A stretch of 64,000 bases of DNA from Candidatus Poribacteria bacterium. GTDB lineage: Bacteria > Poribacteria > WGA-4E > PCPOR2b. The first letter of the stretch is position 1. The number at the start of each line of letters is the position of its first letter. Of this stretch, positions 1 through 64,000 are shown piece by piece. The translations under genes and the position numbers were made by a program. The stretch spans positions 3,904,001 to 3,968,000 of the forward strand of contig OZ242326.1 of NCBI GenBank assembly GCA_965208325.1. The letters run 5' to 3'. Under the pieces are notes generated by a model that saw only the letters and a list, made by a program, of their open reading frames with translations, ran no database searches and was not told the origin of the DNA.

Positions 1-538
1 CGAATGTCAACGTTTCAGTATCTTCCCCTTCCTCATCAGTTAAATCACCATCTTCTTCAACGGACTTCTGCTTCTTTATCGCACGCGGCGGCGGCAACAG
101 ACAATCCAATAGCCGGTCCTCTACCAGTTCCAGCGCCTTCTCTTTGACAGCATCGGTTTGTTCAGCTCTGACCATGTTGATTGCCAAATCCGTTAAGTCC
201 CGAATCATGGACTCGACATCTCGTCCGACGTAGCCGACTTCCGTGTATTTTGAGGCTTCGACCTTAATAAAAGGAGCGTCAACCAAACGCGCCAAGCGTC
301 GGGCAATTTCAGTTTTACCAATTCCGGTGGAACCAATCATGATAATGTTTTTCGGTGCAACTTCATCCCGCATATCTTCTTCAAGCATCTGTCGTCGAGC
401 CCGGTTGCGGAGCGCAATTGCTACCGCGCGTTTCGCTTCGGACTGCCCGATGATATATTTATCTAGCTCTTCTACAATCTGTTTTGGCGTGAGTGCATCT
501 GCTAGTGTTTTCTTGGGTGAAAGTGACGGTGTCTCCAA
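1..538 (-). CDS. hslU: ATP-dependent protease ATPase subunit HslU (5' part; gene runs off the window)
   Basis: Manual translation from TTG at 538 (GGAGG RBS upstream): METPSL...[31 protein letters not shown]...[22 protein letters not shown]. Lies directly downstream of hslV. Confidence 0.95.
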
Positions 539-647
539 ATGTGAACCTCCAGTTTCTTCTTTAGTTTTGGGGTGCCAGCGCAAATGATGTCGGGGGTTTT
601 CTCGCTGAAACTATGTGAGCGCTTAGTTTGAACTAGGTGAATGGTCG

Positions 648-1187
648 CTAAACGTCAATTGACTCAATATCAATCTGCTTGTTGGTATAAATGCAGATAT
701 CGCTTGTAATCTTCATAGCTTCCTCGACAATCCGTGCGGCAGTGAAATCAGAGTGGTTCAATAAGGCTTTAGCGGCTGCGATTGCAATCGACCCGCCCGA
801 TCCAATGGCTAACGTTCCATCATCGGGCGAGATTACGTCCCCGCCGCCCGAAAGTAGATATGCCCCATCGGCGTCCACGGCAATCATCAATGCATCTATG
901 CGCCTGAGAACTCGATCGCTTCGCCAATCCCTGGCTAGCTCGACAGCCGCTCTCCGTAGATTTCCGCGATACTGTTCCAACTTATTCTCTAACTTTTCAT
1001 AAAGCGCAAGCGCATCGGAAGCCGATCCGGCAAATCCCAAAAGGACGCGGTCGTTATATACTTTACGAATTTTTTTGGCGCCGTGTTTAACTGCAATATC
1101 GCCCAAGGTGACCTGCCCATCGCCGCCGATTGCCACCTGTTTACCACGGCGTACACTCAAAATGGTCGTTGATTTAATCTTTGGCAT
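648..1187 (-). CDS. hslV: ATP-dependent protease peptidase subunit HslV
   Basis: STTILSVRR...GDGQVTLG, GFAGS, IGSGG and DICIYTN motifs. Start moved to ATG 1187, just before the catalytic Thr. Confidence 0.96.
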   Translation of the reverse strand: MPKIKSTTILSVRRGKQVAIGGDGQVTLGDIAVKHGAKKIRKVYNDRVLLGFAGSASDALALYEKLENKLEQYRGNLRRAAVELARDWRSDRVLRRIDALMIAVDADGAYLLSGGGDVISPDDGTLAIGSGGSIAIAAAKALLNHSDFTAARIVEEAMKITSDICIYTNKQIDIESIDV

Positions 1188-1192
1188 AAGTC

Positions 1193-1861
1193 TTAGAAAT
1201 AATAAAACAGTAAAAAACCGAATAGTTGCAATGCGCCCATACAAAGCCCGCATCGGAGTCCAGCCACTATCAGATTTTGTCCTCGAAAGTAATACGGGGA
1301 AAGCAAAAAGGTCAACGAAAATGCCATTGGGACAAAGGCTGGAATGGTGCCGACAAAAGGAAAATTCTCAAGGTAACTCGCGTTCCAATTCCACAGTCGG
1401 GCAGACCCGAGTCGATCAAATACAACGCTGCTAAGAAAAACGGCACAAGCTGTAATCACTGCCGCGATATAGGGATATCTCCACTTCAAACTGAGACGGT
1501 GATAAAAATAGATAGTTACGCTTAAAGCTATTAACCAAGTCAATAGCAAACTCAACGGAACCGTGGGCACCCGAATATCGTTAAGACTCAAGTAGAAAAT
1601 CAGATGTTCTTGGTGAACTTTCTGTGAAATATACCAGTCTAACGGCAGGTAGATAATTAAGGAAATCGCACTTGCAATCACGCTGCGCGACAAATTTGAC
1701 GATTCATCCAACCTCCGGAGCACAAAACCGAACACCCCGGATATTATCAGCACGTTCAAATAGAGCAGCCAAATCGACCCTAGTTTGGCGTTAATCAGAA
1801 ACGTCAAAAAGGTCGTAGTAGACGCAATAATGACAGTCTTGTCTGTATGAGTAATTGCCAT
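1193..1861 (-). CDS. Polytopic membrane protein of unknown function
   Basis: 222 aa with about 7 hydrophobic segments. Ends 5 nt before hslV and has a consensus-like promoter upstream. Confidence 0.75.
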   Translation of the reverse strand: MAITHTDKTVIIASTTTFLTFLINAKLGSIWLLYLNVLIISGVFGFVLRRLDESSNLSRSVIASAISLIIYLPLDWYISQKVHQEHLIFYLSLNDIRVPTVPLSLLLTWLIALSVTIYFYHRLSLKWRYPYIAAVITACAVFLSSVVFDRLGSARLWNWNASYLENFPFVGTIPAFVPMAFSLTFLLSPYYFRGQNLIVAGLRCGLCMGALQLFGFLLFYYF

Positions 1862-1908
1862 TGTGGCAGAAACGCAATTTTGTGCAGATTGCGAACCGAG
1901 ATAGTTAC

Positions 1909-1937
1909 ATTATACCGTGTAGCCCTCTTTGCCGCAA
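1909..1937 (-). promoter_or_regulatory. sigma70-type promoter for membrane protein-hslV-hslU
   Basis: TTGCGG-17 nt-TATAAT on the minus strand. Confidence 0.65.
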
Positions 1938-2060
1938 GTCCAAAAACAAAGAGGGTTCGCCATTTGCCCCACCGCTCCTTGCGGTAAAGTGTGCGGACAA
2001 CGTGGTTCTCATTCCGTGTCATCCTACCCGGACGGTGTCGGACGGTAGCCGATTGGCAAT
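1920..2060 (-). ncRNA. Candidate structured small RNA or cis-regulatory leader, family not recognised
   Basis: Starts 7 nt after TGcTATAAT. Nested pairings UUGCCA/UGGCGA, CUACCG/CGGUGG and GGAUGAC/GUUGUCC, followed by a 9-bp hairpin CCCUCUUUG/CAAAGAGGG. Confidence 0.5.
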
Positions 2061-2066
2061 AAGCTG

Positions 2067-2096
2067 ATTATAGCAAAGATTCGGCATTGCGCGCAA
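2067..2096 (-). promoter_or_regulatory. Extended -10 sigma70 promoter driving the candidate RNA
   Basis: TTGCGC-18 nt-TATAAT with a TGn extension. Confidence 0.65.
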
Positions 2097-2128
2097 ATGA
2101 AACTGCAGGTTTAGCCTTAGAAACACGG

Positions 2129-2157
2129 TTGAATTCCACTTCCAGATTTAGTATAAT
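2129..2157 (+). promoter_or_regulatory. sigma70-type promoter
   Basis: TTGAAT-17 nt-TATAAT upstream of ORF 2225. Confidence 0.65.
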
Positions 2158-2224
2158 TATGAAGTGAAATCTCTCAATCTTCGTTCGAAAATCCTAATCC
2201 AATCACACTAAAACGGGAACGGTT

Positions 2225-2521
2225 ATGTATCTCGCTTTCGCGGCAGATAAACAGAATTTCGAACCTTACGAAATTTCTCGAACATTACGAGGACAACTTC
2301 ACTACTTTACTGAAGGTGAGATTCGGGACAGTGAAAAACCCAACGACTATTTTTTCCCGCTCGAGCGCACCGCAGAACTGCTTGATACGGGCGTATTTTA
2401 TCTCGTTTCGCCGCTCGACGATAGAAATCGCGCGGAGATTGAAATCACAGCGGAGCAAGAAGATTTTTTGGAGTGGCTGGTTGCAAATGAGATTGAACGG
2501 ATACGCGTTACAGAAGCATAA
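2225..2521 (+). CDS. Small acidic hypothetical protein
   Basis: 98 aa ATG ORF behind a good promoter, with protein-like composition. Confidence 0.75.
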   Translation: MYLAFAADKQNFEPYEISRTLRGQLHYFTEGEIRDSEKPNDYFFPLERTAELLDTGVFYLVSPLDDRNRAEIEITAEQEDFLEWLVANEIERIRVTEA

Positions 2522-2559
2522 ATGTGCGGATGTGGTGTTCCTGTGTTGCGAGGAATTTT

Positions 2560-3519
2560 ATGGCGTATTATTTGGTCACGGGCGGCTGTGGCTTCATCGC
2601 CTCTCATCTGGTTGAGGCATTGGTGAAACGAAATGAACAGGTTCGTGTATTCGATAACTGTACAACCGGCGCCACAGATAACATAGCGGCGGTAAAGGAT
2701 CAGATTGAGTTTATCAATGGAGATTTGCGGGATTGCGAAGCCGTAGGTAGGGCTGTTGACGGAGTCGATTATATTATGCACCAAGGGGCATTGCCCTCCG
2801 TCGCGAGATCTGTCGCAAACCCAATCCGCAGCAACGATGTGAACATCGGTGGAACATTGAATATCCTTGTTGCTGCGAGGGATGCAGGTGTGAAGCGTGT
2901 TGTTTATGCAGGATCCTCATCTTCTTATGGAAATTTAGCTGTACTTCCAAGATCTGAAAACCTTCCGTCCCAACCAGCTTCACCTTATGCGCTCACCAAG
3001 TACGTTGGAGAGTGTTATTGCCGAATCTTTACCGAAATTTACGGTCTTGAAACTGTTGCATTAAGATATTTCAATATTTTTGGTCCCCGCCAAAATCCAA
3101 ACTCCCCATATTCCGCTGTTATTCCTCGCTTTATTAGCGCCGGTTTAATCGGCGATCCCCCAACGATTGATGGAGACGGAGAACAATCGAGAGATTTTAC
3201 TTACGTCGCAAATGCGGTTCATGCGAATCTCCTCGCCTGTCACGCTGAAGGGGCAGTTGGAACCGTCTTTAACATCGGGTGCGGCGAGCAAACATCAATT
3301 AACCGGCTTGCTGCTCTCATCGGTGAGTTGATGGAGCATAAAATCAAACCCGTTTATGCACCGGCGCGGGTTGGAGATGTTCGGCATTCACGCGCGGACA
3401 TCAGCAAAGCGCAGCGCCTGTTAGGCTATCAACCGAAAGTTAGTCTTAAAGCTGGATTGCGAGAAACTATTGATTGGTTTCGGCACAAACCCATGCCTTC
3501 ATACCCAACGGCAGGATAA
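2560..3519 (+). CDS. NAD-dependent nucleotide-sugar epimerase/dehydratase (extended SDR, WbpP/GalE-like)
   Basis: TGGCGFIAS, YALTK (YxxxK), LRYFNIFGP and GDGEQSRDF motifs. Start set at ATG 2560 after AGGA. Confidence 0.93.
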   Translation: MAYYLVTGGCGFIASHLVEALVKRNEQVRVFDNCTTGATDNIAAVKDQIEFINGDLRDCEAVGRAVDGVDYIMHQGALPSVARSVANPIRSNDVNIGGTLNILVAARDAGVKRVVYAGSSSSYGNLAVLPRSENLPSQPASPYALTKYVGECYCRIFTEIYGLETVALRYFNIFGPRQNPNSPYSAVIPRFISAGLIGDPPTIDGDGEQSRDFTYVANAVHANLLACHAEGAVGTVFNIGCGEQTSINRLAALIGELMEHKIKPVYAPARVGDVRHSRADISKAQRLLGYQPKVSLKAGLRETIDWFRHKPMPSYPTAG

Positions 3520-3596
3520 GTTGTCTATAGCAAGCTTGGTGTGTTCCCGCCATAAAGTGCCGTCCCCGCTTTTTTAAGGTATTTACCATAAAAAAC

Positions 3597-3626
3597 TTGA
3601 AAAAATACGTCTGCTTGTGTTATCAT
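3597..3626 (+). promoter_or_regulatory. Putative sigma70 promoter of moaA
   Basis: TTGAAA-18 nt-TATCAT with a TG extension. Confidence 0.5.
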
Positions 3627-3680
3627 ACCTGCGCAAGCTAAAACAAACGATGTCCTCTTGAAATCGCCGCTTTTATAACG

Positions 3681-4676
3681 ATGAATACCCAGTTAATTGA
3701 CCGTTTCGATAGAATTCATACTAACCTACGCATTTCCGTGACGGACAAGTGTAACCTGCGCTGCATCTACTGTATGCCAGAAGACATGGCGTTCATGGAA
3801 AATGAAGGCATTATGAGCTTCGATGAAATAGTCTACTTGACCCGGGTTTTCGTTGAACTAGGAGTTAATAAAATTCGGATTACAGGCGGTGAGCCGCTAG
3901 TTCGTCCGGGGGTTCCGAATCTCATTAGGCAACTGAGAGGCATTGAAGGGATAAAAGATATTAGCTTGACAACCAATGGCATCGGTTTAGCCAAGCAAGC
4001 AAAGGCGTTATATGATGCCGGACTGCGCCGTATTAACGTCAGTCTTGATACACTGAACGAAGAAAAATTTGAGCAAATGACGCGGCGCAAGATGCTTGCA
4101 AAGACGCTTGAGGGACTAAAAGAAGCACAGCGTTGCGGGTTCAATCCCATAAAAGTGAATGCAGTCGCAATGCGGGGATTTACCGATGACGAAATTATTG
4201 ACCTCGCTCAGTTTGCTCGTGAAAATGCATATCAACTGCGGTTTATTGAATTTATGCCTTTAGATGCGGACGACATTTGGGGGCGCAACATGTTTGTACC
4301 GGGCAAAGCGCTAATCGGTAAAATCAATGAAACCTATCCACTAGCACCAGTTTACACGAATGGAGATGGGAATCATGAACCGGCGGCGCGCTACCGTTAT
4401 TTAGATGGCGGCGGCGAAATTGGGGTCATCGCTTCGGTAAGCGAACCATTTTGCGATCAGTGTAATCGCATACGACTTACTGCCGACGGTAAATTCCGTG
4501 CCTGCCTCTTTTCGCTTACAGAAACCGACCTGTTGACGCCGTTACGTGCAGGATTGCCCAAGAAAAACCTCGCCAATCTCATCATTGACGCCGTAAAACA
4601 GAAAGAAGCAGGCCATAAAATCAATTCAACAGACTTCGTAAAACCTTCACGAAATATGTCCATGATAGGTGGATAG
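3681..4676 (+). CDS. moaA: GTP 3',8-cyclase (molybdenum cofactor biosynthesis)
   Basis: LRISVTDKCNLRCIYC radical SAM motif, FCDQCNRIR...C second cluster, C-terminal MSMIGG. Confidence 0.97.
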   Translation: MNTQLIDRFDRIHTNLRISVTDKCNLRCIYCMPEDMAFMENEGIMSFDEIVYLTRVFVELGVNKIRITGGEPLVRPGVPNLIRQLRGIEGIKDISLTTNGIGLAKQAKALYDAGLRRINVSLDTLNEEKFEQMTRRKMLAKTLEGLKEAQRCGFNPIKVNAVAMRGFTDDEIIDLAQFARENAYQLRFIEFMPLDADDIWGRNMFVPGKALIGKINETYPLAPVYTNGDGNHEPAARYRYLDGGGEIGVIASVSEPFCDQCNRIRLTADGKFRACLFSLTETDLLTPLRAGLPKKNLANLIIDAVKQKEAGHKINSTDFVKPSRNMSMIGG

Positions 4677-4750
4677 TGGCACCACGAAAGGAACCAAGTC
4701 ATTGAACGCTCGGTATCAAAAACAGTGTTCTATGGCGTGTTCGTGCTTTT

Positions 4751-4778
4751 CACTAGCCACTTGCCACTAACCACTGCT
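4751..4778. repeat. Heptamer tandem repeat (CACTnnn x4)
   Basis: CACTAGC CACTTGC CACTAAC CACTGCT, with complementary GTGGATA GTGGCAC at the moaA stop. Confidence 0.6.
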
Positions 4779-4800
4779 TTAAGGAGTTTAACGGACCTTA

Positions 4801-5586
4801 ATGAGCAACAATTTAGTCATTGATAATTTGCACATCAGCGTGGAAGGACAACCCATTATCAAGGGTCTGAATTTGGCGGTCAAGCAGGGAGAGATTCATG
4901 CACTTATGGGACCGAATGGTTCCGGTAAAAGTACGCTCGCAAACGCACTCATGGGGCACCCATTCTACGAAGTAGATTCAGGTGAAGTCACTTTTGATGG
5001 TGAAGATATTCTCGGCTTGGAACCGAATGAACGTGCAAGGCTTGGTCTTTTTCTCGCATTTCAATACCCGACCGCCGTGCCCGGTGTGAGTATGGCGAAT
5101 TTCCTCCGTATGGCCGTCAGCGCGGTGCGTGCTGAAAATTCAAATGGTGGCGAAACGACAGAACTCATTCCAATGCGCGAATTTCGGCGGGAATTGCGCG
5201 ATAAAATGAAGCGGCTCGGCATAGATGAATCGTTCGCCCGACGCTATCTCAACGACGGGTTTTCAGGCGGAGAGAAGAAACGAGCTGAGGTTTTGCAACT
5301 GGCAATGCTCGAACCAAAGATCGCAATTCTTGATGAGACGGATTCTGGATTAGACATTGACGCCGTGCGAATCGTTGGTGAAAGTGTTAGCCAATTGATC
5401 GGATCAGAGTTAGGCGTCTTGATCATTACCCACTATCCACGTCTCCTCAACTATATCCGTCCGGAATTCGTACACATTCTCCTCGATGGTAAAATTGTGG
5501 AATCCGGCGGATGGGAACTCGCCCAACTTTTGGAGGATGAAGGATACGACCCAATACGGGAGAAATACGGAATCGCACCGCTATAA
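4801..5586 (+). CDS. sufC: Fe-S cluster assembly ATPase SufC
   Basis: MGPNGSGKST, FLAFQYP, GFSGGEKKR and LDETDSGLDIDA motifs. Confidence 0.97.
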   Translation: MSNNLVIDNLHISVEGQPIIKGLNLAVKQGEIHALMGPNGSGKSTLANALMGHPFYEVDSGEVTFDGEDILGLEPNERARLGLFLAFQYPTAVPGVSMANFLRMAVSAVRAENSNGGETTELIPMREFRRELRDKMKRLGIDESFARRYLNDGFSGGEKKRAEVLQLAMLEPKIAILDETDSGLDIDAVRIVGESVSQLIGSELGVLIITHYPRLLNYIRPEFVHILLDGKIVESGGWELAQLLEDEGYDPIREKYGIAPL

Positions 5587-5616
5587 TCCATAACCAATAA
5601 TATGCAACAAATTTAA

Positions 5617-5651
5617 TTACGCTTTACTCATTACGCCTTACTCCTTACCCC
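5617..5651. repeat. Heptamer tandem repeat (TTACnCn x5)
   Basis: TTACGCT TTACTCA TTACGCC TTACTCC TTACCCC. Confidence 0.7.
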
Positions 5652-5667
5652 AACGAAAGGACACAAC

Positions 5668-7086
5668 ATGGCTTCACCCAATATGCAAATTCAAGAAAAT
5701 CTTAACGTGGACAGCGAGTATAAGTACGGGTTTCATGATGATATTAAACCTGTCTTCAAATCTCGCAAGGGCATCGATGCTGAAATCATTAACCAGATGT
5801 GCGATGTCAAAGGTGAACCTGACTGGATGCGCCAATATCGGCTGAAAGCTTATGAAATCTTTAAACAAAAGCCGATGATTAAGTGGGGCGGCGATCTCTC
5901 TCAACTCAACTTCGATGACATTTATTATTACGTCAAGGCTTCTGATCGGAGTGAGCGCAGTTGGGATGACGTTCCCGATGACATCAAAAAAACCTTCGAT
6001 CGGCTCGGTATCCCCGAAGCCGAACGGAAGTTCCTCGCTGGCGTCGGTGCGCAATATGATTCGGAAGTTGTCTATCACAACATTGAGGAAGAACTGGATA
6101 AGATTGGTGTGGTCTTCGTCGATACTGACACCGCCGTTCGCGAATATCCCGATCTTGTTAAAGAATATTTCGGGACAGTTATCCCGTCAGCGGATAACCA
6201 GTTTGCCGCACTCAACAGCGCTGTCTGGAGTGGCGGCAGCTTCATCTATGTTCCGCCCGGCGTTAAGGTCGATTATCCACTGCAAGCGTACTTCCGAATC
6301 AACACCGAAAATATGGGGCAGTTTGAACGGACGCTGATTATTGCAGACGAAGGTGCTCAAGTTCACTACGTAGAAGGTTGCACAGCCCCCACATACTCCA
6401 GCGAGTCGCTGCACAGCGCCGTTGTCGAGATTATCTGCAAGAAAGGGTCGCGCGTCCGCTACACCACAATCCAGAACTGGGCAAATAACGTGTATAATCT
6501 TGTTACTAAGCGAGCCGTCGCCTACGAAGATGCCCATATGGAATGGATCGATGGTAACTTAGGATCCAAGCTGACTATGAAGTACCCCAGCGTTTATATG
6601 AAGGGCAAAGGCGCACATGGTGAGATTCTCTCGATCGCTTTTGCGAGCAAAGGTCAGCATCAGGATGCAGGGGGGAAAGTCATTCATTGCGCGCCGAACA
6701 CGACTTCGCGTATCACCTCCAAGTCCATTAGCAAGGACGGTGGACGTTCTAGTTATCGTGGTGAGCTCAAAGTCCTTAAGGGCGCAAACCAGTGTAAATC
6801 TAACGTTGTCTGTGATGCCCTCATCCTTGATGAAGAGTCTCAATCTGACACCTATCCGGTCATCGAAATTGGTGAAAATGACGTAAATATTGGACATGAA
6901 GCGCGTGTCAGCAAGATTGGAGAAGAACAGTTATTCTATCTCATGAGCCGCGGACTTTCCGAAGAGGAGGCCTCGACGATGATTGTTAATGGGTTTATCG
7001 AACCGCTCGTTAAGGAACTTCCAATGGAATATGCGGTGGAGATGAACCGGCTAATCCAACTTCAGATGGAAGGGTCGGTTGGATAG
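5668..7086 (+). CDS. sufB: Fe-S cluster assembly scaffold SufB
   Basis: [31 protein letters not shown]...MEGSVG. No intein. Confidence 0.98.
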
Positions 7087-7098
7087 AAGCAGTCAAAA

Positions 7099-7303
7099 CT
7101 AGCGCGTGTTGACATTTTGGTGGTACTAATGCGACATACAACCTTTTAATTCGCCAAAAACCCAAGTCGGGGGCGATGTCTGACGTATAAGGGCAACCAC
7201 ATGCGTTGCCCCTAAAAGGATTATGTAGGGGCAGGTCTTGTGCCTGCCCAAAAACTTAGGGCATGGAGATGGGTTCAAATTTCCAATTGTCAACAGAAAC
7301 TAG
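7099..7303. mobile_element. Putative non-autonomous MITE (~200 bp) with CTAG flanks and an internal REP-like doublet
   Basis: CTAG-N4-TGTTGACA (7099-7114) ... TGTCAACA-N4-CTAG (7288-7303). No ORF inside. Confidence 0.6.
7191..7249. repeat. Inverted pair of GTAG-type REP-like palindromes
   Basis: 7191-7215 reverse complement is TTAGGGGCAACGCATGTGGTTGCCC; 7225-7249 is GTAGGGGCAGGTCTTGTGCCTGCCC. Confidence 0.75.
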
Positions 7304-7335
7304 TCACGCGCCGCTGCTTTAAATAGGAGACGGAT

Positions 7336-8745
7336 TTGGAGGCGGAGTTTATCAAGAATCCCCAGTGTGCATATGAAGTTCACAAGGGGAATTTCTCACG
7401 GGAATTTGTCGAAAAAATATCCAGCGAGCAGGACGAGCCGCAATGGATGCGTTCGCTTCGATTGGATGCTTATAAACGCTACCAAAGCCTGCCAATGCCT
7501 CATATCACGCCCGATGAGGTGTGGCGCCGGACAGCCGCTATGAGCACCCAAGATTATTGGCGTCGGACAGCGAGAAATATGCGGGGATTGAAGTTAGAGA
7601 AGTATCAACCCGTTGCACTCACCCCAAACGGGAAATTGATGCAATCGGATCCCGTTTTGCCCAACACCAGCGCCGCGCAGGTTCAATCGAACGAGGCATC
7701 AGGCGTAATAGCCGTACAAGATGGCCGCGTTGTAGAACATGCGCTATCGAAGGAACTTGTACGCAAAGGGGTGTACTTTGCAGACATTAATACCGCTTTG
7801 CAGGAACGATCGGATTTCGTCCGCTCATATTTCATGACCAAAGCCGTGAGGATTGATTGGAATAGCTTCGACGCGCTGCACGGAGCCTTCTGGCAAGGAG
7901 GATTCCTGCTGCATGTTCCCAAAGGCGTTGTCGTCGAAATTCCGATGCATGTTTTTATCGCGTTGTCTGAGGCAAATCGCGCCGATCTCGCGCATTCAAT
8001 AATTGTCGCTGACGATTCAAGTCAGATTACCATTGTGGAAGAGCAGCTATCGGCTGACGTTGCGGCGCCCGGATTGCATTGCGGGGCAGTTGAGATTTTT
8101 GTCGGACGAAACGCACAAGTGAATTACGCACAAATTCAGCGCTGGAATCACCAAGTTTGGAACTTTTCAAGTCAACGCGCAATTGTCGATAGAGATGCTG
8201 AATTCCGTTGGATTACAGGCGCTTTAGGCAGCCGCCTTAGCAAGTTGAACCAAGTTTCCGTTCTTGAGGGTGCGGGTTGCCGTGTTGATATGCTCGGGCT
8301 CACGTTCACCCATGCGCGCCAACACATTGATATTCATACATATCAAGAGCATAAAGCCAACCATACAACCAGCGACTTGCTCTACAAATCTGTGCTCAAG
8401 AATCAATCACAATCAGTGTGGAGCGGCATGATTTACGTTCACCCGGAAGGACAGCATACCGACGCGTATCAAAAAAATGATAATTTGGTTTTGAATAAAC
8501 GCGCACATGCCGATACACTTCCCGGTTTAGAGATTAACGCAAACGAGGTGCGTTGCACCCACGGTGCAACGGCTGGTTCCATTGATAAAGAACAGGTGTT
8601 CTACCTCATGAGCCGTGGGTTATCGTATGATCAGGCCGAAAAGATGATTGTCGCTGGCTTTTTTGAGCCGGCAATGGGAAGAATCCCGTTGGTATCTGTT
8701 CGGAAGCAATTGCAGCAATCTGTGACGGACAAACTCGCAATTTAG
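7336..8745 (+). CDS. sufD: Fe-S cluster assembly protein SufD
   Basis: SufBD beta-helix sequence with PGLEINANEVRCTHGAT and FYLMSRG. TTG start with AGGAG RBS. Confidence 0.95.
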   Translation: MEAEFIKNPQCAYEVHKGNFSREFVEKISSEQDEPQWMRSLRLDAYKRYQSLPMPHITPDEVWRRTAAMSTQDYWRRTARNMRGLKLEKYQPVALTPNGKLMQSDPVLPNTSAAQVQSNEASGVIAVQDGRVVEHALSKELVRKGVYFADINTALQERSDFVRSYFMTKAVRIDWNSFDALHGAFWQGGFLLHVPKGVVVEIPMHVFIALSEANRADLAHSIIVADDSSQITIVEEQLSADVAAPGLHCGAVEIFVGRNAQVNYAQIQRWNHQVWNFSSQRAIVDRDAEFRWITGALGSRLSKLNQVSVLEGAGCRVDMLGLTFTHARQHIDIHTYQEHKANHTTSDLLYKSVLKNQSQSVWSGMIYVHPEGQHTDAYQKNDNLVLNKRAHADTLPGLEINANEVRCTHGATAGSIDKEQVFYLMSRGLSYDQAEKMIVAGFFEPAMGRIPLVSVRKQLQQSVTDKLAI

Positions 8746-8818
8746 AGATTAGGCATTGGGTATTTGACCCGCTGCCAAATACAATTAACTAATTTTTAAT
8801 AAAGAAAGGAAACAAAAA

Positions 8819-9199
8819 ATGAGTCAACCTAAGATTACCGCCTATATGAAACCCGTCTGTGGTTGGAGCAATGGCGTTCGCGCGATTTTCCAAAAATACG
8901 GTTTAGAATACGAAGACAGAGACATTATCAACAACGCCGACAACTATCGGGAAATGGTGGAAAAGAGCGGGCAGCCCCTTCAGCCAACCATTGAGATTGA
9001 TGGTGCAATCATCGCCGATGTGAGCGGCGATGAAGTCGAAGCGTATCTCCTCGAAAAAGGATTCGTACAACCGAGCGACGCTGACGTTGGTGTACCAACG
9101 GATCAAGCATGCGCCGATCACGGTGACGTCGCGGTAAACATCGATCAGCCGCAAAGTAGACTGTCTAAGTGGGCGAGCAACTTTCTGTCAAAGTCTTGA
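8819..9199 (+). CDS. Monothiol-type glutaredoxin-like protein (CGWS)
   Basis: KPVCGWS active site, cis-Pro region QPTIEIDG, AAGGA RBS. Confidence 0.85.
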   Translation: MSQPKITAYMKPVCGWSNGVRAIFQKYGLEYEDRDIINNADNYREMVEKSGQPLQPTIEIDGAIIADVSGDEVEAYLLEKGFVQPSDADVGVPTDQACADHGDVAVNIDQPQSRLSKWASNFLSKS

Positions 9200-9423
9200 T
9201 GTCGCCACCTATCGTAGGGGGGCGTCTTCCCCGCATGGGTGATAACGCATCGAATTGCAATTCCTCGTCGTCAACTGCGTAGGTTCTAACACGCATTAAA
9301 ATTCGAAAAATTGATGTCCTACTCGTGGCTCACATCATCGACTATACGCTGCACGATAGTTGATACTTGTAGGTTGGGTTGTGACTGCTCGCAAAACCCG
9401 ACTTTTTTCTTAATCACGGGGAA

Positions 9424-9640
9424 TGTCCCAAAAACGAAATCCCCGATTTTAGGGCACAAAAGGGCACAAAAGGACACTTTAAGACACACTGCGGTCGACT
9501 CGTTGCGAAAAACACAAAACATGCCGCCGACCTAGTGTTTGACGTGATTCTGAAGCCATCGGAGATTCTAAAATTAAGCGAAATCTTGCCGCTGGGAAAA
9601 AGTGTCCCCAAAAACCTAGTCGCTCGGTAGGGACACTTTT
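9424..9640. repeat. Phased 10-bp direct repeat array plus 11-bp inverted repeat sharing a GGRCAC core
   Basis: AGGGCACAAA AGGGCACAAA AGGACACTTT AAGACACACT (9451-9490); AAAAGTGTCCC (9598-9608) / GGGACACTTTT (9630-9640); TGTCCC(C)AAAAAC at 9424 and 9603. Confidence 0.7.
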
Positions 9641-9741
9641 GGAAACTGCGAAAAGCGACGTACTTAGGTATAGGTTGGATTGTGCGTAATCCATATACAC
9701 AATCGGACAACGGCAATTGGTTGTCGTAATTGGAGGTGTGC

Positions 9742-10989
9742 ATGAATGGTGCGTTTCGTCCGCTGGATGTGGAAGCTATCCGCGGCGACTTTCCCATTCT
9801 AAAACAAGAAATCAATCCGCCGTTAATTTATCTGGATAGTGCTGCTTCTTCTCAGAAGCCGAATCGTGTTATTGACGTATTGAGTGATTATTATCGCACC
9901 TATAACGCAAATATCCATCGTGGCATCTATCGAATTTCTGAGAAAGCGACCGAACAGTACGAAGAGGCGCGGAAGAAGATTGCTCGTTTTATCAACTCAC
10001 CGCGCGCTTGCCAGATTATCTTTACACGGAACACAACGGAATCGATAAATCTTGTCGCCAATAGCTGGGGAAACGCTAACCTGCGAGCCGGGGATGAAAT
10101 TCTAATCTCTGTAATGGAACATCATAGCAACCTTGTTCCATGGCAACTGCTTGCTCAACGGACAGGAGCAAAGCTTCGGTACATTGAAGTTACCGATGAA
10201 GGGCTTTTGCATTTAGAGGAATTGGATCGGTTGTTGACCGAACGCACCAAACTTGTTGCGGTAACTCACGTGTCTAATGTTCTCGGCACGGTCAATCCTG
10301 TTCAATCAATCACTGCCGCGGCACATGCGGTTGGTGCAAAAGTCATCATTGATGCAGCGCAAAGCGCTCCGCATTTGCCAGTCGATGTGCAAGCTATCGA
10401 TTGCGATTTCTTCGCTTTCTCAGGGCATAAAATGTGCGGCCCCACCGGAATTGGTGTACTCTTTGGCAAATTGGACCTGCTAGATGAGATGCCGCCGTTT
10501 TTGGGCGGCGGTTCGATGATTCGCACCGTCCAACGTGAACACTCAACTTACGCTGATTTGCCGCAAAAATTTGAAGCGGGCACACCGAGCATTGCTCAAA
10601 CCATTGGACTTGGCGCCGCCGTAGACTATCTCAACGACGTTGGACTTGATGCAATACACCCGCACGAGCAAGAACTTCTTGAGTATGCACACCAGAAATT
10701 GAGCGAAATTGAGGGTATAACTATCTATGGCCCTAAACCACGGCATAAAGTTGGTGCGGTCACCTTTAATTTGGATCGCATCCATGCACACGATGTAGCC
10801 GGTATATTAGATCAGGACGGCGTTGCAATTCGAGCCGGCCATCACTGTACTCAACCCCTAATGCAAAAATTCGGTGTCATCGCTACGGCTCGCGCAAGTT
10901 TTTATCTCTATAATAAACTTGAGGAGGTTGATAGCCTCTATGAAGGACTTCTAAAAGCCCAAAAGATACTGATACGGAGACGAGGATGA
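9742..10989 (+). CDS. sufS: Cysteine desulfurase SufS (group II)
   Basis: YLDSAASSQKP, FSGHKMCGPTGIG (PLP Lys), RAGHHC (catalytic Cys). ATG 9742 after GGAGG. Confidence 0.97.
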   Translation: MNGAFRPLDVEAIRGDFPILKQEINPPLIYLDSAASSQKPNRVIDVLSDYYRTYNANIHRGIYRISEKATEQYEEARKKIARFINSPRACQIIFTRNTTESINLVANSWGNANLRAGDEILISVMEHHSNLVPWQLLAQRTGAKLRYIEVTDEGLLHLEELDRLLTERTKLVAVTHVSNVLGTVNPVQSITAAAHAVGAKVIIDAAQSAPHLPVDVQAIDCDFFAFSGHKMCGPTGIGVLFGKLDLLDEMPPFLGGGSMIRTVQREHSTYADLPQKFEAGTPSIAQTIGLGAAVDYLNDVGLDAIHPHEQELLEYAHQKLSEIEGITIYGPKPRHKVGAVTFNLDRIHAHDVAGILDQDGVAIRAGHHCTQPLMQKFGVIATARASFYLYNKLEEVDSLYEGLLKAQKILIRRRG

Positions 10990-11378
10990 ATATCTACGAA
11001 GAAGATATTCTGGATCACTACGAGAATCCAAGCAACTACGGAACTCTTGAGAATCCCGATATCTCTTACGAAGAAGACAACCCGTTATGCGGGGACAAGA
11101 TTCAGATGGATTTGACCGTCAAGGACGGTGTTATCGTGGATGTTGGATGGCGGGGGCATGGTTGTACGATTAGCCAAGCGGCAGCTTCGATGCTAACCGA
11201 ACGAATCAAAGGACAATGTTTGGAAGACATAAAAAAGTTGAGCAAAGACGACCAGTTGGATATGCTTGGCATTCCTTTAGGGCCCGTCCGTCTGAAATGT
11301 GGACTTTTAGCGTTGAAGGTGCTAAAAGCAGGCGCTTATGGACTGAAAGGATGGCCGGGTGAGGAGGACGAGAGGTAG
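10986..11378 (+). CDS. sufU: SufU/IscU-like sulfur-transfer protein
   Basis: ILDHY, NPLCGD, GCTISQAAAS and RLKC motifs. ATGA overlap with sufS. Confidence 0.93.
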   Translation: MNIYEEDILDHYENPSNYGTLENPDISYEEDNPLCGDKIQMDLTVKDGVIVDVGWRGHGCTISQAAASMLTERIKGQCLEDIKKLSKDDQLDMLGIPLGPVRLKCGLLALKVLKAGAYGLKGWPGEEDER

Positions 11379-11393
11379 GGAGGACATGGGTTA

Positions 11394-11705
11394 ATGAACC
11401 AGTTTTTCAAGGTGGCCGAGGTCAGTGAACTGCCGCCCGGTGGAAAGAAGTTAGTTGAAGTAGATGGACTTCCAGTTGCGATTTTCAATGTGGATGGTGA
11501 TGTTTATGCTATTGAGGACGTTTGTACCCACGATGGAGGTCCGCTCGCTGAGGGTGAGCTGAAAGGCGATGAGGTGGAATGTCCAAGGCACGGAGCGCGT
11601 TTTAGCGTTCGGACGGGAGAAGCCCTCTGTATGCCGGCCGTTGAACCGATAGAGTGTTTTAAAGTCAAAATAGAAGGAGACAATATCCTTGTGTGCGTCG
11701 ATTAA
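11394..11705 (+). CDS. Rieske-type [2Fe-2S] ferredoxin
   Basis: CTH...CPRH Rieske motif. Confidence 0.93.
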   Translation: MNQFFKVAEVSELPPGGKKLVEVDGLPVAIFNVDGDVYAIEDVCTHDGGPLAEGELKGDEVECPRHGARFSVRTGEALCMPAVEPIECFKVKIEGDNILVCVD

Positions 11706-11801
11706 AAAGACAGTGACCGGTGACTTGTTGATGGTGTCACTTGATTCACTGACCGCCTGCCACTGCTTTTTGCTCTCCACTGCCTTCGAAAGGAGATTCG
11801 G

Positions 11802-12101
11802 ATGGTCACAGAAGAAACGGTTTTTGACACCTTAAAGGAAATCATTGACCCGGAGATTGGCATTAACATAGTGGATATGGGCTTGATATACGGTGTTGAC
11901 ATTCAAGAAAATACCGCTAATATCACCATGACCTTAACGAGTCCCGGTTGTCCCGCCGGTGGTCAAATTATCAATGGGGCGCAGCATCTTGTTGAGCAGC
12001 TGGATGGGATTGACGATACCAACATCAACGTCGTTTGGACGCCTCGCTGGACACCTGAGATGATGAGCGAAGAAGCGAAGGATGAGCTAGGGATTTTTTA
12101 G
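11802..12101 (+). CDS. sufT: SufT / MIP18 (DUF59) Fe-S maturation protein
   Basis: DPEIGINIVDMGL, MTLTSPGCP and W.P.W motifs. Confidence 0.9.
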   Translation: MVTEETVFDTLKEIIDPEIGINIVDMGLIYGVDIQENTANITMTLTSPGCPAGGQIINGAQHLVEQLDGIDDTNINVVWTPRWTPEMMSEEAKDELGIF

Positions 12102-12172
12102 GACGATGCAAACAATCAGGGAGGATCGACTTAGCGGATAGCGAAGCGGTAGTCTTAAAGGGTTAAACCGTA

Positions 12173-12559
12173 ATGTGTAATTCCCGTTCATCTGCCGAAC
12201 TAAAGCAACCCAAAACGCTTAGAAAACTCAGTGATACAACTTTCCTGATTGTATGGAAAGATGGACACGAAAGCAAATATCCCATCCTTTATCTCAGGCG
12301 TTTATGCCCTTGTGCAGGTTGCGCAATGGAACGGCATGGTGGGCAGGACGTTCACTCCATTTTTGGTCCAAGCGGATTCGGCGATACCTCTCGACTAGTC
12401 GTACCACATGATATTCGTGCAGTCGACATTCAGCTTGTTGGTCGGTACGCAATCCAATTCACGTGGAGCGACGGTCATTCGACCGGCATTTATTCCTTTG
12501 AGACCCTGCGAGAAATATGTCCGTGTGCAAAATGTGCTGCATTATGGAATACCGAATAA
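12173..12559 (+). CDS. DUF971 / GBBH-N-like metal-binding protein
   Basis: W.DGHES...LRRLCPCAGC and VGRYAIQFTWSDGHSTGIYSF. Confidence 0.88.
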   Translation: MCNSRSSAELKQPKTLRKLSDTTFLIVWKDGHESKYPILYLRRLCPCAGCAMERHGGQDVHSIFGPSGFGDTSRLVVPHDIRAVDIQLVGRYAIQFTWSDGHSTGIYSFETLREICPCAKCAALWNTE

Positions 12560-12605
12560 AGTCTCCCGATAATCGACCAAAATTCAGGCTGGCTATAGGA
12601 TAGGA

Positions 12606-14231
12606 ATGAAGGGTGGAGATATTCTCATCGAATGTCTGAAAGCGCAGGGAGTACGCTGCATTTTCGGCATGCCAGGCACCCAAAACATAAAGATTTATGA
12701 TTCCCTTCTGCGTCGTGGTACAGGCATTGAACACTTTCTCGTACGCCACGAATATTCTGCAACCCATATGGCGGATGGTTTTGCCCGCTCCACCGGCGAA
12801 ATTGGAGTTGCTTTGACAGTACCCGGTCCAGGCGCGAGCAACGCCTCGACCGGCATTTTGGAAGCATTTACCGATTGCGTTCCTGTGCTGCTAATCACCG
12901 GCCAAAGCGATTCGAAATTTTACACTAAACATCCAAGCAAGATGTTCCACGGCTTGGATCAGATGCAATTCTTCAAACCTATAACGAAGTATTGTGCAAT
13001 CCCCAAGACGGTCGAAGAGGTTCCCGTTGTCGTCGAAAATGCTTTCCGGGCAATGCGGTCCGGTCGTCCTGGTCCCGCTGTGCTAGAATTTCCCATGGAC
13101 ATCATCACCGGAGCAGGGAATGTGACTGTCCCACCGAGAGTCTATCCAACCCCGGTTCCCCCGCCAGACGACGCCGACATAAAATTCGCAGCTAAAACAC
13201 TCAATCGCGCAAAGATGCCCATTTTATTTGTTGGGGCCGCTCTTATTCACGCCGATGCGCGCGAGGAATTGCGGCAGCTCGCTGAGAAACTCAATGCGCC
13301 TGTAATCGTCACGCGATGTGCAAAAGGTGCACTGCGCGAAGATCACCCGCTGGCACTAAGGAATAGTAACGGTTATCTCGCGCGTCAAGGCATGCAAATC
13401 GCAGATTGTACCCTCGCAATTGGACCGCGCTTTACCTCGATTGATACAAGGGACTGGAGTTTCGAACCGTCGCGTCCGCTAATTCAGATTGATGCGGATG
13501 ATACGGAAATAGGGCGAGAGTATCCTTGCGACGTTAACGTCGTCGGAGATCTCAAACTAACATTGCAATCGTTGATCGAAGAAGTTGAGGTTGGCAGCGG
13601 ACATTGGAATAAGCCGTTGCATCGGCTTAGAGAAAAATTTACGGCTCAACCGCCAATGCCCCTGCTGCCGGAAATCCGCGGCGTACTTCCAAACGATGCA
13701 ATCCTTTCAGTTGATGTCCATTCGATTGGATACGCTTCATTTGCGGAGTATCCCATCTACCAGCCCCATAAATTCCTATATCCCTGTATCGGCATCGCTT
13801 TGGGTTACGCTTTTCCTGCGGCGATTGGGGCTAAAATCGCGCATCCGGATAAATCGGTCGTGTGCTTTAGTGGAGATGGCGGATTCATGATGGGCGCTGG
13901 TGAGTTGGCAACAGCAATGATGTACGGAATCAACGTTGTAACGATTGTTGTGAACGATAATGCCTTGACGGCAATTAAGGGTTCGCAGCGGCAGAGCTGC
14001 AACGGACGAACAATTGATACAGACTTGTTGAATCCTGATTTTGTCGAGTTTGCTAGGTCATTCGGCGCATATGCCGTTAGGGTGAATAATCCAGCTGATT
14101 TCAAAAGTGTTCTACAAGACGTGCTCGCAATGAATACGCCTGCCTTAATCGAAGTTCCTATGGAAGATAAGCAAGAAGAACTCATCAACACAATTGGTTG
14201 GATGCAGCCGCAACCGTTGTTGAGGGAATAG
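12606..14231 (+). CDS. Thiamine diphosphate-dependent enzyme (acetolactate synthase-like superfamily)
   Basis: FGMPG, RHE, PGPG and GDGGF...NDN ThDP-binding motif. Substrate unknown. Confidence 0.92.
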   Translation: MKGGDILIECLKAQGVRCIFGMPGTQNIKIYDSLLRRGTGIEHFLVRHEYSATHMADGFARSTGEIGVALTVPGPGASNASTGILEAFTDCVPVLLITGQSDSKFYTKHPSKMFHGLDQMQFFKPITKYCAIPKTVEEVPVVVENAFRAMRSGRPGPAVLEFPMDIITGAGNVTVPPRVYPTPVPPPDDADIKFAAKTLNRAKMPILFVGAALIHADAREELRQLAEKLNAPVIVTRCAKGALREDHPLALRNSNGYLARQGMQIADCTLAIGPRFTSIDTRDWSFEPSRPLIQIDADDTEIGREYPCDVNVVGDLKLTLQSLIEEVEVGSGHWNKPLHRLREKFTAQPPMPLLPEIRGVLPNDAILSVDVHSIGYASFAEYPIYQPHKFLYPCIGIALGYAFPAAIGAKIAHPDKSVVCFSGDGGFMMGAGELATAMMYGINVVTIVVNDNALTAIKGSQRQSCNGRTIDTDLLNPDFVEFARSFGAYAVRVNNPADFKSVLQDVLAMNTPALIEVPMEDKQEELINTIGWMQPQPLLRE

Positions 14232-14270
14232 ACGAATCAGGAATGGTAATACTTCGAAGAACCGAAATCA

Positions 14271-14957
14271 ATGTCAAAAATTCGCGCCGTGCTGTTTGAT
14301 TTTGGAGGCACACTTGACGGAAATGGAATTCACTGGCGTGAGCGAACCTATCGATTCATCCGTTGTGGCCATCCCGAAATCAATCGAAAGGAATTTGATC
14401 GCGCCGACCACGCCGCGGTTGAACAATTCATCGCCGACGGGAAAGCGCCAACGCTGAATCTCCGCGAATCTGCAGATGCGATTGCCACAGGAATTTATGA
14501 ACGGCTCGGATTAAATCTGGCGGAGAAAAATCGATATATCGACCATTTCTGTCGCGGTGTAGCGGAGAGCCTCAATCTAAACCGGCGATGGCTCACAACG
14601 CTTGGAAGCAGATATCAACTCGGCGTTATCAGCAACAACTTTGGAAATGCGCATGGTTGGTGTAATGAATTTGGACTTTCCCCACTGCTTGATGTCGTAA
14701 TAGATTCAACAGTTGTTGGAGTTTGGAAACCGGAACCAGAAATTTTCCGCGCCGCATTGTTTGCGCTGGGGATTTCGCCCCACGAGACAATCTATGTTGG
14801 AGATTCGTATTCGCATGATGTCTGTGGCGCTAAGGGAGTAGGGATGTGGACAGCGTGGTTAGTTGGTGGGGAAGAGAAGGTATGTCCTGACCCTTCAATT
14901 GTCGATGTGCAACTGGCTAATATTCAAGACCTGGAAAGGTTTCTCTCGCAACGATGA
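14271..14957 (+). CDS. HAD-superfamily hydrolase (IA)
   Basis: FDFGGTL, ISN, KP and VGDS...D motifs. Confidence 0.9.
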   Translation: MSKIRAVLFDFGGTLDGNGIHWRERTYRFIRCGHPEINRKEFDRADHAAVEQFIADGKAPTLNLRESADAIATGIYERLGLNLAEKNRYIDHFCRGVAESLNLNRRWLTTLGSRYQLGVISNNFGNAHGWCNEFGLSPLLDVVIDSTVVGVWKPEPEIFRAALFALGISPHETIYVGDSYSHDVCGAKGVGMWTAWLVGGEEKVCPDPSIVDVQLANIQDLERFLSQR

Positions 14958-15258
14958 AATCTGGCGTATGGAATGCTTTGAGAGTTAGATGAAGTATTTC
15001 CTTCTGTGTTTTGGACGGGGTTAGAATTCTAACGTCACATGGTTGCCGATTTAGCGGTCACAATGTCCAACCACCTATGTGCCCACCCGCGATATGCTTG
15101 CTATTTTTTTTAAACGTCGATAGAGTTTGATTTAGCGGAGGCAGGCCTTTACCAGATCTTTTACACCTGCCTTCGCTGTCCCCGGCCATTATCTCTTATG
15201 CCTAAACTTCAGCAGCAATATTAGCAAACCTCACCAAATGAATAGGCAAAGCTTTCTT

Positions 15259-16335
15259 CTATTCCCCCGGTATTGGGAACCACAACCCGCCTGTCTGGTT
15301 TACCAAGTATTTTTGCCATTTATCATTGACGCCAATGACGTCCATCGTAATCTGCGCCGCACGGCAGCGACTCAATACATCAGAGATTGTGTAAGATCCT
15401 TTACACGGTTCATCTGTAATAAGAATGAATCGTCGTTCAGCTTCCTTACGGAATTTTACGCTTGAAATTGATTTGACAATGGCATTGTAAGCTCGCTCAT
15501 CGCCGCCGCATTTGACATTCTCGAGTAAGCGTTCATACTTCCGATAATCCCGTGTCTGGGGAAATATCAGGGAATCATATTTAAATTTGACGATTCCCAT
15601 TGTGAAATCAATGTGTTTTTCCCGAAAAATCTTAACCATGCTGACAAGATGATTTCCCACGGCTCGGATGTTCTCTTCCATGCTGCCGCTCGAATCCAAC
15701 AAAAACACAATATCCGAAATTGAAGAACTTGTGCCGCTTGCAATATTTCTAGCAATCGTCTGCAGCGCACTTCCAATTTGAGCGTCGCGGTTAATGTGTT
15801 TTATGGGATGGTGCTCACCATCCGTTGCCGATTGAGCGTCTCTGTTTTGAGTCAAACTGTTCTCATTCTCCAAGGTGTGTGACGTTGGCTGTCGTGCCAA
15901 GACATTGGCAGGGTTGACAATCAGTTCTCGTAAATATGATTCCTCTTGCGGTTGATTCGTGAGAATAGTATCTGAATTTGGCAATGCCACTTTCGTACTA
16001 ATTGGTAGTGCCGCTGCCAGATATGCTTGTTCTGCCCTATTAGTCTGTTCTCTTCTAACCCGTGAATTCGATTGAGGCATAGAGGGAACCCGCATTGCTA
16101 AGTTTGGGGTGTTTGTGTTCGTAGTTGAGATGCGGCTTGTCAGGCGTGGCGCATAAGAAGGCTGAAGGATTTCAACCACAGTTGGCTCAGCAACAATAGG
16201 TTCCGGAATCGTAGGCGCGGATGGATACCATTTCGGCAAATTTAAGTTCATCATCAACGTAACAATGATGTGCAAAAATATAGATATTACGAATGAGTTA
16301 TGCACTCGTTGTTTGGCTGGCGCTCGGTTATACAT
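15259..16335 (-). CDS. Membrane-anchored von Willebrand factor A domain protein
   Basis: N-terminal TM (SIFLHII), low-complexity linker, MIDAS DSSGSM and ITDE. Confidence 0.88.
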   Translation of the reverse strand: MYNRAPAKQRVHNSFVISIFLHIIVTLMMNLNLPKWYPSAPTIPEPIVAEPTVVEILQPSYAPRLTSRISTTNTNTPNLAMRVPSMPQSNSRVRREQTNRAEQAYLAAALPISTKVALPNSDTILTNQPQEESYLRELIVNPANVLARQPTSHTLENENSLTQNRDAQSATDGEHHPIKHINRDAQIGSALQTIARNIASGTSSSISDIVFLLDSSGSMEENIRAVGNHLVSMVKIFREKHIDFTMGIVKFKYDSLIFPQTRDYRKYERLLENVKCGGDERAYNAIVKSISSVKFRKEAERRFILITDEPCKGSYTISDVLSRCRAAQITMDVIGVNDKWQKYLVNQTGGLWFPIPGE

Positions 16336-16783
16336 TCCTGATTCCGTGGACGTAAAAATGATGCATGAAAGATAACGCCAAAAAGAGATAATGGGTTCGG
16401 CATTAACTGACCAATTTCTGTCTGATATCCGATTTACCTTTTCATATCATAGGGTGTATAGAAACCTTTAAAGTTTCGGTTTCAAGGGAAAAACGCAAAT
16501 TATTCGCGGAAGGTCTATCCATCTTAAAATTCCGGCTTCGTTACAATGGGAATTTATCATAAATATTCCTGTATGTCAAAGGTGTTTTTCACACGCTGGC
16601 ATTGCTCGGAAAAGATAATTCTCCTGCTGATATAGTCCGTTGAAATCGAATCATTTAAAGAACCAACGGCTAGTATTTTGATTGCGGTTTAAGATACACT
16701 TGCGAGTAAAGATACAAGTGTGTTACAATAACACCAATCAAAGGTAGGTTGAGAAGGTTCGGTTTTTATAAGAGGATTCGCTT

Positions 16784-17290
16784 ATGAAAACACCGGTACT
16801 CGTGTTAAACGCAAGCTACGAGGCGATTAATATTTGTAACTTAAAACGTGCGATGAAGATGATTATCAAAGGGGTAGCGTGTATGGAAGAAGTCTCAGAT
16901 CAGGTTATCCGATCGCCAAGCACCGCAATGAAAATTCCTTTGGTGATTCGTCTCGTGAATTACGTCCATATCCCTCGCTGTGTTGTAAAATTCTCACGAA
17001 GAAACGTATTTGTCCGGGATGCATACGTTTGCCAGTATTGCCATGAGAAATTTCCTCATTCAATGTTAACGCTTGACCATGTTGTCCCAAGATCGCGCGG
17101 AGGTGCAACGGTATGGGAAAACGTCGCGACAGCGTGTAAAAAGTGCAACATCAAAAAAGGTAATTGCACACCTCGTGAAGCTCGTATGTTTCCCAAGCGC
17201 TCCCCTAAAGTTCCCTCAATTATCTCTTATTTGCATCTTAGCCGCCATTTGCGTTATGACGAGTCCTGGAACAAGTATCTGTATATTTAA
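16784..17290 (+). CDS. HNH endonuclease (McrA-like)
   Basis: VLVLNASYE, RD.Y.CQYC, LTLDHVVPRSRGG...WENV.TAC..CN. AGGA RBS and upstream TTGCGA-18-TACAAT. Confidence 0.93.
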   Translation: MKTPVLVLNASYEAINICNLKRAMKMIIKGVACMEEVSDQVIRSPSTAMKIPLVIRLVNYVHIPRCVVKFSRRNVFVRDAYVCQYCHEKFPHSMLTLDHVVPRSRGGATVWENVATACKKCNIKKGNCTPREARMFPKRSPKVPSIISYLHLSRHLRYDESWNKYLYI

Positions 17291-17294
17291 ATTA

Positions 17295-17966
17295 ATGCGC
17301 TTTTCTATCATCAGAACGCACTTTTTTATTTTGAGTTTCCCTCTTATATGGTTCGCTTGTGCAATTCAAGCGCCCGAAGATTATTATTATCAATTCTCCT
17401 TGATGGAAGAGTGGGGGAAATATAATCGACGAGAAACCGGACGCTCGCCTGGTGAATCCGTTATCCATCCAGAAAATGCGCAACCGCTGGTTGTTGCATT
17501 TGAAGTTGGTAATCCCGCTTCGGGATGGCTAGGTTTTGTACCTTATAAGGTAGTGGGGGACCAGCCTACTAGCAAACCCTCTTCTGAAACTACCAAGCCC
17601 AAAGTGCCCATATCGCTCCAGCAAGAAGTGCTGCGTCGGATGTTTCAAGAGCAGAAAATCCAAACAGTTCACTGGCGTCTAAACGATGGTCGTCTTGATG
17701 GCGGGCACAATATATTTCAAATTCACTTTATTCCACAGGCTTTGTCGGATATAGCAATAAAAAAAGAATTCCTGATGATATGCGCTATTGTGCACGGAAC
17801 TCAAACGCAAGAGGATACAGTTGATGTCATAAAGGGTATTGTTGAAGGTGAAGACGGCACACCGAAAATGATCGTGGAAACTCAAGTTACAGATTATGTT
17901 GACTACCTTCGTGGACAAATCGACAATGCGGAGTGGGAGACTCAAGTAACACTCAAAAAATTTTGA
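17295..17966 (+). CDS. Putative lipoprotein of unknown function
   Basis: ATG 17295 lies 4 nt after the HNH stop. Signal-like N-terminus ending WFA-C. Stop is 1 nt before rnpA. Confidence 0.7.
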   Translation: MRFSIIRTHFFILSFPLIWFACAIQAPEDYYYQFSLMEEWGKYNRRETGRSPGESVIHPENAQPLVVAFEVGNPASGWLGFVPYKVVGDQPTSKPSSETTKPKVPISLQQEVLRRMFQEQKIQTVHWRLNDGRLDGGHNIFQIHFIPQALSDIAIKKEFLMICAIVHGTQTQEDTVDVIKGIVEGEDGTPKMIVETQVTDYVDYLRGQIDNAEWETQVTLKKF

Positions 17967-17967
17967 C

Positions 17968-18315
17968 ATGGAGATAAAAGCTCATCCAGAGCGATTGACA
18001 CGAAGATGGGAATTTCAGCGAGGGTATAAGAAGGGGAAGAAATATTGGAATCGGAATTTTGTTGTATATGTGTCTCGGAATTCTTTAAGTGTGGTACGTC
18101 TCGGCATTACCACCAGTAAAAAGTTAGGGAACAGTGTCAAACGGAATCGAGTCAAAAGGTTAATCAGAGAATCTTTCAGATTATCTAAACACCGAATTTG
18201 TCCAAATTACGACCTTATCGTTGTTGGACGAACGGCCGCGCTTGATATGAAATGCCAGCAAGCCAAATCTTCATTCTTACAGCTTTTGCGTCAAGCCAAG
18301 ATTCTCAAAACATGA
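17968..18315 (+). CDS. rnpA: Ribonuclease P protein component
   Basis: RL...EFQ, RLGITTSKKLGNSVKRNRVKRLIRE (RNR motif). Confidence 0.96.
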   Translation: MEIKAHPERLTRRWEFQRGYKKGKKYWNRNFVVYVSRNSLSVVRLGITTSKKLGNSVKRNRVKRLIRESFRLSKHRICPNYDLIVVGRTAALDMKCQQAKSSFLQLLRQAKILKT

Positions 18316-18327
18316 CTGTTTTTGTCT

Positions 18328-18537
18328 ATGAGAATAATTCTGATTTATCTGATACGCCTCTATCGTAAATTTATTTCCCCGCTCTTTCCGCCAACTTGCC
18401 GTTTCTACCCTACGTGCTCCCAATACTCTTTAGAAGCAATAATGAAGCATAATCTTTTGAAAGCGTGTTGGCTAACTTTCAAACGATTATCGAAGTGCCA
18501 ACCTTTTCACCCCGGTGGCTATGATCCGCTCAAATAA
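18328..18537 (+). CDS. yidD: Membrane protein insertion efficiency factor
   Basis: [16 protein letters not shown]...[11 protein letters not shown]. Confidence 0.96.
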
Positions 18538-18765
18538 AATTCCAAAAGAATTATGTGGCTGAATAGGGTCAAGCATAAAGTACCGGAAATCTGTAGTAGC
18601 GTTAACCGGAGCTCGTAATTCCTAATCTCCATATTCAATCTGTCGCTCTGCCGGCATAATGCGTTGCTGCCTAGAGTCTATAAAAGCGTGTGCATTGCTT
18701 ACGGCGTGTAAATGAAAACACAACTCTTTAGAATCATAATTGTTCATCTATGAGGAGATTTTTGA

Positions 18766-20559
18766 ATGGAGAGGCGTTACATCCTAGCGATTGCGCTCAT
18801 GATTATTGTAATGGTTAGCTGGACCATCTTCTTTAGTCCGCCGCCGCCTGAGCAAACCCCCGACCGGCAGCGGGAGGATTTGCCGGCCTCCCCGTCTGAA
18901 TCAACGATTGAAACACCAACACCAACACAAAGGGATGAGTCATCGCTTTATTTGAGTAGGGTTCAAGAAGGTCCAAGAACTCTTGTGCAAACCGACAACT
19001 ATGAAATTTCCTTTATTGACGAGCGCGCAATTGTCGGTGAATGGAGACTTAGAAAATATCCAGATCGATCTACCAACGACGAATCAATCAACTTGATTCC
19101 AAAAAGTGCCCAAAGTTGCCTCCGAGTTGATATTCCTGATTTGAAGAATGACACAATGTCGGCTGTCTGGAAGGCGGACAAACAACAAGTGATTCTCACC
19201 GATCAGTCTCGAGACAGGTTGACCTTCAAAACTCAGATTGGAGATAAACTCAAGGTATCCAAAGAATTTACTTTTTATAATGATCGCTATTTTGTGGACG
19301 TAGCGCTGACTTTCGAAAACATATCAAATCAACCGTTAGAGAATTACAAACTGTATTGGGGACCGGGGATTAATGCAGACCTTCTTCTCCATGAGCGCAA
19401 GCACAGCGGCAAAGGGAGGAGGGCTTCTAAAAATGAGGGGGCGGTAGCATATTTAGGACACGGCAAGCCAAGACAAGATTTTAGCGATTCAGAGAAAAAC
19501 GCCCCCGTCCTATGGGCGGGGATGAATAGCAAGTATTTTGCCGCGCTTATGATTCCAGATCCATCGCTCAATGCTTTGTATGAACGTGAAGAACTTATAG
19601 ATAATGGAGAAATTCCATCGGCTGAGATTGCTGCCTGGAAAGACGCGGCAAGCCTTGTCATTTCCGGTATTTCCGTCAATGAACGGCGCACCGATGTATT
19701 TCGAGTCTATGTTGGACCCAAGGAAGATAGTATCCTGAATAGGGTGACACATCCCAACGCACCCGATGATCCGCTTAGAATGAACAAGATTATTGACCTT
19801 GGCTTTTTGTGGCCAGTTGCTTGGGCGATGCTCTGGTTGCTTCGTGGACTCAATAGTATAATTGGAAATTATGGAATTTCAATCATTCTATTGACCTTAT
19901 TTACGAAACTGGCTGCCTACCCGCTAATCCGAAAAAGCTATAAGTCAATGAAGGAAATGCAGGAACTCCAGCCCTTACTTGCAGAATTAAAGGAGAAATA
20001 CAGAGACGATCCGCAAAAGTTAAATCGTGCCACAATGCGGCTATACAAAGAACACGGTGTCAATCCACTAGGCGGCTGTATTCCTTGGATACCGCAGTTG
20101 CCAATCCTATTTGCGTTATTCACGGTCTTTGGAAACGCGGTTGAGCTTCGTGCCGCCCCTTTCTGCTTATGGATGGACGATTTGTCTGGCCCTGATACCT
20201 TGTTCCCGTTACCCTTTACGATTCCCCTGCTTTTGATTGATGCAGTTCGGTTTTTGCCCATCATCTACGGTGCTACAACCTTGTTACAACAAAAAATGAA
20301 TGCAGGGGTGACGCCTATCGCAGACAATACTCAGGCAAAGATTATGCAGTTTATTCCCTTTATCTTTGTGTTTATTCTTTACAATTGGTCATCGGGGTTA
20401 ATTCTTTATTGGACATGTAGTAACGTTTTTGAAATTGGACGGCACCTTTTAACTCAATTCCGGAAATCAGAGGAGACCGAGCCTGTTAAAACCTTAACAT
20501 CAGGAAAACAACCTAAGCTAACAAAAAGGAGATCTCAACTCCAAAATCGAAGATCTTAA
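18766..20559 (+). CDS. yidC: Membrane protein insertase YidC
   Basis: N-terminal TM, large periplasmic domain, GNYGISIILLT, LYKEHGVNPLGGC and GLILYW. Confidence 0.96.
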   Translation: MERRYILAIALMIIVMVSWTIFFSPPPPEQTPDRQREDLPASPSESTIETPTPTQRDESSLYLSRVQEGPRTLVQTDNYEISFIDERAIVGEWRLRKYPDRSTNDESINLIPKSAQSCLRVDIPDLKNDTMSAVWKADKQQVILTDQSRDRLTFKTQIGDKLKVSKEFTFYNDRYFVDVALTFENISNQPLENYKLYWGPGINADLLLHERKHSGKGRRASKNEGAVAYLGHGKPRQDFSDSEKNAPVLWAGMNSKYFAALMIPDPSLNALYEREELIDNGEIPSAEIAAWKDAASLVISGISVNERRTDVFRVYVGPKEDSILNRVTHPNAPDDPLRMNKIIDLGFLWPVAWAMLWLLRGLNSIIGNYGISIILLTLFTKLAAYPLIRKSYKSMKEMQELQPLLAELKEKYRDDPQKLNRATMRLYKEHGVNPLGGCIPWIPQLPILFALFTVFGNAVELRAAPFCLWMDDLSGPDTLFPLPFTIPLLLIDAVRFLPIIYGATTLLQQKMNAGVTPIADNTQAKIMQFIPFIFVFILYNWSSGLILYWTCSNVFEIGRHLLTQFRKSEETEPVKTLTSGKQPKLTKRRSQLQNRRS

Positions 20560-20615
20560 TTAAATCTACCATCAATTTTGGGTCTCATTTTGGGGTATCG
20601 GGAATACAAGGTACC

Positions 20616-21248
20616 GTGCAACAATATGTTGAAACGGAAGGCAAAACTACAGAAGAAGCTTTAGAACATGCACTTGAAAAACTCGACGTTAGCCGAGAAC
20701 AAGTCAGTGTAAAAGTTATCCATGAAGCCACAAAGGGAATCTTGGGATTAGGCACGAAATTAGCCAAAATCCGCGCTACCGTAAAGGGAGATATTTCCCC
20801 AACCCCGGAATCTGTGCTGCATGAACTGTTGACCCATATGGGAGTCGAAGCCGAGATTGAAACGCGTAGCATTGACGATAACGTTCATCTCATTGTTAGT
20901 GCTGATACTCCTGGCTTGTTAATTGGTAGACATGGACAGACACTTAATGCAATTGAATACTTGGTCAACTGTATTTTGAACAAGTCATCCTTAGTTAAGA
21001 AGAGAGTTTTCGTTGATACAGAGGGGTACCGTGAACGTCGTGAAACTCTACTTGTTGATTTGGCTAATCGAACAGCTGCCAAAGTGAAGGAATCAAACTT
21101 GGAGGTTGTCCTAAATCCGATGACACCTCAGGACCGTCGGATTGTACACCTCGCATTACAGTCGGACAATGGTGTTGCGACTTATAGCCGTGGAGAGGGC
21201 ATGCTGCGGTGCGTCGTGGTCACGCCACACGAAAACCACGACCCATGA
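20616..21248 (+). CDS. jag: RNA-binding protein Jag/EloR (Jag_N-KH-R3H)
   Basis: GKTTEEA, LIGRHGQTLNAI (KH), RRIVH (R3H). Confidence 0.95.
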   Translation: MQQYVETEGKTTEEALEHALEKLDVSREQVSVKVIHEATKGILGLGTKLAKIRATVKGDISPTPESVLHELLTHMGVEAEIETRSIDDNVHLIVSADTPGLLIGRHGQTLNAIEYLVNCILNKSSLVKKRVFVDTEGYRERRETLLVDLANRTAAKVKESNLEVVLNPMTPQDRRIVHLALQSDNGVATYSRGEGMLRCVVVTPHENHDP

Positions 21249-21257
21249 CATGGGGTT

Positions 21258-22643
21258 ATGAGTCTATCTGATACGATTGCTGCAATTGCAACGCCTCGGG
21301 GCGAAGGTGGCATCGGGATTGTAAGGGTTAGTGGTGCCCTTGCTGTACCTATCGCTTGTAAGATTTTCCGGTCACCACGACATATCTCGCCAGCTCAATT
21401 TTCGACCCATACCCTCAACTATGGGCGGGTTGTCAATCCCGTTTCAAATGCTGTAATTGATGAAGTCATGCTGGGAATTATGTTGGCGCCCAAATCTTAT
21501 ACGGCGGAGGACGTCGTTGAGTTTAACTGTCACGGAGGCGTCATCCCATTACAGCAAGTCCTCGAATTGACGCTGCGTGCGGGAGCGCGTCTTGCAGAAC
21601 CCGGAGAATTCACCAAACGCGCCTTTCTCAATGATAGATTGGATCTTGCCCAAGCAGAGGCAGTTGTTGATTTGATTCAATCTCAAACAGAACTCAATTT
21701 CCGCGTTGCTATGGATCTGCTTAGCGGAAAGCTATCCCAAGAAGTAAACGCGCTCAGTGACCGGCTTGCAGACCTGCTCGCAGAAGTTGAAGCGTCAATT
21801 GACTTTCCGGATGAAGACCTTGATTTCATTGATTTAGCGGCGGCGCGAAAATCCGCTGAAGCCATCCTCAACGGGTTAAACCGCTTGATGGCGACCGCGC
21901 CGGACGGTAAAATTTTGCGAGAAGGCGCCCGTGTCGCTATTCTCGGCAAGCCAAATGTTGGGAAATCAAGCTTACTTAATGCTTTGTTGCAACAAGAACG
22001 GGCGATTGTCACGGAAATCCCCGGCACGACTCGGGATACAATCGAAGAACCGCTGAACCTACGTGGCATTCCGCTTAAGTTAATTGATACCGCAGGTATA
22101 CATCAGACTGAAGATGTTGTTGAACGCCAAGGCATAGTGCGCAGCAAATCCTATTTAGACGGTGCAGATTTACTTCTAGTGATGTTTGATGCTTCCCAAC
22201 CGCTAACCGAAGCAGACAGGCAATTGTTAGACGCTGTCAACCGTAGTAATGCAATTTTCATATTAAACAAAGTAGATTTGCCCGTAGTAACGACGATTGC
22301 AACTCTTCAGACTTATGCTCCCCAGAATTCGGTAGTTAAAACGTCCGTTTTGTATGGAGACGGTATTGAAGATTTGAAAACGGCGGTACTAAAGGAAATT
22401 CTCAAGGGACGAGAAACAATTAGCGAAGGGGTGATTGTCACAAATATTCGTCACTACGAGGCATTGCGCCGAGCAAAAATTGCACTTGAACAGGCGCGTG
22501 ATAGCTTATTTCATGCACAGTCACATGACCTAATCGCGGTAGACTTGCGGACTAGTTTAGATTGTCTTGGTGAGATTGTTGGCAAAATAACAGCCGAAGA
22601 CATTCTAGACCGCATTTTCTCGCAATTCTGCATCGGAAAATAG
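21258..22643 (+). CDS. mnmE: tRNA U34 modification GTPase MnmE
   Basis: DTIAAIATP, GKPNVGKSS, GTTRD, DTAG, NKVD and C-terminal FCIGK. Confidence 0.98.
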   Translation: MSLSDTIAAIATPRGEGGIGIVRVSGALAVPIACKIFRSPRHISPAQFSTHTLNYGRVVNPVSNAVIDEVMLGIMLAPKSYTAEDVVEFNCHGGVIPLQQVLELTLRAGARLAEPGEFTKRAFLNDRLDLAQAEAVVDLIQSQTELNFRVAMDLLSGKLSQEVNALSDRLADLLAEVEASIDFPDEDLDFIDLAAARKSAEAILNGLNRLMATAPDGKILREGARVAILGKPNVGKSSLLNALLQQERAIVTEIPGTTRDTIEEPLNLRGIPLKLIDTAGIHQTEDVVERQGIVRSKSYLDGADLLLVMFDASQPLTEADRQLLDAVNRSNAIFILNKVDLPVVTTIATLQTYAPQNSVVKTSVLYGDGIEDLKTAVLKEILKGRETISEGVIVTNIRHYEALRRAKIALEQARDSLFHAQSHDLIAVDLRTSLDCLGEIVGKITAEDILDRIFSQFCIGK

Positions 22644-22659
22644 CACGGAGGGTGTATAA

Positions 22660-22911
22660 ATGTTGGGACCGCAGCAGTTGTGGTGTCCTCGCTGCAAGCG
22701 GTACGTGGACACGAAACAAAAGCAAAATAAAGCGGGAAGACATGCCAAATTAGTAAAAATTGTCACGACTTGTGGAAGATGTCGGACAACTTTGTGCAGT
22801 AAGACTACAAGCATTCAGGTGGTTGAACAGATTCAAGCCAAAGCGGTTACAGAGCAAATGCCAAGTGATTCAGAACGGGAGGAAACTGAGAAAAACGGGA
22901 ATGAGTCTTGA
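22660..22911 (+). CDS. Small zinc-ribbon-like hypothetical protein
   Basis: CPRC...CGRC, GGAGG RBS, 16 nt after mnmE. Confidence 0.65.
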   Translation: MLGPQQLWCPRCKRYVDTKQKQNKAGRHAKLVKIVTTCGRCRTTLCSKTTSIQVVEQIQAKAVTEQMPSDSEREETEKNGNES

Positions 22912-23222
22912 CCAATTGACCACAGGCAATTGGAATTCCAAACGTGATTATGAGGTATCAGTGGAGGTTTAAGGGTTTATTCAATCCGTACCCAGATCCC
23001 AGATTTGCCTCCAGCAATTAGCCAATTTTGCACCTAAGTAGAATGCAGCCTAAACCCAATAGTTTTCAAATCTCGTCGTGTCGAATTTGCGATAAATTCA
23101 ATATGGAACTAGTTTCTCGTACCGACGCCAAACTTGGAAATTTGCTCACATCGTTTGGACTAGGTAAATAATGATACGTTTAATTCTATAAGTACCAATT
23201 CCAATATCAAAGGAGAATACAG

Positions 23223-24122
23223 ATGTTCAATCGTACTTGGAAGCGGAATCAGCTATCGGTGTTGGTTATCCTGATGTTTACCGCCGCTGCCTATCCGCTG
23301 GCCTTTGCATCAACCGAGATTAAGTGGGAGAAGTCAATTGAGAAGGGAATGATGGAAGCCCAAGAAACAGGTAAACCCATTATGATGGACTTTTACACAG
23401 AATGGTGAGGTTCCTGTAAGCGGCTGGATGCCACTACGTTTAGTGATTCAAAAGTTGTTGAACTATCAAAAAAATTCGTTACCTTGAAGTTAAATCCGGA
23501 GTCAAGCGATGAGCACGCTGAAGCTTACAGGACATACGGAGATGGATCAGGCGCAGTCCCAACAATTGCATTCGTTGACACTGAAGGGAATCCAATCAGT
23601 GTTATTGTTGGTTACAGAGATGCAAAGGAATTTGCCGTGCTTATGGAGGGGACTCTCAAGGAGGAAGAACGGTTTCAGCAACTAAAAATTGAAATCAAAG
23701 AAAATCCAGATGCCCCGATGATTAATGCTGAAATTGCAATCATCTATGTCAAGCGGGGGGACATTGAGAATGGCAAACCTATCGCCGATAAAGTTCTTAA
23801 ACTAGATCCAATGAACAAAACCGGTTTGTTGCCGGATATCCACCTCAACCTAGGATTACATTACGCAACGCATGCTGATGAAGACAACGCGGAAGATTTT
23901 TATCGAAAGGCGGAGACGCACTTTCAAACGGTCATCGAAAAGTACGCACAAAGCACAGTTTATGAGCAGGCTAAGTATCACCTGAGCTTAACCTATGCAC
24001 TTCAAAAAAAGTATCAACAGGCAATCGAACTTCTTGAGACATTGAGCGATTCTAAGAACGAAGAAATTAAGGCAAACGCTGGTGTTTTGCTAGATCGCAT
24101 CAAAACGTTCATTGACGAGTAG
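23223..24122 (+). CDS. Exported thioredoxin-fold/TPR selenoprotein (UGA 23406-23408 read as Sec; WUGSC)
   Basis: ORFs 23223-23408 and 23484-24122 share one frame with only TGA between them: MDFYTEW-TGA-GSCKRLD. Signal peptide, TPR-like C-terminus and a downstream hairpin. Confidence 0.9.
23415..23437 (+). promoter_or_regulatory. Putative bacterial SECIS element
   Basis: GUA-A-G-C-GGC(UGGAU)GCC-A-C-UAC hairpin. Apical loop begins 16 nt after the UGA and has G at position 2. Confidence 0.6.
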
Positions 24123-24142
24123 CCTGCACTAACGTCACAATC

Positions 24143-24898
24143 CTAAGTCCCCTGATGATCCCGTGTAGGTTGTGATGCGGGATTAATGTCGTTCTGCAGC
24201 GACTGAACTTCAGCTGGCGTTAGCATTCGGTACTCTCCAAGTGCGAGTCGCCCGAGTTTGAGGCTTCCTATCTGCACCCGTTTCAGTTCAATCACGTTAT
24301 GCCCCACAGCTTTAAACATTCGGCGAATTTGCCGTTTTTTTCCTTCATGAATAACAAGTTTGAATTGTGCTAATTCTCCTTTGCGCCCAATTTGAACTAC
24401 AATCGCAGGTGCAGTGCAACCCCCTACAATTTCAATCCCATCTCGTAATTGCTGAATTGCTTGTTGGCTTGGTTGGCGCTCAACTTGTGCGATATACGTT
24501 TTCTTCACCTCATGGCTAGGATGAGTCAACCTATATGCGAACGCGCCGTCATTGGTCATGAGTAGGAGGCCTGATGTATCTAAGTCCAACCGTCCCACCG
24601 GATATATGTCTTGCGAACTGCCGCGCACAAGTTCCATGACAATTGGACGGCCCCGTTCATCGCTGCGGGTTGTTAGGTACCCCGTGGGTTTATTAAGCAT
24701 CAAGTAAACCCTTTGTGGGTTTCCCTCTACCCGGCTGCCATCAAACTTAATCGTGTCCCGATCCGCAACTATATGTCTACCCGGAACTCGGACACACTCA
24801 TCGTTGACCGTTACCCGCCCCGCTTGAATGTACTTTTTCGAGCTGCGTCGAGAAGCTATGCCGCATTCAGCAAGGAATTTTTCAAGACGCATGGACAT
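24143..24898 (-). CDS. rluB: rRNA pseudouridine synthase, RsuA/RluB family
   Basis: S4 domain (RLEKFLA...SRR), NKP.G, VGRLD catalytic Asp, EGKKRQIRRM. Confidence 0.88.
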   Translation of the reverse strand: MSMRLEKFLAECGIASRRSSKKYIQAGRVTVNDECVRVPGRHIVADRDTIKFDGSRVEGNPQRVYLMLNKPTGYLTTRSDERGRPIVMELVRGSSQDIYPVGRLDLDTSGLLLMTNDGAFAYRLTHPSHEVKKTYIAQVERQPSQQAIQQLRDGIEIVGGCTAPAIVVQIGRKGELAQFKLVIHEGKKRQIRRMFKAVGHNVIELKRVQIGSLKLGRLALGEYRMLTPAEVQSLQNDINPASQPTRDHQGT

Positions 24899-24940
24899 GC
24901 ACAAATGCCATTGAATGGATTGAGGGATTGGAGATGTTGC

Positions 24941-25600
24941 CTAACGAGTAAAGCCTAATTTATCGTGAAACTGTTCAATTCGCCAGCCATTAGCAGCAGC
25001 AATTCGGCGCAATTTCCCATCGGGATTGACGGCGACTGGATGACCGACCAGGTGAAGTTTGTGTGCGTCGGAGTAGTGGTTCCCGTACGCATAGGATTGG
25101 CTCAAGTCGAATCCGTGCTCCGTCGCAATCTGTTGAACCAAAATCGCCTTGTTTTCGCCATAACAATTCCTCCCGATTCGACGGCCAGTGACAGTCCCGT
25201 TTACAACCTCCAACACATTCCCAATCATCATATCCGTCTTTAAGTGATTATGAAACAATCTGATTAAAATCTCTAGCGATCCGGATAAGATAATTACCGT
25301 TCGTCCCTCCGCCCTATGAAATTCAATGTGCTCAAAAACTCGGGGAGAGATGCTATTGATGAGACGTTCAGCAACGCAAAGCTGCGCCATTGCACAAATG
25401 TGTTCGTATTCCAGTCCTCGCAAATAGACTTTGTTGGCTTTCGATTCGCGTAAATTTCTCGACTTGATGAAATAGGCAGTCCAACGCAACAAATTACCCA
25501 GCGGAATTTCTCCATTAGACAACAGGTAATTAAGGAAAACCCTCTCAGAAGAGCGATTGATGATAGTCCCGTCTAAATCGAAAATGGCACAAGTACGCAT
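24941..25600 (-). CDS. HAD-IB hydrolase (SerB-like)
   Basis: FDLDGT, SGS, K and YAYGNHYSD...P.AVNPD. Confidence 0.9.
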   Translation of the reverse strand: MRTCAIFDLDGTIINRSSERVFLNYLLSNGEIPLGNLLRWTAYFIKSRNLRESKANKVYLRGLEYEHICAMAQLCVAERLINSISPRVFEHIEFHRAEGRTVIILSGSLEILIRLFHNHLKTDMMIGNVLEVVNGTVTGRRIGRNCYGENKAILVQQIATEHGFDLSQSYAYGNHYSDAHKLHLVGHPVAVNPDGKLRRIAAANGWRIEQFHDKLGFTR

Positions 25601-25688
25601 GGAAATAACTCGCAAAATAGACGCTGGGCGTTATATGATTGTGTATATGTAAATTTCAAATGATGATGATGTGTCAGCGTTGCACCCA

Positions 25689-26429
25689 TCAGTCTAAAGT
25701 GCATGAGGCTTCTAACTGCCCCAATGCTGCTCGGTAGTCTTTAACTGCTTGTTGGATGCCGACGTAAAGGGCATGAGAGACTAGATGGTGACCGATAGAA
25801 ACCTCTAACAAGCCCGGTAATTTCCGCATCCGTGGCAGATTGTCTAAATTGAGATCGTGGCCGGCATTAATACCTAGCCCCAAACTAGCTGCCTTTTCCG
25901 CAGATTTAGCCAACAGGTTAAACTCAGCTTCAATCTCCTGCTCAGACGCTGCCGATGCGTAAGGTGCAGTGTACAACTCGATTCGGTCAGCGCCGACTTC
26001 CTTCGCTAAATCAATCTGCTTCAGATTTGTACCGCTGAATAAACTTACGCGAATCCCTACACCTTTCAGGCGTCGGATTACCGGTCTGAGTTGCTCTCCA
26101 TCTTTCGCCAAATCCCAGACATTATGGCTTGTAATTTCTCCCGGTACGACAGGTACGAGTGTGAACTGATCGGGACGAAGTTCCATGGCCATATCAAGCA
26201 AATCTGGTCTTGGGTCGCCTTCAATATTGTATTCAACCGTGACCGTCTCAGCAATCTCGCAAACATCATGCGGTGTTATATGCCGCTTGTCGGCTCTTGG
26301 GTGAACCGTGATTCCTTGCGCACCAGCCCTAATGCAGGTTTGGACGGCTTCAATCAAATTTGGGATATCCCCGCCTCTAGCATTTCTTAATGTCGCAAAT
26401 TTATTTACATTTACACTCAAGTTAATCAT
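25689..26429 (-). CDS. pdxJ: Pyridoxine 5'-phosphate synthase
   Basis: LSVNVNKFATLRNARG, GITVHPR.D.RHI, NAGHDL and EVSIGH. Confidence 0.96.
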   Translation of the reverse strand: MINLSVNVNKFATLRNARGGDIPNLIEAVQTCIRAGAQGITVHPRADKRHITPHDVCEIAETVTVEYNIEGDPRPDLLDMAMELRPDQFTLVPVVPGEITSHNVWDLAKDGEQLRPVIRRLKGVGIRVSLFSGTNLKQIDLAKEVGADRIELYTAPYASAASEQEIEAEFNLLAKSAEKAASLGLGINAGHDLNLDNLPRMRKLPGLLEVSIGHHLVSHALYVGIQQAVKDYRAALGQLEASCTLD

Positions 26430-26509
26430 CCGCTATTGCCTCCATCATCTCTAAACCAGCCTCCGTGAATGTGGTCGTAATTTCCATCCTCCCCAGAAAA
26501 TTTGCCGCA

Positions 26510-27655
26510 TCACCGCAGGTACATCAGTTTGTCAATTGCCTTCAAGCCGGTGCCTGTGAGAATTGATACAGTTAGGTCTCTTTCGCTGATAATTCCGCTT
26601 TCCACAAATTTTTTGAAGGCCGCGACGACGACAGCTGAAGTAGGTTCAACAAGGATGCCTTCTGCGGCAAGGACTTTAATCCCGTCAATTATTTCTTCAT
26701 CGTCGACAATCGTAAATGCGCCATTTGTCTCACTGATTGCCTTCAAAATCCTTTGTATTCGAATTGGTAACTCTGATGTAATGCCTTCGGCGAGTGTCTC
26801 TTGTGTCTGCGGAAACCTTTCAATTTGATCTTTATTTTCAACGTAAGCCTTGTAAATCGGATGGCAGGCAGCAGATTGTACGCCGAGCAAACTTGGTAAT
26901 CTGGAAATGATTTTCTGATCGTATAGCTCACGGAAACCAATGTACAAGCCCAAGTAAATGCTTCCAAATCCCACCGGACAAATGACCTGGTTGGGCGCTT
27001 TCCAACCAAGTTGTTCGACAATCTCAAAGGCAACTGTCTTTGTCCCTTCTAGGAAGAAGGGATTCCAGTTATGCGAAGCATAGAAAGTTGTCCTTGCCGC
27101 TTGAAGCGCAGCTTTCGTTGTTGCCAGTCGGTTTCCCTCAATCAGTTTCAACTTTGCACCGTACAGTGCAATTTGTGATAGCTTTCCTATTGATGTCGAC
27201 GCGGGACAGTGGATGGTACAGTCGATTCCGGCGCGCGCGCTATAGGCGGCTATCGCCGCACCGGCGTTACCCGAAGAATCCTCCACGATTTTTCCGACAC
27301 CGAGTTCTCTGATTTTAGACAATAGGACCGATGCTCCCCTATCTTTGTACGAACCCGTCGGAAATACGAAGTCCAATTTTAGGTAATGATTATAGGGCGA
27401 TTGATTTAACGCTACAAGCGGCGTCATTCCTTCACCGAACGAGACGACCGACGTATCACAATCAATTGGAATTGCCTCACGATAACGCCAGAGCGTGTTA
27501 TCACGCTGGGAAATTTTGTTGATCGGGAATGAAACTCCACTATTTCTTAATTCAAGTGGTTGCCCGCAATCGCATCTGTACAGAATAGCGTCAATTGGAT
27601 ATGTTTTGCCGCATCGGTTGCAGAGGTATTCCATCGCAGGTTCAAATTTAGACAA
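26510..27655 (-). CDS. thrC: Threonine synthase (PLP fold II; start may be ATG 27634)
   Basis: N-terminal CxxC/CxC, LWRY, GEG.TPL, PTGSYKDRG, SSGNAG, EP.SA and LTGTGLK. Confidence 0.85.
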   Translation of the reverse strand: MSKFEPAMEYLCNRCGKTYPIDAILYRCDCGQPLELRNSGVSFPINKISQRDNTLWRYREAIPIDCDTSVVSFGEGMTPLVALNQSPYNHYLKLDFVFPTGSYKDRGASVLLSKIRELGVGKIVEDSSGNAGAAIAAYSARAGIDCTIHCPASTSIGKLSQIALYGAKLKLIEGNRLATTKAALQAARTTFYASHNWNPFFLEGTKTVAFEIVEQLGWKAPNQVICPVGFGSIYLGLYIGFRELYDQKIISRLPSLLGVQSAACHPIYKAYVENKDQIERFPQTQETLAEGITSELPIRIQRILKAISETNGAFTIVDDEEIIDGIKVLAAEGILVEPTSAVVVAAFKKFVESGIISERDLTVSILTGTGLKAIDKLMYLR

Positions 27656-27692
27656 TTGCCTGTCGGCGTTGTGCGCTCGTAGCTACGGTGCA

Positions 27693-28811
27693 TTAAGCAT
27701 CACGCTTCTCGTCCTGAATTTGTTGTGCAGCCTCTAACAACGCGGCCGCTAAAAACTGAGGATTAACCTCAGCCTTTCCGCGAAATGTCCTTACTTTCTC
27801 GCCGCGAATCTTAAGTACTGCGAGTTCTTTGCCGCCTAAGTGAATTCCAGCTTCTGCATTACGCGTCTCTCCGGGGCCATTGACTTCACATCCCATGACG
27901 GCAACCGGAATCTTTATGCCGTGAGTTTCCAATAACGCCTCAGCGGCAGCGACTATCCCTTCATAATCTGCGAGTGGATCACCCCTTCCACAAAACGGGC
28001 ACGAGACTACATCCAATATATTATCCGCTAAACCCAATGTGCGAAGTAATTCCTTCGCCGTTAGAATTTCCTCGACGGGGTCGCCCGTTATTGAAATTCG
28101 AATAGTATCGCCAATACCATCCAATAACAGCGTGCCGATGCCGAGCGTGGATTTGACATGTGCGCGGCGAGGCGTTCCAGCTTCCGTCACACCGAGATGC
28201 AGTGGATACTCCACTTTTGCGGAGAGCAGCCGGTTCGCCTTTATCATTCTCCGTGGATCACTCGATTTAACAGAGATAGCGATATTCGTAAATCCGTGGT
28301 CTTCGCAAATTTTAACGTGACGCATCGCGCTTTCGACAAGCGCTTCCGCCGTAGGCGAGGGATATTTGTCAAGCAAGTCTTTTTCCAACGATCCCTCGTT
28401 GACCCCAATGCGGATTGGGATTCGCGCAGCGTTCGCTGCTGAGAGCACTTGGGCGATTCGCGGTTCATTTCCGATGTTCCCAGGGTTGATTCGAACTTTG
28501 GCGACGTTCGCGTCAATAGCCGCGAGGGCGTACCGATAGTTAAAGTGAATATCTGCGACAATCGGTACAGAAGCGCGCTTGACGATTGTGGAGAGAGCCC
28601 TCGCATCTCTTTCTTCAGGAACTGCTACTCGCACGATTTGTGCTCCGGCTTCCACGCACCGTTCGACTTGGCGTAAGGTAGCGTCTCTATCATACGTCAG
28701 GGTAGTCGTCATCGTTTGTATCGTAATCGGGTTTCCGTTACCGATTAACACATTCCCAACATGTATTTGCCGCGTGGGTTTTCGATTGCCGATTGGTGAT
28801 AAATATTCCAT
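27693..28811 (-). CDS. ispG: (E)-4-hydroxy-3-methylbut-2-enyl diphosphate synthase
   Basis: VADIHF, RINPGN, RIGVN.GS, HLGVTEAG, SCPFCGR and VMGCEVNGPGE. Confidence 0.97.
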   Translation of the reverse strand: MEYLSPIGNRKPTRQIHVGNVLIGNGNPITIQTMTTTLTYDRDATLRQVERCVEAGAQIVRVAVPEERDARALSTIVKRASVPIVADIHFNYRYALAAIDANVAKVRINPGNIGNEPRIAQVLSAANAARIPIRIGVNEGSLEKDLLDKYPSPTAEALVESAMRHVKICEDHGFTNIAISVKSSDPRRMIKANRLLSAKVEYPLHLGVTEAGTPRRAHVKSTLGIGTLLLDGIGDTIRISITGDPVEEILTAKELLRTLGLADNILDVVSCPFCGRGDPLADYEGIVAAAEALLETHGIKIPVAVMGCEVNGPGETRNAEAGIHLGGKELAVLKIRGEKVRTFRGKAEVNPQFLAAALLEAAQQIQDEKRDA

Positions 28812-28969
28812 AGGTCTTTTGCCTTTTCAAAACCGTTGAGACTGAGAGATTATGTCTCTTACAAAACATCCCTTACCGCTAAATGTAATATAGGCTAATT
28901 CCCTGTTGTTTCGAATCAGGTGAAATTCCAGTACACCTTAAAGGCTCAATTCACCCTAGGATTATGCGT

Positions 28970-29935
28970 TTATACGGAAATTGGAATACCTTCTTGTGCC
29001 GACTGGTTTGCAGCCAGCGAAATGGCAAGGCTTTTGACCGCGTCACTATATGAGCTGAGAATTTGAGATTCATCGCATCGGAAAACCGCATCAACAAACA
29101 CTTCATCAATACTTGGCCCAGGTGCTTGTTTGGAGACCTTTTGCCCATTTTCCTTCACCTGCACGCGGTCAGCTTCCCAATGGATAAACCGGTCGTCATA
29201 CAGAATGTCCAGAACGTTAGCATGTGACCAATCGTTCGGATCATACGACCAAGATGCCGTCAGTGATCCAATAGCGCCATTCTTGAATTTTAACGTCACG
29301 CAGTTGTTGTCAGGGCAATCTATATCCTTCAGAATACGATTTGTTTGCACGGCATAGACCTCCTCTACTTCACCAACGAGATAGCGCATCATATCAATTG
29401 TGTGCGTGGTCTGCTCTACCAACTGTCCACCCGACCGACTCATCTGATGAAGCCAACTGCCTGGAGTGCCGCGTCCCGTGCCGCTCCAGTATTTTCCAAC
29501 GGCCATATTTACGATTTCGCCATCAAGAATTTGACGCGCAAGCTGTGTCGATCCCAGGTACCGCAGTTGGTAACCAACGCAGGAAATTACCCCGGCAGCA
29601 ACTACTGCCTCCTCAATCTGTTTCGCTGTCTCCATGTTTATTGCAACTGGTTTTTCGACAAAAAACGGAAGTTTGCGTTCGATGATATCTAGCTCTGGCT
29701 GTCCATGGGCGAACACGGGAAGACTGACATAAACAGCATCAAGAACTTCTCTATCTAGCATTGTTTTGTGGTCGGTATAAGGATTCGCGTTATAGCTCGC
29801 AGCGGAACTGGTAGCACGAACTCCATCAATGTCACAGGTGGCAACAATCCGGACGTTTTCCATGTTGGACAACTGTTGCAGGTGTCCATTCGCATTTCCG
29901 CCGCAACCGATAAAGCCAATTTTAACTTCTTCCAC
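28970..29935 (-). CDS. Gfo/Idh/MocA family oxidoreductase
   Basis: IGFIGCG, EKP and GG.LVEQ.TH.ID. Start reset to GTG 29935 after AAGGGG. Confidence 0.92.
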   Translation of the reverse strand: MEEVKIGFIGCGGNANGHLQQLSNMENVRIVATCDIDGVRATSSAASYNANPYTDHKTMLDREVLDAVYVSLPVFAHGQPELDIIERKLPFFVEKPVAINMETAKQIEEAVVAAGVISCVGYQLRYLGSTQLARQILDGEIVNMAVGKYWSGTGRGTPGSWLHQMSRSGGQLVEQTTHTIDMMRYLVGEVEEVYAVQTNRILKDIDCPDNNCVTLKFKNGAIGSLTASWSYDPNDWSHANVLDILYDDRFIHWEADRVQVKENGQKVSKQAPGPSIDEVFVDAVFRCDESQILSSYSDAVKSLAISLAANQSAQEGIPISV

Positions 29936-30484
29936 TGATTTCCCCTTTGAACCGGTGTTAACCCATGGTCGCTCGGATTCGCCTATGCCTGCGCAATCAA
30001 ACCTACACCACATCGGAAATTGTATCAAATTGTAACGCTGACCGTCAATGTGTTTATCCCAACGGCCCATCAGCAAATAATTTGGAATGAGGCAATAAAC
30101 TAAATTCCAAACTGCAATCCATCCGACGAACTTAAACATGGTTGCGCCGATTGTCCATATTTAGGCCATAGACTAAAAACCGTGAATTCCCCAGATTTGC
30201 AGAAGGCGATGTGTCCCGAAAGAGGCATTTTTCAACAACCATCGCCTGTGATTGAAAATGATGAGGATTTATCCATGCACTCAAGAAATCTAGCGCCGAC
30301 TACGAGATTAACTTTGATAAAATTCTGTCGGCTTTTGTTCTGTAGATGTTGGTCAAAGAATGCCGTAATGTATTTAATCGCGGGGATGATTCTTCATTTG
30401 CAACTCCATTTGCTGCTGTGGTACACTTTGTACGAGGGGGATGTTCACATTTTAGAGGAAAAATCGGTAGAAAAGGAAAAAAAT

Positions 30485-31558
30485 GTGGTTAGACAATCCA
30501 TTATATTATCAGCCGCCGTGTTAATTTTACTGGTTAGTAATGTGTCAGCTTCGGAGAAAATCGGCGCGCCTAATGCGGGCAAAAGATTCTCAGAAGACCA
30601 CATCATCACAGTATTGCCCTTCGATGCAATCCCCGCAATCAAGGATCCGCGGTTTGTCTCTGCCCGCGAGGCAAAATTGCGAGACGATTCACCGATGATT
30701 GGAGTCAGTTTCAACGGTGAAAGCCATGCCTACTCTATCTATCTGCTTAATGGGCACGAAATTGTCAACGATGTTGTTGGCGGCGTGGAAGTAGCGATTA
30801 CCTGGTGACCACTCTGTCGAACGGCAATCGTGTATAGCCGCGAACTCGAAGGAAAAACGTATACCTTTGGAGTCTCAGGCAAACTGCTTTACGATGCACT
30901 TCTGATGTATGACCATCAAACGCGTTCCCTTTGGTCACATATCACGGGGAAAGCAGTAACAGGGCAACTCAAAGGAAAACAGTTGTCAATGATGGCTGCA
31001 ATGCCGCAAATCACTTGGAAAGAGTGGCGATTAAACTACCCGAACACAAAAGTGCTCTCTGTTCAGTTCGATTCCCGTCATCCGAATCTGAAAATCGAAG
31101 AGCCGAAGTTCGATAGTTATGCAAGATATCGAGCTGGACCCAATGCAGGAATAAGTTCTACACAATATAACGATAACCGTTTACCGAATAAATCAGTCGT
31201 TATCGGTGTGCGAGTCAATGCCCGTTTCAGTGCCTATCCTCTTACAGCGTTTGACAGGACATCCGTTATAAACGATGTCATTGACGGTGTGCCGGTCTTA
31301 GCGTTTCACGACAATGTGTCCGGCGCGGCCGCTGTGTTTATGCGTGCACTGGAAGGGAAGATTCTCACTTTTGAGCCGTGCGGCGGAAATGTTGCCATAG
31401 ATACCACGACTGGCACGCGCTGGAATTTGGTCGCTGGCAAGGCTACCGAAGGAAAACTCAAAGGTAAGACTCTTGACCGAATTCCGGCGATGAATATCTA
31501 TTGGTTTGCATGGGGACGTTACCATCCTGAAACAACCGTCTATCAATTGCCGGATTAG
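30485..31558 (+). CDS. Exported DUF3179-family selenoprotein (UGA 30806-30808 read as Sec; WUPLC)
   Basis: DAIPAI.DP.F, HEIVND, ITW-TGA-PLCRTA, FGVSGKL, MYD.QT.SLW and WFAW all lie in one frame. GTG 30485 starts a signal peptide. Confidence 0.9.
30821..30840 (+). promoter_or_regulatory. Putative bacterial SECIS element
   Basis: CGGC-A-AU(CGUGU)AU-A-GCCG hairpin with the loop about 20 nt after the UGA and G at loop position 2. An alternative UGUC(GAAC)GGCA stem lies closer. Confidence 0.45.
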
Positions 31559-31667
31559 TGTACGCCGCCAGTAATCAAGAGACCAAAATCTTTGGATGGA
31601 TTTACAAACGCCGCCGAAATGATGCACCAAACCATCAGTGGAAATTCAAAAATCTCAAGGGTATTAG

Positions 31668-32336
31668 TTGAAAATGTTGAAACGAGGAAGCGAAGTTAGA
31701 CTTTTCTGGCGTAAGCTGCGTCAAGGCAAGAAAACGAGAAAACAGAAACTCGCCATCCCGCTATCTCGTATGCTTTTTCTCCTGAATATCTGTTGCATGC
31801 CCATCGCGGAAACCTCTGATGCGGATAATTTTCTGACACGGGTGGATCGAGAAATATTTGATGCAATCTACGACACCCCGCCCCGGCGCGAACCCATCGG
31901 TACAGTTATGGAGAGAATTACCGACCTCGGCGATGCGAGAACGATGATGGGACTATCGATTGTTCTCATGGCTTACGGCGATGAATTACATCGCGAGACC
32001 GGTAGGTTGATGTCATCAGCATTCATTGGCACTGGCGTGGTTGTTTTTGGCGTGAAGGAAATTGTTCGCCGTAAACGCCCACTAGATAATCGACTTGGAA
32101 ATCCTGCCTTTCCATCGGGGCATACGGCTTATGCATTTGCCGCCGCAACTGTTCTGAGCAATCGATATCCCAAACTCCGAATTCCATTCTACATCGGTGC
32201 TGGATTGGTAGGCCTTTCTCGCATTTATTTGGGGAGACATTATGCATCGGATGTGTTTGGCGGTGCTGCCGTTGGGACAGTTGCGGGCGTGCTAATCATG
32301 CATCATCGCGCGACTTTGTTAAAGTGGGAGTTCTAA
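31668..32336 (+). CDS. PAP2-family phosphatase (start uncertain, possibly ATG 31770)
   Basis: K....RKRP, FPSGH and SRIYLGRHYASDV. Confidence 0.9.
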   Translation: MKMLKRGSEVRLFWRKLRQGKKTRKQKLAIPLSRMLFLLNICCMPIAETSDADNFLTRVDREIFDAIYDTPPRREPIGTVMERITDLGDARTMMGLSIVLMAYGDELHRETGRLMSSAFIGTGVVVFGVKEIVRRKRPLDNRLGNPAFPSGHTAYAFAAATVLSNRYPKLRIPFYIGAGLVGLSRIYLGRHYASDVFGGAAVGTVAGVLIMHHRATLLKWEF

Positions 32337-32441
32337 CCCAAAGCAGGTTAATTGCCTTTCGATTGACAACTGGCAGCAATTGTGCTAGATTGACGCTACA
32401 AAGATGAGAAGCTTCATTTTAATAAACAGTACAAAAAAATC

Positions 32442-32470
32442 GTAAACCTCCCCAAGTTGTAACTCGTTTA
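32442..32470 (+). promoter_or_regulatory. Possible ECF-sigma autoregulatory promoter
   Basis: GTAAAC-17 nt-CGTTTA, resembling the AAC...CGT ECF consensus, 70 nt before the ECF gene. Confidence 0.4.
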
Positions 32471-32540
32471 GAGAAAATGTCCTGTTCCCAATTGCTTTCC
32501 TAACGGTATTTTCATTTTTTGGCAAATTAATTAACGCCTT

Positions 32541-33122
32541 ATGGACACAATGGTTGAAGATGAAATATTGGTTGCACACTTTCAAGCTGGTGGGCAAGAT
32601 GCATTCGATGAACTAATGAAGCGGTACAAGCACAAAATCTTCTCCTATTTGCTCAGGTCTGTCAAGAATTTTGAAGATGCTGAAGAATTGACCATAGAGG
32701 TGTTTGTCAAGGTTTACCGTGCGCTTGAAGACTGGCGTCCTCAAGCGCGTTTTTCGACTTGGCTTTATCGAATCGCCTATAACCTGTCAATCGATCACCA
32801 CCGCTCAAAATCGCGGCGAATGACATACTCACTTGATGACGAAGAACTTCCGCTTGACGAACCAATGGCGAACGATTTGAGAAGCAACCCCGAATGGCAA
32901 GTTGAAGAAAAAGATCGGCATCGAATTATTCGTGACGCAGTAGATCGGCTTTCGCCAAACCAGAAAGCGGTCTTTATGTTGAATCGATATGACGGTTTGC
33001 AACTCAATGAAATTGCTGAAGTGCTTGGTATAGCGGAAGGCACGGTAAAAATTCACCTCCATCGGGCAATGAAAAAGCTAAAAACAACACTAGAACCGTT
33101 GTGGGAAAAGAATGAAATTTAA
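32541..33122 (+). CDS. ECF RNA polymerase sigma factor
   Basis: Region 2 (DAEEL..EVF, FSTWLYRIA.N..ID) and region 4 (EIAEVLGIAEGTVKIHLHRA). Confidence 0.95.
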   Translation: MDTMVEDEILVAHFQAGGQDAFDELMKRYKHKIFSYLLRSVKNFEDAEELTIEVFVKVYRALEDWRPQARFSTWLYRIAYNLSIDHHRSKSRRMTYSLDDEELPLDEPMANDLRSNPEWQVEEKDRHRIIRDAVDRLSPNQKAVFMLNRYDGLQLNEIAEVLGIAEGTVKIHLHRAMKKLKTTLEPLWEKNEI

Positions 33123-33139
33123 TCTAAGGAGCTTGTTTC

Positions 33140-33760
33140 ATGAAAACGTGTAAACAACTGAAGGAATTACACACCGAATATATTTGTGACCTCCTCGATG
33201 ATGAACGAATGAATCTCATGGAGGAACATCTACAACATTGCCCTTCATGCGTACACGCGGTTGGCGCATTGAAAAATGTTCTGTGTCTGACTGGCGAAGC
33301 AGGTACGATATCAATTCCGGAGCCTATCCTTAATAATCTTGAGGTAAAGGTATACAAACGCCTTGTGATAGAATCATCGCAATCCGCACCGGTATCTTTC
33401 TTGTCTCGGATCTTCGGCGTAATTCGTTCTACAGGGAATTGGCGAATCGCGGCTGCTTGCTGTATACTGATTTTAAGTGTCCCTGTCGCTAGTATTGTCT
33501 ATTACCAAAGTCGGTCGGTGGTTGCACCCCTAAGTTCGAATGACATTCAATCCCCGCATGAACGGGTCGAACAATATAAACGACAACAGTATCAAGCTGA
33601 CTTGGATAATGCGTTGGAGACCGTGTATCTGAGAGACGATGATTGGGCTTCGGTTGGAGCGTTTCAAAAAATGAAAGAACAGGGGAAGGGTCATCTTTGG
33701 GAATCGTTCCCGGACGAACGGCTTCATCCTAGAGGCCTAGCCCCAAACGGCGGAATTTAA
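33140..33760 (+). CDS. Zinc-binding (ZAS, zf-HC2) transmembrane anti-sigma factor
   Basis: HLQHCPSC (HxxxCxxC), one TM segment, directly after the sigma gene. Confidence 0.88.
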   Translation: MKTCKQLKELHTEYICDLLDDERMNLMEEHLQHCPSCVHAVGALKNVLCLTGEAGTISIPEPILNNLEVKVYKRLVIESSQSAPVSFLSRIFGVIRSTGNWRIAAACCILILSVPVASIVYYQSRSVVAPLSSNDIQSPHERVEQYKRQQYQADLDNALETVYLRDDDWASVGAFQKMKEQGKGHLWESFPDERLHPRGLAPNGGI

Positions 33761-33872
33761 TACCTAGATCTGGTGCCGCTGACCTCTTTTGACAGTGCGT
33801 AGATTGGCGTCAGAATTTCTGCATCTTCGCCTGTGCCCCTATCGAATGTAATAAAACTACTGGGCAGTATCA

Positions 33873-35912
33873 ATGATTTTCTCAACCAAAATGGAATCGA
33901 ACGGAATAGTTGGCACCGCAAATAAAGTAGGCCGCCGCGCTTTGAATTTCACGCAGTACGCCTTACGCCTGAAGTTGCTGGTTTGCGCCGTTTTGGCGAG
34001 CGTTATAGTCCTGAAGACGACTCAATTACACGCCAATACAATCGTTTCACTTATTGAAGCGAAGGAATACGAAGAAGCCGCTGAAGCGCTTCAAAATCTC
34101 GCCGAATCCACGAAAAACGTGGAAAAACTTGGCGACATTTTCTATCGGTTGGGTGAGATTTATTACACTTATACTCATGAATATTTGAAAGCACTAGGGG
34201 CTTACGACAAGGTTGTTCAGCTCAGTGAAAAAGGGCTGGATGATCAGTTCCTTAGCTACATTAAGAAAGGAGATGTGTATTGTCGCTTGGGTGAATACGG
34301 GGACGCAATTTCGACATATCAGATTGTTGTCAATCAATCAATGCCGAACAATTTTGCCCATCAAACAGCTTTACAGAAGATAAGAAACATTCGGTCGGCG
34401 CGTGAGGACTTACAAAATCAACGTCGCGTAATCAGCGTTTATGAGGGAACACCTCTGGCTGTCGAAGCTCGGTTTCAAATCGCGGAACTGTATCGCAACC
34501 TATATCAACTGAACCAGCCAGAAAAAGCGATTTCCGAGTATAAAACCATGCTTAAGCGACATGGGGACACAAAACTTTCCCCTGAGGCACAGTGGCGTAT
34601 CGGAAAATTGCTGAATGATGTACTGAATCAACCGGAAAAAGCAATTGAGGCGTATAATAAAGTGGTTGAAAACTACCCATCAAGCAACTTTGCGGCGGAT
34701 GCTCTCTTTCGAACCGCGTTAATCCATAATGAACAAAAGCAGTATGAACACGCCGTGCAGGTTTTTGGACAACTTGAGAAGAGGTATCTCGATTATTGGA
34801 ATATGCATGCCGTCTACTATTGGATGGGGGTTGGTTATGAAAATTTACAAAATTACCGTCGTTCAATTCATGCCTATAGAACCTTTCTGCTTGCTTACTT
34901 GCCGAATTTGGATTCTGCCCACTTTGGAGCTATTGGCAAATACAATCAAAACGCCTCGAAAATCGAAGCAGAATTGAAAGCGAAGATCCGGCAACTTGAA
35001 TCCGATCTACCCAAAATCGAGTGGGCCAAGATTGAGAAGTATCTTGCGGAAGAGAATTACATATCCGCACTGCGCTTAGTACGACAACTAATCGCCGATG
35101 CACCCGATGCGGCATACTTACAACGTGCACAGTCGAAACTGCGGTCGATTCAAAAACAAGCAGCCATCCAGCAATTACGGATGCAGATGCGGAAGAATCT
35201 TGGCTCAGCTACAGTTGCTCAGACTCTATTTCGGATTGGCAAAATCCACGAACGTGGACTACAAGACTACGAAAAGGCAATCATCGCATATCGTCAGTTA
35301 ATTGATGAACATCCAGACTCGCCTTGGGCTGCTGAAGCGATGTATCGAAGCGGTTTAATTTATGCCAACCAGCTTGACGACCTCCAGAATGCAATCGGGC
35401 ACTACACAACCCTGATTCGACAATACCAGACTTCGACACATACGATTATGGCAAATTTTCAGCTTGGAAAAATCTATCATTCGCTCAACCAATACGATAA
35501 GGCTTTGAAAGCTTACCAGACAACCATCGCTTTCCCCGAGCAAGACCGGTACCTTGCCAATGGCTATAAAGATAGTTTTGCTGATAGTGCTCAGTTTCGA
35601 ATTGGACGAGTGCATTACGAAGATGGACGTTATGATGACGCTGTCTCAGCTTTCAACGAATTTATTGCGAGCCGCTTGCAGTCCCCCCGTCGTGCGGCTG
35701 CATACGTTTATCTCGCGCGTATCAGTGAAGATCGTGGATTGCCTGGCGAGGCCGTTGAAACTTATAAACAGGCGAGGAGCCTGATAATCGAGAATTCAAT
35801 CCAGGCGAAAATGGTAATTGACGAAGCCAATAATCTTGGATTTCAGGGAACGGATACAAAGGCTGTCATCAAACGCCTTGACAATCTCAGTAATCGGTTG
35901 GGTAGAAAATAG
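33873..35912 (+). CDS. Exported tetratricopeptide-repeat protein
   Basis: Many 'A.F.IG.LY....Q.EKAI..Y..L...YP.S' TPR-like units after a hydrophobic segment. Start uncertain. Confidence 0.88.
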   Translation: MIFSTKMESNGIVGTANKVGRRALNFTQYALRLKLLVCAVLASVIVLKTTQLHANTIVSLIEAKEYEEAAEALQNLAESTKNVEKLGDIFYRLGEIYYTYTHEYLKALGAYDKVVQLSEKGLDDQFLSYIKKGDVYCRLGEYGDAISTYQIVVNQSMPNNFAHQTALQKIRNIRSAREDLQNQRRVISVYEGTPLAVEARFQIAELYRNLYQLNQPEKAISEYKTMLKRHGDTKLSPEAQWRIGKLLNDVLNQPEKAIEAYNKVVENYPSSNFAADALFRTALIHNEQKQYEHAVQVFGQLEKRYLDYWNMHAVYYWMGVGYENLQNYRRSIHAYRTFLLAYLPNLDSAHFGAIGKYNQNASKIEAELKAKIRQLESDLPKIEWAKIEKYLAEENYISALRLVRQLIADAPDAAYLQRAQSKLRSIQKQAAIQQLRMQMRKNLGSATVAQTLFRIGKIHERGLQDYEKAIIAYRQLIDEHPDSPWAAEAMYRSGLIYANQLDDLQNAIGHYTTLIRQYQTSTHTIMANFQLGKIYHSLNQYDKALKAYQTTIAFPEQDRYLANGYKDSFADSAQFRIGRVHYEDGRYDDAVSAFNEFIASRLQSPRRAAAYVYLARISEDRGLPGEAVETYKQARSLIIENSIQAKMVIDEANNLGFQGTDTKAVIKRLDNLSNRLGRK

Positions 35913-35959
35913 GCGAGTAAAAAAAATTATTGTGATTTTAGTTCTTACGAGGAGGTACG

Positions 35960-36328
35960 ATGCCATTAACAGTTATTCGAACAGCACGCCCAAGTCCTGT
36001 TTGGCAGGAAACTTATGTTAATGTAGAAAAAGGACAGCGTTTAGTCATTGATGCCGAAGGCGCATGGTCGCCAGATTTACGGGATCGCATCGGCTGGTGT
36101 GGTGCTGATGGGGTTGCAAATACCATCGCAGGAGAAGACTATCTTTGTCCAGGCACCAACGTTGGCGCATTGATTGCAAAGATTGGTGACGTTGTTTTTA
36201 CCGTTGGTTCGCGCTACGACAATGACGCTCCGGCTGAAGGAGTAATTTTTCTGGCGATGAACGAGAGTCCGTCGCATAACAACCAAGCAGGTACGCTGCT
36301 AGCACAACTTGTCGTTTTTGACGAGTAA
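35960..36328 (+). CDS. Small beta-sandwich protein, possibly LecA/PA-IL-like
   Basis: W..T.V.V..G..L.I.A.G.W ... GALIAKIG ... L.MN pattern. GGAGG RBS. Confidence 0.6.
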   Translation: MPLTVIRTARPSPVWQETYVNVEKGQRLVIDAEGAWSPDLRDRIGWCGADGVANTIAGEDYLCPGTNVGALIAKIGDVVFTVGSRYDNDAPAEGVIFLAMNESPSHNNQAGTLLAQLVVFDE

Positions 36329-36469
36329 AAACAATCTGCATCCAAGATTCGTTGGCAACTCTTAATCATGTCGCAAGCGAAAAGTTCGATAAAATTATGT
36401 CTTTCTAACATTCTTAGATTTGATGACCGTAAAACGTTCAGTATCTGATGTAGATTAGAGAAGCCGCCG

Positions 36470-37297
36470 ATGCCTTTTTTTAATAACGATGGGCTGAATT
36501 TTCATTACCGTGACATAGGAGAAGGGGTACCCTTCTTTTTCCAGCATGGACTCGGTGGTGATGTCAACCAACCTACTGGACTTTTCAAACCCCGTACAGG
36601 ATTCCGATTGCTGTCTTTCGACTGTCGCGGACACGGAGAAACGCGTCCACTAGGCAATGTGGAGAAAATCAGAATTGCTGTTTTTGCTGATGATTTAGCT
36701 GCACTCATGGATAGTCTGAGCATATCTCGTGCTGTAATTGGCGGCATCTCAATGGGAGCTGCCGTCGCGCTCAACTTCACGCTTCGGTATTCGAAGCGTG
36801 TGCTTGGCTTAATCCTATCTCGTCCGGCCTGGCTGATTGGTCCCATGCTGCGAAATGCAGAAATCTATTTGCATATCGCACAATTGATTCGCCAACACGG
36901 CCAGGAGCGTGGTTTGGAACTTTTCAAGCAATCTGAATACTACATTGAAACACTGCGCCAATCTCCAGCCGCCGCTAATTCGCTGATAGGGCAGTTTGAA
37001 ACATTACGCGCGTCGGAAACTGTGGCGAGGCTTGAAGGCATTTCAAGCGACGCACCGGTTTATGACCTACGGGAATTGGCAGCAATCGCGGTTCCTACGC
37101 TGGTGCTCGCCAACCGACGGGATCCTATCCATCCCTTCGACTATGGTGAGGTTTTGGCGCGAGAGATTCCGAAAGCTGAGTTCAAGGAATTAACGTCGAA
37201 ATCTGTAAGCCAGGAACGACACGAAGCAGAAATCCAGAAATTTATTGAGTCGTTTTTGTGCGGCCACTTTTGCCGCGCAAGGAGCGCAACATGCTAA
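36470..37297 (+). CDS. Alpha/beta-fold hydrolase
   Basis: HGLGG, D.RGHG and GISMG nucleophile elbow. Confidence 0.92.
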   Translation: MPFFNNDGLNFHYRDIGEGVPFFFQHGLGGDVNQPTGLFKPRTGFRLLSFDCRGHGETRPLGNVEKIRIAVFADDLAALMDSLSISRAVIGGISMGAAVALNFTLRYSKRVLGLILSRPAWLIGPMLRNAEIYLHIAQLIRQHGQERGLELFKQSEYYIETLRQSPAAANSLIGQFETLRASETVARLEGISSDAPVYDLRELAAIAVPTLVLANRRDPIHPFDYGEVLAREIPKAEFKELTSKSVSQERHEAEIQKFIESFLCGHFCRARSATC

Positions 37298-37932
37298 AAT
37301 GTTCTACATCTCTCTGGTCGGCCGATTTGGCAAATCTAGCGTCGGAGATTAAACGTATTGAACCATTCTCGGAGCGTTTTCACCTAGATGTGGCTGACGG
37401 GCATTATGTAAAAAACCTGCTGTTCTTCCCAGACATGGTCAAGGCTTTGCGGAAGCATACCAATCTCCCGTTTGAAGTGCATTTAATGACCACTGACCCC
37501 ATAGGATGGATTGAACCTTTCGTTGAAGCGGGTGCGGACAGCATTATTTTCTGTTTAGACGCTCCTAGCAATCCGGGCAAAGTACTTGAAACCATTAAAT
37601 CTTGCGGTAAAGAGGCGGGGATTTCGCTGCTCATCACGGAGTCCGTCGATTTGCTTGAACCTTATTGGGATGACTTAGACCTCGTCACTATTGTCGGTAC
37701 CGCTATGGGAATTAAAGGTGCATCAATGGATGCCTCAATCCCAGGTAAAATTCGACGGTGCAGAGAAATCGCTGCTAAGCGTGGGGGAAAGATTAAAATT
37801 GAAGCCGACGGCGGGATTCGGCGCGAGACGGTACCCTTGATTCATGCCGCTGGTGCGGACTATATCGTTCCGGGTTCGCTGATGTTCGGTGGAGATCCGC
37901 ACGAGATGCGCCAATGGCTCGCTGCGATGTGA
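37291..37932 (+). CDS. Ribulose-phosphate 3-epimerase family protein
   Basis: S...AD..NL, HLDVADGHYV, EVHLM, EADGGI and VPGS. ATG 37291 after AAGGAG. Confidence 0.9.
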   Translation: MLKCSTSLWSADLANLASEIKRIEPFSERFHLDVADGHYVKNLLFFPDMVKALRKHTNLPFEVHLMTTDPIGWIEPFVEAGADSIIFCLDAPSNPGKVLETIKSCGKEAGISLLITESVDLLEPYWDDLDLVTIVGTAMGIKGASMDASIPGKIRRCREIAAKRGGKIKIEADGGIRRETVPLIHAAGADYIVPGSLMFGGDPHEMRQWLAAM

Positions 37933-37971
37933 AAGATTGACTTCATTGTAATTCTGGTTTACTAGCTCAGA

Positions 37972-39477
37972 TTATTGAATTACCTCAATCTCAAGTTGAT
38001 TCAACGTTCGCATAACCCCTTCACCGAATTCAATCAGGGAGTTTGATTCTATTTGACCGCCTGTGAGTTGAATACGATTCGCATCGGCTTGAATCTGTCC
38101 GAGTGTCGGTTCCATCGCAACCCATTCACCTACATACAACTCTGGCCAAAAATGGTAGTAGAAGGCATCTCGCTGGAATACAAGCCCCATACACGCTCTG
38201 GCCGGAATATCAACCGAACGCGCCAACGCGATTAACAAAACTGTGTGCTCCGTGCAATCTCCTTCCAGTGATTCTAGGGTCTGCAATGCCGATCCAAATC
38301 CAATTCTGAGGTTCTTGTCGTAAATATTGGTGTGCACCCAGCGGCACAGTTTTTTAGATGCTTTCCAAGCATCAATTTCTCCATTTATAATCTCGATCGC
38401 TTTTGCTTTAAGTGTTGGCTGATTGGCTTGAATGTATACCGTAGACTTTAGGAATTCTTCAAGGTCTTGATTCGCATCGGCTTGAATCGGTAGGTTTAGC
38501 ACTTTTGAAGGATTAACGGCAGGCACTTCGATTTCCACGGTTCCGCTGTCCGGGTGTTCATCAAGGTGGAGTTTCTGACGGCCGTTTTTTACGATTACTT
38601 CGTCCAAGTTTCCACCATTGAGTCGCAACCGCGCCTTAAAATTTCGGGCATTTTGAATCGGCTGTATGCCCCGAGAGAAAATCTTCGTATTGATGATGAC
38701 GTCTAGTTCACCGTGTTTGCCGAGCGCTGTCTCCATGTCTACTTTCGATAGAACTATCTTCATTCCCGGTATGCCGGTTTCCATACGATACGTTGTACCG
38801 TCGTGTCCTAACCAGGCAGTCGCTCTAAAGCCTCCGAAAATGTCCATCAAGTAATCAATGACAATGGCGGGCTTAGATTCTCCTCCAAATTCGACCGTAT
38901 CCTCCCGAACAACATCGACTTGGGTCTCCACGGGTCGCATAAGTTCCGTATTGAACACAGACAATGTGTATTCATCCCCGACGCTGATGCCCCGTTGAAG
39001 CATCAAATAACCGAGCGTTTCCTCAAAAATAGTATCGGGCGGAATTAAATTCTGTGACTGCGTTGTTTCTCCGGCGAGAGTGGTTTTCAAGTAGATGCTG
39101 CCATCTTTAATTTCGCCTTCAACACGTTTTTCATGTCCGGATTCCTTTGAAGTCGAAATGAAGTACCGCGGAACGAAATCCATACCTACATAGTGAATTT
39201 TTGTCGTTTCCAGCCGTAGCCCCGTGCCGGAACGTTTAAACTCCATCATTACATCCATGCGAGTGCGAATGGCTTCCTCGCCCTGATACTGTGATTTTTC
39301 AGTGTAGATGTGAGCATACCCAATCTTTTCGCCCATCACCGTCAAGGTTAACCAATCCTCTTGAGGTAACTGTACCATTTTTTCTAGCTCCATCGGGTCA
39401 ATCTTTACGACTTTCCCTTCGCTAAATTGAACAAATAGAACAAGCAGAAAGCAGTTGAGCAAACCAATTGACCTCAT
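37972..39477 (-). CDS. Exported transglutaminase-like domain protein
   Basis: Signal peptide; GDCTEH and YHFWPE...W...EPT (catalytic Cys/His region). Confidence 0.88.
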   Translation of the reverse strand: MRSIGLLNCFLLVLFVQFSEGKVVKIDPMELEKMVQLPQEDWLTLTVMGEKIGYAHIYTEKSQYQGEEAIRTRMDVMMEFKRSGTGLRLETTKIHYVGMDFVPRYFISTSKESGHEKRVEGEIKDGSIYLKTTLAGETTQSQNLIPPDTIFEETLGYLMLQRGISVGDEYTLSVFNTELMRPVETQVDVVREDTVEFGGESKPAIVIDYLMDIFGGFRATAWLGHDGTTYRMETGIPGMKIVLSKVDMETALGKHGELDVIINTKIFSRGIQPIQNARNFKARLRLNGGNLDEVIVKNGRQKLHLDEHPDSGTVEIEVPAVNPSKVLNLPIQADANQDLEEFLKSTVYIQANQPTLKAKAIEIINGEIDAWKASKKLCRWVHTNIYDKNLRIGFGSALQTLESLEGDCTEHTVLLIALARSVDIPARACMGLVFQRDAFYYHFWPELYVGEWVAMEPTLGQIQADANRIQLTGGQIESNSLIEFGEGVMRTLNQLEIEVIQ

Positions 39478-39772
39478 TGCGCTACCAATCTTTTTTTCGG
39501 GTTGAAGAGTGCACGGGTGGCTTACGCATTAGCGAAAATGGGAGTGTTAACCAATTTCCAACCATGAAAGCAAATTTTTCGTCGGCAACGACGTTGAATA
39601 TTCTTCAATTTCGCTAAGCTGTAGAATAGGATACCTTGTGAAAGGAAAGTTCAACAACGATGAAGAACTGCATAGAATTGGGTATATCTAGAAAGTGCAG
39701 AAAACTACCAAAAGACAGAAAAAGCGGATGGCGACTAAACGATTTCGGTTGCCATCATGATTTTACCAAAAT

Positions 39773-42700
39773 TCAGTCCGCGGCCTGTTCATCAAGGGAC
39801 AGTATCGGCAACTCGGTTTTCGGCATAGGAGATTCGGGTTCTGTTCGCGGTAAAATCTCGATTTTCCTGAATTGCGATACGCCTGTTCCCGCTGGGATTA
39901 AACGCCCCATGATTACATTTTCCTTCAGTCCCTTGAGATAATCCCGTTTCCCTACAACAGTAGCTTTTGTCAGCACATTCGTAGTCTGCTGAAACGATGC
40001 GGCGGAAATGAAACTTTCTGTACTTAACGCCGCTTTAGTAATTCCTTGTAGAATTGGCTCCGCCATCGCCGGTTGCCCGCCTTCACTTATGGCGTGGCGA
40101 TTGACTCGGTTAAACGTTGAACGATCCACCTCGTCATCCTCAAGGAATTCCGTACTCCCAGGCGACGTAATCCGCACCTTATTCAGCATCCGGCGAATAA
40201 TGACCTCAATATGTTTATCATTTATCCGTTCCCCTTGTGTGCGGTAAACTTCCTGCACCTCATTCACCAAATAGGACTGAACAGCTTCTTCGCCTTTGAC
40301 CTCTAAAATGTCATGGGGGTTAATCGGACCGTCTGTCACGCGTTCCCCGGCTTCAACTAAATCCCCATCGTGTACGATTAGGTGTTTTCCCATCGGAATG
40401 CGGTAAGGCCTGCTTGATACATCGGTATGCACAATCCGTAACTGCCGCATTCCACGGTTGATGCCTTCCAACTTCACATGCCCCTCGATTTCGGCGATTA
40501 TTGCTGCATCCCTAGGGCGACGGGCTTCAAAGAGTTCGGTTACGCGAGGGAGACCGGTGACAATGTCTCGACTTTTTGCTGTTTCCCGTGGAAGCCGCGC
40601 CAAAACGGTGCCAGGAGTGACCATTTCCTCATCAGTCACGGAGAGGTGGGCTCCAGTTGGCATAAGGTAACTGGCCAAAAGTTCCTCATTGTCAGAATAG
40701 ATTTCGATTCGTGGTTGATCCTCTCCCTTATATTCGATGATCACCCGTTCTGCCAATCCAGTAGCTTTATCTTCCCGCATGGTCCTGCCTTCAACAATAT
40801 CTTGGAACACTGCTTTCCCTTGATATTCTGTCAGAATTGGCACTCGATACGGATCCCATTCAAGAAGAAGTGATGGTGTCTGCTCCTCGGCATGCGGGTC
40901 GCCTTTGGTCACCCTCTGTCCTTCATCGACACATAGTCGAGCACCAATTTGCGCATCGTGCCGCTCAATCACCCGTCCATTTTCATCAACAATACGTAGT
41001 TGAGCGTTTCGAGAAAGCACAATCTTTTCAATTTCCGGCGGGCCTTTGGTTGTTGATTTGTCCAAAGAGGTATCATCAACCTGAACCGGATGTTCAACAA
41101 ATCTGACACTGTGGTACTTGACCACACCGTCATGCCGCGCTTCAATTCGGGATTGGAATCCTCCACCGCTTACAGTTCCACCGGTATGAAACGTCCGCAT
41201 CGTCAACTGGGTTCCGGGCTCGCCGATTGACTGCGCAGCAATAATGCCAATTGCTTCCCCGATATCAACCAACTGCCCTGTTGTCAAGTCTGTACCATAG
41301 CAGAGCGCACACACGCCATGCGCAGCCTCACAAGTAAGTGCTGACCGAATGCGGAGGCTTGTTACGCCGACTGCTTCAATCTGCTCCGCGATTTGACGGC
41401 TGATTAGCATATCTCTAGCAATAATGACTTCATTTGTATTTGGATCTGTAATGTCCTCTGCAACCGTTCGGCCAGTAATCCGTTCAGAGAAGGTGTCATC
41501 TTCATCCTCGCTGGCAACCTTGGTAATGCCATTTAATGTTCCGCAGTTCTTTGTGGTAATCATCATATCTTGTGCTACATCCACCAATTTGCGGGTCAGA
41601 TAACCGCTGCTCGCAGTCTTTATCGCCGTGTCTGCCAACCCTTTTCGCGCACCGTGCGTAGAGATAAAGTATTCGAGCACGGACAATCCCTCTCGGAAAG
41701 ACGATTCAATCGGTTGTTCGATGATTTCACCGGAGGGCTTTGTCATTAGTCCTCGCATGCCGCTTATCTGGCGAATTGATTCTTTTCTGGATCGTGCCCC
41801 GGAATCCACCATGATATGAACCGGATTAAATCCCTTTATCTCATCGTCACGTCCCTGTTCTAGTTCTTCAAACAATGCAGTTTCGATGTCATCAATTAGT
41901 TGGTGCCAAACATCGATAACTTTGTTATATCTTTCTCCTGGGCTCATTCCGCCGCTCGCATATTCCTTGTCAATCTCTGTCACTTGTTCTCGCGCTGCTT
42001 GGATAGATTCCTGTTTTTTTGATGGAACAATCAAATCTCCAATGCCAATCGAGATTCCAGCCACAGTCGCATAATGAAATCCGAGCTGTTTGAGTTCATC
42101 AATAAATTCCACGGTACGCCGGTTTCCAAGCTCATCAAAACAACGTGACACTAGACGTGAAAGATCTTTCCCCTGCATTTCCCAATTGATAAACGGGATT
42201 TGGCGTTCAACTTTGGGATTGGTGAACATCAGGTCGTTTGGAATTATTTGGTTAAAGATTACCCGACCCACTGTTGTCTCAACCGGCGGTATCGCATCAT
42301 CAATGTGGAGCAGTACCGGGTCATGCAGACCCAAAATCCCGCACTCATGGGCAATAATCACTTCCTGTTGATTCTGATAGTGCCGTGGTATTGCAATCTG
42401 ACAAGAGTTTTCCCGATTTGCTTGAGGAATAGATTTCGTGAGGAAACTACAACCGAGTACAACATCAAGATTCGGCACTGCCGTGGCCTCACCGTGAGCG
42501 GGCTTCAAGATGTTTCGAGTAGCCATCATGAGTAACTTCGATTCAACCTGTGCTTCAACACTCAAAGGCACATGCACCGCCATCTGGTCTCCATCAAAGT
42601 CAGCGTTGAAGGCAGTGCAAACCAGCGGGTTGATTCGGATTGCCTTGCCTTCAACCAATGAGGGTTGAAACGCCTGAATCCCAAGGCGGTGGAGTGTCGG

Positions 42701-44020
42701 CGGACGGTTGAGCAATACAGGATGTTCGTCAATCACCTCTTCAAGGACTTCCCAGACCTCTGGAGAAACCTTTTCAGCCATATTTTTGGCACGCTTGATG
42801 GTGTGAGCATATCCCTTTTCCTGCAGCTTTCGAATGATGAACGGCTTGAACAATTCCAGTGCCATAGCTTTGGGCAAGCCGCATTGATGCAACTTAAGTT
42901 CTGGCCCCACAACTATGACAGATCTGCCTGAATAATCAACCCGTTTACCAAGCAGGTTCTGTCGAAAGCGTCCCACCTTACCTTTGAGCATGTCGCTCAA
43001 AGACTTCAACGGGCGGTTCCCCGGTCCACGCACTACCCGTCCATGCCGGCCATTGTCCAACAACGCATCAACAGCTTCCTGAAGCATTCGCTTCTCATTC
43101 CGAATGATTACTTCTGGCGCACGTAGCTCCATCAATCGTTTTAGTCGATTATTCCGGTTGATTACCCGTCGGTACAAGTCATTGAGGTCGCTGGTTGCGA
43201 AGCGCCCGCCGTCAAGTGCGACAAGTGGACGTAAATCCGGTGGAATCACCGGAACCTCGGTAAGAATCATCCAGTGCGGTTTGTTGCCAGATTTCAAAAA
43301 GCCGAGCACCGATTTCAACCGTTTTGAAAGTTTCCGCGCTTTCTGTTTACTCCCGGTTTCGTCCAATTCAGCACGCAGTGTTTGGGATTCTTGCTCTAAA
43401 TCTATCCGTTCAAGCAGTTCGCGGATAGCTTCAGCCCCCATCTCAGCTCGGAAATCATACTGAACTTTGAGTTTATTGTACTCCTCTTCTGACAGAAGCT
43501 GCTTAACCGCCAGAGAGCATTCCGAATCATTGACATCAAGCACAACATACGCTTCAAAGTATAGTATTCGCTCAATGTCACGAAAAGACAAATCCAAAAA
43601 GAGGCCGATTCGGGATGGCAGCCCTTTAAAGTACCATACATGTGAGACCGGCGCCGCCAACTGGATATATCCCATTCTTTCCCGGCGCACCTTTTGTTGA
43701 GTTACCTCAACGCCGCAGCGATCACAAATCACCCCTTTATGCTTAATTCGTTTGTACTTTCCGCACGCACATTCCCAGTCCTTCTGGGGACCAAATATCG
43801 CCTCACAAAATAAACCCTCCCGTTCCGGACGAAACGTCCGATAGTTAATGGTTTCAGGTTTACGAACCTCGGCGCAGTTGCACTCCCCCATCATCGGACA
43901 AGGCCATACTTTGCTCGCTCGTTTCTTGCAAGAAGCCTGTTTTGCCCAACTCTTAATTTGGTCTGGTGAGGCAATTCGGATGGAGATTGCATCAAAATTG
44001 TTCAAATTCTTTGTATCCAA
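39773..44020 (-). CDS. rpoC: DNA-directed RNA polymerase subunit beta'
   Basis: KPETINYRT, Zn finger, [20 protein letters not shown] and GLKENVI. Confidence 0.99.
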
Positions 44021-44099
44021 GGTGCTTCTCCTTATACATAGGGGTATATGGGCAGTTGCTAATTTCTCAATGCTTTAAAATCTGGCACAATTCCTTCGC

Positions 44100-47000
44100 T
44101 CAATTCTTATCCTCCCAATTCGTCGCATCCGCATCAAACTCTAGTTCTTCGGGGACATCACCGATTTCCTCAAGGTCAACATCAAGACACAAACTCTGTA
44201 GCTCCTTAACTAGCACGTTAAAGGACTCCGGTGTGCCGGGTGCCGGGGCATTTTCGCCCTTGACAATGGCCTCATATATCTTACTTCTACCGGCGACATC
44301 ATCCGATTTGATGGTCAACAACTCTTGGAGGGTGTAGGCAGCGCCATAAGCTTCCAAAGCCCAAACTTCCATCTCGCCAAATCGTTGTCCGCCTTGTTGA
44401 GCCTTTCCGCCCAACGGCTGCTGCGTCACCAATGAATAAGGCCCTGTGCTGCGGGCATGAATCTTATCGTCTACCAAGTGGTTCAACTTAAGAATGTAGG
44501 CATAACCGACAGTGGTTTCCTGCTCGAAATGAGCACCGGTTCTACCGTCGAAGAGTTTTGCTTTTCCTGTTGGCGGGAGACCGGCATCATTCAGCAATTC
44601 CTGTATCTCGTTTTCTGTGGCGCCGTCAAAAACAGGTGTTGCGATGTATAAACCTAATTTTTCAACCGCCCAGCCGAGATGTGTTTCCAGAATCTGTCCA
44701 ACGTTCATGCGAGAGGGGACGCCCAATGGGTTTAACACAATTTCCACAGGGGTGCCATCTTCCAAATACGGCATATCTTCCTGGGGAAGAATTTTTGCGA
44801 CTACCCCCTTGTTTCCGTGCCGCCCAGCTATCTTATCGCCAACTGCAATTTTTCGGCGATTGGCAACGTAGACCTTGACAAGTTTAATTACGCCCGGCTT
44901 GAGTTCGTCACCCTTGCGAATCTTCTCAATATTCGCCTCCTTTTCCGTTGTTAAGGCTTCGACCCGTCCTTGGGCCAAATAACGAATGCGGGCGATGCGT
45001 TCCATGGCTTCAGAATCCGTCACTCGAATATCCTCAAGGGGAACGCCGCTGTCAATAATCTCTTCAGTAACCAAGTCACCAGGCTTCGCCGCAATCACTT
45101 CTTCCGAACCTTCTACTGCGGATGTACGAAGTTCGTTAGCGAGTGCCCCGCCCAATAGTGCGTTTCGAATCTCTGCATGTTCCCGCTGCTGAATTAGTGC
45201 ACATTTGGACTCCCACTCTTTTTCCACTTCTTTCTCTTTGGCGGCTTCCCGAAGCTGAGCTTGGCGATCCTTGTCCCTATCTCTTCGAGAGAACACCCTG
45301 ACATCAATAACTACGCCTTCAACACCCGTCCTGGCATACGTCGAAGCGTCGCGGACTTCTCCCACTTTTTCTCCGAAGATTGCGCGCAGCAGTTTCTCTT
45401 CAGGTCCGAGATCGCTTTCCCCCTTCGGAGTTACTTTCCCGACAAGAATACTGCCGGGTCTGACAATCGATCCGACTCGGATAATCCCCTCATCGTCGAG
45501 CTGGCTAAGTGCATCTTCAGGGAGGTTGGGAATATCACGGGTGATTTCTTCTCGTCCCATCTTTGTATCTCGTGCTTCAACTTCAAACTCGTCGATGTGG
45601 ATAGAGGTAAAAGTATCATCAGTCACCAGTGATTCACTGATTAAGATGGCGTCCTCAAAGTTATAGCCTTCCCACGGCATAAACGCTACGAGTACATTGC
45701 TGCCCAGTGCGAGTTCGCCGTTATCGGTGGCCGTGCCATCTGCAATTACCTGCCTGGCTTCGACCTTTTCGCCGACATCTACACACGGGCGTTGATGGAT
45801 GCATGTCCCGTTGTTCGATCGCCTAAAGTTCATTAGTCGGTAAACATCGTACCCCATTTCCGAAAAGGATTGTTCCCCGCCGTCAACATGAAAGGCGTCT
45901 TCCGTGCGGATAATAATCTCGGATGCAGAAATGCTTTCAACAGTCCCGTCGCGCTTCGCCAACACCACTGCGCCCGAATCTCGAGCAGCTTTGGATTCCA
46001 TGCCAGTGCCGATTCGAGGCGCCTCAGGGCTGATCAGCGGCACAGCTTGACGCTGCATGTTACTCCCCATTAATGCCCGGTTTGCATCGTCATGTTCAAG
46101 GAATGGAATGAGCGCCGCAGACACGCCCACAATCTGCTTGGGGGACACATCAATGTAATCAATTTCTTTGGGAGATTTCCGAGGAAAATCCCCCTGATAT
46201 CGTGTGACCAACCCATTCCCAACCAGTTTCCCGCGTTTGTCAAGCAATGTATTTGCTTGTGCAATCGCAAAATCATCCTCTTTGTCCGCTGTCAGATAGT
46301 CAATCCGGTCCGTGGCTCGTCCCTTGACCACCTTGCGGTACGGGGTCTCCAGAAAACCGTAGGTGTTTACCCGTGCATATGTGCTCAATGAGACTATCAA
46401 GCCGACGGATGGGCCTTCTGGTGTCTCGATTGGACACACTCTGCCGTAGTGAGTGCGGTGAACATCGCGGACCTCGAAAGTTGCGCGTTCGCGGTGCAAT
46501 CCGCCCGGACCAAGCGCGCTGAGTCGACGTTTGTGGGTCAATTCGTCTAGCGGGTTAGTCTGCTGCATGAATTGAGAAAGCTGGCTGGAACCAAAGAAAT
46601 CTTTAATTGCCGCTGCTAGCGGTTTGGGGTTAATTAAATCCGTCGCGGTGGCGTTTTCAAGCTCTTGGATTGTCATGCGTTCACGTGTCGCCCGCGTGAC
46701 ACGCATTATTCCCATCCGCACCTGGTTTTGGAGCAACTCCCCGACCGCTCGCACACGTCGATTGCCTAGGTGGTCGATATCGTCTGTTACTCCATCGCCG
46801 TTTTGGAGGTCAATCAGGTATTTGAGTGCTGCCGCGATATCTTCTCTCCGTAGGGTACGTTTACCCTCATCAACCTTTCCGTTTCCATTGTGGTAAATGG
46901 AGAGTCCGCCCAGTTTTTCATTGAGCTTGTAACGTCCGACTCGAGACAGGTCATATCGGACCGGGTCGAAGACCATCTTTTCAAAACGGTTGCGTGCGCT

Positions 47001-48017
47001 CTCTATCGTTGGGGGGTCGCCCGGTTGGAGTTTGCGAAAAATTTCCACCAAAGCCTGATCTTGAATGTGCCCGGCTTTGTAATCAGATTGGCGGTCACGT
47101 TCGAGAGTATTCCTTAACAATCGAATTTCTTCCGCATCCTTCTCAGCCAATACTTCAACCTCATCGACTCCCGATTCAATGCACGCAGTCAAGCAATCAT
47201 TTGTCAGTTCTGTATTCGCCTCCAACAGTACCTCTCCAGTTTCCGGATTGACTACCGGACTGGCTGTGATACGCCCTTCTAGTGCTTCAATTGTAGCGGG
47301 GTCGTTCACAATTGCGCAGCTATCGACATTTGCAAATAGCTTGAGAATCTGCTCATCGGTTTCCCAACCGAGTGCACGGAGCAGCACCGTAACGAGCATT
47401 TTTTTACGCCGCGCCAGACGGACATGAATCAAATCTTTGATGTCGCATTCAAACTCGATCCATTCACCGCGGTACGGAATAATCCTTGCCGTGAAAAGTT
47501 TCTGACCGCTGGTATGGGTATCTTCGCTAAAAGTTGCTCCTGGAGATCGGTGAAGCTGGCTGACAATCACCCGTTCCGCACCGTTGATTACGAATGTGCC
47601 GTTTTCCGTCATTAGCGGAAGTTCACCCATGTAGACTTCATTTTCTTTAATGTCAATCGTGTTCTTGTCACCAGTGTCTTTATCCTGCTCTCGAAAAACC
47701 AAACGGACGCGAATCTTGAGCGGAACGGCATATGTAAATCCGCGAGATTGGCATTCGTTAATATCGTATTTTGGCGGACTAAGGGTGTAATTAACAAATT
47801 CGAGGCTGGACGTTTCGCTGAAATCCGAAATTGGGAAAATTTCGCTGAAGATGGCTTGCAACCCAATTTCTTCACGTTCATCGGGTTCTACATTTCGCTG
47901 TAAGAACTTGTCGTAGGAGTACTTTTGGACCTCAATCAGATCGGGGAGATTCATAATCTCTGGAATTTTTGCGAAGGGTTTTCGTTCACGCTTACCAAAT
48001 TCGATGCGGTGGGGCAT
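44100..48017 (-). CDS. rpoB: DNA-directed RNA polymerase subunit beta
   Basis: [32 protein letters not shown] and [10 protein letters not shown]. Confidence 0.99.
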
Positions 48018-48091
48018 ACTTTCACCTTTATGCTTAGAAGGTTAAAGGGGGATGGCGTAATGACTCAATTTGTAAACCACGCAAACCTAAT

Positions 48092-48120
48092 ATTATACAG
48101 AAAGATTTTCCCTATGTCAA
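48092..48120 (-). promoter_or_regulatory. Perfect-consensus sigma70 promoter of rpoBC
   Basis: TTGACA-17 nt-TATAAT, 75 nt upstream of the rpoB ATG. Confidence 0.85.
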
Positions 48121-48565
48121 GTTTTCTACCTAAATTTCTACACTTAAAATGAAAAAAGGTTGCCTCAAGGTTGAAAAATTTGGTTAAAACCACAGATATT
48201 TGGCTATTTTGCCGCCACTTCGGTGGCATCAATACCAGGATTTGGGATGAAAAGATAAACGATGCCGCCTATATACACAGACATGTTCTATCTGAGTAAA
48301 CGTAAATCGTTGTGTTTGGCTTCAGTGCGGGGCGTTAGACGGTTTGGGTAAGTAGATTGACGAACGTTTTTGGCGGATTTTCAGTAACTTCAAGGGTATT
48401 CCGCGGATGATTTTCCCATCATTTCTTTATCGTTTGCGAGACATACGACGTGAAGGATAGCGGTTGACAGGCAGTTAATCGCCGCCTTGCTGCAGGTCGG
48501 TGTACAATGTTTAGTATATCACAAATAACGTGCGAATGGAAAAAAATCAGTGTTTTAGCATTTAC

Positions 48566-48602
48566 TTGACACAGGAAAAATTGTATTATACATTATCATA
48601 CA
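48566..48602 (+). promoter_or_regulatory. Promoter with overlapping YtrA-type operator
   Basis: TTGACA-17-TACATT, overlapped by TGTA-N13-TACA (48582-48602). Confidence 0.75.
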
Positions 48603-48617
48603 GACCGTACAGATGAG

Positions 48618-49013
48618 GTGCCGATGTTTTTCCACATTGATTATAACAGCAGCCAACCAATTTATCAGCAGGTCATTGAGCAGATTAAGCTCACGATTGT
48701 CAATGGCGGGTTAAAGCCCGGAGAGCGTATGCCTTCTATACGCGAGTTGGCGAAAACGCTGAAGATAAATCCAACTACCGTGGCGAAAATCTACAATGAG
48801 TTGGCGCACCAAGGGGTGCTCGTACTGCGTCAGGGCAAGGGTGCGTTCGTCGCCCCAAAAGTGGTTTCGCTTGCGAGTGAAGAGATTCACCGAATCGTCG
48901 CGGAACATGCCCGGAAAATTTTGGTTGAAGGGTTGCGGTTTGGGTTGACACGCGAGGAGATTGACTTAATTATTGATGCGGAGTATCAAAGTATCAGGAA
49001 AGGGGAGCAATGA
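48618..49013 (+). CDS. GntR-family regulator, YtrA subfamily
   Basis: PIYQQV..QI, PSIRELA..L.INP.TV.K.Y..L, GKG.FV; short C-terminus. Confidence 0.93.
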   Translation: MPMFFHIDYNSSQPIYQQVIEQIKLTIVNGGLKPGERMPSIRELAKTLKINPTTVAKIYNELAHQGVLVLRQGKGAFVAPKVVSLASEEIHRIVAEHARKILVEGLRFGLTREEIDLIIDAEYQSIRKGEQ

Positions 49014-49954
49014 GCGAGGACGTCATTCAAACACACAATCTCACAAAGGATTTCGAGCGCGAAAGAGCCGTGGATTCACTGAGTTTGGCGGTGCCGCAGG
49101 GCTCGGTCTTCGGGTTCTTGGGGGTCAACGGTGCTGGAAAAACAACGACAGTTCGGATGATAATGGGACATCTGTATCCCACCAAAGGGGAGGTCGAGCT
49201 ACTCGGTAAGAATCCGTGGAAACATACCGAAGTTGAACGGCACCGTGTGGCTTATGTTTCAGACAACATGCACTTACCGGGCTGGATGACGCCGAAGCAG
49301 GCAATACGACTCAACGCGTCTCTTTATCCAAGCTGGGACAGCGCGCTCGCGGAGCGTCTACTTTTCGATCTGAATTTGAACCGATGGAAAAAATACCGGT
49401 CGTTCTCGAAAGGCGAGAAACGGCGGCTCTGCCTGCTGCTTGCGATTTGCCAGAACGCCGATGTCCTAATTCTTGACGAACCCGCGTCGGGGCTTGATGT
49501 GGTCGCTCGGCACAAATTCTTGGATCTCATCCTTGAGCGGGTGTACGATGGGCGGCGAACCGTTTTTCTATCTTCGCATCTTTTAAGTGACTTAGAACGT
49601 ATCATTGATAGGCTGGTGATTATCCATCGCGGTCAATTGCATCTGTCGGGTACACTTGATGATTTAAAAACGGAGGTTCGAGAACTCCGCTTGCCGCACG
49701 ACATACCCCGTGAATCGCTTGATTCCTACTTCGAAATTTTACATTATGAGTCAAATGAACAAGGGACGGTCGTCATTATTCGAAACTTCGAGGATGCGCG
49801 TTTTCGAGCATTTTGCCAGCAATTCAATGTGGACGAAATCGTTCAAGTTAACGGTTTCAACTTGGAAGACCTATTTGTGAAGCTCGTCGGTACTGAAGGA
49901 AACAGAAACCGTCGGAATCGCCAAAAGCGCAAATCAAAACACCTTATCGCTTAG
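49010..49954 (+). CDS. ABC transporter ATP-binding protein (YtrB-like)
   Basis: GVNGAGKTT, FSKGE, LDEP.SGLD and SSH. Confidence 0.95.
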   Translation: MSEDVIQTHNLTKDFERERAVDSLSLAVPQGSVFGFLGVNGAGKTTTVRMIMGHLYPTKGEVELLGKNPWKHTEVERHRVAYVSDNMHLPGWMTPKQAIRLNASLYPSWDSALAERLLFDLNLNRWKKYRSFSKGEKRRLCLLLAICQNADVLILDEPASGLDVVARHKFLDLILERVYDGRRTVFLSSHLLSDLERIIDRLVIIHRGQLHLSGTLDDLKTEVRELRLPHDIPRESLDSYFEILHYESNEQGTVVIIRNFEDARFRAFCQQFNVDEIVQVNGFNLEDLFVKLVGTEGNRNRRNRQKRKSKHLIA

Positions 49955-50796
49955 TGTGGAGGAGGTTGCGTCCACGGAAAAGTTGGAGTGCCCAACCTGC
50001 ACAAATTCAGGAATCCATTATGTGTCACCATCAGATGAATCAACGAGAGAAGTATGTGTCCATCGAATTTCTAAAAATGGACGCACGGAAAGTCTTGCCT
50101 TTCTATGTACCCGTTTTGTTACTAACCGTTGGTTACGTTCTCTTTCAGGAAATGCCGTTAGCGCGTACCGATTGGAAATTGAACTTGATCGCCTGTCTAC
50201 AGGGTATGGTAATCGCTTGGGTGCTTTTCAACGATTCAGCAGGGACTGAAGTGTTCGTCTTTTCACGCCCATTATCCCGCGTGCGGTTGTTTTTCACACG
50301 CTGGGCGTTCGGCATTTCGTTTCAGTTGCTGACGATTTCCGTGGTATTCTTCACGGTTGCCATAGGGTTGCGAAGCGAAATTCAGGTGCTGATGAACTCG
50401 CCTTATCAGCCGATGGTCAAATGGTATGAACTGTCTATATTGAGTTCGATTGCACTGTATTCAATTTTGAGCTACGAAATTGTCATGTTCTTAAAGCTGC
50501 GCCATCGTGTTGTGAGTGTGGGCCCATTGACGTGGCGCGATTACATCTGGGTTGTATTAATTTGCGTCCTCATAGGGATAATTTTAACAGGTCTCTTTTC
50601 AAACATTGGACCAATAGCCTATCAGATGATGTCCTGGGCACTAATGGCAAAGTTAGTGTTAGTTAGTTTCTTTGCAATCTTGGTACCAATTCACAATCTA
50701 CTGATTTACGTTGTGCTCGTGACAATTGTGGGTACATTGGCATCGCTCCACTGTTATCAAAACATGGAGATTGAGTCTTTAGCCGTGTTGGGATGA
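49954..50796 (+). CDS. ABC transporter permease-like membrane protein (start uncertain)
   Basis: About 6 TM segments and FSRPLSR..LF motif typical of ABC-2 permeases. Confidence 0.75.
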   Translation: MWRRLRPRKSWSAQPAQIQESIMCHHQMNQREKYVSIEFLKMDARKVLPFYVPVLLLTVGYVLFQEMPLARTDWKLNLIACLQGMVIAWVLFNDSAGTEVFVFSRPLSRVRLFFTRWAFGISFQLLTISVVFFTVAIGLRSEIQVLMNSPYQPMVKWYELSILSSIALYSILSYEIVMFLKLRHRVVSVGPLTWRDYIWVVLICVLIGIILTGLFSNIGPIAYQMMSWALMAKLVLVSFFAILVPIHNLLIYVVLVTIVGTLASLHCYQNMEIESLAVLG

Positions 50797-52952
50797 GCGT
50801 GATGAGACATGATAATCGAGCAAATCGGTGGGTGTTGAATACGGCGGCGTTTGTAATCTTTTTGCCGGTGCTGCTACATCCGGAATTAAACTTGTCCATC
50901 ACACCGGGTTACATTAAGTCGTTAATTGAGGGCGGACATTGGATGGGTCTATCATTGGCTGTCGTCATCATTATTCTCTATTTGGCAACAATCATCTTCG
51001 TGATTTGGAAAGGCCGCCTGCGCCTAGCGCTTCTTACCGCGTTCACCGCTATTTGTGTGCTCGCAGGTTCGTTCTTGGTGCATTTAGATAGAGGTGCCGA
51101 TTTTCCGCGTCAACTCGAATTATTTGAAAGTACAGCTGGAATCGACGTTTATTGCAATGATGTGTATCTAGGAAAATCACCTCTCCGGTTATCGGAATCC
51201 AGATTTCACGAGAAGGTGAAACCGTGGGATACACCGCCCCGTCAAAAGACGGTAATTGGAGAGACACTGCTTGAGAAGGTGAAATCAAAACGTTACGAAT
51301 CTGAGCTAGGATGGTTCTTCATTCCTTACGACTATTTCGACCAACCCTACGAATTCAGTAGTCCGAGGTCCTTCAGTTATGACAAGGCGGTGAAATCCGG
51401 CTACTGGTGGCGTTTCGAGAGAGACGGATGCACAGGGTTCGCTAAAATTGGGGATATGGTCTGGTTTGCTCATGGCTTTAGACAATATTTTAGCATCTGG
51501 TCATCTCCGGCGTTGCAATACCCCGCCCTCGATCCGTATCTGAAACATCTGCTGCACGACTTGGCACGGTTAAACTACCAGCCTTCCCTCGAATGGATAA
51601 GGCACGTCGCCGAATCTTCAGGTCTACTATTTCAACATCTGTACGAGGCGGGTCAACGCGATTCACGTGTAATGCGAGCGCTTGACGCGGTAGTTCGTGC
51701 GGAGTTCGGTATACACGACGGAATGCTCGCTCACGAGTGGGAGGAGGTCTTGAATAAGATCATGTTAAGAGTAAGGCAGCGGCATGCGTTTCGGACGCCC
51801 TCACTGGAGTCCATGGCGATGGACCTAATCGTACAAGGCAACACGAAACTGATTGAAACCCATTTTTTCGAACGGCTATCCCCGAGTACTTGGGAGCACG
51901 TTGCCTTGAAGAGTCAGCCGCCGGCACTGTTCAAACGATTCGTTTACGATTCCCGAAACGGCGGGCAGTTTTTGGTCATGGCAGGCAACTATTCGCGTCC
52001 GGAAGCCTTGCGGCTTGTCAGACGGTATTTTCGCGATGTCAATATCGATCAACCGGCTAAGGGCTTCGCCGGTACTGCAAATCTCAGACAGCGCCAGTCT
52101 GAGGCACTGATCACCGCCGTGCAGTTGCAGAATCCGCTTGTTGAACCAGAGCTACGTGATTTTGTTCTGAATCTCGTGAAGGCTCATCCGAATGAGTTTG
52201 ACCACGAACTCCGGATGTTTATTGATGCGAGATTGAAACGCCTTCTGGCCGATGGGGAGGCAGATTCACTCGCCGAGTGGGTGGCTGAAGCGGTCCCACT
52301 TGCTGAAGACGAAAAACTAAAATTCTTGGTTCGTCTTAATTCCACCCGCACACAGCGATATGTCCGGGATATCCTCCGCCGCCATCCGTCCTACCAAGAG
52401 ACAGTTTTACAGACTCTGACAGAATACGCAAACCCATCGTTGGATCGTTTTCTTATCGAAACATTACAAGCTGCTTCGGAGGTTTCCGCGATTAACGCCC
52501 CTCCCTCATTGCTTCGCGCCATGATACTCTGCAGTACACCGCGCATGCATGCATTCTTGGATGAAATGTGGAATGCCAATGACATCAACAGGATTACTCT
52601 GTTATCGGCTATGAAGCATGACGAACCGAATTACTTTCCTCAGCTGCATCGGTGGATAGCGCCTATCTCGCAAATCGAGGATGCCGGCATACGCCTCGCT
52701 GCGATTCCGGTGCTCGACCAAATTGACACGCCGGAATCGTCGGAAATCTTGGGCAATTGGGCGTTAAGTTCAGATGCGGCGGTCAAACGTGAGGCGGAAC
52801 GGGCACTTGAAAATTACCGCAATCGAAGCCGTCTGGCAAGGGAGCTTCTGGCGGAAAACGTCAAACCGGACGATCTGCTAACCGGTCAAACAGCGTACGT
52901 TTGGAATGGGAGGAATTATGTGCCGGAGGCGGCAGTTTCGGAAAGTAAATGA
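50793..52952 (+). CDS. Large membrane-anchored protein with a helical (HEAT-like) C-terminus
   Basis: 3 N-terminal TMs, V.CN.VYLGKSPL segment, C-terminal IR.AAI..L...VK.EA..AL. ATGA-coupled to the permease. Confidence 0.75.
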   Translation: MSVMRHDNRANRWVLNTAAFVIFLPVLLHPELNLSITPGYIKSLIEGGHWMGLSLAVVIIILYLATIIFVIWKGRLRLALLTAFTAICVLAGSFLVHLDRGADFPRQLELFESTAGIDVYCNDVYLGKSPLRLSESRFHEKVKPWDTPPRQKTVIGETLLEKVKSKRYESELGWFFIPYDYFDQPYEFSSPRSFSYDKAVKSGYWWRFERDGCTGFAKIGDMVWFAHGFRQYFSIWSSPALQYPALDPYLKHLLHDLARLNYQPSLEWIRHVAESSGLLFQHLYEAGQRDSRVMRALDAVVRAEFGIHDGMLAHEWEEVLNKIMLRVRQRHAFRTPSLESMAMDLIVQGNTKLIETHFFERLSPSTWEHVALKSQPPALFKRFVYDSRNGGQFLVMAGNYSRPEALRLVRRYFRDVNIDQPAKGFAGTANLRQRQSEALITAVQLQNPLVEPELRDFVLNLVKAHPNEFDHELRMFIDARLKRLLADGEADSLAEWVAEAVPLAEDEKLKFLVRLNSTRTQRYVRDILRRHPSYQETVLQTLTEYANPSLDRFLIETLQAASEVSAINAPPSLLRAMILCSTPRMHAFLDEMWNANDINRITLLSAMKHDEPNYFPQLHRWIAPISQIEDAGIRLAAIPVLDQIDTPESSEILGNWALSSDAAVKREAERALENYRNRSRLARELLAENVKPDDLLTGQTAYVWNGRNYVPEAAVSESK

Positions 52953-53066
52953 GAGAGTCCCATAACTCTTGTCTGAATCAAAGATTTAGTGTATGCCGAA
53001 AAGAACGCGAATCGGATTCATCCATGACTTTCACTGGTGTCGCAATACCCCGCTACAGCATCTAGA

Positions 53067-53093
53067 AACCGAGATTTTGGCAAAAACTCGGTT
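53067..53093. terminator. Inverted repeat between convergent genes (terminator or REP-like)
   Basis: AACCGAG-attttggcaaaaa-CTCGGTT. Confidence 0.45.
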
Positions 53094-53120
53094 ACTTGCC
53101 GCCATGACTGGTAACTGCCC

Positions 53121-54176
53121 TCAAAGACATTGAACGTTTACTACAGCGGCTTCGTCAATTGAGATGCGGCGCGAGGCAGAATTGATTCGAACCTGTAATC
53201 CATAAGGGATAACAAACACGGGGTCAGTATGTCCAAAGTCCATATTGGTGACAATTGGCAACTCATCTAACCCATGCTCTACTCTGACCGCGTTGCAAAT
53301 TGCATCGTCGTAGCTTTGAAATAACTCTGGTGAAATCAGTCCGCCGGGTCTCCCGAATAAGATACCGCCCAGCTTTTCAAGAACGCCCATCGCCGCAAGA
53401 GATCGAATGAACTCAGTAATCCGAGACGGTGGCGGCGTTTCTTCGGATGTTTCGAGGAAAAGAACTGCGCCGATAAGCGATTCTAGCGGCGGCCAATACG
53501 GCGAGCCGCGAAGCCAGTCCAAGACTTCAAGGCACCCGCCAAACAATCTCCCTTTGACCTCACCGTAATCTTGGTGAAATTCCCAACCTGTAGATGGGTT
53601 CAGTTTTCGTTTTATAGACTGATTTTCCGGGGCTGACCAGTCCAAATGCTCGACAGTCCATCCCGTCTGGTTCGGTTCGATAAGCCCAATCGGTTGCGCC
53701 GAAAAAATTGACTTGCGGACTGAATCAATGGTATAAGGAAACATCCCCCCGTTTTCGGCGAATCCGGTCATTAACGCGGGGCCGTAGAATGAAACAAGCC
53801 CCGCCTTAAAACAGGCAGCGTGCGAGATAGTTGTGTCTGAATAGCCCATAAATACCTTTGGGTTAGCCCGGATTGCGTCCAAATCCAAGTGTGGAAGGAT
53901 GCGGATAGAATCTTCTCCGCCGATAGTAGAGAAGATTCCGTCAATTAAATCATCGGCGAAGGCAACCATCAAATCGTCTGCGCGCGCTTTTGGATTCTTG
54001 GATAGCCAATCGGGGTGACGCAAGGCGTGCTCGGTTTCGATAACAGTTACGCCAAATTCTTCCTCGAATTGCCGCTTCCCAATCTCATAGCGGTATCGGA
54101 ATGTTCCCGGTCCGCCCCAAGACAGTGAAATTGCGGCAACGCGGCTGCCGCTACGCAGCATTTGGGGCTTAATCAT
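53121..54176 (-). CDS. S66 peptidase (LD-carboxypeptidase / MccF-like)
   Basis: RADDL..AF.D, GYSD (Ser), FLETSE (Glu) and DFGHTDP (His). Confidence 0.93.
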   Translation of the reverse strand: MIKPQMLRSGSRVAAISLSWGGPGTFRYRYEIGKRQFEEEFGVTVIETEHALRHPDWLSKNPKARADDLMVAFADDLIDGIFSTIGGEDSIRILPHLDLDAIRANPKVFMGYSDTTISHAACFKAGLVSFYGPALMTGFAENGGMFPYTIDSVRKSIFSAQPIGLIEPNQTGWTVEHLDWSAPENQSIKRKLNPSTGWEFHQDYGEVKGRLFGGCLEVLDWLRGSPYWPPLESLIGAVLFLETSEETPPPSRITEFIRSLAAMGVLEKLGGILFGRPGGLISPELFQSYDDAICNAVRVEHGLDELPIVTNMDFGHTDPVFVIPYGLQVRINSASRRISIDEAAVVNVQCL

Positions 54177-54251
54177 ATCTATCTCTATGTTACCTACACT
54201 TAAATCTTATCGACCTAGTTTGATGTTCCAAAATTATTATGGGTTATCGAG

Positions 54252-55346
54252 TTAGCCAACTTCACTCGGATTCAGTCGCACGGTTCCGGAGCCGCTATCC
54301 AAGTCTAAATCCCCCACGCGGCTTAAACTTTTTGGCTTTCCAAATTGTGTCAGAATGTACAGGAGAATTCCATCCAAGATGAGAACAAAGTAGAAAGTCA
54401 GGAATCGCCAGCCAGCGATGACGATACCGAGAACCTCCTTCGGCAGAACAGATTGAAACAGAAGGTAAAACAGGGTTTCACTGCTACCAATGGCGCCGGG
54501 AGTAGGAACAAACATTGCCAACACGTCAACTAGCCATTGGAGCGCGAAGAAGCGCACAGGTTCAACTGAAAGACCTAAACTCGCCACTAATGCAGCGGCT
54601 ACTGAATACCGGCACGTCCACTGAATTCCCGAAATGCACAAGCACAGCATGAAACGTGATTTGCCCCGCCGACCTATCATTGCATAGACATTTTTAAAAT
54701 CTGACCAGAATTCCAACAACCGCATTCTGAAGCGCTGAAACCCCGGAATTTTACGCAGAAGTTGGCCTTGAACAAGAATGATACCCGTTGCGCCGACCAA
54801 TATGGCGGTGAGAATGACCCACGTCCAATTCAGTGCATGGAGTGGGTTGTGCAGCGCATCAAAAATAGGCATGTCGCTCCACGCTGATGAAATGCCGACG
54901 GCGATCGGGACGCTGATGAGAAAGAAGACTACATCCTCAAATGTCGAAAGTGTCGTCAAGCACGCCGCGGCGCCTGGGCTCAACCTATTCTGGACCAGCA
55001 TTGCAACTTTGAGCGGACCTCCGCCAATGGCTGTGGGCGTAACCGAAGCTACTAATTCTGTGCTGATTGCGACTTTAAAGAATTCGATGGCGCGAATGCG
55101 GTAACCTAGGAATCGCGTCCAGACGGCGCATCGAAGGGTGTGACCAGCCCAAGGGACCAGACTCAACATCGCAGCGAGGATGAGATAGCGAGGGTCAAAA
55201 CGCACCAAGTTTTGGAGTGAGGCTCGGTCAATCGTCCATAGCGAGAATAGAAGATTTCCCGTAACGCCAGTGGCGGCGAGAAGGAAAATCCACCGGAAAA
55301 CCTTGTCAATATTGGGTTGAGGTCGTTGGGGAATCTGTTTTTGCAT
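54252..55346 (-). CDS. Lysylphosphatidylglycerol synthase TM / flippase-like (YbhN) membrane protein
   Basis: TP...GG.P, PTPG..G..E and WRFLTFY motifs. Confidence 0.85.
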   Translation of the reverse strand: MQKQIPQRPQPNIDKVFRWIFLLAATGVTGNLLFSLWTIDRASLQNLVRFDPRYLILAAMLSLVPWAGHTLRCAVWTRFLGYRIRAIEFFKVAISTELVASVTPTAIGGGPLKVAMLVQNRLSPGAAACLTTLSTFEDVVFFLISVPIAVGISSAWSDMPIFDALHNPLHALNWTWVILTAILVGATGIILVQGQLLRKIPGFQRFRMRLLEFWSDFKNVYAMIGRRGKSRFMLCLCISGIQWTCRYSVAAALVASLGLSVEPVRFFALQWLVDVLAMFVPTPGAIGSSETLFYLLFQSVLPKEVLGIVIAGWRFLTFYFVLILDGILLYILTQFGKPKSLSRVGDLDLDSGSGTVRLNPSEVG

Positions 55347-55539
55347 TGATCGAGTTCGCATCCTCAAATACAACACGTAGAATTTATGCGCTTAAAAAAT
55401 TAGTTTTGTACACTGCTGCGGCGCTACCAAACCTAACGATTAAAAATTGTTGCCGGATTCATCAAGCGACAACCGTTGTGTTGGCCGGCGATTCGTTGTC
55501 GAATGGCAAGGTTTTGAAGGTTCAACAGCGTAAATCCCA

Positions 55540-56759
55540 ATACAAACTGGCGTGCCCGCCGCCGTAAGGTGACACTACCCCGCTTCTTGACGTACATCGT
55601 GACCTGTTCGTGCAAGGCACGCTCCATTATGTGCGACTCGTGGCGCAAACCCTCTCCCAACGATCTAAGCTTTGAAACAGTTGCAATCATATTCAACAAA
55701 CTTCCAGGCATGGATGCCGTGCGGCTGACTGGCGGGGCACCGTTTGTTCGACGAGATTTATTAGACATCTTTCCAAAACAATTCCACCGCCCGATAGCCC
55801 CAGCGGGGCGGCAGGTGTAAAACGACTACCCTCACGTTGGGCTAATACGCTGTAGGGGCAACCCTTGTGGTTGCCCGTAACGCTTTGGTTTTGTCAACCA
55901 CATTGAGTTAATTAGGAAAGATGTCTATTGGACAATGCACATCTAGAGCAGGATAGACTTCGTCCATTGGGACGCCACAAACGGGATTCTTACTAATCCA
56001 ATTGTTAAATTCTGCGAAGGTCGCCGACAGGATGTGCCATTGAGTTTGCTCGTTTCGGTGGACTGAATGGGAGAGAAGCATAACACAGTGTGAGGCCATG
56101 ACAAGGGGTGGGATTTCATCGTGGAGACACTCAAGGCCCTTGAGCAACGCCAGCATATACTGCGCCTTAGTCTGTCAGTGAACCATACGATTGTTGATGC
56201 GGAGGGGGTCGAACACTATAAACGGCTGTGCGATTTTCTCAAGCCGTTGGGGATACAGAATAATGTCGTGACGGCATATGACCTCGGCGCGGCTTATTAC
56301 CTGAAAGACGAGATGGACGCTGCGCCGAGACAAGTTGGTCAGTTCACAACCTTCAGCGAATTCCCCGTAGCCCATCTCCATTCTTTATTCGGCGAAATTG
56401 GAAAAGATTTTGCGAATTATCCACTGCTTGATAGGCTTGCCAAACGGTACTTTCCGCTCGGCATCCGCAATCGGTTGCTCCAAGGTGAGGGCGCTCCCAA
56501 TCCCAATTGTGCCGCGCTGAATTCGCAGCTTCGGTTGCTTCCTGACGGGCGCGTGCCGACCTGTCAGTTCAATACAATCAGCGTCGGCAATCTACGGGAG
56601 AGCGATTTCGCCGACCCGTGGCCGAGCGCCAGAATTCAGAAACGACGCGGCTGGGTAGGCAAATGCCCGGAGTGTTGGGCGGAGTGCGAAGTTCTGCCAA
56701 ACGCAATTTACACCGGAGATTTGTTTCAGAATAGCCTCTTCCCGAAAAAGTCGCCTTGA
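55540..56759 (+). pseudogene. Decayed radical SAM/SPASM protein
   Basis: Motifs degraded to CKARSIMC and TGGAP; ~200-bp interruption at ~55770-55975; TGA stops at 56064 and 56091; SPASM-like tail intact. Confidence 0.85.
55852..55876 (+). repeat. GTAG-type REP-like palindrome
   Basis: GTAG-GGGCAAC-ccttgtg-GTTGCCC, 22/25 identical to the reverse complement of 7191-7215. Confidence 0.75.
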
Positions 56760-56851
56760 AAGCGTAAATACCTCATTGCCTTTGGCGTCAACTTGTCCAT
56801 AATCATGGAATAATTGATTTTCGTAACCGGAGTTGGCGTGTCCGTTTTTCA

Positions 56852-57505
56852 CTATTTTAACCCTTCTCTTTTCCACTCTATCTTACTGCTGCACTTTGCG
56901 CACTGTCCGGTTCTCGAACGTCGACTCAGGCGTTGCCGCTTCCATTTTCGGCCGCACTCACACGTTCCGCGCCATAGCGGCGGAGTATGATCGACTTGGT
57001 GGCACCGCTTGGCTGTACATCCAATCCGCCGTGCCGCTGTTTTCCATGTATCATCGTGTCCGTGATTCGGTCCAACAATGGCGTGTGCGATTTCATGTAG
57101 AATCGTATCAACAATGTCTTCTTTTGGTGCTTTCAGGCAGAACGTGACAGAGAGCGTTATCTGCTTTGTCGCGTACCGGCATATACCGCCGCGCACAGGC
57201 GCGAGGTCAAATGCGAACTGCCATCCTGTTTTTAGACCGCTTTTGGCTTCATGTTCTTGGATAAGGCGCACACCCAACATTTCAATTTCGTTGAGCGTCA
57301 TTGCGGAATTGTTTTTAGGTTCTCTGACCGTCAGAGCGTTATATGGCACGTTCCAAAGAGTTTCGCCCTGTGTTGCCACCAGTGCGTGGCGGCGTAACAG
57401 TTTTTGTACGGTGCCTTGCAGAGTGTGAGTCTTATTCGTAAATGACACGTTTGTCCCCGGCGGAAATTTCGCTCCCGCAAAGTCGGCGGTCACTATGCTC
57501 GTCAA
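56852..57505 (-). CDS. SprT-like zinc metalloprotease domain protein
   Basis: G.C.Y...I.LS, TILHEIAHA, H...W and C-terminal CxC/CxxC. Confidence 0.88.
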   Translation of the reverse strand: MTSIVTADFAGAKFPPGTNVSFTNKTHTLQGTVQKLLRRHALVATQGETLWNVPYNALTVREPKNNSAMTLNEIEMLGVRLIQEHEAKSGLKTGWQFAFDLAPVRGGICRYATKQITLSVTFCLKAPKEDIVDTILHEIAHAIVGPNHGHDDTWKTAARRIGCTAKRCHQVDHTPPLWRGTCECGRKWKRQRLSRRSRTGQCAKCSSKIEWKREGLK

Positions 57506-57524
57506 TTCTCTGCTCCTTGTCGTG

Positions 57525-60371
57525 CTATTTCACGATAACCAGCCTCCGAGGCGGTGTTGGTTCCCGGGTGATTAGCCGGTAGAAATAAACGCCTGAAGCC
57601 AACCGTTCGCCAAAATCGTTGCGGCCGTCCCAATAGGCAGCGCGTGACCGTCCAATGTAATATCCCGCGGCCTTAAAGCCAAGGTCAAGATGCCGAACAA
57701 TATTTCCCGTTGGGCTATAGATATGGATGGCGGCGTCGGTGCCATTCGCTAACTGGTACGGCATCCACGTTTCCGGATTGAACGGGTTCGGGTAATTGGC
57801 GAGCAGCGCGGTATGCCTCGGCATGATATCGTCTGGTGTCAGTTGTAATTCTGCGAACGCCCGACCGGTGTCCGTCGCGTAAATTTCGTGCCGAAGCGTG
57901 CGAATTAGTTCGCCATTTGTGTCAAATACTTCGACCGTCAGCCTATCGCCGACTGCAGCAACAGTTCGGCGGCTCATGTCTGCCCAGACGGCGTGTGGTT
58001 GGTTCACGTCAACCAATCGGGTGAGTCCGGTACGTTCGTTATGAACAGCGAGTGTAAAAACTTCGACCCCTTCGAACCGGGCGCGAAAAACAAACGCCCA
58101 CACGCCGGCAGTCTGAGCCGGTGTCGGAGCGGATGCGGCTGCCGCCGGAGAGTTTTCCCAGGCGCGTCCGGTGAAGCTAACAATCTTCGATTGGTTAACA
58201 TTGACAATGTAACCTCTCCCGCCTTCAATGGGGAAACCGACGCCGGAGGAATTTGTGGTGAATCCGATGAACCCGCTAACAGATGGATTATACTCAATAA
58301 CGATTGTCGCGTCGAGTTTTTCAATGAAGGAACGCGCGGTGTAAGGTTTATCGGGCATCAAGGGTAAACTAATCATGTTCAAACCCGCACTGAGGTGTAT
58401 GTCGAATGTGGTTGCGGCTTGAGGTGTTAAAATCAGGCTGTCCGTCCGAAAGGCGAGATTCTGAATGCGTTCATCACTTTCAGGACCAACATCGGCAATT
58501 GAAAACGGTGTTTCCGAGTAGTTCGTCGCAAGGTATTCTGCGAGCGCATCCTGCTCCGTACCGGGCGCGGCAAAGGACGCTTGTCCACCTGATTGTTCAT
58601 CCGTCAACACTGTGGGAAGGTCTACACGATTCGATTTTGGAAAATTCGGAAAGGGATAGTCGTCGCCGCCACTCGCAAGGAAATTAAGTGTGACAATGTG
58701 GAATGTTCGTTCTGTATCGCCGACCAACTCACCATTTTGTGCAACGATGTCTGTGGGGTTCCCATTGGCACTTGTGAGCACGAGCGACCTGACTCTTGAA
58801 CCCAACGGCTGCGAGATGTCGAAACTGAAGGCGAGTCCAGCGACTTGGGCGAATTGCCCGGGCGTCGAACCCGGCTGGGACCGAGCGACAGCGTGTTCGA
58901 TAACCGTTAGCAGTTGTGCTGCCGTGAGTGTTAATAGACTCAATTCGTTGTTGAAGCGGAGTGTATTTTCTATGTCAATCTGCGAAATCTGACCGGCTGC
59001 TTTCCCGACCAACGGGTTCCCGGGCGGCGGCAGTGTAACGCCGCCTACGGAGACGCCGATAGGCGCTCGGATGCCCCCGCCGTTTTTCAGTGAAGCAACC
59101 ACCGTGGGGTCAACCTGCCGTGCCGCGTACAGGTTGGCGTCGGCGCTTAAGTTGCCGAGATTCGTTTCTTCAGTGCGTACAGAAGCGCGGTTCCCATTCA
59201 GATAAACGCTCGTGTGTCCAAAAATGTTGCCATCCTTTTCGACAACCACGTTTCGAACCGCTTCGATAATTTCCACGACCTGCGGGGTTGGTGCGGCGTT
59301 GCCGGTATCCACGACACCACGTTGGTCCGCCGCGTAGGCGCCGCTTACCTCAGCGTCAATTGAACTCGGCAACAGTAGACCCGCCTCGTCAAAACCGACA
59401 ACTAACCGACCGACGTACCTATAATTGCCGTCTGTGCCGACAATTGCGACCGGTTGATTTGCTGCGGAACTGGTCAGAATCGGATAGGCGCCGCCGTGGA
59501 CATCGCCGTCTCGCAGTCGATCTGTATCATCTGCCAGAAGAGTGTTAGAACCGCCGGTGATGATGATGTCAACATCGTGCAACCGGCCTGCCATCATCTC
59601 ATCAAGGCGAATTTGCTGCAGATGGCTAGCGATTATGACCTTGTTTACTCCGGTTGCCGTCAACTCATCAACAGATTCTTGGACGATTGCCGCCAATGCC
59701 GCAATGTTATCCGGATCTTCGGGTGAAATCCCGACGTTTCCCGGTGAAGAAATGCTGGCGACCCGTGGCGTAGTGACACCTACAACGCCAATCTTTTCGC
59801 CCGATTGCGTCGTAATTACTGCACTCTTACTGATACTGTTCGGAATAGTGCTTGCCTCCTGGCCGGCATCAACAACAAGATCGGCAAGGTTGCTATCAAG
59901 ACTGAAATCCAAGTTTGCGCTCAGAATCGGGAATGCAGTGCCGACGTATCCTCTGCCATCGTTCCGAATCAACCCTGCCAGTGTTCCCGTGCCCGCGTCA
60001 AATTCGTGATTGCCGAGTGCGGACGCCATAAAGCCCATGGCATTGAGAATCAGAATATCCGCGCGTCCTGATCCTTCACGCCCCAAAACACTGCGAAGGC
60101 TTCGATCGTTACCTGCTGCGAAAAACGGTCCAGGGATGTAGCTATCGCCGGCTCCAATAATAACAGTATTTTCAAACTCGGCGCTGAGTGCGTTGAGCAC
60201 TGATGAAAACCGAGGGGCATTGTCGAGCGCTTCAATACCGCCTTCCATGTCTGCCGCGTGAAGCAGTTGAAGTGTGAAGTTTTGAGAGAAGGCAGGCCTG
60301 AAGATGCCTAAAATTAAGACAATAAGAACAATGAAAACAGAACTTGAAAAGAGGCGTCTCTTGCTATACAT
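57525..60371 (-). CDS. Secreted 5'-nucleotidase/metallophosphoesterase with C-terminal FlgD-Ig-like sorting-type module
   Basis: Signal peptide; LLHAADMEG, AGD, GNHEFD, ETNLGNL.ADA, NGGGIR and GGD.Y; tail NYPNPFNPETW...WDGRN..GE..ASGVYFY. Confidence 0.92.
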   Translation of the reverse strand: MYSKRRLFSSSVFIVLIVLILGIFRPAFSQNFTLQLLHAADMEGGIEALDNAPRFSSVLNALSAEFENTVIIGAGDSYIPGPFFAAGNDRSLRSVLGREGSGRADILILNAMGFMASALGNHEFDAGTGTLAGLIRNDGRGYVGTAFPILSANLDFSLDSNLADLVVDAGQEASTIPNSISKSAVITTQSGEKIGVVGVTTPRVASISSPGNVGISPEDPDNIAALAAIVQESVDELTATGVNKVIIASHLQQIRLDEMMAGRLHDVDIIITGGSNTLLADDTDRLRDGDVHGGAYPILTSSAANQPVAIVGTDGNYRYVGRLVVGFDEAGLLLPSSIDAEVSGAYAADQRGVVDTGNAAPTPQVVEIIEAVRNVVVEKDGNIFGHTSVYLNGNRASVRTEETNLGNLSADANLYAARQVDPTVVASLKNGGGIRAPIGVSVGGVTLPPPGNPLVGKAAGQISQIDIENTLRFNNELSLLTLTAAQLLTVIEHAVARSQPGSTPGQFAQVAGLAFSFDISQPLGSRVRSLVLTSANGNPTDIVAQNGELVGDTERTFHIVTLNFLASGGDDYPFPNFPKSNRVDLPTVLTDEQSGGQASFAAPGTEQDALAEYLATNYSETPFSIADVGPESDERIQNLAFRTDSLILTPQAATTFDIHLSAGLNMISLPLMPDKPYTARSFIEKLDATIVIEYNPSVSGFIGFTTNSSGVGFPIEGGRGYIVNVNQSKIVSFTGRAWENSPAAAASAPTPAQTAGVWAFVFRARFEGVEVFTLAVHNERTGLTRLVDVNQPHAVWADMSRRTVAAVGDRLTVEVFDTNGELIRTLRHEIYATDTGRAFAELQLTPDDIMPRHTALLANYPNPFNPETWMPYQLANGTDAAIHIYSPTGNIVRHLDLGFKAAGYYIGRSRAAYWDGRNDFGERLASGVYFYRLITREPTPPRRLVIVK

Positions 60372-60500
60372 TAAAGATTCTTCCTTTAGTCATGTTGGAT
60401 TAATTGTAACCTAATACTTCGCGTGGATAAAGGAGGACTTCACAAGCAGGTCCTTTCTCGTTCACGCTTACATCTTTGACCGAAATGGCTTCAACTGAAT

Positions 60501-60857
60501 TTACCCTCGTTGGTCGGTGTGCTTCACCCACGCCAGGGCATCCATGTGACCGCTGTCAACCGTTTCGAGCGGTTGCGGTACGACCCGCCGATTGCGATGC
60601 CACATCAAGCAGAGCCGCGACGCTATTCTGTAGAGCCAGCCGGGGAAATACCGCCAATCCTTGAGCGTGTGAAGTTTTTGGTAGGCTCGGAGAAAGGTGT
60701 CCTGCGTAATGTCTTCGGCGGTGTGGAAATTCCCGGTTTTACGGTAAGCGAGTGCGTGGACTGCGCCTTTGTATTTGTCGACCAGGAACCCGAACGCGGT
60801 ATCATCGCCATCCAAAGTGCGTTGGATGAGTTCGGCATCGCTGTTTGCCATTTTCAT
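60501..60857 (-). pseudogene. Truncated ECF sigma factor (region 2 only)
   Basis: D.ELI...L.GD..AF..LV.KY, AEDITQDTF..AY and GWLYRIA. Stops at aa 118 with no region 4. Confidence 0.75.
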
Positions 60858-61069
60858 CGCTCCCGATGTTGTGCGGCTTTAGGTGGCAAAGACTCCAGCG
60901 TCATTGCCTTCTATCATATAATGATGCACATGGCGGGCAAGAGATCAGATTCGGACGGAATTATTTTTCTGGAATAAGCGGGGGGCGAAATTGTAACGTC
61001 GTTAGCTAGATTAGGGACTGTACGCAATGTATTGATTGTCAGGATATTCGCCTCAAATCAATGGAAAGT

Positions 61070-61780
61070 TCAATAGAGTCGAAACTCGACAGATGCGGCA
61101 ATGTTATCGTAGACCGGCACCAGTTCTTCATATCGACCGCCAGGGCACCAAAAGCTGATTTGGTAAACGTCAGATTCGCTGCTAACATTTCTGAAGAATG
61201 CCGTCCGCTTGATTCGACTGCCATCGACGAGTCTCATCTCAAAATAGTGTGCAGGTCTGCCGTCTTTAGAGAAGTGGCTTCCTTGCTGAGTCACTTCGAA
61301 ACTGTCCGGGGGCAAAACAAGCTCCAGCAGTTCTATCATGGTTTCAATGTACTTTCTCGGGGAGCTTATTTCTGAGATTTTTTGCTTTTCAATGAAAATG
61401 TAGATAAAAGGAATTTGTTTTTCAACTGCTTCTAAAATGGTACTCGCAAATTCCTGTCCTGTAGTTAACTGCAATAGCAGGAAGGAGTCGACTGCGTTAA
61501 ATTGGACTTGTCCACCAGCCGCCGCGATCCAAGCCACTTTCCAAATCTTATCAATCTCCCGCCTCGCTACATTGGATATTTCCAAGACAGTCCAATCATC
61601 AACAGGTAGGTTGGTCACTCTGAATACGTACCGTTGATGCTGATACGTATCACCGTGAAGCCCGTAGACCACGGCGGGCGGCTCTTTTTTAACTGGCGAA
61701 GGCGCAACTTCTTCGTCACGGCCGCACGCGGCAAAAAAGACAGTAGTTAGCAGACTCAACAGCTTCAAAAGCTTGTACAT
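61070..61780 (-). CDS. Lipoprotein of unknown function
   Basis: MYKLLK...FAA-C lipobox, GGAGG RBS. Confidence 0.8.
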   Translation of the reverse strand: MYKLLKLLSLLTTVFFAACGRDEEVAPSPVKKEPPAVVYGLHGDTYQHQRYVFRVTNLPVDDWTVLEISNVARREIDKIWKVAWIAAAGGQVQFNAVDSFLLLQLTTGQEFASTILEAVEKQIPFIYIFIEKQKISEISSPRKYIETMIELLELVLPPDSFEVTQQGSHFSKDGRPAHYFEMRLVDGSRIKRTAFFRNVSSESDVYQISFWCPGGRYEELVPVYDNIAASVEFRLY

Positions 61781-61827
61781 TTTCGATTCCTCCCGCGTCG
61801 AGCAAAAAAGCTTTTGCGATCATGAGC

Positions 61828-61856
61828 ATTCTAAGCCCATTTCAAATCTGGGTCAA
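61828..61856 (-). promoter_or_regulatory. sigma70-type promoter of the lipoprotein gene
   Basis: TTGACC-17 nt-TAGAAT. Confidence 0.6.
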
Positions 61857-61969
61857 CAGAAAACTAGCGCTGGCAAAGACTTGTGTCCCTTCTTTACAAA
61901 TAACATCCAGCTATGCTATTATTGCAAAATAAAAATATGGCGATGACTTTTCAGCACATGGACGGGAAA

Positions 61970-62800
61970 ATGTTACACCTCAACGATACATTACAAAAAA
62001 GCGATGGTGAAGCGGCCGCAGGGATATCGCTTCGACCGATGGGGTTCGCGGACATTCTGGATACAACGTTTAGCCTCTATCGGAACCGATTTCGACTGTT
62101 TTTATGCATATCTGCCGTGTATTTTTTTTCGCATATTGTCCTTTCTACTTTCACACATTGGATAATATCTTTCTGTGAACTGGTTCTACCGTTTTTGTGT
62201 TACGCTGCGCTTACGTTCGCTAGTGCGCAGGCATACCTGGGTAAACACATTACTGCCCGGGTTGCATTCAATCAAGTCAAATACCGGTTTTGGCGCTTCA
62301 TCGGCAGCAGTTTACTCTATTGGATCGTTGTTGTGTTTTTGAGTGTGTCCATCATCGGCATTCCGTTTGCCATTTACTTTTTGACGCGGTGGAGTTTTTA
62401 CATTCAAGCAGCTATGGTTGAAAAGCCCTCGGCGACGAACACGTTGAAGCGCAGCAGTGAACTGGTCAAAGGCGCATGGTGGCGTGTGTTTGGTATTATA
62501 CTCGCAATTTGGCTGATTTATTTCATGATTGACGTGATACTTATTACCTCTGCAACACTTATCTTCGCCTCGTCAGGGATTGCTAGCGAGGTTGACCTAT
62601 GGGAGATAATTCGACAGATGTTGTGGGAGCCCCATGTCCAACTTGAGGGAATCTTGCATTTATTGCATGCGATTCAAACCGCAATTAGCGCGCTTACGAT
62701 GCCGATTACGGCAATCGGTTTCACGCTGCTCTACTTTGACCTACGAATTCGGAAGGAAGGATTCGATATTGAGATAATGTTGGCAAGAGAGGAGATGTGA
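61970..62800 (+). CDS. Integral membrane protein (GDPD-membrane-domain-like), paralog 1
   Basis: LRPM...DILD..F.LYR, RS.ELVKG.WWRVFG and LLY.D.RIRKEGFD. Confidence 0.85.
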   Translation: MLHLNDTLQKSDGEAAAGISLRPMGFADILDTTFSLYRNRFRLFLCISAVYFFSHIVLSTFTHWIISFCELVLPFLCYAALTFASAQAYLGKHITARVAFNQVKYRFWRFIGSSLLYWIVVVFLSVSIIGIPFAIYFLTRWSFYIQAAMVEKPSATNTLKRSSELVKGAWWRVFGIILAIWLIYFMIDVILITSATLIFASSGIASEVDLWEIIRQMLWEPHVQLEGILHLLHAIQTAISALTMPITAIGFTLLYFDLRIRKEGFDIEIMLAREEM

Positions 62801-62885
62801 CACAATGACTCTTTTGGATTGACTCGCAGTGGCGCAATGCGATAGAATTACCGCCTTATAAACCTTACTGCTGCACGGAGGAAAA

Positions 62886-63818
62886 ATGTTAAATCCGAAC
62901 GATCCATCAAAAGCAAGCAACAGCGAAACCCCCGCAACAACGTCGTTACAACCGATGGGGTTCACGGATATTTTGGACTCAATCTTCAGTCTCTATCGCA
63001 ACAATTTTCAACTGTTTTTGCGCATCTGTGCTGTTTATTTCGTGTTCAACTGCGTGCTTAGCCTAATGGCAGGTATTGTTCCATTACTTTTGCTCAGTTC
63101 AAGCGAACCGAGCATGATGGAAGCGATATTGGGATTGGTATTCGCAATATTGGTGTTAGTAGTATTGGTATTAGGAATTTTGGCTTCTTTTGTAGTTACA
63201 CTATTTGCTGTTGGCGGACTTACCTTCGCCAGCGCTCAAACCTATTTGGGCAGACATATCAGCGCGCGCACGGCATTCAGGCAAGTCAAACGCCGTTTTT
63301 GGCCGTTCTTAGGCGGCAATTTACTCTGGCTGTTGGTTGTCGGTGCATTAGCGGTAACTATCATTGGAATCCCGTTCGCGATCTATTTTGGCACACGCTG
63401 GGTTTTCTGGAGCCTAGCTATTCTGGTTGAAGAACACTCGGTTACCAATGCGCTGAGACGCAGTGGTGAATTGGTCAAAGGCACGTGGTGGCGCGTGTTT
63501 GGAATTATGTTAGGGATTCTTCTGCTCGCTTTCATGATTCAATCCATACTTCAGTTCTCACTGTTGTTTGTGTTCGGTGTATCACAGTCCACGAGCGGTG
63601 AAGGTGATTTGTTGACGACATTAAAGCAGATGTTCCTTCCGGAACTCACCGCGTGGGCAGGCTTGGTAAGGTTCGCGGTTCAAAATGTCATTAACAATCT
63701 CGTCGCTAGCCTGATGCTTCCAGTTTATCTTATCGGTGCCGTGCTGCTCTACTATGACTCCCGCATTCGCAAAGAAGGGTTCGACATTGAGATGCGTGTG
63801 AGCAACGACGTGGTGTGA
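62886..63818 (+). CDS. Integral membrane protein (GDPD-membrane-domain-like), paralog 2
   Basis: Same motifs as 61970-62800. Confidence 0.88.
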   Translation: MLNPNDPSKASNSETPATTSLQPMGFTDILDSIFSLYRNNFQLFLRICAVYFVFNCVLSLMAGIVPLLLLSSSEPSMMEAILGLVFAILVLVVLVLGILASFVVTLFAVGGLTFASAQTYLGRHISARTAFRQVKRRFWPFLGGNLLWLLVVGALAVTIIGIPFAIYFGTRWVFWSLAILVEEHSVTNALRRSGELVKGTWWRVFGIMLGILLLAFMIQSILQFSLLFVFGVSQSTSGEGDLLTTLKQMFLPELTAWAGLVRFAVQNVINNLVASLMLPVYLIGAVLLYYDSRIRKEGFDIEMRVSNDVV

Positions 63819-63940
63819 CGGCCGGACGCTTAGAGGATGGAACATCTCGGCAACCCTGCGGCGAATCGGACGTGCTTCAGCATTTTTCGGATTTGGGCGA
63901 TTTTACTCAATCATGTCAACTTGAGACAGGCGAGATTCGC

Positions 63941-64000
63941 ATGAGGGAAATAGCGTTCATCTGTACGATACTCCTATCGGCGAGTTCCACAATGTTGTCC
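63941..64000 (+). CDS. Possible 5' end of an exported protein (partial)
   Basis: MREIAFICTILLSASSTMLS, signal-like and open to the window end. Confidence 0.45.
   Translation, partial: MREIAFICTILLSASSTMLS

Follow-up and report, generated by a model that had tools for sequence, protein, structure and literature searches.

Introduction

No kind of selenoprotein is more common in bacteria than thioredoxin-fold proteins with a UxxC motif, and a further example is therefore unlikely to surprise a specialist. Selenocysteine (Sec) is inserted at UGA in bacteria through the reading of a hairpin by SelB, and in thioredoxin folds the first residue of the active-site motif serves as the nucleophile and the second resolves.

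Among the families described to date, the 'Thiol:disulfide interchange protein' selenoproteins (PF13098, UxxC) were predicted with high confidence (PMC13188914 Table 1), and Sec-thioredoxin (PF00085, UxxC) is listed as experimentally verified (PMC13188914). Thioredoxin-like UxxC families and fusions are also described in PMC2398784, with no TPR among them in the accessible part of that paper. E. coli CnoX, also known as YbbN, has an SxxC motif and the partners GroEL and DnaK, according to PMC8129009. Sec use in Poribacteria is already in print, since Sec hydrogenases are reported from these bacteria in PMC13582414.

Here we describe a gene encoding a thioredoxin-TPR protein with an in-frame TGA, located in a 64,000-nucleotide stretch of a Poribacteria genome (the window). 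It is a widespread, apparently uncatalogued form of a well-known selenoprotein kind, which databases keep cut in two. A search of the open-access literature, whose supplements could still list it, found no published description of this protein; the architecture is in neither the 2026 catalogue table nor NCBIfam, and the words 'TPR' and 'Poribacteria' have no occurrence in the main text of PMC13188914.

Results and discussion

Reading frame and selenocysteine machinery

Exactly one TGA lies inside the 299-codon frame of the gene (Table 1), at codon 62 in the context MDFYTEW-TGA-GSCKRL, and only the downstream 212-aa part of the gene appears in a standard ORF listing. A previous reading of the window from its sequence alone (the sequence-only reading) had placed this single TGA on the first Cys of a thioredoxin CxxC, with which both the frame and the homologue column agree. 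The frame is identical in all 30 of the closest orthologues (length 294-305 aa), and an independently assembled contig, which may derive from the window's own source sample, carries the same letters. Scans for promoters and terminators did not rise above chance (4 against an expected 2.7; terminators 0).

Table 1 Features of the selenoprotein gene and its surroundings (window coordinates)
Feature	Position	Strand	Basis
rnpA-yidD-yidC-jag-mnmE cluster	17968-22643	+	mnmE by Pfam
83-aa ORF with two CxxC, zinc-ribbon-like, between mnmE and the selenoprotein gene	22660-22911	+	
Shine-Dalgarno-like AAGGAG, 7 nt 5' of the ATG	23210..23215	+	Sequence
Coding sequence, 299 aa with Sec62, TAG end	23223..24122	+	Single read-through frame
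Predicted Sec-pathway signal peptide, aa 1-29	23223..23309	+	Hydropathy
Thioredoxin-fold domain, ~aa 30-146, Thioredoxin_7/_2, DsbD-gamma/DsbH-like	23310..23660	+	Pfam and fold
TGA, read as Sec62, first position of UxxC	23406..23408	+	Frame and homologue comparison
Cys65, second (resolving) position of UxxC	23415..23417	+	Invariant, 79-row alignment
SECIS-type element within the coding sequence	23415..23444	+	Comparison of homologues
Apical stem GGC/GCC with loop UGGAU; looser lower stem	23422-23424/23430-23432; loop 23425-23429	+	
Pro113, invariant, at the thioredoxin cis-Pro position	23559..23561	+	79-row alignment
Linker helix and TPR arm, aa 147-299	23661..24119	+	Pfam TPR, AlphaFold2 model
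Second split selenoprotein gene, DUF3179, UxxC (ITW-U-PLC)	30182-31558; TGA 30806-30808	+	

The host genome is a single contig of 4.71 Mb (95.6% complete), and all 26 close relatives in a genome-contig search (33 loci in all) were Candidatus or uncultured Poribacteria. Profile searches of the genome recovered selA (588.7 bits), selB (373.5 bits), selD (376.8 bits) and selC, the tRNA-Sec gene (77.5 bits), all above curated cut-offs; selA, selB and the tRNA-Sec gene are adjacent, and selD, itself with an in-frame TGA, lies elsewhere in the genome. The sequence-only reading had predicted selABCD and would have given up the Sec assignment had a complete genome lacked this machinery, which is present. 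In the phylum as a whole, selA was found in 163 of 176 genomes. TGA terminates 590 of the 1736 long ORFs in the host genome and TGG makes up 1.4% of its codons, so that TGA is an ordinary stop and the code is standard; translation of the TGA as Trp was rejected on these figures. Judged by these observations and by the sequence comparisons below, the in-frame UGA almost certainly encodes selenocysteine.

Conservation of the TGA column

The phylum was searched with the thioredoxin domain of the window protein as query. Within the same order, 156 of 158 other genomes matched at E < 1e-22, one matched weakly and one had no match; outside the order, the same query found no match in 16 of 17 genomes and a weak one in the other. 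Every match listed (150, with a further 35 beyond the list) contained exactly one TGA, the position of which was read in 50 loci, comprising the 30 best and 20 picked for distance, that span four families at 32-100% identity (median 49%). Column 62 is TGA in all 50, which removes the concern that the TGA might be private to one assembly and led us to reject a nonsense mutation.

Cys occupies the column in more distant homologues, namely in 135 of the 138 representatives covering it (of 150 returned from a 50%-clustered library), most commonly as WCGWC, and in 56 of the 58 representatives with the same length and two-domain layout. In two other phyla, TGY codons fill the column at 10 of 23 and 27 of 27 readable loci, respectively. 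The in-frame UGA therefore stands where homologues have Cys, and the check proposed by the sequence-only reading, for Cys or TGA at this column, gave TGA near and Cys far. Its WUGSC does not describe the family, in which orthologues differ at both middle positions (GS, GW, GF, SW, GY and others). W35, U/C62, C65 and P113 are invariant in the 79-row alignment, and most orthologues contain no further Cys; Pro113 presumably has the cis-Pro role established for thioredoxin folds.

Database entries of the Poribacteria family are mostly fragments of 210-214 aa named 'TPR repeat protein' or 'TolA-binding protein'. Other entries are full-length with W at column 62, and we infer that these stem from gene callers choosing code 4. 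Recognition of the Sec codon corrects a systematic annotation error that has left a gene of almost every genome in a major Poribacteria order truncated in databases, or with Trp at its active site.

A SECIS-type hairpin downstream of the TGA

The 45-nt stretch 3' of the TGA folds into a hairpin (-7.9 kcal/mol). The sequence-only reading had this hairpin begin 16 nt after the TGA, which is right for the UGGAU loop and wrong for the 3-bp stem, the start of which follows after 13 nt. The SECIS model in section 5 of PMC13188914 has a loop of 3-9 nt with G within its leading two bases, 16-37 nt from the UGA, an energy of <= -7.5 kcal/mol and an upper stem of 4-16 bp. Loop size (5 nt), spacing (16 nt), G position and energy all agree with these rules; the upper stem, with 3 contiguous pairs followed by a C-A mismatch and more pairs, is one pair below the model, and many orthologues have 4 contiguous upper-stem pairs. 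Folds of 36-100 nt did not exceed shuffles in stability (z -0.59 to +0.98), and the UGGAU loop was in 0 of 4 minimum-energy folds. The hairpin is thus weak on its own by energy, and the case for it is a comparative one.

The apical three pairs are kept in 98.5% of cells across 45 distinct sequences, from which RNAalifold predicted precisely those three pairs. Both partners of one apical pair differ in 3 sequences, a weak covariation by itself that shuffles equal in 19 of 500 (cells) and 309 of 500 (pairs). A first register for the lower stem was rejected (43.6% paired); the corrected register is 82.2% paired with no two-sided change, and is only suggestive because it was chosen after seeing the sequences.

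Codon choice points to the same bases. Cys65 is encoded by TGT in 49 of 50 homologues (genome-wide share 39%), Arg67 by CGG in 45 of 46 (22%), Leu68 by CTG in 50 of 50 (19%) and Ala70 by GCC in 47 of 50 (25%), against a median top-codon share of 0.49 (0.24-0.89) at 49 other conserved positions of the gene with 4- to 6-fold degeneracy; the homologues are not independent, and the control sites share the same history. On this codon evidence, the bases just 3' of the TGA are under strong synonymous constraint.

We further applied a crude hairpin test, consisting of a loop of 3-9 nt whose first base lies 16-23 nt past the codon, at least 3 pairs, and GG or GU in the first three loop positions, with random synonymous re-coding as the null. 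The test was passed by 44 of 45 Poribacteria sequences (10.3 expected, maximum 17 in 200 draws), only 29 of 45 non-Poribacteria metagenome Sec forms (15.7 expected, maximum 26) and all 13 Sec forms from the phylum of a Fidelibacterota genome (3.6 expected). There was no excess among the Cys forms of the Fidelibacterota phylum (3 of 10 vs 3.5 expected) or of Acidobacteriota (10 of 26 vs 10.0 expected), in a two-phylum set from which 10 of 60 loci, unread by the motif finder, were left out. Since Sec forms exceed expectation and Cys forms remain at it, the hairpin signal tracks the TGA and not the protein sequence.

Protein architecture and comparison with known families

Residues 1-29 have a basic start, a hydrophobic core, a predicted A-F-A cleavage site and no lipobox Cys, with a hydropathy peak at aa 11-29 (mean 2.12 vs <=1.07 after aa 40). 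The pattern is similar in most orthologues, and some distant Sec forms have a lipobox-like Cys instead. The protein is very probably exported, and its earlier description as secreted stands as far as this hydropathy pattern carries it. Residues 20-138 match Thioredoxin_7 (PF13899, 66.3 bits), Thioredoxin_2 (PF13098, 50.9 bits), DUF255 (36.1 bits) and Thioredoxin (PF00085, 34.3 bits), and residues 170-273 match TPR_2 and TPR_8, all above cut-off. An AlphaFold2 model (pLDDT 95.2, pTM 0.85) comprises a thioredoxin fold without the DsbA helical insertion, followed by a long helix that acts as linker (134-160) and then by seven helices (165-298), so the TPR region noticed from the sequence is real by both Pfam and the model.

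YbbN of E. coli and the homologue from Salmonella take the first three places among the Foldseek matches (E 7e-7 to 2e-6), followed by DsbD-gamma and DsbH. A wide fold search ranked 3F9U first (Z 15.7, rmsd 1.8, 123 aligned), then DsbH 2JU5 (15.5), a Thermus thioredoxin (15.4) and DsbD-gamma 1VRS (14.9). Of these, 3F9U, DsbH and DsbD-gamma are thioredoxins that are exported or act in a reducing pathway. The TPR arm resembles the TPR domain of YbgF (2XEV, Z 15.2, rmsd 1.9 A) and, in the wide search, that of YfgM. A full-length relative was not found among solved structures.

The domain and motif of the protein agree with the PF13098 selenoprotein entry; its architecture is not listed. It exceeds the PF13098 cut-off of 27 bits and has one Sec in UxxC with a downstream SECIS, with PF13899 scoring higher; it is set apart by description, the TPR fusion being absent from the Table 1 description of that family (representative WP_011366075.1). 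With Sec-thioredoxin it shares the fold, the Sec position and the expected chemistry (PF00085 cut-off 23.5 bits), and differs in its predicted signal peptide, TPR arm and length of 299 aa; membership of the thioredoxin equivalog TIGR01068 was rejected (38.9 vs 96.8 bits). DsbD-gamma and DsbH, the closest structural neighbours of the thioredoxin domain, have Cys where it has Sec and no TPR arm, and the window protein further differs from DsbD in standing alone with only a gamma-like domain, without alpha or beta.

None of 17 NCBIfam matches reached cut-off. Trx7/PDZ (NF041199) and TsoB (NF045694) similarly join a related Trx7/DsbD-like domain to another domain. The former was rejected at 30.1 bits against a cut-off of 300, having CxxU and PDZ where the window protein has UxxC and no PDZ match, and the latter, which has a rhodanese domain and two Sec, at 69 against 805 bits. 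Also rejected were the UGSC family NF041046, with no match at E 0.01 and with the UGSC middle residues variable here, and the VPGUxxT NCBIfam family, whose HMM cut-off was not reached.

Redox role

The host genome encodes one complete three-domain DsbD, the gamma domain of which is 35% identical to the window's thioredoxin domain over 133 aa, and one VKOR (80.8 bits); DsbB had no match in this 95.6% complete genome. The exported Sec thioredoxin-TPR protein is, in our judgement, probably a DsbD-fed envelope disulfide reductase or isomerase, and a reducing or isomerising direction is favoured to about the same degree. SelB would bind the hairpin 3' of the UGA and deliver Sec-tRNA. In the mature protein Sec62 would attack a disulfide or an oxidised thiol of the substrate and Cys65 would resolve the intermediate to leave an Se-S bond, which a membrane electron donor, likely the genome's single DsbD, would re-reduce; the TPR arm may dock a client or partner, in line with the substrate-binding arm proposed in the sequence-only reading.

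An envelope chaperone-redoxin resembling CnoX/YbbN, in which unfolded clients would sit on the TPR while Sec62 protects their cysteines from oxidative stress, is an unlikely alternative. The domain order is shared, an N-terminal thioredoxin domain followed by a C-terminal TPR domain, YbbN heads the Foldseek list, and nearly all genomes of the order have the gene, usually behind yidC. However, the YbbN match (PDB 3QOU) has 14% identity, TM 0.30 and rmsd 20.8 A, and hence reflects domain order and not overall shape; nor is YbbN among the 50 matches listed in the wide fold search. CnoX is described with cytoplasmic foldases and two five-helix TPR subdomains, whereas the window protein has a signal-peptide pattern, UxxC in place of the SxxC of E. 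coli CnoX, and one seven-helix arm. The layout is CnoX-like, yet the protein fails CnoX membership. The fullest version of this alternative, equally unlikely, would be a periplasmic chaperone-redoxin armed with selenium, the counterpart of CnoX in the envelope, which guards newly exported proteins and is at once an order core gene behind yidC and the founder of a multi-phylum family with several Sec/Cys switches and selA always kept. If it were true, Sec/Cys sister pairs would be a direct test of the reasons for which Sec is retained or lost by bacteria in an oxidising compartment.

An oxidising role is conceivable because the genome also has VKOR, and the same selenoprotein might be a DsbA-like dithiol oxidase for exported proteins, recycled by VKOR in a genome where DsbB was not found. 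Val precedes Pro113 in the window's genome, as in DsbA, but GYP or GFP is found at this position in most orthologues, the model is a plain thioredoxin fold lacking the helical insertion of DsbA, and DsbD-gamma and DsbH are the folds closest to it. The low, reducing potential that Se-S bonds favour also argues against the oxidase, and we regard it as improbable.

Dedication to a single pathway, such as that of cytochrome c maturation or of a particular envelope machine, in which the TPR would bind a fixed partner and not varied clients, is quite doubtful. The best fold match, 3F9U, is a domain putatively exported and related to cytochrome c biogenesis, and the arm is like the YbgF and YfgM TPR domains, but Z 13-15 TPR fold matches are common for helical repeats and no ccm or envelope-machine genes are among the conserved neighbours. 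It is scarcely credible that the TGA is something other than Sec, whether it arose by nonsense mutation or sequencing error, is a genuine stop between two proteins, or is read as Trp, as the stored fragments and W entries might imply, given that TGA is shared across four families with both halves kept in one frame, is an ordinary stop in the genome and is replaced by Cys elsewhere, that the hairpin signal goes with TGA and not with a Cys codon, and that a second assembly, possibly of the same sample, agrees. The preferred reading remains the DsbD-fed reductase or isomerase.

Gene neighbourhood and further in-frame TGA genes

The gene lies behind a cluster of which rnpA, yidD, yidC and jag were assigned from their sequences; a cluster of this composition is typical near the replication origin. 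In 47 loci, partly from the same genomes, mnmE is just upstream in 35, usually with jag and yidC, and a convergent rRNA pseudouridine synthase gene is next in 24, so that the selenoprotein gene is usually attached to the yidC-jag-mnmE cluster across the order. These neighbours name neither a redox partner nor a substrate in the 47 loci. The intervening 83-aa ORF, without a Pfam match above cut-off, could be co-transcribed with the selenoprotein gene; among close loci 28 of 30 have it, and among distant ones 4 of 20.

The second split gene in the window encodes a read-through protein with a match to PF11376 that spans the entire model (267.7 bits), and its true start probably lies downstream of 30182; this DUF3179 selenoprotein family is already catalogued (PMC13188914). 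A crude genome-wide read-through scan gave 8 UxxC/CxxU among 77 candidates, and it is unable to size the selenoproteome because selD is missing from its list. The candidates include in-frame TGA genes near 2377540 (+) and 4409564 (+), which we take to be SelW-like CxxU and peroxiredoxin-like UxxC proteins, respectively. The window's genome seems rich in selenoproteins.

Spread of the family and Sec/Cys switching

The exact DNA pattern of the Sec form, used as a metagenome query, matched 69 stretches, which together with two genome loci yielded 73 genes and 64 distinct proteins, seven of them Poribacteria-like. The TPR part is reached in 45 of the 49 genes with a complete 3' end. Clustering at 50% identity divided the 52 proteins of at least 200 aa into 18 groups, of which 14 are non-Poribacteria; the GC content of the contigs ranges over 38-73%, and the Sec form is present in one Fidelibacterota genome. 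The list of bacterial selenoproteins thereby gains an exported thioredoxin-TPR architecture, with at least 14 non-Poribacteria sequence clusters.

A quick tree (LG+G4, unrooted, no mixture model, 84 rows) placed the 14 Poribacteria rows on one branch (support 99). In the Fidelibacterota phylum, 13 Sec and 10 Cys forms are interleaved, including a Sec/Cys sister pair. Nine Sec/Cys state changes are needed on the tree, which, being unrooted, does not give the direction of gain versus loss. All 40 genomes tested have selA, comprising 30 with TGA in the match and 10 with Cys forms, and loss of the Sec machinery was rejected as the origin of the latter. Sec/Cys sister pairs in selA-positive genomes offer material on what selenium buys in envelope redox chemistry.

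Two homologues with a Cys codon (TGT) retain part of the SECIS sequence of the Sec form, which hints at a recent Sec-to-Cys change in selA-positive genomes. Three short exported-type Sec forms (129-143 aa) have the same motif without the TPR arm, and one metagenome contig carries two tandem Sec thioredoxin-TPR genes 909 bases apart.

Follow-up and report, generated by a model that had tools for sequence, protein, structure and literature searches.

The window, a stretch of 64,000 nucleotides from a Candidatus Poribacteria bacterium (contig OZ242326.1, positions 3,904,001 to 3,968,000), contains on its forward strand a gene of the DUF3179 family whose reading frame passes through a TGA codon. 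The following features were recognised at this locus:

30485..31558, + strand: DUF3179 selenoprotein gene, 357 aa with selenocysteine at residue 108 (U108); residues 47-350 match PF11376 at profile positions 2-292 of 292 (268.8 bits, E 8e-80)
30473..30477, + strand: likely ribosome-binding site AAGGA, 7 nt upstream of the GTG start, judged from the sequence
30485..30550, + strand: predicted signal peptide, residues 1-22, with R3, a hydrophobic core, a V-S-A end and no Cys
30674..31054, + strand: repeat 1, residues 64-190, with H91-E92 and U108-P-L-C111; 35% identity to repeat 2, E 2e-20, hhalign 99.94
30755..30760, + strand: H91-E92, conserved in repeat 1 only (H 98/104, E 97/104); strands E93-98/E101-108
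30806..30808, + strand: in-frame TGA, read as the selenocysteine codon (U108) from TGA/Cys conservation in relatives
30822..30840, + strand: likely SECIS of the bacterial type, with a CGUGU loop (30829-30833) 20 nt past the UGA; +14..+20 pair with +26..+32 in the stem
31178..31540, + strand: repeat 2, residues 232-352; predicted Rieske-like fold lacking both CxxC and Fe-S ligands; 92 residues superpose on 2qpz_A (VIA-align Z 9.4, rmsd 3.0)

The frame starts with GTG at 30485 and ends with TAG at 31556-31558, and its sole internal stop is the TGA at 30806-30808, in the context ITW-TGA-PLCRTA. This bears out the sequence-only reading, according to which a second in-frame TGA interrupts an otherwise continuous protein of 357 residues: the read-through product has that length and matches the whole DUF3179 profile with 268.8 bits against a curated cut-off of 27, and the two halves cover non-overlapping parts of the profile (2-64 and 66-292). 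The window gene is the single DUF3179 match in its genome, and a search of NCBIfam gave no family. Standard annotation had been expected to split such a gene, and this is what the databases contain. Among the best 120 database hits, 105 lack the Sec column, most of them pieces of 233-294 aa that start with MYSR, and Cys occupies it in each of the 15 full-length hits; the 242-aa downstream piece itself exists as a database protein. The TGA and the downstream hairpin, position 30826 included, are identical in contigs from four sponge-metagenome runs belonging to four studies, contigs that differ from the window at 0 to 18 other letters each (the identical one, X5, may be the source). Because all four runs show the same letters, an assembly error at the TGA is excluded, and the same base in these runs also rules out a sequence error as the origin of the mismatch at 30826. 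A scan for promoters and terminators returned no promoter-like site and one terminator-like site within the gene, which is chance level, and a look for expression listed no RNA data set with this locus.

That this TGA is translated is supported by its relatives. The 80 closest loci, which are the best 80 of 168 in the genome collection and represent close kin rather than independent events (78 are Ca. Poribacteria by name and two are named "uncultured bacterium"), have TGA at this position in 79 cases, TGT in one, and TAA or TAG in none, and 240-250 open codons follow the TGA in the conserved loci. In the 80 rows with TGA (the 79 loci plus the window copy), the P-L-C that follows is identical throughout, and its codons vary synonymously. 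DUF3179 matches were obtained in 38 of 41 related genomes, where all 30 best loci, the window's own among them, read W-TGA-PLC, and in 138 of 151 genomes of the phylum, where most of the listed matches have one TGA, a statement that does not rest on a row-by-row tally. Outside this group, the TGA corresponds to a cysteine. The expectation that the family has a YCPLC-type CxxC at this position proved correct: out of 150 distant representatives, 10 incomplete ones were left out (four off the column and six aligned through the second repeat), and the remaining 140 full-length homologs have Cys in 133, Ser in six and Asp in one, the commonest motifs being YCPLC (55), WCPLC (26) and FCPLC (26). Neither outcome named as a refutation was seen: the homologs do have Cys at the C/U column, and the two halves are not consistently encoded as separate genes with ribosome-binding sites of their own.

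Several deviating copies deserve mention. The only Cys copy among the 80 loci (L075:4001-5044 in genome G041, the same as P0008) has TGT. In a tree of 39 rows, comprising 30 of 81 orthologs and nine Cys homologs, it is nested within the Sec clade with strong support; it retains the full hairpin, and its genome retains selA. Sec has probably been replaced by Cys here in recent times, leaving the hairpin as a relic, although a single-base assembly error is conceivable; that its host lost the Sec machinery is ruled out by the presence of selA. In a genome of the same genus, frame changes and a TAA disrupt the copy (L195, G001:C1:2680900-2682400), which reflects either a pseudogene or assembly errors. 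Four orthologs of family f2, genus g8 (G025, G028, G031 and G034) carry about 40-75 extra residues in the linker that joins the repeats, giving frames of 398-434 codons that are matched as two pieces. Several Poribacteria also possess a second, Cys-type DUF3179 paralog with F-C-P-E-C (in one case F-C-S-E-C) and no hairpin (L184-L186, L194, L197-L199). The six full-length homologs with Ser at the column are P0126, P0144, P0150, P0161, P0220 and P0234; three of them read W-S-P-L-S, a motif devoid of Cys, and these Ser-type proteins are possibly inactive or repurposed forms.

The genome is equipped for selenocysteine incorporation. The genes selA, selB, selC and selD are all found above curated cut-offs; the tRNA-Sec has an anticodon UCA and scores 77.5 bits against a cut-off of 47, it adjoins selB and selA at C1:2041.5-2045.0 kb, and selD has a single in-frame TGA of its own.

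Downstream of the UGA lies the CGGC/GCCG hairpin noticed in the sequence-only reading (CGGC at 30822-30825, GCCG at 30837-30840). The hairpin is present and is conserved in the relatives, but the window sequence taken alone folds no better than chance: its z scores against shuffled sequences range from 0.04 to 0.77 in four stretches, with -0.22 in a fifth, and a loose hairpin rule is satisfied by 3177 of 10,179 arbitrary TGA contexts genome-wide. Since the single sequence folds unremarkably, the hairpin was tested by comparison of relatives. Their consensus stem, CGGCUAU/AUAGCCG, has 7 bp; the window copy forms six of these pairs and has an A.A mismatch at 30826/30836, being the only one of the 80 TGA rows with A in place of U at +18. 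In a codon alignment of these rows, the codon-sharing chance at codons +5 to +9 is 0.89, 0.97, 1.0, 1.0 and 1.0, as compared to means of 0.37-0.62 elsewhere, depending on the degeneracy class, and only one of 171 other informative codons reaches 0.9. These five near-invariant codons supply the bases of the 7-bp stem and the CGUGU loop. Furthermore, the stem cells are paired in 98.6% of cases, versus 14-43% in slid registers, and G16 pairs either way with the freely varying +30 (C or U). The covariation among UGA-containing homologs that had been suggested as a test did not appear: the 80 TGA rows contain no two-sided compensatory change, two pairs vary on one side, three are invariant, and two depart only by unpaired cells; the column-shuffle control for covariation was uninformative (500/500). 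The 13 Cys-type copies from Poribacteria form only two or three of the seven stem pairs, a comparison in which their amino acids differ at these positions as well and in which 8 of 21 loci had no motif match.

The bacterial SECIS model described in PMC13188914 has a loop of 3-9 nt, a stem of 4-16 bp and a G in the first two loop positions, according to the legend of its Fig. 2, together with a distance of 16-37 nt from the UGA and a minimum free energy of -7.5 kcal/mol or lower. The 5-nt loop, 7-bp stem and 20-nt spacing of the window hairpin agree with three of the four criteria as given there, and its energy, -4.4 kcal/mol, falls short of the limit. When computed, as for the window, for the stem alone and not for bSECISearch's own window, the energies of the orthologs have a median of -6.8 kcal/mol, and 38 of 81 pass -7.5. 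Five orthologs have stems weaker than that of the window, and so the mismatch gives no support to the idea that recoding is decaying here. The conservation of the hairpin among relatives is what supports it, and we regard it as very probable that SelB binds it and inserts selenocysteine. A genome-wide scan combining motif and hairpin, tried as a means of finding further selenoproteins, was swamped by chance matches (at least 557 UxxC/CxxU contexts). A hairpin built like that of the DUF3179 gene, CGGC-UGGAU-GCC, is conserved across 30 loci of another gene in the window, located at 23223-24122 (+), which has a TGA at 23406 and likely encodes a second exported selenoprotein, a thioredoxin (W-U-G-S-C) fused to TPR-like helices. 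This candidate has a match in 39 of 41 related genomes, the best ones with one TGA. A fixed link between the two genes, which lie 6.4 kb apart, was ruled out, given that they are close to each other only in genus-level relatives.

Based on the above, the gene encodes one protein, almost certainly with selenocysteine at the in-frame UGA, and we consider it a real and well-supported hidden selenoprotein gene. Its N-terminus is hydrophobic and signal-peptide-like by a simple window rule, in agreement with the export that had been proposed; the best 12-residue hydropathy is 3.32, and the same rule, applied without a negative control, is passed by 81 of 81 rows. In the structural model, helix 3-18 has low pLDDT. 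Because it contains no Cys, the signal peptide is probably cleaved rather than lipidated.

An AlphaFold2 model built from 104 sequences (pLDDT 90.9, pTM 0.86) is mostly beta, and the protein is an internal duplication: repeats 1 and 2 share 35% identity, with an hhalign probability of 99.94%, and only repeat 1 has H91-E92 and the UxxC motif. In the model, U108 closes strand 101-108 and P-L-C occupies the next turn. By strand register, H91-E92 would face U108 from the other side of the beta-hairpin, which suggests a Sec-His-Glu centre. In a fold search of 48,161 chains, Rieske proteins took ranks 1 to 44, with the match lying on repeat 2. Among them were the Rieske-type ferredoxins 2qpz, 1vm9 and 3dqy and the NirD-like small subunit 3c0d (Z 9.4, 8.9, 8.7 and 8.2, rmsd 2.6-3.7, 91-94 residues); NirD is itself a cluster-less Rieske-like protein. 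Foldseek also matched Rieske proteins with probabilities of 0.98-1.0, at E values of only 0.02-0.07. Repeat 1 modelled alone and without an alignment was uninformative (pLDDT 50, best Z 5.2 in the fold search), and by its likeness to repeat 2 it may be considered Rieske-like too. Profile-profile comparison with 32 Rieske domains reached a probability of 0.9% with repeat 1 and 5.7% with repeat 2, neither of them significant, and the link to Rieske proteins is therefore one of predicted structure, not of demonstrated common ancestry.

Going by the model, the protein has a scaffold resembling a Rieske domain without being a Rieske iron-sulfur protein itself. In contrast to Rieske ferredoxins, it has no CxH...CxxH ligands, its only Cys/Sec positions being 108, 111 and 299; it comprises two tandem copies, it is predicted to be exported, and its UxxC would sit on the hairpin turn before box I. 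The weak alignment of repeat 2 (probability 5.7%) places D-T-T-T opposite the Rieske box II C-P-R-H and also puts the position that corresponds to the UxxC on the turn before box I, a register consistent with the ranges of the structural match. At 11403-11660 (+), 19 kb away, the window contains a canonical Rieske ferredoxin gene whose CTH and CPRH boxes are intact, and no link with it was seen. Searches of the PDB by sequence and by profile gave nothing below E 1 (best E 1.0-1.5), and an ESM Atlas search with the natural Cys ortholog returned DUF3179 clusters only. The protein has no thioredoxin Pfam hit, and no thioredoxin appears among the listed fold matches; thioredoxin-fold oxidoreductases have their CxxC at the start of a helix, and in the model the UxxC lies on a beta-turn.

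What might such a protein do? Firstly, the first motif position is better conserved (C in 133 of 140) than the second, which among 146 aligned homologs is C in 125, A in eight, S in seven and T in three. A first residue conserved more strongly than the second is what one expects when the former attacks and the latter resolves. Secondly, among 37 homologs selected for their length, the commonest recognised fusion, in 13, adds an AhpC-TSA/Redoxin domain that has a WCxxC or CxxC of its own; other fusions are to FN3/Ig, VWA, WD40 and NHL domains. Envelope reductases fed by DsbD/CcdA and TlpA (ResA) are exemplified by the periplasmic MsrAB/PilB, and in our proposed model the DUF3179 protein resembles these in being an exported CxxC/UxxC enzyme that is often fused to a thioredoxin-type reductase. 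It differs from them in having no sequence match to solved structures and in being neither fused nor adjacent to TlpA in Poribacteria, where no redox partner was found fused or conserved nearby; the commonest neighbours there, as named from sequence, are SDR-like and Gfo/Idh/MocA-like oxidoreductases and a peptidase-like protein. The genome does encode a DsbD-family protein and has 10 TlpA-like matches, five of which contain an internal TGA. These five TlpA/peroxiredoxin-like matches (G000:C1:4184306, 821467, 135125, 1378150 and 4409366) are candidates for further selenoproteins and possible partners.

We therefore lean, with a confidence somewhat above an even chance, towards an envelope selenol redox enzyme whose U-P-L-C would be recharged by DsbD/TlpA. 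Following export into the envelope by the predicted signal peptide, the selenolate of U108, helped by His91/Glu92, would attack an oxidised periplasmic substrate (a disulfide, an oxidised thiol or a peroxide), C111 would resolve the attack product, giving a selenenylsulfide that a DsbD-fed reductase of the TlpA type would then reduce again.

Two other readings accept the selenoprotein and assign it another role. On the one hand, U108, C111, H91 and E92 may bind a metal or metalloid (Cu, Zn, Fe, Hg or As) on the Rieske-like scaffold, the protein acting as a periplasmic metal chaperone, sensor or scavenger that TlpA merely keeps reduced. The joint conservation of a His, a Glu and two chalcogen residues in repeat 1 and the likeness of the fold to a metal-cluster scaffold are consistent with this, and the TlpA fusions fit it equally well. 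However, the second Cys is missing in about one in seven homologs, which a four-ligand site would poorly tolerate, the motif precedes the Rieske ligand boxes, on a hairpin turn, and is no part of them, and none of the commonest neighbours in Poribacteria, as named from sequence, was recognised as a metal-transport gene. We consider a metal site unlikely, at roughly one chance in five.

On the other hand, the protein could be a surface-binding or scaffolding module that has a redox switch but no catalytic activity, involved in contact with the host or the matrix. The two-fold internal repeat with its conserved Trp residues would suit such a module, as would the fusions to FN3/Ig, VWA, WD40 and NHL domains and that to a long TPR array. 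The last is seen in L196:416-3487 of genome G003, a 1024-codon frame, also present in G001, in which what reads by eye as a long TPR-like array is joined to a divergent DUF3179 with F-C-E-L-C and with H-H-V-A-N for H-E-I-V-N. The fact that the commonest recognised fusion is a reductase speaks against a surface module, and the retention of costly Sec recoding in most sampled genomes of the order suggests a reactive residue, so that we rate this reading as a little less probable again than the metal site.

Returning to the codon itself, one could argue that the UGA is a true stop, leaving either two genes, one of 107 aa and one of 242 aa starting at GTG 30830, or a pseudogene. This GTG, the gene callers' false start, is invariant in all 80 rows, the databases do contain the 242-aa piece as a protein, the window hairpin is weak, and one same-genus genome (G001) has the broken copy. 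The GTG lies, however, within the SECIS loop, no Shine-Dalgarno-like run precedes it, and the cut would fall inside repeat 1, leaving a second half without a signal peptide. Moreover, the stop would always be TGA and always at the Cys column, with a nested ortholog that has TGT in an unbroken frame. The seven codons from the UGA to the GTG are under in-frame amino-acid constraint, and the P-L-C among them persists in all 80 rows while its codons vary synonymously, something for which the two-gene model has no explanation; we hold a true stop to be very improbable. That UGA is decoded as Trp, Cys or Gly through an altered genetic code or a suppressor is more improbable still, to the point of being negligible, as no evidence for it was found, the tRNA-Sec is the sole tRNA with a UCA anticodon among the genome's 49, and under table 11 the window's long genes have open frames.

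DUF3179 selenoproteins are not new as such. DUF3179 (PF11376), with UxxC/T, is a row of predicted selenoproteins in two reviews of prokaryotic selenoproteomes (PMC9312934 and PMC13188914), both of which cite Zhang and Gladyshev 2007 (PMC1976440), whose new families bear OS_HP names; PMC9230427 lists DUF3179 in a table without a function. The window protein shares with these known selenoproteins the Pfam family, the UxxC motif, a single Sec and a hairpin of the bacterial SECIS type, and the rows in question give no fold, partner or function. The family was not found in the titles and abstract openings of papers on Poribacteria and selenocysteine in the open-access literature, so that Ca. Poribacteria are, as far as these searches reach, a new lineage for DUF3179 selenoproteins. 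Nor did the open-access literature yield experimental data on DUF3179 proteins, a Rieske-like selenoprotein, a Rieske fold bearing a CXXC, or a proposal of this fold or of a TlpA-type partner for the family.

As a gene call this is unremarkable: it adds a correctly read member to a listed selenoprotein family whose genes the databases split. The broader proposal, which we put forward tentatively and at somewhat less than even odds, is that DUF3179 is a class of selenol/thiol oxidoreductases on a duplicated, cluster-less Rieske-like scaffold with a Sec-His-Glu centre and a resolving Cys. Such an enzyme would stand at the end of the DsbD-TlpA line without being a thioredoxin, and sponge-associated Poribacteria would have kept it as a near-core selenoprotein. 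The picture of Poribacteria as users of selenoproteins is extended, with a compact SECIS that is seen through synonymous-site constraint. A direct assay exists, since the fusions name a partner and the model supplies a Rieske-like scaffold and a candidate His/Glu pair to go with the residue that Sec marks. By marking the working residue, selenocysteine thus offers a way into a large family of unassigned function, of which we counted 10,332 representatives at E <= 0.001.
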